This document shows, in pieces, positions 1 to 64,000 of a stretch of 64,000 nucleotides of DNA; the stretch's first letter is position 1; every line of letters starts with the position of its first letter. The translations under genes and the position numbers were made by a program. The notes under the pieces are model-generated. The model was not told the DNA's origin. It ran no database searches and saw only the letters and a list, made by a program, of their open reading frames with translations. Origin of the DNA: Iphione sp. A-MEVVRFRX5 (lineage: Eukaryota); NCBI GenBank assembly GCA_976226885.1, contig OZ320314.1, positions 104,036,001 through 104,100,000 on the forward strand. Direction: 5' to 3'.

Positions 1-14430: not shown

Positions 14431-16419
14431 GCCTGTGATGTGTCTGCCATGGCTGAACACCTAGAGCTACGTGGACGGCCACACGGATCCGCACGGCCCA
14501 AATCCCTGCCCTCGGCGTGGACCTGCGATACCCTCTGTATGCCATATAGGCGCTGCCGCAACTGATTTAGAAGTTTACTTGCGCCACTAAGATACTACTT
14601 ACACCTACCACACAACTCAAGGAGAAAAACGTTGTCAAGTTCTACGCTCATGCCAGTAACGCACATAATGCATGACTGGAACTCTGAACCTTACGAAATG
14701 ACTGCTACTTGTATATTGTTGGGTTGATAAGTGTACTGCAGTACTTTACCGGAAATAAAGTACTTGTCTGTGAAGATTTCCTAGAAGTATTATTGATCTA
14801 ACCTGGGGATGCCTTCAATTACATATTCCGAGCATTCTTGTACTGTGTTTTCCTTGGACCTTATAGCACATATGTACAGGTACAAGATGACCAATACAGG
14901 TTATTCAATGAGTTATGAATCGCCAGTTGGTTAAAGATCATATTCCTGGGTCAGGATTTAGCAGGAACCGTACATTCAGATAATGTCAGTTACGAAGCAA
15001 CTTCTGAGTCTATTCCGTACACACCAGAAATAATACATTGCTCGACCGGCAGACCTAAAAAGTCTCATTAGAGTCACTTTCAAAGTGTTGTAACAAAAAG
15101 TAAACTTTTGATTTTATGGGAATAAAGGGCTTTATGGACCATATACAAGTTGGACTCCAAATGCTTATTTGGGACATTGGAGCTTTACATAAATATGGCT
15201 ACCCTTTGGTCCAATACACGTACTATATTCGTTTCTATTAATATGCTCACAAAACCCTTTCCTTGAAATTGCAAGCGTGTGCAGTTATTGCAATATTTTT
15301 TCTCTTTCATGTAATTAGTCTTTCACTCTAATATATAATGCTTTCTTTAGTATACCACCTTTAAAAAATATACAGGTAACTTCGGTGCTAGCACTGGTTG
15401 TGATGTGAGGTTTAGCTTGGTTGAATAGACAAAGTGTCCGTTACATAGCGAAGGGGTAATCCTGTTCAGCCCTAAAGTAGGACCATATAGGTCAATGTTT
15501 TCAATGATAGTTCATTTCCGTACACAGAAAATGCATTTCATTATCTCTCTTAATGTCATTCCTAACTAAATGCATAAATAACATGAATAGCGTGTGTTTG
15601 TAAAATCACACTATTGTTAGATGAGGCTTCTATAGGCAGAGCTTCCTTCAGGCAGTGCTTCTTATATGTATATTCTTTAACATTCACGTCGCTAACCTCT
15701 CACCCGTTTTACAGTAATTAAGACTGTTCTGTCTGACAATTAATTGTCATTTATCTGAACTTGGCCAGAAAGATACATGTACCCAGGAGCTGTTTTCACT
15801 TGTGGGCCAACATATTTTTAAATGACAAGAGGGCCTGTGACAGAAATCCTGAAACTGGACAATTTAAATCTAAATCCACACGGAGAATATCCTCATGGCC
15901 CGATCCACGCGTCGGGAAACTCAGCAATTTGAATTAAATATCATCTTGAATTGGTACATTTCATACAGGTACACAGTGGTTAGACAGCGGTTGCTTCTGT
16001 TGCGCAAATAGAACCGCATTTGTAAATTTCCAATTTATTTTCACTTTTGCCCATTTACATACTAGTTGATTAAGCGTGCTAATCCCTGTGTGTTTTACCA
16101 TTCTTGTTTATAGTTAATTTAAAATCCATCTTTTTATCCAACTTCACTCGACCACACTGTTCAACACAAGCCATTCTGGGGTAAAATGTTATGTAACTAA
16201 AATATAGGAGGCTTAATCGATTCCTCTAGCAATATTTCTCCTGAACGTCACTTTCATTAACTGTGAAATTAACTAAATACAAAAAGTGTCATTTATTACA
16301 AATAAATAGCTATCAGGCCTGCATTACTTTAATTACTTCTCATATCCCGAGCTGAACTCTTGAAAACCAACCTCCAAAAGACTAGCAGGCTCTGATTTAT
16401 TTTCAAGGTCATGGAAAGA

Positions 16420-16620
16420 CTATGCTCCCGACTGGTAAACAGTTTTTGTTTCATGTGGAGGGCTCAAATTGCATGTCTGAAGGCCATACTGGTGGGAAAA
16501 ATTATCGATAGATAGACTTCTCCACTTAATGAGAAAATCTCTGGCTATCTGCCATTTTATATAATACAAAGTCGGCCCGGGGCTTTTTTTCGCCCTGTGC
16601 TTATCATATGACGAGGGCAA
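16420..16620 (-). mobile_element. Probable LINE RT N-terminal fragment
   Basis: AKKSPGPT followed by LQTCNLSPPHETK, resembling KKSPGPD...WKxANVSPIHK. Confidence 0.35.
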
Positions 16621-17239
16621 AGGTAAGATATATTAGTCTGGGAGCGTACTTCCAGGGCGACCTTGGGAGAAAGGAAATTATGAGTTGCTCCTATGTCGTT
16701 GAGCAGGCACGGAGGGCGATGTTACTATCAGACACCTTCATCATAATACGCTGTGAAAGGAATTATGCAACGAAGCAGATAATCCACAGGCCTTAACGTT
16801 CTTGGTAGAATACTCAGAATCTAGGAAGGAGAGATAAACGGAACGGAAAGGGACGATGGAGCGGAGGGGAATGAAACAAGCGAGTGGGAAGGAAGAGAAA
16901 GATATGGTGGTGAAATAGAAGAATGTTAATGTTAAAATATGAAACGAGAGGGCCAAAGGGTGCAAGATTTTGTCATAATCTTTTTCTTGGAACGAGAGTT
17001 GGATAGCGAGGGCAAGAAAAATAGTGCGGGAGAGGGTGACTGAATAAGAGGTAACGGGGAGAATAAAAACTAATTACATGTAAATAAAAAAAAATCTTGG
17101 AGAGATGAGGTTAGACCTTCAGGGAGAATCAGTATTCAAACTATTCTGTGACAAAGACAGAAAGCGTGCCGAAAATTGAAAGGGCAATGAAATGGCTGCC
17201 AGGAATGAGGTCCTTCCACGGTCAACTCAAAAAGAAATA

Positions 17240-17440
17240 CCTTTATTGGCACTCACCACCACAGCGGCTAAATACCCGTGTAGAGATAATCCTGGGAACA
17301 TCTAAGCGGGCGGTATTTGTGGGAAGCGTGCCCATCTGCTTGCTCACGGGATTGTTCAATCTCATCCCCCGGACACTTGCTATTGACGCTGGAGAAGTAT
17401 TTAACACCTCATCAGTCATCTCGACATGAAAGGACGGCGC
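17240..17440 (-). mobile_element. Probable LINE RT N-terminal fragment
   Basis: TDEVL / KYFSSVNSKCPGDEI / GTLPTNTARLDV across frames, resembling EEVL..L...KSPGPDEI...GTLPxDWKRA. Confidence 0.35.
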
Positions 17441-19760
17441 GCGTTTCAATGAAGGAAAGCACCGGCCTTCATTCGCATAATTCCGGCTCACCACATTCCA
17501 AGACACTCCATAATTCTAATGGCCAAACATGGAATAAACTTGTCAAATAGATTTCTTCCCTTATTGGCAATTCCCGTTTGATAATCCCAATAGTTGCCAC
17601 AACAGGAGGGTGCAGGTTAAATGGACAGAAGTGATCGATTTGACTAGACCATTACCAATCGTAAAACTACACACCTCCTTGACAGCCTTTCACTCAGCCA
17701 AGCCTGCTGTTCTCGGACACAGTGCAGCACCATTAGAATCACGTATGATGAACAGAAACCCATGTAAACCGCGGAACGTATGTTTTACTTAAATGTACCA
17801 GGTTTCAAATTAATCTTTTCATCTTTTTACATTTTGACTATAGGCACTGTAAGAAAGAGGCTACTTGCTACTTGTCGGTCAGAGTTCCCTGAAATACATG
17901 TAGACGTTTATGACAAAGGACCATTGTTACTTCGCCTTGCATAGCTTTCGTAAATAACACAGGGCATTTTAACCCAGAAACCGTCTACTAACTGGTTAAC
18001 GTCCATGGAGAAAGCTGTCATTGATGAATAAGGATATCTTTTTAGAAAAACATTAGTTAGAATAAAACCGGTGACAAAGGAAGTAAAATGAATTTTTGAA
18101 GCACATGACAACACAATGATTTTTTGCTAAAATGACAGAGATTATCACAATGGGCCAGATGCTGGTTTCTAAACTATAATGTTGCAATTATAAAATCAGC
18201 TTTTGGCGACGACTATTACAGTACGCGAAAGGCGGTTGTGAAAGTCATATATATACCTGTATGTGTATATATGTATACCTAAGGGAAAATTGTCTTCAAA
18301 ATCAGATCCACAAATCGTTGGAAAGACGGACAATACAAAGCAAAATGTGTCAGTATGCCAGATCTCACAAATGCAATTTATTGTTCTAAACCCAAATGAC
18401 GCCGAATCCAATAATAGGCGGTACACTTTGGCCAAAAGGCTTTGCTTGTGTCGATTATGAAGGTTACACTAAACGTGAAACAGCCATAGACTTAAAAGAC
18501 AAAATATGGTGACTAGGATCAGTCTATAGATTTAGGCAAAATCATGACAAACATTCTTCATGAAAGATTTGGTAACTTATATATATAATAACGCACGACG
18601 AGCATGACAATCATGGATTGCCATAGTTTCAATTTGAACGTTCTTTTTATACATCTGGTGAATTGTTGACAGTAAGGGGCACACTAAAAACATCTTGTAT
18701 TTATGTGAGCAGCAAAATTCGGTAACAAGGTCAGTTTACAGCTTAATCTGACAGAATTAGTAAAAAGAGACATTCTTAATTAAGAGGTTTTGTGTGTTGG
18801 TGGCGAAATTGATATTGTTTTATTTAGCATATGAAATGGACCTTTTCATTATTTAATAATTTTTGTTTAAAAAGTATGACATATATCTTTCAATAGAAAA
18901 TGATATCAATTGTAAACGTCCCCTTTGACATTTGACATTCGCAAAGGACATTTGTTTCACTATTTTTACACATCTTCAAATATATGTATAGTGTTTCTAT
19001 TGTTTTATATACCCATTCAAGGGCATTTAAAAATGTTTGGCTTTTTGTTTGCTTTAGTGTTGGAGAGTAAATCGATATGCCTTGCAATGAATCGTATTTC
19101 TCTCACAAATTACACGATGCAGAAAATGTAACCTATCCGGGTTTCCGGGGAGGAACTGACGAAAAAATAATGAGCAGTGTGATAAAAGCATGCGAGTTAA
19201 CAATGGGGTCCTACCAGGGTAACAATGTTTCAATCTTGAATGCATGCCCTTACCTGACATGTCCTTCCTCTTTTTTGCTGTTCAGTATTACACATTTGTC
19301 TTTTTTCTACATGTTGCAGGTGAGAGCAAGAAGAAGGACTAGTCCTACCTTTAGAACTGCAACAGCTACAGGTTCCATAGCAACAAAAGCAACGTCTGCT
19401 TTTACTACTACTCATTTATTGGCACCACCAGCACAAGCACCAGTACCAAAGATTCAACAGAATCAGGCCATCTTGTCTGGCTGCTAGCTCAGAAAATGGA
19501 GAAGTGATTAACTATAGATGCTGTACGAATTACAGCAGCAACCAATGGGAATATCTGCCCGGTAAGTGGAGACGGTCTGACACCAGGGAAAAATTCCCGG
19601 CCTGTCTCTGCGCGCGACCCATTTGGCTGACTTAAATACACCTCTACTGGGTGTGGGGTCTTGTTGTGGGACAATCGAACCACCAACCCAGACCGGAATG
19701 ACTTGCCCATCCTAGGAGCTGGGGTCTCTCCCAGGTTTGTACACCCCACAACGGTTCAAC

Positions 19761-21953
19761 ATGGCTTCACTACGGCTGGCGCTGTACGTGCTGCTGCAGG
19801 TGGTCACGCTGCTAGTTCCGCGGCCACCGCTAGGTTTCGCCTGCGTCTTCCCGGAGTACCTGCAGTCGGGCGACGGTTTCGGTACGGAGATCATGCGGCA
19901 GTGGCATTGGCACATCATGGCTGGCTATCACGAGAGCGCGCACGCCTACACGTACGTGGTCAAATTCGAGGGCAAGATCATGAACGTGACGGTGCGCGGG
20001 TCATCACGCAAGAAGCGCAAGGACCAGCCCTACACGCGCGAATGCTTCCAGCAGGTCAGCCCCGGCCGCTACATCGCCATCCACCGCGAGCCCGAGCAGC
20101 AGCGCGACAAGTTCGTCTGCGTGCAGTTCCTGAAGCGCAGCGACGTCGTCGTTCAGCTGCGCGAGTCGCGCCTCAAGAAGCGGCCCGACCCGACGCTGTG
20201 CTGGGACGAGAACCTCACTCTTGACCGCTGGCCCATGGTGAACCGTATCGACATCTTCAAGGCACACATTGACTGCCCGCTGACGGACGGCTTCAACATG
20301 AAGATCTACGATAAAGTATCTGGCATGGGCATCTGCGATACCTTTGACGGCGAGACGCGCCTGGAGAGCGAGTGTATGGTCGGCGAGGGACTGTTCTTCC
20401 GCTACCGCCACGAGAACTGCATTCCCACGGGGATACACATGCGCACCAACCAGCGCACGTACTGTATTGCCAACTGGCAGCAGGGCAGCTACACCTTCTC
20501 CATAATTCGACACGACCGCCTCAATCACCAGTGGTGTTTCCGCTTCCCCACCAAGCACGGGTCGCGTTTTGGCGCCACGCTCTTCCGCAACGTCTACTGC
20601 GACGAGGAGGACTTCCCGTCCGACTCCTTGGACTATCTCGATCTGTCCATCACCAGCGACACTCCCCGCCCGCTCAACTCGCTCTGTATGGACGACTTCG
20701 ACGCGTGCAACATGTGGTCGAATCCCTGCAAGCACGCCGGCTCCGTCATGCATCTCACGTGCGCCCGCACGTGCCGCATCTGCCGCGACACGCGCCCGGC
20801 GACGTGTACGTTACCCGGTCGCTTCCACGGCCGATGGCTGGACACGTCGGACGTCGGACGTCACGTCGTCGACATCAGCGACATGTTCGTCACGGAGGCC
20901 ACCTTCGCCCGCATGCACTGCATCCACTGGCAGGACGGTCACTCCTACGGCGAGCCGGAGAACTACGAACAGATGCTGGTGACGACCTTCCAGAACGGCT
21001 GCCGGCCGCGCTACCAGTGCGTACAGCTACAGAAGCGCAACCCGTCCATCCTGCGCTACAAGCTGAGCCAGAGCCAGATCTGGCCGTTCGAGGAAACCAG
21101 CGGCATCATCGTCGACTGCTCGTCGTTCACCTACCGCGACGACGACGCGCCGCTGCGCGACCGCTTCCGCACGCGCCACTTCAAGACGCTCATCTCCATG
21201 TCCGAGCGGATCTACGTCAGCTGCGAGTTACCGCACATCTTTGAGTTCACGGTCATCTACGCGGACGGCACGAGTTGTAACGGCACGCTGGAGCAGCCGC
21301 CCATCCTCAGCCGCACCAAGATGGTGATGCACCTCCCGCGCTGCGCCGGCAAGGTGGAGGTGCAGACGTTTGCCTGTCTCGACTCCAACCGTCACGGCGG
21401 TTACGTCAGCGACCAGATGATCGTCACCGAGTCGCAGGACACGTCGAGCGAGCTGCTCTGCTGGCTACTTCCGGCCGTCCCCGGAGACGTCTTCTACCTG
21501 CTGCCTGCCTCGCAGTGCAACGAGGGCGCCAAGGACAAGATCACCGGTTTGCAGCTCAGTCCCATCGCCATCTTCCACAAGCACCGGCCCCCACCTCAAG
21601 TGGTGGTGGTGCAGCCCAAGACGGGCGATCAGAGCCCCGGGGCCGACTCGGGCAGAGACTCGGCCGCCGCCGCCGCCGGCGACCACCCGGGGGGCAGCGG
21701 CTTGCAGAATGCCTTGAAGAACGCTCAGGAGGACGCCGCCGATGGTGAGGTGGGCCTGGACAATGAGACCGCCGGCAAGCGGGTGGAGGAGCAGAGTGAC
21801 AAGCAGAGAGACAAGTCCCCGCGCTCATCGCCCGACGAAATGAGCGGAGGGAGCGGTGGTAGACAGAGCCTGAGTGGAGCTTGTGCTATACTAGCACTCC
21901 TGGCGGGCTTGTGCCCGTCGTTGGGACTTATACACAGGAGGGCGCCCGGGTGA
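19761..21953 (+). CDS. Intronless secreted or cell-surface cysteine-rich protein (730 aa): signal peptide, two related extracellular halves flanking an ShK-type domain, low-complexity stalk, hydrophobic C-terminal GPI/TM segment; function unknown
   Basis: Only long ORF in the window (738 codons from the GTT/TTG-type start used by the track; first ATG at 19761 in context TCAACATGG, stop TGA 21951-21953). Strong G/C third-position bias. Hydrophobic N-terminus MASLRLALYVLLQVVTLLVPRPPLGFA followed by CVFP. Repeated module starts CVFP (aa28), CPL (aa172), CTLP (aa349), CELP (aa488); FVCVQFLKRSDVVVQL parallels YQCVQLQKRNPSILRY. N-glycosylation sequons NVT, NLT, NGT, NET. Tail SGGSGGRQSLSGACAILALLAGLCPSLGLI. 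From memory it resembles invertebrate DUF7042/DUF7043-type proteins; not verified. Confidence 0.9.
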   Translation: MASLRLALYVLLQVVTLLVPRPPLGFACVFPEYLQSGDGFGTEIMRQWHWHIMAGYHESAHAYTYVVKFEGKIMNVTVRGSSRKKRKDQPYTRECFQQVSPGRYIAIHREPEQQRDKFVCVQFLKRSDVVVQLRESRLKKRPDPTLCWDENLTLDRWPMVNRIDIFKAHIDCPLTDGFNMKIYDKVSGMGICDTFDGETRLESECMVGEGLFFRYRHENCIPTGIHMRTNQRTYCIANWQQGSYTFSIIRHDRLNHQWCFRFPTKHGSRFGATLFRNVYCDEEDFPSDSLDYLDLSITSDTPRPLNSLCMDDFDACNMWSNPCKHAGSVMHLTCARTCRICRDTRPATCTLPGRFHGRWLDTSDVGRHVVDISDMFVTEATFARMHCIHWQDGHSYGEPENYEQMLVTTFQNGCRPRYQCVQLQKRNPSILRYKLSQSQIWPFEETSGIIVDCSSFTYRDDDAPLRDRFRTRHFKTLISMSERIYVSCELPHIFEFTVIYADGTSCNGTLEQPPILSRTKMVMHLPRCAGKVEVQTFACLDSNRHGGYVSDQMIVTESQDTSSELLCWLLPAVPGDVFYLLPASQCNEGAKDKITGLQLSPIAIFHKHRPPPQVVVVQPKTGDQSPGADSGRDSAAAAAGDHPGGSGLQNALKNAQEDAADGEVGLDNETAGKRVEEQSDKQRDKSPRSSPDEMSGGSGGRQSLSGACAILALLAGLCPSLGLIHRRAPG
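20685..20783 (+). other. ShK/ShKT six-cysteine domain within the CDS (aa309-341)
   Basis: CMDDFDACNMWSNPCKHAGSVMHLTCARTCRIC: C-x6-C-x6-C-x10-C-x3-C-x2-C with CxD, CxxW and CxxTCxxC, the ShKT hallmark motifs. Confidence 0.85.
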
Positions 21954-23339
21954 TGATTGGACCCCTGGGCCAGGACGCGGCCGGGATCAGATGCTAATGA
22001 CTGGAGGACCCGTGAACATGGATGATTCACTGGAGGGAGGGGTCAAAGTGGCTCAAAGATTATTTTCTCAGTTGCCTCCTAGCTCCAGTGATATTTCTGA
22101 GTACAAAGAGGAGGGAAGAAAAAGGCATATTTTACAGCTATATTTTGAAAGTTTGTTCCCGTCACAAGACCCCTTAATAATTGAGAGGCATTTGCATGTG
22201 TGTACGTAAAACGAAAAGCGGCACTTAAAGAGGCATTGGTCATGTAAACTTGTCTGAGACAATAGGGAAAAAAGATATTTTCAAGTAGTTTTAAGCAATG
22301 TTTTCCTAACATCATCAACTTACAGTCGTAATGGAGTTGTCTGTGAACAGTTTAAAAAGTGATTCTCAACATGCAGGGACTAATGTCAGTTTCATGTTTC
22401 TCATGGGCCAACCATAGTCTCTGCACTGAAGGCAGTCTGTTCTGTCACATGCTTATTTATTGCGCGTTTTATTGATGTTATCCCTCCCTATTTCAGCGAT
22501 TTGGTTTGACAAGAGCATTGAAGTGTAAATATCAAAGCCTTCTACTCAGAAATATCAGCTAGGTTAAGACCACCATTCTTGTTGTAAACATAAAAAAAGA
22601 CCATCCAGTATCTCAATTTTGTGTAAAGCATTGCCTTGAGTAGTCTGCGATACATTAGTACATGTATCTAATCAGGGGCTTTCATTGAGTAAGGATGTTG
22701 ACCTGTAGCTGTTGGCACGTAGTGTACCTGACCTTCCACTGTGAACATTTTACTACGGGGTCGAGCCCACCGTCCCCGAGGGGATTTGGAACATGGCTGA
22801 GCTCTATCAGACCAGGGAGGGATATATGCCTACCCCCCCCTCCCGACTGGCTCCTTGGAATCGTATCCAACTCAATTTGGAATCGTCTGGATCGCTGCCA
22901 GGATTGGTTTATCAGCAACTCACTATCGGGTGCTTTTTATTGGCGGCGATCACGAACTCCAAAAGATGAGGAGGAGGAGGAGCAGGAGCCTGCGCTCAAC
23001 ACGGACACAAACACTGCACATTCACACAGACATACACACACGCACACACCCAAGGACTCTGCTACAGAGACGTCCGTACTATATACAGAATACACAAAGA
23101 TTTCACGTACGGACCCACACATAGCATACACATCTTCAATGGGCTCTACGGCCAAGGAGAAGAAACAGACAAACGGCGCCATCTAGAACATACCCCTGCA
23201 CCAGGTGCAAGATCACCACGTAGTAGTTGGATTGGCAGACCACCCAGTGCCATAAAGTGAGAGAACTCTCTGAGGCGGGGTTCATCGCTAGCAATTAGAA
23301 CTTGGCATTTCGACCGTGCGGTCCCTTCCCCGCCGGCCA

Positions 23340-23500
23340 ATGAGTCGGCGCATATTATATCGGACTTTGCCTGGCGAGAGCTCTTTAGCTGCGGGCAGGC
23401 GAGCGGGCCGGACAAACGGACGGCCGAATTAAGAGTCTCTATTGTCGCCTGCCACGGAAGGGAGTCATCACTGCTTCTGGTGCAGCTGTCAGTGAGGCCC
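23340..23500 (+). mobile_element. Possible LINE RT N-terminal fragment
   Basis: GQASGPDKRTAELR resembles the GKAxGPDxIxAELL motif. Confidence 0.3.
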
Positions 23501-24628
23501 ACAGCCAACACAGCTAATGCGAGTACCGAGACGGAATGGGAAGAAAAGAAAACGCGTGAGCTCGCTTAACTTCTGTTTCGTTTTGTGTGTGCATGCGCTT
23601 TTACTAAGAAGAATCCGCAGATGTACATATGAAGAAGGCATAAGAAAAGTCAGTGTGTAGATACTGAACTCCGCTGGTTTCCATCCAAAAGATAACTAAC
23701 CATATACTTGTATTTATACATGTATATTGTATCTGTGGCATTACTATATTTTTAATTCTCCCACATATGAAAAATATTGTGGTTTCATTGGCCCACATAT
23801 AAAATGATGGAAATGAAAATTTGCCTCCCACCATATAAAGGACACTTCTCTTATCAGTACCATTCGGCTAAAGCTCCTCATTTCCGTAAATTAAGTATAC
23901 ATGATTTTTTTTAGGAAGTGTACCATTAATTTCTTTGTTGGTATATTTTCATTTTGAAGTCAATGGTTGAGGCACTTAAATATTAGTAATAGTTAAATAC
24001 ATGTATATCCATATATATGATGTACACCTTCTGGGTATTAACATTCTAGAGTTTCTCTTTAGCTTTTATGTTTGATTTCACTTCTATCTCAAACCCCACA
24101 ATTAAAAGAAAGCTACCTTTCAAGCAGCTTAAAACTACCATTCCGAGAAGGATCAATTCATTGAAGATATTGGTCCCAATTACTGTCAATTCGTCGTGTC
24201 TTCAGACCAGTATTTGCAAAAAAAACAAAACCAGTATGATCCCTATTACGGGTCACCGCTTTTCAAAGTTTACAAAGCTATATTTGAGGTAAACAAACAA
24301 TATCCTGCCACCCAAAGACCTTGCCCGAGATCATATTGTTTGTCTCTTGAATATAAGCTATACTTGTTTCTGGTACATTGAACTGTATTTTGGTGCGAGT
24401 AAAGGTACAGATCTTCTCAGGTCTCTCTGTACGAGCTAAAAATCAGTCATCCAGCACAACCACAGTCCGATGGAAAGTACATTAGTAGGAAGAAATAATT
24501 AGTACATGTCTGCGCATATAAAATGATTTCTGTGGCCTTCTTAACATGTTTGTGAAAGATAGTAACGGGTAAGGTAATTGTAGAAATGATAGATGCTCTG
24601 CATTCTAAGACACGATCAAAGAAACGTA

Positions 24629-24808
24629 CAGTTGAGACCTGTACATATCGACCCAAGCTCGGGACTGGTTAATTCTGGTCCCTCCACCGGTTTGGTCCCA
24701 TTAGCTATTTTCTACATGGAGGGAAGAGAATGATTTGGTTTTAAGGATCTGAGTTTCTTCCCCAGTTTAGTCTCCCCTGTGATCTGGTCTTTAACCGCGT
24801 CTCTACTG
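24629..24808. mobile_element. Degenerate MITE-like element with TA target duplication
   Basis: TA-CAGTTGAGAC ... GTCTCTACTG-TA (9/10 inverted match), 180 bp, same end style as the elements at 13552 and 57030. Confidence 0.5.
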
Positions 24809-27187
24809 TATTCTACACCTATCCTATAACCACAATAAAAGCACCAGTATTTTATGGTAAATGCATTTCCTACCGTATTTTTGTATCGAAACTTATGTTA
24901 CCATGTACATGTCCATCTTGCATTTATTTACAAACCCTGACAATAACTAGCAACTGACGATCCTAACCCCCCCCCTCCGGACCCGAGTTCCCAGCGATTA
25001 ACATCTCTAAACAAATTCCAGAGCACAGGGTGACCTTAGATATAAGTCAATGAGAAGGGGCCATGAAAATTACTGAGTATTGAGGTGCATGTTGAGCTTG
25101 TATGTCAATATTAACGCGGTTATCGCAACTAATTCATATAAGATCATGTTACTGCTGACACATTGTCGTCTTTCGTTCAGGAGGCGACCGTCGACATGGT
25201 GAGCGACTCTCCTTTCGTTGATTTCGGATGGATTATTACTTGTAAGTCCTCGAGCAGAAATGTCAATCTCCATGTGCACTGCACGCTCCCATTGCTTAGT
25301 GTTCTCCCTAACAGCTTTACAGGCTTGTCTGGACCTTGACCTTTGAGGATGGGAGAGTTTGATGGACATGGAGAGCGTAGAATGTTCACGGGCCCAAAGA
25401 GTGAATAAACGGGAGTAGTTTGTTGGTCACCATGAACCTCAATGGCACGAAATGTTAAGTTGTAAACCTCGCTTGAGGGGACACGGAGGTGCCAACGAGA
25501 TATATAGAGTCATTTACTGTGTACAATAAAGATGGATACAATGTATCTTTCTAATTATAACCTGGACACTGGTGCTGACGATTTTTCCCCTTTCGTAGGC
25601 TTTCTTGTCTGTTCCTTAGTTTCGAAGGGCAGTGGCGAAGAGAGAACATTGTGTTATTCATGTGCAAAGAATGAATGGGTTTATAAATGGCGAACGTATA
25701 TGATGTTAAAAGAAGTAGTATTGGTATTTGTATACTCACCCTTTCATATACGATTGTAAAAAAAACGATATACATATATCTATATTACAGACCGGACATA
25801 TACGTGTACATACTAACATGGTTGTGAGTAGGTTGGTAATTATCCGACAACATGAAAAGTGACCTACCCTTATCAAAGAAATAAAAGTACTATGAATGCC
25901 ATATAAGCAGACCCATGAACCTTGTGTATTGTACAGCTATTGTGCGTGCAGTGGGGGCAGGGGGTTTAGTGTAAAGCTTCATTGATAACGTGATCTGACT
26001 TCAACCGAAACCAAATTTGATCTATATGCCTATGAGGCATATCCACAGTGAACGAAGCACAATGGATAAAGGTACAATAAACAAAAATCTTTAGAAAGGA
26101 GACAATCATTTCACATTTGGCTTTGTTACGGCCATTTCTTTTCGAATGTATTAATTTTCTCGCAGTCGGTATTTTTGTGTCCCCTGGTTCGTTTTATTCC
26201 GGTCTGCCTTCATTTTATCTTGTTGTTTGGCTTATTATCTTTTTGTTCTGTTTTATCAGCCAAAGTCTTGTTATCCAGCGGAAGAATTAAAAGAAATAGC
26301 TGGTCGATGCCTCTCCACGCTTAATGGTTGAAACATGTTACATTAAATCACGGAAGCGTTAAGCAATTTTAGTCCTAAAAGGATCCAAAATTTAGACTTA
26401 AAATCTTAACTTTTGCTCTAATTGTGCTTTCTAGGTGTCACGGAAAAGAATAATTCTACGTTTCTTTAACGGAGCATTTTGATGTAGATACGAAGAATGA
26501 CACTTGAATCTCTTTGAGTCTGGATCTAAAGATGGAAGCGTGTTGGGTTAAATATTACAGGCATGGTTATTCCTAGATCTACTTTGTAATTGCGATGGTC
26601 TGCCACATTTACAAGCCTTCCTCTGCATTCTGTTCAATTCACATACAGACCAAGTCAAATTGTTGGGGAAATACCTCACAAAAAAGGTTCCAGCCTCTTA
26701 TCACCTTACACGTCCTTTTGGGCTGGCCAAATGTACAGCTGCATGATTGGATAGAAGACTGTAAATAAACTGTATTGTTTGATATGCTGTTTGCGTCATA
26801 TATTACAAGGACAACCCATGATCCCCTACTGAATACTGCGTAGTTTCATATTGCGGGAGCATCGGATAACGGACAGAATACTGTAGCTTTAATTAGAGAG
26901 AGAGCAGGTCCTATCAATATCAGTTCCATCGTGTATTCTAGTGGGAAACCTGGGATGAAATCCTCGTTGGATCCTATCTAAATTATTTTTTCCCCTGCAT
27001 TGGGCAGCCACGTGAACTGGGGGTATTCATGGCCCAAGGCCGTGAATAATAAAACAGGATATTTAAATTAAGCAATAAACCGGTGAGAACGATACGCAAG
27101 GTGAGAAGAACACTCATTGAAAAGACTATTTCGTGAGGATTGACAGAACCAGGTAGTAATTGCGACAAAGGCAGAATACAAAGTGAA

Positions 27188-27194
<7 letters not shown>

Positions 27195-27226
<32 letters not shown>

Positions 27227-27375
27227 GGGAGGGACAGAGAGTGAGAGAGAGGAAGAGAGAGTGGGAGAGAGAGAGGAAGGGAGGGACAGAGAGCGAGAGA
27301 GAGGAAGAGAGTGGGAGAGAGAGAGGGAGAAGGAGAGAGGGATAGAGAGGAAGAGAAAAGGAGAGGCAGAGACAG
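27195..27375. repeat. (GA)14 microsatellite followed by a degenerate purine-rich tract
   Basis: Perfect GA units 27195-27222, then GAGAGG/GGAAGAGAGA variants. Confidence 0.95.
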
Positions 27376-27789
27376 AAAAGCGAGCTCTACGGATGGATGT
27401 GCAGATGGATATGGTATAAAAGAAAGAAAGCGAGTTGTCCTTATCACTAAAGAGATATTTTCATTAAAAGATCATTACAGAGACAAAGGTCCTTAGAATA
27501 ATCTTCAGAATAGAAAATGCGCATACATATTCATCGCAAAGAATATCCAGAAAAGGATATGTACCATCAACCAATGGCTACCTCAATCTAGTTTGACAAG
27601 CTTTAAAGCAATATAACGCTGTCAAAACGTATTAGACCTTCGCCACCACCCACCGTTATATGTCTTTGAAGGAACAGCGTGGGCTGTAGGCACATTTTCC
27701 ACAGCCTTACTACAAGGAAGTGGGGTAGAATGTTGGAGCGTGGACGGGGGCCTCTAAATGAGAACCCCTCGAAGGATGTCGCCTCGCGG

Positions 27790-28230
27790 ACCTAGTGTTG
27801 ACCGAGAAGCCCAGGGACAATTTGAGGCAGGAAGGCGAACTGATCTGTATTTATTGTGCTGCGAGCGCGAGAGGTATTTGCTTGGCAAATGCAGTTCGCC
27901 ACGGCAGTTCTGTGGATGCTCGCCACGCAGGCAGAGAGGGCTGACTTGGTCACAGGCAATCACGCGCACTCATGAAATGACATCAGCAAATGAAGAAAAG
28001 CACCAGTCAGCAGCCGAGTTCAAAACGACTCGCACAATATTTGAGAAGGATTTGAATGGCGCTTGCACTGGTAGTCACACCGGGCTAAAGTACGCAGCAA
28101 GGCGAATTGGGCGAATTGCTTCAACATCTGGCCTTTCTCCTCTGCTGTGGAGCCTTTTTTTACTGCTGATGATAACGTAGCTGGAGCATTGAACAACGTA
28201 GCCTGTGTGGACGTCTGAAAGGCAGCTTTC
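27790..28230 (-). mobile_element. Probable decayed LINE RT fragment
   Basis: ATLFNA, PDVEAIRPIRL, SQILCESFxTRLL and TDQFAFLP in RT order across frames. Confidence 0.4.
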
Positions 28231-29862
28231 AGAAAGCGTTAATTTTCCCTTTTGTGAACGGCCAATTTGGAAGTGAATACGGTGCCCAGCATTCAAGGCG
28301 CCATTCTTCATATCAAATTGATCGATTACACGGCGATATCGATAATATTAAAAAAACGAAATACATGAAATGACACTAAAATCCTACCATATAACATCAG
28401 TATCAGATTTTGTACGCGTTCTGTACATGTACTTTGATTTATTCACCAGTAAAAATTGACACGTGCAGCCTATAAGATTCCAAAAACTTACAACCTTTGT
28501 TGTACAACTTCTTGTTGGGAAGTAAACAAACTATATAAATTCCATTAAGCTTGTGGAAATAATTTCTGGCTCTGTATTGCAATGTTGTATAGGGGTCGAA
28601 TGAAATATTTGACGAAGGGGAAGGTGACGTCGACCATGAAAGAGAATGAGAGAGGGACAAAATGATAGACAGAGAGAAGTGATAATGAAAACGTAGAGAC
28701 AGCTTAACATAGCAAAGAAAGATAAACAGATACAAGAAGTTTACAATTATAAATACATGTGCAGTTTACATGCCAAGAAACGTATATGTACATGTATTGG
28801 CGTATCTGTATCGGTGTATATACATCATAGAAAGGTATATATTTATACCTATTCTTCTCTATTAATTCAAGGAGTATGTGAATAAACGTATTATCATTTC
28901 TATACCTATGCGCGTATGTATGTACATATTTTCAAAAGGATATATTCTTTACAAGGACTGGCCACATCCTAATCAATATTTATAGGACTACAATAATCGA
29001 TTACACCACAAGAAACGTATAATTTGAAAATGCAAATGAAAACCTGAAATGCATCCTGCAATTTGGACATAACAGGTTAAACTGAATATTTACCATTAGA
29101 AGTTCTTATATAGTTAGGATTTATTATTTAGGGAGTGCTTTTGATGCAGGAATGAAAATAAATAGGGTCATATGAAGTATACAAAAGTTCAGTCACATGC
29201 GATATTATCAAGTGAAGTTTTAATGACTCATGTCATGTTTCAAAAGAAAATGGGCAGATAAAGTCACGGAGAAAGGTAATATCATTGAATAGAGAAGATG
29301 GTTGCTATGTGAACGAGCTCAACTAGTGACATTTTCGCATGCAATCCAGTAATCATAGTGCGGGTATTTTGTTTATTTGTGGAGATTAACGCCATGCCTG
29401 ATTCTCCACCCCTATGATGAGGTGGAGAATGTTCATTAACCATGGGTTTAGTATAGGATAAAAGGTGTTTATAGCTTAAAGATGAATGATTTTACAGTCA
29501 GCCCCCACTTCCCAAACAAGGGTCTATTTCATATAAAATTATCTGGATATGGAGATCGTTTGGCTATGGAAAATTCTTTGTTTATTGGCTCAGTGCTAAA
29601 TCTTTGTTATTTCAATGATTATTGGCTTTGATACTCTCTCATCCATTCTCTCTGATGTCTAGATGCTTAATATTGTGTATTATTCTGTTGTCATGTTGGA
29701 AACCATAAACCATCTGATGTCCTGACTCCTGATGCCCTGGCCCAGTGCTAATCCTTCATTTCAATGATTATCAGGCAGGAGGTCTGCTACTGTTTGTAAT
29801 CATAGTGTTAATTAAGCTTGGATCAGTAAAATATGGAGCGTTCATGATTGGAAACGGAAACG

Positions 29863-29865
<3 letters not shown>

Positions 29866-29894
<29 letters not shown>
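29866..29894. repeat. (AG)14 microsatellite
   Basis: Read directly. Confidence 0.95.
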
Positions 29895-29896
<2 letters not shown>

Positions 29897-32288
29897 ATCA
29901 AATGATAATAAAATAGGTTGGTTATGCCTCTGAATATTTAGATGTGAAGATCATTCAGGTATGGAGTGTTTGGAAAGCGAGGGCCAACTGGATGACCCTG
30001 ATGACGGTGTTCCCTTAAATCACGTTCCAAAGATGCTACTTTTGCGGTATGATGAACTGTTTTATGCACTTAAGGTATTATTCATTATTTCTAAGTACAC
30101 ATGTGTCTGCGATACGGGAAACGCAAACACGTGTACAGTGTTTCTTATACATTTTGAGCATCTTTAGATCATCACGCTAAATTGCCCATCTGTTACTCCT
30201 TTGAGAATGTCGTACCACGTCTTGTATATCGTTTTTACAAGGCAGAGTTAAACAATAACGAGAGAGAAACCTAAAACGAAAGGCGTGAAAGGTATTTTTA
30301 CGTTGTACCTTTAAACTGATGCAGAGAAAGCCTGTTTTTTTCTCACAAGTAGCGTTGAAAAGAAATTGTTAATAAAAAGAAAATATGCGACCTTTCCGAA
30401 ACTTCTTTTTGTATCAGGCTCCTCAATTACGTGCAGAGAAACATTAGCTCTTTTGTTCGTCTTGCACACATGTAATTCCCAATTGGTCTGCGGTTGGGGA
30501 GGCCAAACCCAGATGGGATATTCTAGCTTTAGGGAAAAAAAACATATGCTAAGCTTTCTAGCTTTGCAGACGAAGCAGAGAAAATTAGGTCTATTTCAGT
30601 GCCAGGACACCATACGATGTATATGTACATGTATTCGCCGGGAGACCAATTCATCCACCTCAGTCCCTCATTACCATGCTGAAGGGGTTAAACTGGTAAT
30701 GGTTACGTTGATCTGTGTAATATAGTAGCGAACCGTTTGCACGCGGCGTCTCTTTAGCGTCGATCTTCAGCTGACCTTCCTAAGGGCGACCATCAACCAC
30801 ATCCAGCCCGGGACCCACATTAGCCTCCCTGACGTCTCCAATTGACCTTCCGCCAGCCAAATCCAGACCACGTGTCAGTGACGAAACTTGGGCTCGGTAC
30901 AATAAATATGAAAGCTCTGGTCACGTGGCACGTGGCCAGTGGTGACTGGCAGATGGTCGGCTGCAGGCTAGGTGAGCGTACGGCTCATCAACTATTGATG
31001 CTCTGGCGGCGCGGGCGCACTCCCCTTTGATGTGGTCATCATTATCACTCAGGATGCTGCGTTGGCCGCATGTATGTGCGCAGTCTATCCTACTGGCGAA
31101 GTCGACTAGAACACATTGCGAACGAATAAACAGCATCTGCCGTGTCTTAACATCATCTACAAAAGAGTAGTCTGTGTCACACGTTCTGTATCAGACGTTT
31201 GAAGACGGACACAGCATGCTCCGCGGAATTCACTCGTTGATGCCTGATGATAAATCATTAACCAAAAGATCTAACTTTGAAAAATAAGGATGGAATGCCT
31301 ATTAAAACTTGACGATGATAAAAGAGCGCGTTTCGTGAAAGTATAAGAAATAGGGTACATATGTAAAAGCAAAATATCCTTGTGTGGGGTTCATGTGTGT
31401 GTATAGTGAATGCACACATCAGTTCCTTTAATATCTCTTGGTCAATACAAGTACGGCATGCAATGGATGTATATATGTGTATGGTGCACACTTCTAGTGT
31501 TATACGTCAAATGGTAGAACAACAAGAGGTCGGATCACTTGTGAAGTATATATCCATCAATACATTACACACAAAATCTATATGGAGAACAACTCTCGTT
31601 CATACTCCAGCAAAAGTGTGATTAACCAACATTATCAGAGATGTGGTATCTTCATTTTACACAGTTAGAGGCCCAGGAGCAACTTCCAGCTCTATTTCTC
31701 TGCCTGCCTAAGGTGGATGGGGCAGAAGGTGGATTGCTAAATGTACGCAGGGCCTCCCTCCTCTCAGGAATCCTAACCTGACTCAAATAAACTGCCCTGT
31801 GAGCTGCCCTGTACTTTTGAATCTAAGAAATACACACAGGCTTGGTAAAAACATGTACTACAATAAGTACGTTTGCGGCTTTAAAAAAGAACTTAAAAAG
31901 AAATCGTCATGAATACCATTTATCAATGGTGTCGAAAGCTGCAGATATCATTTCATGGCATCCCGGCTGATTCGCCATCCTCCTTAAAGGTACGATATGA
32001 AGACGCATTTCAGGGCTTTCCAGAACGAAGAAGAACCTATATACTTTTCATAGTGTAAAGCTAAACTAAAGCAGAGAAAAGATAGACGCGATACTGTTTT
32101 GGCCAGAACAGGGCCCGTCCTCTCCGTGTTGTACACCTTTTTGTGGTACACTTGTGATTCTTCCATTTGTAACTGTCCAACTGGACATACGTTTCTGTTA
32201 GGCCAGCAGCTTCAGGCCGCCTGCCAGAATCAATGCCTGTATATTTGTTCATCGTAGTGTTTGCAAGTGTGCATGTGTGTTGCATATA

Positions 32289-32446
32289 CATGCCCGTAGC
32301 TAAGGGAGTATCGGGGGTATCGTCTGATATCCCCATAGCAATTAATATCTATTGGCCTTTATAAGGATAGAAAAAATAGTTCCACCCCTGTGGTATAGGG
32401 GGTATCATCCGATACCCCCCCAGAAAACTTCCTGGCTACGGGCCTG
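32289..32446. mobile_element. MITE-like element (158 bp) with CA(G/T)GCCCGTAGC ends
   Basis: Left CATGCCCGTAGC, right end GCTACGGGCCTG (11/12 inverted match). CATATA directly flanks both ends (32283-32288, 32447-32452). Two internal GGGGGTATC-N4-GATAYCCCC hairpins. Confidence 0.7.
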
Positions 32447-34052
32447 CATATATTGTGTATGCATATATAATACATTATGTGTGTACGTGTCCGGCCATCA
32501 ACATGAAGACGAGGGACGAAGCAGACTAGCGAGATTTGTGAGCATGGCTATGGCTTCTTTGGCCAATCTTAATTTCTCTCCCTAACTGTTTCTCTGTTCC
32601 TCTCGTGAATGTGTTTCTCCAGAATGTATTGACTATTTGCTATTACAGTGTCAAGCAAGAACTTATACCCTCTTGTTCTTTCCTGTCCTGGAGAAATTCC
32701 TACTTTTGGCAGCCTAAATAGGACTGGATTATTTATTCTTTACAAATATTCAACTATATGCACTATATGTAGGATGAATTCAATACATGCTAGTACGGAT
32801 TTCTCTAATTTTATTTCTCCTTCACTATGTCACTGTTCCAGCCACAGCCGCGGTCCTCTATTCCTTTTAGATCGAGCATTTCATATACATGTACCTGCTT
32901 TTCTCTTTAAAACTCTCTTTCCTCTTCGCCTCCGAACGACAATATTCTCTAGATCGACTTCACTGTCCATCCCCCCCTGTAAAGTGTCCGTTGCTCTCCT
33001 TTTATCCCACTCTATCCGTGTACATGCTTTTGTCCTCGCTCCCAGACGGCCTGATTTCATTTGAACCACATAGTCTCCCGTTGCGCTACTCAATAGGACA
33101 CCGTCATCCCTCTATATCGCTCTTTTTTTACTGACCGTGCCTTTGTTCCTGTTAACTTTCTTCTATCTCCATCTCCAGGGACAGAGGCTCAGCTGCATAG
33201 GAATGCTCGTCGGGCGGTGGCTATGGCCCAAGTAAGTTGTCAGCGATGCCCCATCCCAACCGTAATGGTGAATTACTGTGGACGAATGGCGGACCGAATG
33301 TCACTGCACGGACGACAAACCGGCCGCCAATGGCACACTTCACACGCACGCTTTCAATGGGTGTCGGACACCCCCACCCACCCGGCGGCACAGGGTTAAA
33401 CTAGAGGCGGGGGGCATTTAAAGCGCCCCAACGCTCATCTTGTCGAGGTGAAATGCATGGACTTGATGAGCAGAGTACGTATTTCAGGGAAGAAGGGGTA
33501 CTTTGGTCACTGAAGATGCGCATGTTTTACTTGTTGTGTTACCTCCGTTTGAGAACATATGGGATACACAAAACGGCTATGACGAAGGCAACTGTTCTTC
33601 GTGGGAAATCGGTTTATGACTTAATTTTAAGGAGCAGGTTCCTTGTAAGATGGACCACCGTGAAGTGCTCCTATTACTCCATGCATGAAGAATCAATATA
33701 TCTCTCTTTCAATATAGGGTTCTGTCTGCGTGATGTATGTTGCAATGAATATCTCACGTTTAGCAGCATTTATCTCATATTTCCGACCCCATTTCCGAAA
33801 CTCTAGGAACTGGATGTACTTGATCTGCCTCTCAATTACACTAGACAAGAGCAGCTTTCACATCAGGCGCTTGTAGGGAGGAGGTAGTTGCTTACACTTT
33901 TGTCCTGTTTATTGCCTGTAAATGCCCATCCGTCAAGGACACCGAGTAACTTGGAGGACTGTCCAATCAGGTCGGTCAGGACAGGCTTTAGGAATGTAAC
34001 AGGCACTGTCTGGGGCAGAGGGTGGAGGCATCAATGCCCCATCCCACTTGCA

Positions 34053-34087
34053 TCCTCCTCCTCCTCCTCCTCCTCCTCCTCCTCCTC
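34053..34087. repeat. (TCC)n microsatellite, ~11.7 units
   Basis: Read directly. Confidence 0.95.
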
Positions 34088-37000
34088 ATTGGGCTGACCT
34101 CAACCAGTGCTTTAGCTTTCGCGTGTTTATCTCCCAACGAGGTGTCGAAACAGGACTGAAGCTTTCAGAAGAATGTGAATGAAATCGCTTAATTATTTAT
34201 CTCCCGACACGTTCAATTAGCCCAGATAAGGAACTTTGGCAAACAACTGTGTATGTACGAGCGAGAGTAAAAACTCCTAAAGTAGCATTGGAAGTTTCCC
34301 ATTTTTTCCTGGTGAATTCGTCCATAAAGAATTGCTTATAGACATCCAACTTTCTGAGGAAATCAAATGAAAAAGCCCATGCACGTCAATTATTCATAAG
34401 GTTAATAAATACTAATGGCATTTATCTGTAATAGATGATATGAGTAATTGATGTTCTGATTTCTACTATTAAATGTCTATTTCCATGTTTTGATTAATTT
34501 CTGACTACGAATTGCTCGTAATTCTTTGAAAATGACCATTAGAATGATTTATGCTAGGTGATACTTGTTATTGTCATTTAACACTGTTCTGTTTTTTTTC
34601 TTTGATGAAACTGTTTTTGATGAATGGATTTCTCTGAAATATTCAAGGGACAATTGAAGGCTTGTTTCCTATCGTCAGTGACGAAACAACTGGTCGGTAT
34701 TACCAAAACATTAACTGAACGGGGATATATTTAAGTTCCCAGGTCTTTCCAAACCTTGAAATAACGGCAGCCTTATTGTTTACATGTACAATAAAACAGA
34801 AATCTAAACCTCCATCAATACTGCTAAAAACATGTGGTATGATTCAATGAAATATAGTCGGCCTGCCCTTTCGGAACACTCCATTCCCCGATGTTCTTCA
34901 TATCCGAATGCTCTGAGGCGCAACCAACCAATTCTATTATCATTTAGTACTCAGTTTCTGTATGTTTCCTTTTCCGAATGGGAAAGTTTGATACTATAAT
35001 CTATGTAGCTAATTAAGTACTGCTACTCCAAACAGGAGGAGACATCCTGTATGTCTGACAGTGCATCAAGCCCAATAATCATTGAAATAACAAAGGTTAG
35101 CATTAGCATTAGCATAGGGCCTCAGGACATCAGAGAATGCATACTTTACTATTATGCAAGTTTTCTGTGCCAGGAGGTGCAAGTGGGCGTGCTTCCACAC
35201 CCAAACAATCTCTACATTTGGATGACTTTAGGTGAAATGGACCACCATTCAGTAAGCACAGGCTGGCTGTATATCCTGTTTCTGTGAAAATACCAGAGTA
35301 AAGAAACCCCATATTTCAGCGCCAGCTACATCCTACGAAGATGTTTTTGACTGGTACTGGCTGTTATTGAGGAGTATAGCAAAGAGCTGTTTGTGGCGGG
35401 ATTTGTCAGGTTTATGAGTTTCTAGCTCAGCAGTTTTTGCCGTTACGGTAAAGGACATGGCGTGGCTTGAGAGGGTTCCCTGTGTAGTGTGGATGCTTGT
35501 GTGTGTTTGTGCTTGCATGTGTGAGGGTGGCTCGTGGCTGATTTGTAGTTGGCGCGAAGCGGGCCACCGAACATTCCGTCTTGAGTCTGTTTAATACAAG
35601 GCACGCTTACCTCACCGGCCTGGTTAGGTTGACTACGCGAGAGGGGGAGTGGGACTTTCACTGGGGTCCCTTGACACGATGCCCCAGCCCAGTACGCTGT
35701 CCATTCGTCACATCTACCCCCAAAGGCACCATCGTGCGTCATTTTAGTGGGAGTTTGAGTTCACCTGTTTACACAGCACGTAGAAGCATATACTTGTAGC
35801 ACTCAGTCGCTACATCCTATCGTCCGTTTGGGTGCCGCTGAAACCAACCTGGACTTGTTGCTAGGGAATACTGCCATTCTCGATAGGGAATAGCCTACTT
35901 CTGCATTCCGGCTCCATATACATGTACATGGATTTTCACTGTTTTCTCTGCTCTGCTTTGGCTGTACATGTGTATATGATGTCAATGCTTTTATTTCATC
36001 TGCTGGGGATTTGAAAGTTTGTTGGCTATGAGAGGTGTCCTCCCCTCAAATAGCCTACATGCATGTTGCACTCTAATTAACCGTTCGCCTTTTTACGTCA
36101 TTTTGCGATAGAATGACGTTTACATTCGCGGTAATTTTTACGTCATTTACATCGAGTGTTCACCGGAAAACTTCACATGGGGATAGTATCTTCCACAATG
36201 GTCCTAGAGAGCCATACTATGGCTCATTTTCTTGCTTAGAGTGTTAGCTTCCATTTGGTGTAAGTTGTTTTAAAATCAGAGAACTAGAAGTTAGTGTTTT
36301 TTGCCTGAGAAGACACCCCCAGTCTGCCTCTTTTACAAGCAGCATGTGAGTACTGTCGTAGTCTTCTCTGTAGCTGTTGTAGGCTTTCTACCAGTTGCAT
36401 CGATTGTTTTAGTTCAGTTTCCATCGTAATGACATAAAAAGGTGATGGGTCAATTAGATGATTCATTTTGCATTTATAAATACATATATATTTGCAAGTG
36501 CTAACTTATGGCAAAAAGTATGGTTGTTGTTAGGAGTTCCAGTTTGCATTTAAATATAGTTCAATTATTTAATGTGGGGGAATCCTCCCACACCCCCACT
36601 TATCTTCTTTTTTTCTGAATTTGCATAACCTCTAGCAGAAATTGCGGTGTTTATGAATTAAAATGCATTTTTAGCGTACATACAGTAAGCTTGACTTTAT
36701 TTTGATAAAGTAAGGCATCTTCAGCATATCCCCCAGTCAAAAAATTATCTTTTCTAGATCAATTAAAATGGGAAAAGACCCCCCAACACCCGACCCTCTT
36801 GATATAATCAGCAAATCACTCAGTTCAAAGGGGGTTGGGGGGTGGCAAACTTGGCTTCTTCTCATGGGACCCAACCCTCTAAACCGCTTCACTGCTTGGT
36901 ACCAAATGATAATGCCTACACTAGCAAGGGAATGTGAATAGTTATGTTTTTTTCAGAGATTAAAATTGATAGTCTTGCTGTCTCCGCTCCGTACTCCCGT

Positions 37001-38033
37001 GACCATTACCTCCATGGATGCAGCCTTAATTTACCTGGTTAGCATGGCTTGTCTCATCCGTTTTTGTAAATATATTGTAGAAGACTAATTGCATTGGCAT
37101 TTAATAAACGTATACAAAATGTCTTAACCTTACATATTACCTAGTTTGAGATGACTTTCCTGTATCGGCGCTCGGCCAGTTGTTTTGATTTTCCTGTGGC
37201 AAGGCAGGATCCTGCTTCTGAAACCACCAGGGGCAGCCGCCAAAATGTTTCTGGCCACAATCTCCTCATCACCCTATGGTTGGTGGTGCTGGGGCTCTAA
37301 CAGCATTCACTGCAATGTCGACCGACTCCTCCGTAAGCCATGCTTCTTATTCAAGTGAATTAGTTCGACTTGTGCCAGCTACAGCTTCGTCACGACGTCC
37401 TTTTAACATGCGAAGCGTTCTTCTCACACAGCTGCGGCCTCTGTGAGGTCAAACGTTGGTGCAATACGTTCGATCATTAGGCAAGTACATAATACCACTT
37501 CCATCGTCACGTGACATCTTTCTGCTTGCCGTATGCACTAAGATACATTGTGCGCGGAGAACGTACATACGAACATACATGTACATACATATGCTCCCAC
37601 AGCCTCACGGGGCATCCTCGATCATAGCGCACCTATGCAATAACATCCTTTTTTTCCCTGGTGTTTTTTCTCTGGTCCAGCGATGTAAAAGTACACATTC
37701 GGCAGCATGCAAAAATGAACAAACAGTATACAGAATGTCCAACTAAAATGTATTTTTCAGTAACTCCTACTTCCTTCTCCATTGTCTTTGGCTACCCGAA
37801 AATACACATTTATCAATCCTCTCATATATATTGGGAATTTTTGTTTCAAAACACCGAGCAGAAGAACAACACAATGCATGCCAGACTTTCTTATACTCAA
37901 GTGCCCCTGTTTCAAACTAGACTTAAGGGCATAAATAGACATGCCAATTGGACAAACAAACATATATACTCATCTCAGTACAAGTCAGCACTCACATATG
38001 TACAAATACTGATACTGAGACTATACACGTACC

Positions 38034-38035
<2 letters not shown>

Positions 38036-38064
<29 letters not shown>
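38036..38064. repeat. (TATG)7 microsatellite
   Basis: Read directly. Confidence 0.95.
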
Positions 38065-38230
38065 GAAGTTAGTGGTGCAGCTTGAAAGTCACCCGCGTTC
38101 GCCTCATTTATTTCTCAATTTAGTTGCCGCTCTAGAATGTGCTGCCTACTTTGCCCAAGTCCAACACTATTGAGTGATGTAGGCTTGGCGTGCAAGGGCA
38201 GCACGATGGCAGTGGTGACACACGTTGTGG

Positions 38231-38425
38231 CTAGTAGTTGGCTAAGGTAATTGTACCTGTTTTTGCTTGTCGTGGCGGTTGTGTCTGGGACAGTGGTAAA
38301 TGGTGCATAACGCTAGAGGTGAATTTGGTGGTTAGTGATAAGGTAGTTTTGGGGGAGGGTGATGATGGCATGGAGGAGAGTGTTATAGGCCTGTGGTATT
38401 GGTGTTGACGGTTGGCGGTATTCAC
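38231..38425 (-). mobile_element. Possible LINE RT fragment
   Basis: QYHRPITLSSMPS resembles NYRPISLTS; little else conserved. Confidence 0.3.
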
Positions 38426-41122
38426 ACAGAAGAAATGTTCAGCTCAGGCCCACTGATTGAGTGGCTGTAGATATTGACGTGTTTAAATAATATGAGGAGA
38501 GTAGAATATTCGATAGTTACGAACAAAAGATAGTGGAGTGATTGAACACTTTAGTGATCAATACTCACCATAACGAGTTCGTCAAACATTATCCTGAAAT
38601 ACCTCCTTTATCAAAATAAGATCCATAAGCGTCGCTATAGGATCTGCGGAGGTGTATCTGAGCGAGCACGGGAAGTTGTCGGTAGATATGCCAAAGGAGG
38701 AAGTGCCAACTTATGTTAAGTAGTGATAAGAACCTCACTAAAACCCACTTTTCTATTTGCATCTTGTCTTTTAGCGTGAACTGACTTTGCACAAGGGCTG
38801 CAGCACACGCGGTATACTTGATTGTATATTAAATGCTTGATCTGTGTCATGTAAATTTAACAATGTATCAAGCTTTCTAGAATAACTAGGATCGAATGTC
38901 TATCAGATATCTGTCTCTTTAGACTTAGTTTGCAGTGTTTTATAGATGCTGTAATGATGCGTTGGTCGGATACACAAGTCGCTTGCTGCTTCCTATGGTG
39001 CGTGCGATGACTTTAACAATATTGTGCAGCCCATCCCGTCCAGGAACATAAAGAAGATATTTCTGAACATCCCTGAAAGGTATGCGTAGGAACATTTGAA
39101 AGCTGTCATGTACAGATATGAGCAACGGGTTCCAGAGAAGAGAACTTTTATCAGGCCGCTACTACAGTACACGTTATTTATCTTAGCTCTCGTCATAACT
39201 AATACGTTGTGGATAATGCTTGGTTGCTTTGTCGAAAGTATCCAGAATGTAGTCATGGTCACAGGATGATGAAATATTACTGCGAAAATCACTTTCTGTC
39301 CTATCAAAACCTTCCTTAATCTGGTTGTATCAACATGATAGTGTAAACGAAGTACAACGAGGAAGCTGCTTACATACGTTCTTCAGACTGTATCATTTTT
39401 CGCTGAGGTTTTCAAGAACAGAGACAGCACATCCAACAGACCAGGTATAGAAGGAGCTGACCAGCCCTCCATTAAGTGCTGAGACTTTTATACCACTTAA
39501 AACCTTCTTGTCAGTCAACCTCAATGCAATTGACCGATCGCCGAAAAATGTCATACTGATACAGAATGACGCAACGAAAATCAGTGAAACAGGCAGCAAT
39601 ACACTATGTTTTCCCAAAGTGCATGAATGGCGTAGGTCAAACTATGACATTGTTTTCATTCTGCTGGTTCATCTTGTGTGAAAATCAAGATAATACTCTG
39701 CCTTTCCAAGCCCAAACCATCCACTTCGACTTATCGGATTTTGATAATACTTAGGTCAAATAAAAAAGCTTTGAACCTAAGGACGAAGATAAGAAATAAC
39801 ATGTTTCTCTAGATTATTAGCATGTTTCTCTCATTAATAAGGATTCTATCAGGAGTTCATGGATCAATCTAAACAACATCATAATGACGTAAAAAGTTGA
39901 TCGATTCATTAGAGCATGAACTGTGACATATGCTCATATTACGTATCTTTCTTTGGTTTTTTGTTGTCCTTGGGCAACCGAAGGTGCCCTGTTCTCAGGG
40001 ACTGGCACCTTTAGATGCCAGTGAAATCTTACCTGGCTGATATTACAGTGGGTGCTTATAGAGAAGAGTATTCAGCTCGAGGTATTTGTTAATAGAGTAC
40101 GAGCTTAGGCTGTGTAGTGCAAGATCATGAACAGGCACTAGGTATAAATCCTTCGGGATGTTCTGCTGGTCCTCCCGCAGGACGTGGCAGTCAGCAAGGT
40201 AGTGGATAGCCATCAGATTCACTGAATAGAAGTATCTGGGACAGCTTTAGCCTTTCCTTATTTCTCTGTATATTCTTGTCCTTGTTTTCATCATTGCAAT
40301 TGGTGTTCGGAGTGAGGTTGGGACATCTATTTATGTTGTGTTGCCATCTGGGAGTAATGCGTTTCATCTGGCAGACATGTTCATCTCTTGAAGACACATC
40401 TTTTTCTGTAAAAATGCAAGCAAGGTGTCTGTTGGACTCAGGAATGTTGAGTTAATATGCTGATGAAACTTACCTATGCTTGGTGGAGGGGGGTTTGGTG
40501 CATAGATTCTAAGGTACTGTAGAAATTCTTTCCCGATGTTAGGATTGAAAGCCAGTATGTTAGAATCTGTACTATGGTATCTCGGTAAATCAAATGAAAA
40601 GACCAAATCAAAACAGAGAATTCTCTTAAGATCTTGGTTAAAATTAACTAAGTCAGTTCAGTGTTAAAAGCATGGGTTAGCACTGGCCTGGCTTGGCTTG
40701 TACTACCAGTCGTAAAATTGGTCAAATGAAGTACATGTACCTGAGCTACAATTTTAAAATGATCAAGAAAGGTTGACGGTTATCTTCAATTTTGAAACTG
40801 TAGCGCAAGAGTGATATTCAGAAATTGAGCTCAATTATGTGGGTTTGAGTTTGAAGCTGGTGGACAGGTAAGCCCGTCGGATCATTTCTAAAACAGTCCG
40901 TTGAGTGAATACACTCAAAATGTTTTATTAACCCCCAAGTCCTTGGCATTCCACCCAGAAGCTCCTAGTTTAGCATTATATCTACACTTCAAGTGAATAT
41001 GAGATGGTAACCTATACTGTCCTCTGGCAATGGAAGCTCAAATCATTGTTCTTAAATCGTACAATGTACATTTGGCTCCTTTGTAGCATTACACTAGAAC
41101 TGGCTCCTACTATATTAAATTG

Positions 41123-41352
41123 GGGTGCCAGTTGGAATGGTCAGTGTAACTTATGGCTAGGTTTATATGGCCGGGGTGGTCAGTCAATATGTCCTGTAGT
41201 GGTTAGTGTTAAGGTTAGGGTTAGGGTTAGGGTTAGGGTTAGGATTAGGGTTAGGGTTAGCCATATTTACAGAAAAATACGGCTATAAACGACCATGGGC
41301 AGCCATACAGATCGTCGGCCATTAAGACGGGTGGCCACTGCAACTGGCATTC
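41123..41352. mobile_element. 230-bp non-autonomous element with imperfect TIRs, 8-bp TSD and internal telomere-like (TTAGGG)n tract
   Basis: TTAAATTG duplicated at 41115-41122 and 41353-41360. Ends GGGTGCCAGTTGGAATGGTCA versus reverse complement GAATGCCAGTTGCAGTGGCCA (16/21). TTAGGG tract at 41215-41260. Confidence 0.7.
41215..41260 (+). repeat. Interstitial (TTAGGG)n tract: 7 full units (one TTAGGA variant) plus TTAG
   Basis: Read directly; preceded by degenerate units TTAGTG and TTAAGG at 41203-41214. Confidence 0.95.
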
Positions 41353-44300
41353 TTAAATTGTAACCTAGAACCGGTTCCTACTATATTACTTGCTAACCTA
41401 GAAATGATTCCTGCTATATTACATTGTAACCCTAGAACTGGTTCCTACTATATTACTTTGTAACATAGAACTGGTTCCTACTTTATTACATTGTAATATT
41501 AACATGTTTATGTGCACACTATACAGTACACGATCTTGTCAATGAAAGTACTACGCACTAATAAGTTGGCATCTCAAATGATGGAACCTACTAACAGTAC
41601 ATGTCAGACTCTTCACATAGTGGCATTATACTCTAGATGGAAGGATAGGAAGCTGGGCGGTGTTCAGCCTTCAATGAGACGGGCGTTGCCACACAGTAGC
41701 TAGTTGCTATACCTTTCACCATTGACGGCCAGCCTGACCTTCCAGGGCTTTCAGGTAAGAATGCTGAAATTCAAGAATGGAATTGTCTTTAAGAACACCT
41801 TAGCCTGGAAAGGCGTCCTAACAATTCGTTATCAAAGATACTATTCAGTGTTTCTTGCTGGTTGAAGTTTTAAGTGCTTGATGTACTGGAAAATACACTG
41901 ATATTGGAAGAAAAACTTACCTTTGCTCTTATCTTGATACAACCTTGATAACATTGTTCTTTTCTTTTCATGTGTGTTCGATACGGCACCAAGGAAACAG
42001 ACGAAAGCTTTTGAAACGGCAGAGTGAAAAACTGACATATGTTTATATATGTTTAAGAGAAAAAAAGAAAGAATGTAGTCCAACACACATCGAACTGGGA
42101 TTGTTCTTTCGACGTATCTGCACCACTCTCTCCACTCAGTAATTCCTATTAATGTCAGTCATGCAAACTATTGGTTTAATTCGAATAGGGTTACGTTTTA
42201 CAACTGCACTTCAAATGGCAGGCGAGTCCTTTTCACTACTGTTTGAAGTATTAATAAACGTCTTTGTCTTGGAGCATAGACAGACACATCTGCCCATTTG
42301 ATATACACGAACATAATCGTATATCACGGGTGCTAAGGTTTCGTGTTAAGAAGGTTACTTTCAAGTACTCCTGGAAGACGATATACACTACATTATACAA
42401 GAATATTATAGAACGTATAAGGATGATAGGAACATAGAGAGAAACGGGTGGCTAGATTGGTTTAAATATATGTATATGACTAATTTCATCAATAGATGTA
42501 CCAGCGGTATTCTCTGGGTCTATTAAAAACTACAGGAAGAAAACATCTTATAGTGGTAAAAAAAAGCTGTTATAGCTTCCTCATACCCCCTAGACCAAGG
42601 CGTAGCAAGAAAGATGTAAAGTTTCAATTGAAATTTGATTTACAGCACAAAAACACCAACCTGGAGAATACATTTTGGTACATCTATTGGTGGAATCAGT
42701 CATATATAAACGTAGAATACACGTATTCCATTTCTCCTTCTATATTTTTGCCTTTGAATAGCCTTACATTTCTTACCAGAGGTAAGTTCGTATATGAAAT
42801 CTTGTAACAAAGAGGGTACATTGGGTGCACACGCCAATTTTAAGAGCTACTAAGAGAAGATCAGGATGCCCTATTTTTTCATTTTAAGTGGAACTTTGTA
42901 CCTTGTAAGTACAATGTTCACAGTTCATGTAAGTGTAACTCGACCCGTGTTAAAGAACATAGTTCATACGAGGTATATACATGGATACATTTTACATGTA
43001 TTAGAAAGTATATCGAAAGTTTATGTACCACCTTGGTTGTTTACCCAGCCGAATGAATCGAATATAATGACGAAACAGGCGAGTTTTACACAAATTTGAG
43101 GGCTTAAATATATACTGCTGATACTCTAGAGCAGCCTCGACGTATCCTTCATGGGTAGCACCAGCTCACCTCTACACTTTGGCTCTTTGATCTGCTACAA
43201 AGAATGTGACCTCGGAACACGCTGTATTTTAAAACGTCAGGTATGGCACAGAGAAACAAAGCCGAATTTCTGAAAGCGGCCCAGAAAGGTACATTTGAAA
43301 TCAATGTCACTTATAGCTTACCTTCAAACCTTTACGTCGTACGGAGATAAATTTTAGAGGAAAAAATCCAGTGAAGCAACTTTTTAAACAAGATCAAACT
43401 CCGTGCGTGTACAAGGAAGGTCGGTATTTAAAAGAGTTAAGAAAAGCATATGTGAAACAGGTGCTTTACACCCACATGAATTTGATATTTAAGAGGAGAC
43501 GAAGAAAAAAACATACAATATGTTAACATTCTCACATATGAAGTAAAAGCTATTTTTTTTTACCCCCACATGATGTATATTTATCTGGCATGTTGGGCTC
43601 CTGAGGAGAAAATGACACCGATCTCTCTTCATATATTCATACAATGGCATGCCATGTCTTAGATGGGGCTTACGCTTTTGCCAACACCATAGTTAAAATA
43701 GGCTGGGTCTCATCTCGACGGAATTGAATGAAATAAAAGCGTTTTCGATCGATTGAGATTCCCACAGGATCAGACAACTAATCGTATTTGTCCAGAGAAC
43801 AATGCGCGCATATGAAACTCAGTACAGCAAGAAACACTGGACGTGGCCCGAGAATCACACAAGCTTTTCACTCTCATTTGAGGTGAAATTGAAATATCAA
43901 ATGCCAGACTGGTTAACTGAAAAGCATTGATTCCGGTCACCGGGGTTACCCATCATGTCCTGACCAAATAAGTGACACGGTTGCCATGGTAATAACTGGC
44001 GCGGTGAGAAACTCAGTTATACGAGTGGATTGTGAGTCTCCAATGAATTTCCAATAGCCTCTTTCGAAGTTCATAAAAGTTAATATTGCAGGCCCTCATT
44101 GGACGAGATTGTGTTACCTCCTGTTCAATCTAATTATCAAACAGTATGATCGACAAAAACTGGTGCTGTAGTGTACCGAGAAAAACGTAATGAAAGCTGA
44201 AAAATAACGGTAATTGCTGTAGTGGAAAGCAACGCGGCCTTTTTCAAACTAAAATACACGTACCTATAAATGAATTGTCTACGAACGAACTCCAGTGTGG

Positions 44301-45364
44301 ACGTTAATGTACCGACAAAGAACAGAACTAAGTTTTAACACATCCAAACTCACCTTGTCACGAGTGGCTTTATCCTGATGTTTATAATATAATACCTCTG
44401 GTTGGATCATCGTAAATAAAAGAGGCTAATTTCATTTACAAGTAATCAGAGTCAAGCTTAGACTCCGGGTTTCTATTTGTAATTTGCCACATTTGACATA
44501 TTTTTATTGCGGCGTCTCACCTCATGCTGTGATTCAATGTATTCGTCACTCAGCCCTTGTTTTAATACATGTATATCAGTCGCCTATGTGGAGGACGTTT
44601 ATGCTGTTCGGCTTTATAATTGAAAACAATTCAATCATATTGTATCCCCTTTGCGAGTTCCCATCCCCAAATTGATTCCCAGCATGCATCTAGATTTTTA
44701 GTATTTAAGTTAGATTAGAACATTACAAAACATCTCATATCTACACCTGATTGTTCCAGACATTGGAAATTATTGATTTCCTAAGAAAATCGACGTTCAT
44801 GACAGTTAACTTACAGTGATTTTTATCAGTAGTCATAAAAAGAATCTAAACTTTCAAGATGTGTGGTACCTATTATTGCAACTGACAATCAATTTCCATC
44901 CTTAATCAAGGTATCGGGCGCTGACAGTAATTTATAATTTCTTCTGCTCGCTTCTAGTTAATGTCATGTTAGATTTAAACAGGTAAATTTCTCATACCGT
45001 AGGAAGTAATCGTTTTTTTGTACCTAGGGCCTGCTGTCTGTCTCCAAGTCTGGTCAGTTGATTACCTCTTAAATCAATGTATTTCTCAGACATATAAACT
45101 ACCTGGCCGTTTTCAACCACCATGTACTGTTTCCCCGTCGTTGGTAACTTCCATTACATACCATAAGCTTGCCAGAAGAGACAACAAATAAGGTATGAAA
45201 GTCCGTTTTGCAGGCAAGAAGGATTCTACTCTACTGAATCTTTCATGTTAATCACTTGTCTTTTCATGAGAATTGTCTGGATCTATACTTAACTGTGAAT
45301 ACACACTTGTATTATTATCAACCACATGGGCTGCCTTCATACATGAATTGCCAAGTTTCAATGT

Positions 45365-48300
45365 CTGTTAAACTGGCATATTGAATATCTTAGTTTGAGA
45401 AATAAAACTGACCTATTAAAGGAATACATGCATGAGCAGAAAATTGTGACATGTATATGTTTGTTAGGGGACATAGTTAACAAAGAAAATACCAGATGCC
45501 TTAGTTGTGATAAATAGATATAGTTTTTTTGGCAGGAAAGGCAAAGAGAATCGGAAAAGTTGGGGCCGGGATATCAGTATACTATAAAAGAAAGTTAACT
45601 AGCAAAATGACACTCTCGCTGAATATGTCTCATACATCCAGTGCCTTGGAATGCATCTGGTTTTCTATCCAAGTTAACAACTATACAAAAACATTTGTAT
45701 GTGTCTTGCACTGCCCCCTTTCTGGTAACTTGAGTGATGCACTACAAACTCTTGAGGGAAATATAGTCAGTATGCAGAAACAATACAAAATGTTTGATAT
45801 TAATGGGAGACTTCAACATTATTATGTTAAAGAAAGGTATGGTTTCTGAAAAATTAGTAATGGACCTGCTAACACAGCATGGTCTAAACCAACATATAAA
45901 ACAAGCAATGCATGTAATGAGTAGAACAGCGATGCTATTAGACTTGGTAATATCTAACGCTGAATACAGATTATGGTACATTGGTAGGGATCAATGTGAT
46001 ATGAGTCATCATTTTATGATATCATGTGAGGTAAGAGGTGTTAGTATTCATAACCTATCAGAATATGTCATGGTAACGAGCAAAACCAAATTTGAAGAGC
46101 CATTTTTTATTGAAAAATTGAAGAAAGAAATAGTGTTAATTTCTGTCAAGGTACTGTTAGTAAATATGAGAAGGTTGCAAATACAAATACTAGTGATCAA
46201 ATACTATGAGCAGTTAATCCTAAGGAAAAAAGGTTAATCAAAGAACCATGTAATGTTTGGTTTAATGATGATCTATGCATACTACTAAAAGACAAAGATG
46301 TTATACATAAGAAAGCCTTGGATTTAAAGAGATTAGTAGATTGGTTGTTTTTTAAAATGTTAAGAAAGCATGTGATGTATACAGTTCGAGAGTTAAAAAG
46401 AAATTATATAGTCAAACAAGCATCTTTGTGAAAACATGATGCAAAAAAATATTGGTTTTACATAAAGAATACCCTAGGTTATAGTAAAGGACAGTCCACA
46501 GAAATTACCTTAATGTCATTGGCAAATGTATTACTCAGAAACTAGGCAGAGAGGAATTTGCTGAAAATGATGTCCTTTGTGGAGAAATGTTATGTGACTT
46601 TGTAACTGTGAAAAGGAAGTTGTCACAGCAATTTATAGATTTAGCAATAGTAAAGCTTCTTGTCTAGGTGATCTTCCACAAAAGATGGTTAAAGGTTTTC
46701 TGGAGTGCCCAGAAGTGTTGGTGAAACTATTTAATGACAGTTTTATAGCAAGTGATATTCCACTTGAATGGAAAAAATTTACGGTTGTACCTTTGATTAA
46801 AAGCAAAAACCCCACCAAACTGGGTGATTTTTGCCCAATAAATTTGTAAACATTATTGTGAAAATACAGGAACATGTAGTTTATGGAAACATTTAGGATC
46901 AATTGGAAAAACATACCTTTTTAAGTTAAAGTTAATATGGATTTAGACAAAGATACTCTACTGAGCTGGCAATAGTTGATCTAATTCTATACACCAGGCA
47001 TTTAATAGAGGGGAAGTAGTAATCAGTACCTTTATTGACCTGCAAAAAGCATTTGATTCTGTTAATCAAAACATGTTATTAAATTATAAAAAGGACCTCT
47101 TTTTTTCTTGATCTTTATAAACTCTTTGCCAGAGTCACAGTCACAAGTATTTATGCATGCTGATGATGTAGCCTTAGTTAGTACAGGGGAATCGATGGAA
47201 AAAGTAGTAAAAAAATTGAATCAAGACATGAACAGTATTGTAGTAATTGCTTGGGTTCAATAAAGAACTGACAACTTTGAGTCCCAGTTTCAAACCATAT
47301 TTATTCCCCAAGGGGCTTATATTTATATCAGAGGCATAATCACATGATCATGCAGGACACATCCAATCAGCTTTGAACAATCACTGAAAAAGTAACACTG
47401 TTGCTAATCCAGGAAACTCCTAACTTAGCTCCCCCAATCATGTTAAACCACTATAGCAGTCCCTGCTGCAGGCCAGCTGTGGTGCCAAAGCCCATATGCT
47501 AAGAACCAATCTCATGCAAGGAATATAGTTACAAAATGTCCTTGCAAACATCCAGGGTTGCCTGCGGTGTCACAGGTGGTGCAGGTATGCTTGCACTTGG
47601 CTTAGTACAGCTATACTCTTTCTGCAGGGCCCATGCATCTTGGATGTGGTGCCACAATTCAACTAGTGTTCTGCATGCTCCAGGACCCTGACCTGTGGTG
47701 CCACAGGCTAGGGTCGCCAAGTACACTCCCTACTTTCTACAGTATGATGAAGTGGAGTGAAAGAATGAAAATTTTGATTAATCAAGCAAAGACACAATGT
47801 ACAAAATTTCATTAAGGCTGTCCTAAAGAAAAGATTCACAGCTCAATTGAGCTGCAAGACATTAAAATCAAGATTGTACACAGCATGCCTTATTTGGGAA
47901 TTATACTTGATGAAAAGTTAACAATGACATTAAACCAAATAAAATAATAAGGAAATTATATGCTAAGTATAGTCACTTCAAGGTTACATGAAAATACCTT
48001 GATCAGTGCACTGCATTGAGGATAGCAAATACTGTGGTGTTAGCAGTGAGTAATTATGCACTTGCGGTAAACACAAACACATCAAGTAGACATTTCAAGA
48101 AAATTATCCAAGCCAGAAAGAGAGTGATAAACAGTGCCTTTGGGTACAACAAGCTATCAACTACAGATGAAAGAAAAGATTTCATTGTGCGACGGGATAT
48201 AAGGTTATAAATACTTGGTTATAAAGTTGCTCAAAAACAAGAGCTAACAGGTCATATAACAAGGACGTTAAAAAAATAAGGTAATAGAACTCCCAAGGCC

Positions 48301-48370
48301 TAGGCATGAATTGTATAAAAGGTCGATAGAGTACAGTTATCAAAATCTATGTCAAAAACTGGATTTTGCT
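45365..48370 (+). mobile_element. Decayed non-LTR retrotransposon (LINE, CR1/L2/Jockey-type) ORF2: AP endonuclease plus reverse transcriptase, with stops and frameshifts
   Basis: Motifs in canonical order: LSLRNKTDLL (45389), GAGISVY, LECIW, MGDFN (45803-45817), LDLVISN (45938), KASCLGDLP (46652), EWKKFTVVPLIK (46766), YGFRQRYST (46936), FIDLQKAFDSV (47031), GPLFFLIFINSLP and HADDVAL (47156), PYLGIILDEKLT (47888). Confidence 0.9.
47239..47741 (-). mobile_element. Solo LTR (503 bp), probably Ty3/Gypsy-type, inserted in the LINE RT
   Basis: Begins TGTAG and ends CTACA (TG...CA, 5-bp terminal inverted repeat). Flanked by 4-bp duplication GTAT (47235-47238 and 47742-47745). Minus strand has TATAAATATA (47318-47327) and AATAAA (47300-47305) near its 3' end. 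Removing it plus one TSD copy restores an in-frame RT segment LNQDMNSMMKWSERMKILINQAKTQ. Confidence 0.85.
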
Positions 48371-49649
48371 GTGACAAATCTAAATCTCAAAGCATTTATT
48401 ACATGTACTAAAGGTAAAGGAAGGAAGGGTATACAATCATTCAAGGTCCCATGAATTGCATATGTGGATGATAACAGGAGTAAAGAATGTGTTTGTTGTG
48501 TTGGCAGTTCATGAGTTAAGAGCCAAAAAGATGTTGAATACGATGTATATATCACAGTATAAAGGACTAAAGAATTCATTTTTGTCACTGCAAACCCTAA
48601 CATTATTACAATTGTGTCTTCTCATGCATTACATACCATTATTACCTATCCTTATGTAAAGCGTATCATGAAAAGTACTGGACATCAAATACACAAATGT
48701 ATGTACTTGTTCAGTTTAACGTCTTAAAAAAAGAAAAGTCCAGCTCTCCAAGGGACTCACTATCAAGTCTTAAAATACATGTAGGTTATTAAAATACACC
48801 GATATATGGAGCTATTCCAATTACTAATGGATACCGCATGTAATTCTGACTGGGACCTGTTTTTTTACCTGCACGAGTGCCGACAATACATGAAGTATAT
48901 AACCCCCTGCATTTCAGACGTTGCTTTACTTCCAAGAAAAGAACACCTATTTCTGAGGCAAGCGGATTTTGAAAAAAGAATCCTGCGTGCGTACATTATT
49001 TTTCTTCTCCACGATAAAATCCAATATTAAACATATTGCCCTGGATGTATTCTTGTTATTTTGTTCATTATGGCGATATCGTACCTCGGATAGAATTTCC
49101 CGCAAAACTCTAGGCTGTAGACAGTCCTTGTCATCTGAAACTACCTGTTATACACCATATCTCATAACTGGACCACAGTTTAAAGAAAATCCACACGTGA
49201 CCTTATTAAAAGGACCGTCCTTCTCCCACAGACTTTGTTCTTAGGCTGAACTTTCGTGTAAATGAAAACCTTACACAATGGATGGTTCATAATCCACGTA
49301 TCTACATTGAAATTTCATGCATATGAAGTTCGGATATCCATGTACATGTAGATGTATTAGGCATTGAAATGTTGAGACGCGTAAAACCTAGATGCTTTTC
49401 GAAAATAAGGGTCACATTTGAAATTTCTTGGTAATTGTTTTTAAAGTGACGTTTTGTGAAAAATAACCTCCACGAAGGACTGTTATGTGAAACTAGAATC
49501 CGAGCCACAAAGGCATCCTCCATCTGAGTCACCAAACTTGTTTTTTTTCCTCTCAAGAACACTTGTTTATCATCCTGGGCAGGTCAGGCGCGCTTCAAGT
49601 AGCGAGGGTAGAGCGCAAGCCAATCGGATCAGCTCGGAGCAGCTCTTTG

Positions 49650-50880
49650 TTAAGAGACACCGAGCAAAAAGTTCATAGTCCTCGCGGTTGGAATTCGGCG
49701 AGAACTTATCAAGTGGTTTATAGTTGGGCGAGTGAGCCTTATAGGTACGTCTTTTATGGTAGCCAAGGGTTGCGTGGGTTGCGGACTAGCTGGGTGGGGA
49801 TGGGGTTGGTGGAGATGATCAGCGTGCGTTCCTCGCAGCCCGTCTCGATGTGTCCCTAGCACCTGTGGCCCTTTGTAGACGGCTGTCAGATCGTCGTCTA
49901 CAACTTTGAATGGAGCCTTCCATCGGACTACTTGATACTGCTGGTTGAGTGCCCGTAGGTGGCGCGCCTAGGCTTGACTGGCGGGGGCCAAAGGTCTGTT
50001 TGGGGGGGGAGGCGATCAGACCTTCTTAATTCCAAGCTTTAAATGGTATGCGTGCAGGTGAGTTTGTTTGTTTGCAGGAAATATGTATGCTAGTTTTAAT
50101 AACGGAATGTGCGCCCGTACATAATCAAAACATGATATGATCTACACCACTTGGAGATGACGGCCATTTGCTGGTATGTACATTGTATTCGTGTTTGCGT
50201 TCAGGCGATATGCGTGTTCTTCTACACACCAGAAAATGGGATACGTTCGTAGGTCCGTATGTACTGAAACTTGTTCCTCATGGAGTGGTGCTAGACGTGG
50301 GAAGTGGGGCATGGATGACGAGGACAGCTGGAGCGTGCCTACGGACGACCCCCGAGAGGTGTCCATTGTACAGGTGAAGCTGGTGTTCAAACCTCTTCTT
50401 CGATTCGGTGACAACTCACCGACGCCCCACAAGAAGACCTTCACACCCAATAAGTCGCGAGTCCGTAAATCTAGATTTATCCTGGACGAGGGCGCTGTAA
50501 AGTAAACCCTGCGAGTGCCCCCTGGTGCTGATTTATATGAACTAATATCCGACGGCGCTTGGAGCAGGTGTCTGTTGCCATTGTCACGTGGCTGACATTC
50601 CGCCCGCGCGAGGTGGGCTCATCTTACAGCACGGCCAGCTTTTATTGGCTTCTTCTTCACCCCAATCCATCTCGCTTTCGTCCTCTCCCATGCTGGTATC
50701 AAGCTCCCCTTCCATGAATGATTCCCACGCACTGGTTTCCTCCTCCCCTACCAGGCCTCCACAGCTCCCTCCCCCCTGCCTCCGAGCTCAACAAGCTTTT
50801 CTTCTCCTCCTCCTACCTCTAAAGGATCACCACCAGTGCTGCTTGTCGACCCCAACCACCACACCACAGTAGCCCCTTCT
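49650..50880 (-). mobile_element. Decayed Ty3/Gypsy integrase (zinc-finger remnant, catalytic core, GPY/F module)
   Basis: Minus-strand motifs in the expected order across frameshifts: VVWWLG (~50850-50870), VVTESKKRF (second-D region, ~50390-50420), HPxxxxxV* with the catalytic E mutated to TAG (50291-50317), AYRLNANTNTMYIPA-GRHL (50150-50213), RWKAPFKVVDDDLTAVY followed by HRDGLR (49833-49925). Confidence 0.6.
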
Positions 50881-53800
50881 CACAGGTCCATCCTCCACCT
50901 ACCCCCCACCCCACCTACCCACCGAGCCGCACCTTCCCTACCAGATCTCTACCGAATCTTCCCGGCATTGGCATTACTACAGCCAACACGGCATTCAGAA
51001 CCCCGTCCCATTGTCACAGGGGCTGTCAAATTCTCATCGCTCCTATAAGCGATTCTGTCCACATGAGAGCGATAATTTCAGGAATTGAAGCAGTCAACAT
51101 GCCATGCGTTCTGCAACCAGTACTCCTGCCAGCCTCGTCTCGCCTCGTCGATCCCTCCTCCCTGTCCCCACAGGACAACCCCTAACGTATCTTCACGGCT
51201 CCTCCAGAAGGCAGGCTGCGTAGATTACCATTCTCGCCTGCGGCCATCTTCTCCAATCCTCGACCTATTGCATGTTGAAAAATTCTACTCGAAAAAAATC
51301 CCCAAAATTCCAGATAGCTCAATATCCCATGGATCGTTTTTCACCCAATTTTGTTGCCTTCCTGACACGTGAGTGTCGACCTCGTGTCAAGTTTTTCTTG
51401 TAAAGTTAAGAAAACAAATTATTCAGAGAGATTGGCCACGAGCAAGAAGGTAAACCAACAGTTAAGACAGTCAAACATGATATTTCAACAGCCGACAGTT
51501 GTTTCTTCTCCTCGAGCAGTCGAGGAAAAGCGATAGGTAAAAAGTGTTATCTTCTTAAAGGAAATGTTTTTTTTTTATTTGGAGCTATGAGGCAAAACGC
51601 ATGACAATGGCTTTACTGATGACCCTTCAATAAATTTGAACATGGCATGAGCGTTACATTTGTAACATATAGTGGATGTATGTTTTCCAGTAGAAATAAA
51701 GATAGACAAAGGAATCCGTTCCGAAAAGTTTTGAATACACATGCATGTTTGAATATTTCTTATTACCATTGACCCTAATCAATATACATTAATGTTTCAT
51801 AATTTCTTCTGCTTGAGATTGCTGGACGTAACCGAAAGGCAACATGCATATGAGTAAATGCAAAACATCTAATATTTACAGACCATCTCCCATATGACAG
51901 TGCTCTCTATCTCCATAATGTTATTTATGCCTTTCTTATTTTAGACACGCATACAGGCTTTATGACAATAGACTCATTCAGCTCGTGGGTGAAGGTATGA
52001 CATGGTTGCCTGGAAAATCCCCTCTAAAGGTATTTAATCAATAACGGATTGTTCCAGTATGTAGAATCATTATTATAGGTATCCTGGTAGCTTCACAGTA
52101 TATGCAATAGTTTATCGTGTAGAACTAAATGACCAACTTGTGCGTAGCACCTATCAACTGGAGACGGCGTTTTCATTCCACCGATATTATTCCCTCAGAT
52201 ATCTTGCATTAAACACTATCTTTCATTAAACGCTCCACCAAGACAGGAGATTGCACTTAACTTTAATGTTGGATGAAATAAATACATAGAATGTACAATC
52301 GTCTCCTTTTTGCACAATACCTCTTTATCATCTTGATGTCTCTGATATGCCTCGTCATGTATTTAGCTCCGCTTATGTAATGAAGCACGTTTGCATGACA
52401 GTACCTGGTCTAAAGTACATTTTACTGTGTTTCGAATGTCTTTGCTTTTCGTGACGTTGCTCTGGTGCTTGTGATCCCCAAATGGTTAATGCCTGTAGCG
52501 AGAATATCTAGGAATTGACGCATACGTGTATTCTGATTTGACTGGTATAAGCTAAGGGAAACTATTCTAGTCATTTAAGATGAAACCCAACGAACATGTC
52601 AAGTGTATATATGTGAGGGCAAGAGAACCGTGCCTCGAGCATAGAAAGGCCATCCTCACCACCTCGCGTTCTGCTTCACATCAGGACTGCGCTTCAGAGA
52701 GACTTAACAACACTACGTATCATTACAGGGGAATAAAGGAACAATTTAGGCAGGCGGAGCTGAATGCTTAGGTTGTAAGTATGCGTCATTGGGGGTCGAT
52801 GGCCTAAATAAGGTAGCGAGTAGAACAGAAGCGAGAGAAAAGAAAGAGAAAAAAGCAGTTGTAAGGGGTGTTCAAGAGCTGCGTGCTTCAATGCAAACGC
52901 ATGCCTCGAATTGCGGCTCACCCAATTGTATGCGCTTCGTTTCATTTTGTGTGAGTGTTCACATAGGAGACGGCATGCATGTCAGGCTTTTCTTTGTGTG
53001 TAACGTGCTTGTAGTAGCTGTACTGCTATGGGGCTCTTGCTGAACATCTTCAAATTTTGGGCCTACAAAGACCTATTGTGCACATGCCATTAGGCGCCGG
53101 AAAAAAAGTATCCATGCAGCAAAGGGTCTTTAGAAATACTTTGTAATAGTACTGGAACCGAAAATAACATGCACAATGGAAAGGCCCTTTAAATTTTTGC
53201 ACCTCACCATAACACACAATAGTCCCTTATAAGCTGTCTTAATTTCCGACATTTAGAAAGCTTTACTCTAAAATTTGCTTGGAATGTCCTACATGAATAC
53301 CCCTGACCAGTATCGTCTTTATTTATCATGGTTACTTCACCACAACGTGACCTCCTACTCTGACCACCGGGGATTCTGAGATACAGTAGTTATTAAGAGG
53401 GGTTCCTGTCGAAGAGTATACTAAGCAGCCTATAGTTATTCCATAGAGCAGTTTGTCCCGCACATTAAGGATGTGTACGGATACATGAAAACTCTGTCAT
53501 ATTACAATACATGTACTTATTTCAAACAGAGTAACTCACCTGTGAACCCAAAGTCTCCCCCCGGAACAAGGCCGACAAAATTGTAAAGGGGGAGGCTGTA
53601 AGTACAATATACAGACAATTCTCCAGAACCGAACAGTGACTGTTTCAAACAGATTTGTTTGAATTTCAGATTTCGGATTTCGAATCTGTGGCCTAAGGCC
53701 ACTTTCCAGACATGTGTTTCAAGACGAGGTGCGGCAGGAGCAGCATGGCAAGTGTCATCTCTAGAATCAGAGTCCTTCCCTTTGTACTGGGGCTTTAGGC

Positions 53801-54803
53801 GAGGAGGGTATGGGGGAGGCAAGAGTGGTGTGTAGAACGCAAAAACTTCAATCAGAAGCCTCCCCTTTGTATTGGAGGTATGAGAAGAGTAACAAACATA
53901 GTAACAAACATTTGGTAAAAAAAATCTGTTCTGCAACTGTTTAGTCGCAAAACCACATCTTGGGCCTCTCTCCCCTGGAGATGGACACACGCTCACCTCC
54001 CTGTAAATTTGAATCGGTTCTCCCTCTTTCAATTAATTCATAAGGCTTGTCAATTCTTTTCCCAGTTTCGATATTTGTTCCATCATTATTCTGTTCCTCA
54101 TCAAATGAATGATATCCAGTGTACAAATTATTACTAAGTAAAAGAGTGGGTCATTGTGGTCTTACATGCATGATTGCGTTGAATTTGCCTTGTGTTTGTG
54201 TTGTTTGTTTTCACACAGTGCTTGTAAATTTCATGAAACACCACACATTAGTAGGATATGGAAAATGGCACTATTTAATAGGTTGTAAAATTTAATAGGT
54301 TATAGGCTAACTTTATCTTAAATTCATATAAAAATCGAATATACATATTAACCTGCACAAATGCCATAGTCGCACAAATTTCAGGACATTTGTGGAAAAT
54401 AACACATTTGGCACAATTCCAAGACATTCATGGGAAAAAACACGCACACACGGCTCATTTTCAATGGATTCCATAGCTCGCCTAGTTTATGTGAGACAAG
54501 GCAGGAAACACACATGCAATGCAGCCAAACATGAGCAGAAGGACACCTGTTCACAGGCGTTTGTGGGAGAGGGGATTAATTATAGGTCAGCTCAATGCAG
54601 TGCAAATAAAAAGGAAATGCATTAATGCATGTATAGAAAATAAACCTCATGTTCTCAGGAAATTAGGCCACATGAGAGGAGTGCGGTGGTGAAGATGAAT
54701 ATTCGAGTCTCAGGTGCCAAACTCTACATGATATGGGATTACCCTTTAGCCCGAAAAGGTACAAAGCCCTCATTGCATCCCCCTGCATTTGTAAGGACAT
54801 TAA

Positions 54804-54862
54804 ATGTATATGCTTGCCTTTTGGAAAAGAAATTTTCTTTTCCCAAAGGCAAGCATATACAT
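54804..54862. repeat. 59-bp near-perfect palindrome (29-bp arms, 1-nt spacer, 1 mismatch)
   Basis: ATGTATATGCTTGCCTTTTGGAAAAGAAA-T-TTTCTTTTCCCAAAGGCAAGCATATACAT. Confidence 0.95.
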
Positions 54863-55149
54863 ATACAGAATACACAAACACAAAGCGAAGCAACCATAGA
54901 ACAAACGCCCTCGATGCAATTTGAAGATCCCATCCTTGGAAACACATCTGGCGTAGAATCGAATAGATTACAATTGGAATACGCACAACTATTGCCGCAT
55001 TCAGCACGACGCTGTTGAAGCTTGTTCCCAACAACTAGGGATTGGCCCATTGAGACGAGCCGCCCGGAGAAAGGAAGGATGGTCCGTGAGGGAAGATAGA
55101 CGGCCCGATCGCATTGTGAAGACCACCGGCCGCTGACCGGGGACCTGCC

Positions 55150-55520
55150 GAGCGAGCGGCGGTGCCTGGTGCCGAATGACTTCTATTGATGTATGCAGCA
55201 GGGCCGGGCAAGTGGAAGGCATATTATTGAAAGGTCCTCCTGAAAAATGATAGCCACCCGCCATATGGCCCGGCAGAGGTCGACAGGGGTGCTATTTCTT
55301 GGCACACTAGCGGTGGCCGCGTGCTCGTTGGGCCTTTGTTCTGGCCGACCTCGGGGCGCGATGGTCTGCCGTATCCGGCTCTCTTCCATTTGCCTCTAAT
55401 GAGCGCTGTATCGAGTGGCTAAGTTTAATACCCCTCCTGCAAGGGCCCTGTCGGTCGGTGTCGTTAAGGACCATGCACGCCCGCTACCAAATGGCCCTTC
55501 CTGTCTATAGACCTTGGCGA
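55150..55520 (+). mobile_element. Possible decayed Gypsy integrase N-terminal (zinc-finger to first-D) fragment
   Basis: RRCLVP, then in one frame LFWPTSGRD (W at 55342) and TKWPFLSIDL (55492-55515), resembling YWPxMxxD...PWxxISxD with roughly plausible spacing. Confidence 0.35.
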
Positions 55521-57029
55521 TTGGGTGCCCGGAGTTCTGGCCTCGACTATTTCACTCACTCAGCCCAGATCGTAAGGACTCGTGGGTTTATAGCACCCCT
55601 GAAGAGCACGGTCCCGTTTCAGTCAACTACAAGTAACTGACCATTCCAACATCTAAATTGGCACAGCGGGGAAATAGAGTTATAATGGGATTATTTCTAA
55701 TGATCTTGGTTACATCCAGTGTGACTGCCAGAAGGCCTCAACACCTTCGTGACGGGCCTAACCCAATAACCACCACCACCACCAGCGCTGACATTCTCTC
55801 CCCAACCCTCATCTCAACATGTAACATTACGACTAGCTCGCAGCTCGTATATTGGCAGTATTCCTACCCAGGTTTGCAACGACCTTAATTTCACCGTCCT
55901 AAGCTCCGTTTTGTTTAATTAGTTCATCTGCTTTCCAGTAATATTCTTCAAGGAAACATCCGACTGGTCCTAACAGAACAAATAAATACATGTACACACG
56001 ACATTTCGATAAACATTTAATGGATACGCATTACACATTCTAATGCAAGTTTGTTTTCAGTACCCGATTAGAAGCTTTAGGTACTTATGCTCGACTTATT
56101 ACCTGTGTGTCCATGACTTAACAAAGAAACCTAATACAAACAAAAAAGTGTAGTTCATGTACTTAATGCCATTTAACCCATATCCCCAATGACCCATTAC
56201 TATTGAAACACCTTTGTTTTCCATCTAAATACGAAAGATTAACGCAGAGCCGATGTAGCTTGTATCAATTGACGACCACCGGTGCCGAAGGTCATGAACT
56301 TTTTATAACAGCGACCCCGTAGACCACACCCGTCGTGTAGGTAACTAGCTGCAGAGATTCGGAGCTGAGTATAAGTTCCTCCTTTAATACAGGAGAGCTC
56401 GGTGGGTGCGGATCAATAGTGGACCCTTGTGCGACTTGTTTGATGAATGTCAACAGGATAAGCGGTACTTCTGCGCCTCGGAATGTCACGTTAGAGGTTC
56501 TAAAATGAATGCTAGCAAGTCGTGTCCGTAGGCCAAAAGCTCAGTTCGCACTTCTATACCGTCTTTATGATGTACCGAAGCGCAGTTTCTGAAATGGCAA
56601 AGAAGTACCGTAAAACTATAAATTAAAAGATTTAACGGTTGGCTTTTTGTTAGAGGTTTAAATATCAGTGCGATGGCCTTGACGTGAACTTACCACTTCG
56701 AAAGGCATGTATAAATAGAGACAACAATAGTACACAGAAAGGTCTATTTTATCATTCGATTCTATGTTACTTTCAAGTGCTGGACGAAATAAAAATGCAA
56801 AGGCTTGGAAGGTATAGGTACACGTTTCAAATGTAGCTATATGCGAATCATGAGAAGGATCTTTGAAAGAAATGACTTGGAGGATAAGCAAGAATATAAA
56901 TTACACATATCATTCTATCCTTGCAGACCTGGCATTACATTGAAAACGATTAAAGTAGTTGTTTACTAATAGTTTACTGTGGCAACAAAAGTATTGATTT
57001 ATACGTGTATATAAATCTGATGACAAATA

Positions 57030-57197
57030 CAGTGGAAACCCTATTTGCGACCACCACTTGGGACCAAGCTGAAGTGGCCTCAAAGGTATTAATTAGGGGA
57101 TCAACTGTATAGATGCCAAGATTTTGATTCTCACCCCAGGTGGCCTCAAATAGAGAATGGTCTTAAATCGATGTGGTCTCAAATAGGGTTTCCACTG
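57030..57197. mobile_element. MITE (168 bp) with 25-bp TIRs and TA TSD, Tc1/mariner/pogo-type
   Basis: Left CAGTGGAAACCCTATTTGCGACCAC versus right reverse complement CAGTGGAAACCCTATTTGAGACCAC (24/25); TA at 57028-57029 and 57198-57199. Confidence 0.9.
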
Positions 57198-58895
57198 TAG
57201 CTTTAGCTTCATTTTAGTTTTATTTGATGTGCAAGGCTTTTCTACAAATTCTCTGAAATACACACAAGAAAACAACAAACAAAGCATATTCTATGAAACA
57301 AATAAACCCAACACAGCTAATAGCGTACTAGGACAGAGCTTGTAACTTTTTAATTCTTAAGGCTGGCTTGTGTTTGGAATGACATATCTTTAAAAAGCAG
57401 GTCATCCCATCGTCTCGCACCTTGAATTATAAATAATAACCAACGTTTATGTTCTTAAGCTACTGGAGAATGATTTGAAGCTTACCCAACACATTCCACT
57501 TGACCGAAGATTCTTCAGGCTCTGATTCCTGCACGTGCGCCTTCCGCACTGGTCTTTAGCATGTCCGGAAGGGCCAGTCGTGACCTCCTTTTCTAGGTAT
57601 GCCTAAGAGGTACGTCGGGTAATGGAAAACTGACCGTTGCTCATACTGTGTCACTATGATTCGTGTCCAATTTTTCTTTATTTCAGAGGGAAAATCTCGC
57701 CATCATAATCACTTACGCCATCATAACCAACAGCGATTATTAGATTACTTTATATCTCGAAATGGTAGTGAAGGTAAAATCGAATGCTGGTTGCAATTAC
57801 TCATTTTGATGTAAACGAAACACCAGTTGAAATAAAGAGATTAATAAATATAATATCAGCAACATAAACAACAGCAGCGGCAAAACCATCACCAGCGTAC
57901 CGGCTACTACTCTCCCTACGGTCCCTTATTCTACTCCCTGGCGTCTCAACACTCCTTCACTTACCCTGCCTCCTACTGTCCTTCATCCTGCTGCCCTTGA
58001 TCCAGGTGCTTCATATTCCCCACGTTCTTTCACTTCTTATTTCCGTACTTATACTCTTCATATTCCCCGCTTTCTATTCTCACGGTTTCTGTCTTCCTCC
58101 TACCCGTTTTTATTTGGTCTCTTCCTTATGTACCCTCGCCTCCTTTTATGTTTATATTCCTAGCTCCTTTCTTCCTACTCTCTACATTCTCCCTTCTTCT
58201 AGCTGTCCTATTTCCAACCTCCCTCACCCATCCTTTACCCAAATCTTAATCAAACTCTCCTTCCAGTACCTCCAACTGCACATTTTTTCCTGCCTCCTAA
58301 TCTTCCCGTTCTTTCATTACTTCTCCTCCAACTCTATTTTTCCAAATCCCCTCTTCCTATTGTCTCTCCTATTTTCACGTCTGCGTTTTTCTTCCTACTC
58401 TTCTTCCTTTTGATCACCTTCTACTATTTTCTCTTCAGTTCTCTGTGATACGACATCATTCCATCACCCCATTGCTAAGACGAAGAATTTCTGATATATC
58501 TCCATATTTCTTTCCTTTTGCATGATTTTGATCGTGAATACAGTTACATGTAAGGGAACTCTCTTATGGATCCTTGTTTATTCAAGAAGAGGGGCCCATA
58601 CAGGTATCGGATTCCAGACAACGTACATTTATATTCGTTTTTTCCTGCTCTTTAACAGAGTACTGGTCAGTATGGCATAATAAACTAATCAGAACATATT
58701 GTGAAACATATTTCACAATTCCACAATAAACTGAAGTTAAGAAGACAGAACATTCAGCCATCTCAACTAAGACAGGAGCTGGAATAACGCGTAGATCACA
58801 GCAGGTCAAAAGTTCTGCCCTCGTTAGATAAAATCTGACTGTATGATCTTATGCTCACGGACCTTATATGCTTGTCTGCTGTAAGGTAAGTGCCT

Positions 58896-59131
58896 TGTTG
58901 AACTGGTCCTTTCCCCTCTGAAACATTATTCAGACATTCAATCATTTTATTACTTTTTCCTGTATTTTTCCCGAAGGATTGGTATTGGAAATGCTACTGA
59001 TGATTGCGTTTTTGATGCAGATTTGTTGTTCAAGTCTTGTAGTCGGAATTGATAATAATATTGGTGTTGATGTTAGTGATGCTGGTCCCTGTTGAACTGG
59101 TACTTTCCCCTCTGAAACAATATTCAGCCAT
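58896..59131. repeat. Direct repeat with 194-bp period running into the assembly gap
   Basis: TGTTGAACTGGT(C/A)CTTTCCCCTCTGAAACA(T/A)TATTCAG(A/C)CAT at 58896 and again at 59090, where the second copy is cut by Ns. Confidence 0.8.
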
Positions 59132-59267
59132 NNNNNNNNNNNNNNNNNNNNNNNNNNNNNNNNNNNNNNNNNNNNNNNNNNNNNNNNNNNNNNNNNNNNN
59201 NNNNNNNNNNNNNNNNNNNNNNNNNNNNNNNNNNNNNNNNNNNNNNNNNNNNNNNNNNNNNNNNNNN
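59132..59267. other. Assembly gap (136 N)
   Basis: Run of N. Confidence 1.
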
Positions 59268-59468
59268 CTATGTCTCTTTCTCCCACATTGTCTGTCCTCT
59301 ATCTTCTCTGTTTTCTCTCTCTCCCTGTTTGATAACGAGATGATGTTGTGATCGTGGGTATCATGGGTTAAAGAATCATCTACTCATGGTAACATTAAGA
59401 TCAGATTGTGTAATTCGGTTATGATGCTATATTTTCTTAGTATGAATATGACATGGCACGGCTAGGGT

Positions 59469-59700
59469 GTGGTATGCAATGATTTGGTCCCCGAAAGCGA
59501 CAGAATGCGACGGAGTTACCCAAGGACATCACAGATTAAAAGCTTCCAAAAGCCCACAGCGGGATGGACAAAAGACGAACCTGGTGGGGGAACAGGCATA
59601 TATATTGAACCACGATGGACACAAAAAAGAGAATCAATTGATAAAACCTTTGAAGAGAGAGATGACTTCCCATACAATCAATGCAGAGGGGCTCACCTGC
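59469..59700 (+). mobile_element. Possible LINE AP-endonuclease fragment
   Basis: TKDEPGGGTGIYIEPRW resembles RxDRxGGGVxIYIxxxW. Confidence 0.3.
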
Positions 59701-62243
59701 ACGGAAAAGTTGCAGGTGATAGAAACGGTATTGCTGGTATCAAAGGTACACTGAAAGACCTCAACTGAGTAGTGTACTGGGCGTAAACTACTACTACTAC
59801 AATGAAAAAAAAACTACGAGATGGAAGTGCTTCCGCGACAAACAACTTCGAGTAACTGTCAGACTTTTGTGAGATCAATTGTAGTCAGAAACGTTAAGGA
59901 AAACCAAACACTGCACTCAACCTATTTTAAGCCGATCTTTACCAAAAAGAAATAATGACAATGGACAAAATAATGACAATTGAAAAAATGGGAGCTCTTA
60001 TGTTTCTCGTTTTTTGATATCTTCCGAGTCAGCCTCTTAGAGGGTAGGTACCGAATCGTCTAGTCTATCCAGAATTATTTATGGATAACGTAATCTTCAG
60101 GCTTTTTATAAAGGAAGCAGTGAGAAGGAGTGAGGCTTCATCACGCAATGTCTTCCATGTGAAAAAAAGAGGAGTAAAAGCAAAGGCTTCCAACACAATC
60201 ACGAAAAGGGGGACTCCCTTATCATGATGTGTATTCTATGCAGCCACGGATATACTCAGGCTTCACGTACCAGACTACACAACGCAAACCTGTAACGGAG
60301 GAGATCGTAGAACTGCGGAGATAGATTCTTAAAGTGTAGTAATCTAGGTTAAACAGACAATTTATTAGCAAGACACATTCACTCATCAGAAGTATACATG
60401 TACATGTAATTGTACCTATCACAGAATATGCTTCGGGCATAAACACAAATTTTTGCTCATAAAAGCCTTCAAATATTTCTGCAACATCAGTCTACAAGAG
60501 ACTACGCCTCAATGCTTCAAAGCCACAGGTTACTGTGGGAAGAGATTATCATATATGGAAGAACAAATAGAAGAACTGATACCTGAGTCCTGGGATAAAA
60601 CCCATGATGTGCAGATGTATGAGAGGCCTACGCATATATATCGCCAGATTTAATCGATTTAAGGTATCTATCTAGCAAGTTGTGGTTTGAAGTGATTGAT
60701 CATTTTATGAGATTCAAGAGCTTTAAAACCATTTTGCTAGAATACGGAAAAAATAAACTTTGCATGATTAAAATATTATGAACAAATGACAATGGATAGT
60801 GGTGTAGATGTATGTGATGTAGCGTTATTCTTCAAGAGTCTAAGCTTCAGAGAGTGGCTGTACATAATCAATACGCACTTTTATCGGAATATGAGCATCA
60901 AAAGTTGTCCTTTACCTGTTATCTTTTTCATCTCAGTATCTCAACTTTATAGTACCCATATTTACAAAATTCATTCAGGCATGTTACATTCTATCTCATT
61001 TGTAATTTCTATGCTAGCTGTCATATCTTCTCATCTTATTTTGTTACAGAGAAAAACTTTATCGAATAATGCTGACAGTATTTATCTTTATGTGAGTATA
61101 AAATTCTCCGAAAAAGAGTATTGAATAAAGCATACCTCAAAAAATGTAAATAGGACATTGTGGTATATATCCAAGCATATATACTGGATACTGTCTAATG
61201 TGGCCACTTGATGGAGCGGCAGTTCTGGCCTTAATAGAAGGTTGTTTTCTTAAATATCGTTTGGGGCCAGCGCAAATTGCCCTTAATTCTCAGTTACCCT
61301 CTTACTTGAGTTGCCCACTAGGTTGCCACTGTATGGTACTAATTTGTTAGCATTGGCGTGAAGAATATATAGTCACACCTCGTTATCCATGGAGTATTAA
61401 TAGAATTATAGCATCAGATAGGGTAAGCCACATCGTGGGCCATAAAGACAAGGGTTTTAATAGCGCGTTTGTTATAGAGTTAGGTCAGCTAGATTAGTAG
61501 TACTTACTTAGTTTTAAAACACAGGGTAACAAACGTTGGCTTGTATCAAAAGTGATATTTTAAAGGTGTATGCATAACCATGATAACGGTACCATGCAAC
61601 TATTTATACTCATCAGAGACCATGTGCTGTGCTAAACTCGACAACCCTCTCTTACTATCACGTACAATATCCTTTTAGTAAGAGATAAAAAAAAGTCTGC
61701 AACACTCATTACGATACAACTTCACAATGCATCTGAAGAGTTATCTCTTTCAAGTTCAATAAATGCAATTACGGTTTAGATAAACCGGTACTTTGTAATC
61801 GGTCAAGCCTTAGGGCGGACCATCGGTATGATTTAGTAAACACAGCACACGGTTATATCACTTTTATTATTTTCTCTCATCTTATCATTTCGTTTTCTAC
61901 TCTAGCTTCTATGAATCCATGATCAGCGGACTCAAATTACGACTCCTGCGATCTGTTCGCTCCTCGCTCATACCTTACAAGGAAAATCGTGAACGGAGGG
62001 GCAATTTTAGAACATCACATAAGAGACAGCATCGAACACCAGAAAGATATCAAGAGTAAATTAAAACCAAGATGAATGCTCTGAAGGTCAACCCGCCGTT
62101 TTTAGGTGACGTTTATCTTTCCCCACTCAGACATTACTGTAGGATCTTAAGGCCCGTCGACAATGGTGAGCGCAGGGACTTATTGTAGTCCATTCGTGTG
62201 CCATCCGGAGACAATATTCTCCCTTTTTTTCTTTGTCTTATGA

Positions 62244-62519
62244 TTAACATCTAAGTCCCCTGGCCTTGAGGGGCGATGGAAAGCTAAGTGCCGACGGGAG
62301 GAACTTATCAAAGTGTCGGTGCAGGTGGCACAAGGCGATGTATGGGATAGTAAGCCACACTTCCAGGTGTGATGTGCAAATATCACATCGACTTGTTTGC
62401 CGGCGCGCCACCGTATTCATCAAGTATGTATGGGAACACTGAAACGTGTCGAATAAGAAGCGCCGGTGCCTCCCCCCCACCCCACCTCCATGCTTAATAC
62501 ACGCATCAAAATGATCCAT
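62244..62519 (-). mobile_element. Possible LINE AP-endonuclease fragment
   Basis: HGGGV followed by RCDICTSHLEVWLTIP, resembling RGGGV...LEVLWxxIRP. Confidence 0.35.
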
Positions 62520-63213
62520 AGAACGAGGAGAGACATCGTTCTCTTCCCTTCAGAACTGATGTCATAATTTTCCCCTCTAATTATCAGAGTCTGTCATGAG
62601 TTTCAGATGTATGATCTCCTCCGTATATATGGGTTTGTTCTTCTTAACGTGAGCCTTTAGTGAGGCGGCGACTTTCCGGCCTCTTCTGAATTATTTATCA
62701 ACTTTGATTTACATATTCATGTCAAGTGCCATCACTCAAGCGGGGCTACAGTTTCAATTCTGTCAGGTCGATTAAACACAAATTGACCAATTGCTGTTCT
62801 CCCATTACTGGCCTGTCAGCGGCTCGTTACCGTGCTTCCGGTGAGCTGGCATACAATGGATGTGAGTAGCATACGTAGAGTGGGCTCAGTAGCAGGCGAC
62901 GACATGAACATTATACATGTGCATACAGAGCTCAGTGGCACTGACCCGCATCACGCGTCAACCTATTCACACACCAACGCCCTCCCTATCTCCAAAAAAA
63001 AGTTTACGCCCTATATGACTACCAGCCAAAGCAAGGGGCAGATAGACCGCCCTGCCTCGCCTTTTGACACGAAGATTACATATACAAAGAAACACTGGTC
63101 TAGGATAACATGAGGCGGCACAGCCCATGTGGCTGTCATCCGTGAGGTCGCCCGCCGTCTGCAGTAAGGCATACAACTGACTTACATACAAACACAGCGA
63201 AATGGCTGGAGTT

Positions 63214-63253
63214 GGAGGAGGAGGAGGAGGAGGAGGAGGAGGAGGAGGAGGAG
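63214..63253. repeat. (GGA)13 microsatellite
   Basis: Read directly. Confidence 0.95.
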
Positions 63254-63399
63254 TCCTAGGTGTTTGTCGGCGGTGACAAGGTTGTCCACCACCACTGCCC
63301 AGATTAATGTCGCAATGATATGCTCAGGGAAACCCGACGCGCTCTGATGGGTCAACAAACAGCGGCCAGGAGAGTGGTCGGCGGGCCGCGGTCCGGGCC

Positions 63400-63900
63400 G
63401 CAGAGGCTGCTCTACATTGACGGCTTGTCAGGCATGGAGACCGAGAAGGCGACCGGTCCGCATACAAATGATGGCCAGACACCTCCCAATGCTCGACGAC
63501 AGGCCTAGCCGCACATAACCACCACCCACGAAGGGGCCCCTCCGATGGCTTTACCCGAGGATTCGGTCCCCTTTAGTATGTCTGAACCCTGCGGTAAATA
63601 TTACTCTCAAGTAAAATTTAGGCCCAAGCACCTCAAAGCCCTCAAGGACACATCTCTGCCTTGGTTATGTCGTCTATTATACGATCATATTTCAGAAACT
63701 TTTCAAGCTAATCTCCGTCTTCAGGCACTTCACTATACCTTTCAATGGATTAACACAAACTTACCACTGCAAGTTTCCTACGTGTTTTGTACCTTGTACC
63801 CTGCCTCAAATCCGCTTGGCTGCTTTCCAGTGCTACAAACTGTGTGGCTTCTGCAATCTGCTCATAGACCCATACCTAAAGCATACATTTTCGTATACTA
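63400..63900 (+). mobile_element. Possible LINE RT N-terminal fragment(s)
   Basis: QRLL..GMETEKATGP, PKHLKALKDTSLPWLCRLL and AHRPI resemble the start of LINE RT. Confidence 0.3.
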
Positions 63901-64000
63901 CTCACAGCAGGCTTTTTTTTTCCAGACGTCAGTCCCAGCAATTACCTCCTTGGAAAACTCTCTAGGTAACTGTGTAGAATAGTCTACGACTAACCAAATG

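What the first reader, a model, noticed from the sequence alone, without database searches (positions are those of the whole stretch)
19761..21953. Uncharacterised cell-surface protein with A-B-ShK-A'-B' architecture
Seen in sequence: after the signal peptide come module A (aa28-165), module B (aa172-300), one ShK-type domain (aa309-341), diverged copies A' (aa349-480) and B' (aa488-607), a Gly/Ala/acidic stalk and a hydrophobic tail. Established: ShKT domains occur in potassium-channel-blocking toxins and as accessory domains of astacin proteases, tyrosinases and peroxidases. No catalytic motif of those enzymes (e.g. HExxH) is visible here. Inference: an internally duplicated, non-enzymatic receptor or ligand-binding surface protein presenting a toxin-like domain at its centre. 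This is the best candidate for undescribed biology in the window.
Basis: partly seen in the sequence, partly recalled or inferred. Interest (0 to 1): 0.7.

Follow-up and report, generated by a model that had tools for sequence, protein, structure and literature searches.

The report
Four-barrel surface protein with ShK insert
A conserved gene of worms and molluscs encodes four predicted barrel-shaped domains with a small sea-anemone-toxin-like module in the middle; the protein is likely tethered to the cell surface and likely works in cell adhesion or recognition rather than as a toxin or enzyme.

Summary
The architecture is real. The 730-codon single-frame ORF (19761-21953, +) has A~A' and B~B' by profile comparison (98% and 95%), while A and B do not match each other. 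The central six-cysteine module is ShK-type. AlphaFold models all four modules as lipocalin-like (calycin) beta-barrels; B is closest to the pocket-less adhesin Tp0751 (Z 9.9). One detail is wrong: an HExxH string is present (aa57-61), though unconserved. The protein is no orphan. It belongs to the Pfam DUF7042/7043/7044 family, with 471 related clusters, named relatives in annelids, molluscs and a nemertean, and eight paralogous loci in this genome. It is collinear with the ShK-less, multi-exon, arthropod-type members, so it is a variant with an ShK domain inserted between the two halves. The ShK module lacks the Lys-Tyr dyad and is neutral. Best reading (about 0.5): a likely GPI-tethered, non-enzymatic adhesion or recognition protein, with ShK as a clamp or specificity module. 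From memory, Drosophila Undicht (septate junctions) belongs to this family; I could not test that. It is not APCDD1: a true APCDD1 gene lies elsewhere in the genome. No paper naming these DUFs was found. New variant of a known, uncharacterised family.

The parts
19761..21953 (+). Single-frame coding sequence, 730 aa plus stop
   Evidence: GC3 0.86; 69-70% identical homologues
19761..19841 (+). Predicted signal peptide, aa1-27
   Evidence: hydrophobic N-terminal helix; conservation starts at C28; no signal-peptide predictor was run
19842..20255 (+). Barrel A, aa28-165 (DUF7043/DUF7044-like; predicted lipocalin-like beta-barrel)
   Evidence: VIA Z 7.7 to a salivary lipocalin, 6.2-6.5 to APCDD1
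19929..19943 (+). HESAH string (aa57-61); unconserved, not regarded as a zinc site
   Evidence: 5 of 136 rows have any HExxH; coil in the model
20007..20021 (+). Basic loop RKKRK (aa83-87), matches a furin-type R-x-K/R-R pattern
   Evidence: the pattern is kept in 2 of the 3 closest homologues and in none of the 4 more distant ones printed
20274..20660 (+). Barrel B, aa172-300 (DUF7042-like; predicted compact beta-barrel)
   Evidence: DUF7042 over cut-off in 9 of 15 homologues but not hit in the query; VIA Z 9.9, rmsd 2.5 over 96 residues to Tp0751
20685..20783 (+). ShK-type six-cysteine module, aa309-341, without the Lys-Tyr dyad
20805..21200 (+). Barrel A', aa349-480 (DUF7043; carries a G-x-W motif at 357-359)
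   Evidence: W in 129 and G in 130 of 136 rows; VIA Z about 6 to barrels
21222..21581 (+). Barrel B', aa488-607 (DUF7042-like)
   Evidence: VIA Z up to 7.2 to small barrels
21594..21860 (+). Disordered Gly/Ala/acidic stalk, about aa612-700
   Evidence: pLDDT under 50; 5% identity family-wide
21861..21950 (+). C-terminal hydrophobic tail with no cytoplasmic domain; likely GPI-attachment signal
   Evidence: 121 of 136 rows have such a tail; 117 of these end within 12 residues of it; GPI itself is inferred
19260..19319 (+). Candidate splice acceptors (AG ending at 19285 and 19319); would put an intron in the 5' UTR
   Evidence: pyrimidine tract plus AG by a crude scan; untested

Best explanation
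The gene encodes a non-enzymatic protein of the DUF7042/7043/7044 family, predicted to fold as four lipocalin-like beta-barrels in two duplicated pairs, likely GPI-tethered on a flexible stalk, that likely binds protein partners on neighbouring cells or matrix, with the central ShK module likely acting as a disulphide-locked clamp or specificity element rather than a toxin. Shown by calls: the ORF, the duplication, family membership, collinearity with ShK-less relatives, the lack of a dyad and of a conserved catalytic motif, and the lack of a cytoplasmic tail. Predicted: the barrel folds and a well-defined A-B-ShK unit. Inferred: GPI anchoring, binding through outer barrel surfaces, and a role in adhesion or junction assembly. 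Recalled and untested: that Drosophila Undicht, a GPI-anchored septate-junction protein, belongs to this family.
For: Fold: the N-half model has pLDDT 93 and pTM 0.90. Barrel B's best match among 48,161 chains is Tp0751 (Z 9.9, rmsd 2.5, 96 aligned; next 7.7), described as an adhesin with no hydrophobic pocket that binds through its barrel surfaces (PMC5040251, abstract and passages). Topology: 121 of 136 family rows end in a hydrophobic segment and none has a tail over 30 aa after one, which suits a tethered binder rather than a signalling receptor. The best-conserved polar residues (R126, Q132, R200, E202, R261, R417; 90-96%) sit beside hydrophobic strand positions, with no conserved His, which reads as interface rather than catalysis (inference). 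ShK is dispensable for the scaffold: the arthropod-type members are collinear (96.2%, 423 columns; 58-60 bits against 5.7 for the best of 200 shuffles) but lack it, and one own-genome paralogue lacks it. It is the best-conserved module in the 3 closest homologues (0.88 against 0.68-0.82), which suits a fixed partner or packing surface. Circumstantial for Undicht: it is 72,646 Da with a signal peptide (PMC13280006 supplement rows), in the size range of the arthropod DUF7042-44 clusters (619-652 aa), and is cited as GPI-anchored and needed for septate junctions (PMC8390003 passage).
Against: No functional datum exists for any ShK-type member. The Undicht link comes from memory; no call connected Undicht to these domains, and the primary paper was not held. 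Even if the link is true, the orthologues of the arthropod proteins are more likely the multi-exon genes elsewhere in this genome, so this gene would be a distant paralogue whose role may differ. A shared barrel fold shows no function: apart from Tp0751, Z values are in the common range, and barrel A is closest to ligand-binding lipocalins. I had no coordinates, so pockets were not measured. The query's tail ends in HRRAPG, and several family members end in a Cys-rich stub, so a plain transmembrane anchor is possible. ShK's extra conservation holds only for the 3 closest homologues; in the next 15 it equals A' and B (0.49 against 0.50 and 0.47).
Confidence: 0.5

Rival explanations
1. A surface lipid- or Wnt-binding decoy working like APCDD1: one or more barrels hold an acyl chain or another hydrophobic ligand and titrate a lipidated signal.
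For: All four modules match calycin barrels. A matches ligand-binding lipocalins (Z 6.7-7.7) and APCDD1 ABD2 (Z 6.1-6.5), and B also matches APCDD1 (Z 6.0-6.1). APCDD1 is an animal surface protein with duplicated barrels, only one of which binds lipid (PMC10193966, abstract and sections 6-9). A' keeps a G-x-W motif.
Against: APCDD1 ranks only 23rd and 25th in the wide search. There is no profile similarity to this genome's own APCDD1 exons (best 1.65%, shuffles up to 6.7%), and a true APCDD1 gene lies on another contig. B's best match has no pocket.
Confidence: 0.2
2. An endogenous tethered channel modulator: the barrels and stalk hold the ShK module at the membrane, where it regulates a potassium channel on the same or an adjacent cell.
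For: It is a true ShK-type module, retained by strict pattern in 122 of 136 rows and very conserved among close homologues. Lack of the dyad does not exclude channel activity: MMP23's domain modulates Kv1 channels without it (PMC6409789 passage).
Against: The dyad positions hold Ser and Val, a K-[YF] pair occurs in only 6 of 122 modules, and net charge is 0 (family median -2). The module is flanked by barrels on both sides. The furin-type site lies inside barrel A and would not free it. ShKT domains are common accessory parts of multidomain proteins.
Confidence: 0.12
3. A diversified recognition family for non-self or matrix ligands (innate immunity, mucus, biomineral or cuticle interfaces) with no link to junctions.
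For: Nine loci in this genome at 24-33% identity to the query, variable stalks including a mucin-like one in an ORF of at least 1158 codons, and 471 clusters at 50% identity. The ShK-fold peptide aurelin is antimicrobial.
Against: The paralogues pair with sequences from outside this genome in old subfamilies. The query's barrels are 68-82% identical to its closest homologues, unlike fast-evolving immune receptors (general knowledge).
Confidence: 0.15
4. A surface enzyme with an accessory ShK domain, such as a zinc protease through HESAH or a barrel-type cyclase.
For: An HExxH string exists at aa57-61. ShKT domains mostly accompany enzymes. Some barrel hits are enzymes.
Against: HExxH occurs in 5 of 136 rows and lies in a coil, not a helix. 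No His reaches 55% conservation. No enzyme family in Pfam at E up to 10.
Confidence: 0.03

Closest known systems
Pfam DUF7044-DUF7042-DUF7043-DUF7042 proteins of arthropods, annelids and rotifers (e.g. Ridgeia protein P0223; Atlas clusters of 619-652 aa)
   Same: Same four-module order, collinear over 423 columns; N-terminal hydrophobic segment in P0224 and C-terminal hydrophobic segment in P0223; Pfam assignments.
   Different: No ShK module between the halves. Their genes here are in about 10 pieces each, against one frame for the window gene. About 19% identity.
Drosophila Undicht (udt, CG10217, Q9VCI4); family link recalled, not tested
   Same: Cited as GPI-anchored and needed for septate junctions and as a candidate Kuzbanian substrate. 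Similar size and a signal peptide.
   Different: No call showed homology. If real, the window gene would be a distant, ShK-bearing paralogue, not the orthologue.
Tp0751 (pallilysin), Treponema pallidum, PDB 5JK2
   Same: Best structural match of barrel B (Z 9.9, rmsd 2.5, 96 residues); a pocket-less lipocalin-fold adhesin.
   Different: Bacterial, single barrel, 7% identity: a fold analogue only.
APCDD1 (PDB 8E0P/8E0R/8E0W)
   Same: Animal surface protein with duplicated, disulphide-linked beta-barrels; Z 6.0-6.5 to A and B.
   Different: Two like barrels rather than A-B-A'-B', a single-pass membrane anchor with a small cytoplasmic domain, no sequence-profile match, and a separate gene in this genome.
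ShK/ShKT domain (ShK toxin, MMP23 domain, aurelin)
   Same: Six cysteines with C-x3-C-x2-C at the end, and the same 10-residue spacing between the third and fourth cysteine as ShK.
   Different: Embedded between barrels, no dyad, neutral to acidic, not a free peptide, not attached to an enzyme.

Membership tests
DUF7042/7043/7044 four-barrel family | DUF7043 and DUF7044 over Pfam cut-off | tested here: met
   64.4 and 27.4 bits against a cut-off of 27
DUF7042/7043/7044 four-barrel family | DUF7042 in the B modules | tested here: inconclusive
   not hit in the query; over cut-off in 9 of 15 homologues at the same place
DUF7042/7043/7044 four-barrel family | Collinear with classical members over all four modules | tested here: met
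   96.2%, E 2.4e-9, 423 columns; 58-60 bits against 5.7 for the best shuffle
ShKT domain (PF01549) | Six cysteines in ShK spacing and a profile match | tested here: met
   C309, 316, 323, 334, 338, 341 each 95-99% conserved; query 20.0 bits against a 20.9 cut-off, 9 of 15 homologues over it; 11 of 12 PDB hits are ShK-fold
ShKT domain (PF01549) | 1-6, 2-4, 3-5 disulphide pairing (recalled) | not testable with these tools
   no coordinates were returned
ShK-type potassium-channel toxins | Lys-Tyr dyad | tested here: not met
   equivalent positions are Ser and Val (dyad as defined in PMC6409789); 6 of 122 modules have K-[YF]
ShK-type potassium-channel toxins | Small, free, cationic secreted peptide | tested here: not met
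   internal module of a 730-aa protein, net charge 0
ShK-type potassium-channel toxins | Channel block | not testable with these tools
   needs electrophysiology
APCDD1 | Sequence-profile similarity to APCDD1 barrels (PF14921) | tested here: not met
   no PF14921 hit; module profiles against two own-genome APCDD1 exons at shuffle level
APCDD1 | ABD-type barrel fold | tested here: inconclusive
   Z 6.0-6.5, tied with or below unrelated lipocalins
APCDD1 | Lipid-binding pocket and Wnt binding | not testable with these tools
   no coordinates, no assay
Lipocalins / calycins | Up-and-down antiparallel beta-barrel | tested here: met
   predicted; the top rows are such barrels
Lipocalins / calycins | N-terminal G-x-W motif (recalled signature) | tested here: inconclusive
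   A' has it (129-130 of 136); A keeps only the Trp (117 of 136, Gly 0 of 136); B has G-G-[YF]; no lipocalin Pfam hit
ShK-bearing zinc metalloproteases (astacin, MMP23) | Conserved helical HExxH zinc site in a protease domain | tested here: not met
   string present but in 5 of 136 rows, in a coil; all-beta model
GPI-anchored proteins | C-terminal hydrophobic signal with no cytoplasmic domain | tested here: met
   hydropathy only
GPI-anchored proteins | Omega site | not tested
   the planned census did not run because the script machine was lost
Undicht-like septate-junction proteins | Homology to Drosophila Undicht | not testable with these tools
   no call returned the Undicht sequence or its domains; the link is recalled

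The most novel reading that the evidence does not exclude
Lophotrochozoans took an Undicht-type four-barrel junction protein, inserted an ShK domain at its centre of duplication and expanded it as single-exon genes into a family of membrane-tethered 'prototoxins'. These would couple cell-cell junctions to potassium-channel control, as Ly6 proteins such as quiver/sleepless do in insects (recalled), with each subfamily's ShK module choosing its own partner.
Probability: 0.12. Interest if true: 0.75.

Novelty: new variant of a known kind. Interest (0 to 1): 0.42.

Why it matters
It gives a fold and a working model to an unstudied invertebrate surface-protein family: two duplicated pairs of calycin-type barrels on a likely GPI tether. 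If Undicht belongs here, the model also supplies a structural frame for a known septate-junction protein, and names candidates for junctions and nerve barriers in annelids and molluscs. It adds a non-enzymatic host to the known ShK-domain architectures and offers a natural with-and-without comparison for what an accessory ShK domain does. The architecture is already in automatic annotations and no function is shown, so interest is moderate.

Tried and rejected
Expression: no RNA holder was listed for 19300-22700; this is no evidence either way. Self-binding: two copies of aa27-345 gave no verdict (score 0.00, alignment not used). Foldseek against the PDB gave nothing meaningful for the full model (3 matches at E up to 0.001, TM up to 0.12) or the half model (0 at E up to 0.001). 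Sequence searches of the PDB found no relative of the barrels. The ShK stretch alone matched Notch EGF repeats weakly (E 0.017); rejected, since the cysteine pattern and family profile point to ShK. APCDD1 orthology was rejected, as was HESAH as a zinc site. Fused partner domains: none beyond DUF7042-45 and ShK in 35 long or divergent members, apart from two hits with no stretch passing in P0124. Neighbours: 103 of the 109 other stop-to-stop frames of 85 aa or more in the window were scanned and gave no Pfam hit (six over simple repeats were left out); short exons would be missed. Literature: no paper holds DUF7042/43/44 or PTHR22255, PF23069/70, IPR055470/71 or LP06548p (these labels were partly recalled). 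No paper holds APCDD1, Drosophila, septate and GPI together. Tying Undicht to the family failed. The primary paper and FlyXCDB were not held. Supplements of four papers gave no domain data. The exon-based search reached annelid-type relatives but no named insect protein. Earlier scan notes: nothing. A second profile search returned the same 15 proteins. The tree is the quick version, with long branches, and was used only for subfamily grouping.
Full report
Observation. The window carries one open frame from ATG 19761 to TGA 21953 on the + strand, 730 aa. It stands out as a GC island (0.63 against about 0.41) with GC3 of 0.86. Three database proteins are 69-70% identical over 93-97% of its length. 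It is a real, conserved gene. The coding part has no intron; acceptor-like sites end at 19285 and 19319, so an intron may lie in the 5' UTR (crude scan). No other long frame scanned in the window hits Pfam (103 of 109 frames).

Architecture. Plain BLASTP of the two halves is not significant (E 0.056), but profile comparison is. On 22 aligned sequences, A/A' scores 96.2%, B/B' 80.5% and AB/A'B' 96.9%, against at most 1.5, 1.2 and 6.9% in 20 column shuffles each. On 136 rows (the proteins of 560 aa or more among 173 held; 37 shorter ones dropped), A/A' is 98.3%, B/B' 94.6%, A/B 0.6% and A/B' 26.6%. Pfam gives DUF7043 (64.4 bits, two stretches), DUF7044 (27.4) and ShK at aa309-341 (20.0, cut-off 20.9). 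DUF7042 is missed in the query but passes in 9 of 15 homologues, and ShK passes in 9 of 15. The family profile finds 12 PDB sequences, 11 of them ShK-fold peptides aligned to the central module. One statement does not: an HExxH string is present (HESAH, aa57-61). It is in a coil, only 5 of 136 rows have any HExxH, and no His reaches 55% conservation, so it is not taken as a zinc site.

Fold. AlphaFold on 22 sequences gave mean pLDDT 77.7 for the whole protein, with four strand-rich blocks, a disordered stretch at aa614-709 and terminal helices. On 127 sequences, aa27-345 reached pLDDT 93.2 and pTM 0.90. Foldseek found nothing meaningful. VIA-align over 48,161 chains matched each module to up-and-down beta-barrels of the lipocalin/calycin type. 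B matches Tp0751 at Z 9.9, rmsd 2.5 over 96 residues, two Z units above the next row. A matches a salivary lipocalin at Z 7.7 and APCDD1 at 6.2-6.5. A' and B' reach Z 6-7. Only the Tp0751 match rises above the common range. Tp0751 is described as an adhesin with no hydrophobic pocket (PMC5040251; abstract and passages seen). No coordinates were returned, so I could not measure pockets.

Family. A profile search of 1.84 billion representatives found 471 clusters at E up to 0.001, 237 at 1e-30. Of 30 clusters looked up, 7 carried a taxon name: Paralvinella, Capitella (two), Plakobranchus, Pomacea, Lineus and Octopus/Argonauta. All are called hypothetical, uncharacterised or by domain. The Atlas has a 70-member cluster automatically named 'ShKT domain-containing protein' with DUF7043/7042/7044, mostly molluscan, next to arthropod clusters with DUF7042-45. 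This genome has nine loci of the type, including this one. Eight hold the match in a single frame of 640-1169 codons; one is split over two overlapping frames. They group with outside sequences in several old subfamilies (quick trees). The genome also has a second type: DUF7042 exons at further places, with two genes each in 10 pieces. An exon of one led to full-length relatives, including a Ridgeia protein, with the order DUF7044-DUF7042-DUF7043 and a second DUF7042 stretch, and no ShK. These are nearest to arthropod clusters of 619-652 aa (score 0.96). They are collinear with the window's family over 423 columns (96.2%; 58-60 bits against 5.7 for the best of 200 shuffles), and their mid-linker has no six-cysteine module. 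So the window gene is a variant of an older four-barrel protein with ShK added at the seam of the duplication. That the insertion is derived, and that the single-frame genes arose by retroposition or intron loss, are inferences.

The ShK module. A strict six-cysteine pattern is found in 122 of 136 rows. By eye, most of the 14 misses have a shorter or longer version; one own-genome paralogue lacks it outright and another is degenerate. The spacing between the third and fourth cysteines equals that of ShK. The positions of the Lys22-Tyr23 dyad, regarded as essential for Kv binding (PMC6409789, passages), hold Ser and Val. Only 6 of 122 modules have K-[YF] in that loop, and net charge is 0 (family median -2). 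The same paper warns that lacking the dyad does not exclude channel activity. Non-cysteine identity of the module is 0.88 in the three closest homologues (barrels 0.68-0.82), 0.49 in the next 15 (barrels 0.35-0.50) and 0.21 family-wide (barrels 0.22-0.31). That fits a subfamily-specific packing or binding surface, though the margins are small.

Anchor. 121 of 136 rows end in a hydrophobic 15-mer; 117 of these end within 12 residues of it, and no row has a hydrophobic 19-mer followed by more than 30 residues (one row was a paralogue I had cut at 684 aa). This is the layout of GPI signals (general knowledge). Some subfamilies end in a Cys-rich stub and the query ends in HRRAPG, so a short-tailed membrane helix is possible. 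The omega-site test did not run.

Mechanism. The best reading is a tethered, non-enzymatic binder. It enters the secretory path, is likely GPI-linked, holds two disulphide-braced barrel pairs above a flexible stalk, and likely binds partner proteins or matrix through outer barrel surfaces, with ShK as a clamp or specificity finger (0.5). From memory, Drosophila Undicht belongs to the DUF7042-44 (PANTHER PTHR22255) family. I saw only that it is Q9VCI4/LD32918p, 72,646 Da with a signal peptide (PMC13280006, supplement rows), and that it is cited as GPI-anchored, needed for septate junctions (PMC8390003, passage) and a candidate Kuzbanian substrate (PMC12822584, passage). PMC12487505 and PMC11467184 gave only the reference line. 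The primary paper was not seen. No call tests the link, and the multi-exon genes would be the likelier orthologues. Rivals are an APCDD1-like lipid or Wnt decoy (0.2), a non-junction recognition family (0.15), a tethered channel modulator (0.12) and an enzyme (0.03). APCDD1 (PMC10193966; abstract and sections 6-9 read) is a fold analogue only: the genome has its own APCDD1, whose exons do not match any module profile.

Novelty and verdict. The domains and even the ShK-plus-DUF combination are in automatic catalogues, but searches of the held library found no paper naming DUF7042/43/44 or the related identifiers; subscription journals are largely missing from it. The contributions here are the four-barrel fold, the A-B duplication, the ShK insertion relative to arthropod-type members, and the contrast between single-frame and multi-exon genes. 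It is a new variant of a known but unstudied kind. The boldest reading not excluded, a tethered prototoxin linking junctions to potassium channels, has probability about 0.12.

Noticed in passing
L006:1225-3329 (G000:C15:30.46 Mb): A paralogue lies in two overlapping frames (405 and 361 codons stop to stop), broken in barrel A': a frameshift or an assembly error.
   Followed up: partly
L008:1429-3348 (G000:C1:28.78 Mb): A single-frame paralogue that has no ShK module at all; a natural with-and-without comparison inside one genome.
   Followed up: partly
L003:1249-4515 (G000:C2:40.15 Mb): A paralogue with a very long Thr/Ser-rich mucin-like stalk; the frame is 1169 codons and runs past the locus end.
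   Followed up: no
L007 and L009 (G000:C22:26.95 and 26.98 Mb): Two paralogues 30 kb apart on the same strand, one with a degenerate ShK module; likely a tandem duplication.
   Followed up: partly
G000:C2:99.10 Mb, C17:63.75 Mb, C10:74.9-75.2 Mb and C10:103.3 Mb (L011-L019, L027, L029, L030): Multi-exon classical DUF7042-44 genes without ShK; three DUF7042 exons cluster within 300 kb on C10. These are the better candidates for orthologues of the arthropod proteins.
   Followed up: partly
L031, L032 (G000:C11:85.71-85.72 Mb): A true APCDD1 gene (PF14921, 193 and 84 bits) with two large coding exons.
   Followed up: partly
window 20007-20021: A basic RKKRK loop in barrel A matches a furin-type pattern and is kept only in the closest homologues; it could be a cleavage site or a glycosaminoglycan-binding patch.
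   Followed up: partly
family alignment, query positions 259 and 280: An optional cysteine pair co-varies almost perfectly (79 rows both, 55 neither, 2 with one), a likely optional disulphide in barrel B.
   Followed up: partly
L002:1324-3429 and relatives P0045-P0061: One subfamily ends in a hydrophobic segment followed by a Cys-rich stub, which suggests a palmitoylated membrane helix instead of a GPI signal.
   Followed up: no
window 45767-46234: A frame that by eye resembles a decayed LINE endonuclease fragment; no Pfam hit.
   Followed up: partly
window 59132-59267: A run of N, far from the gene and without bearing on it.
   Followed up: no
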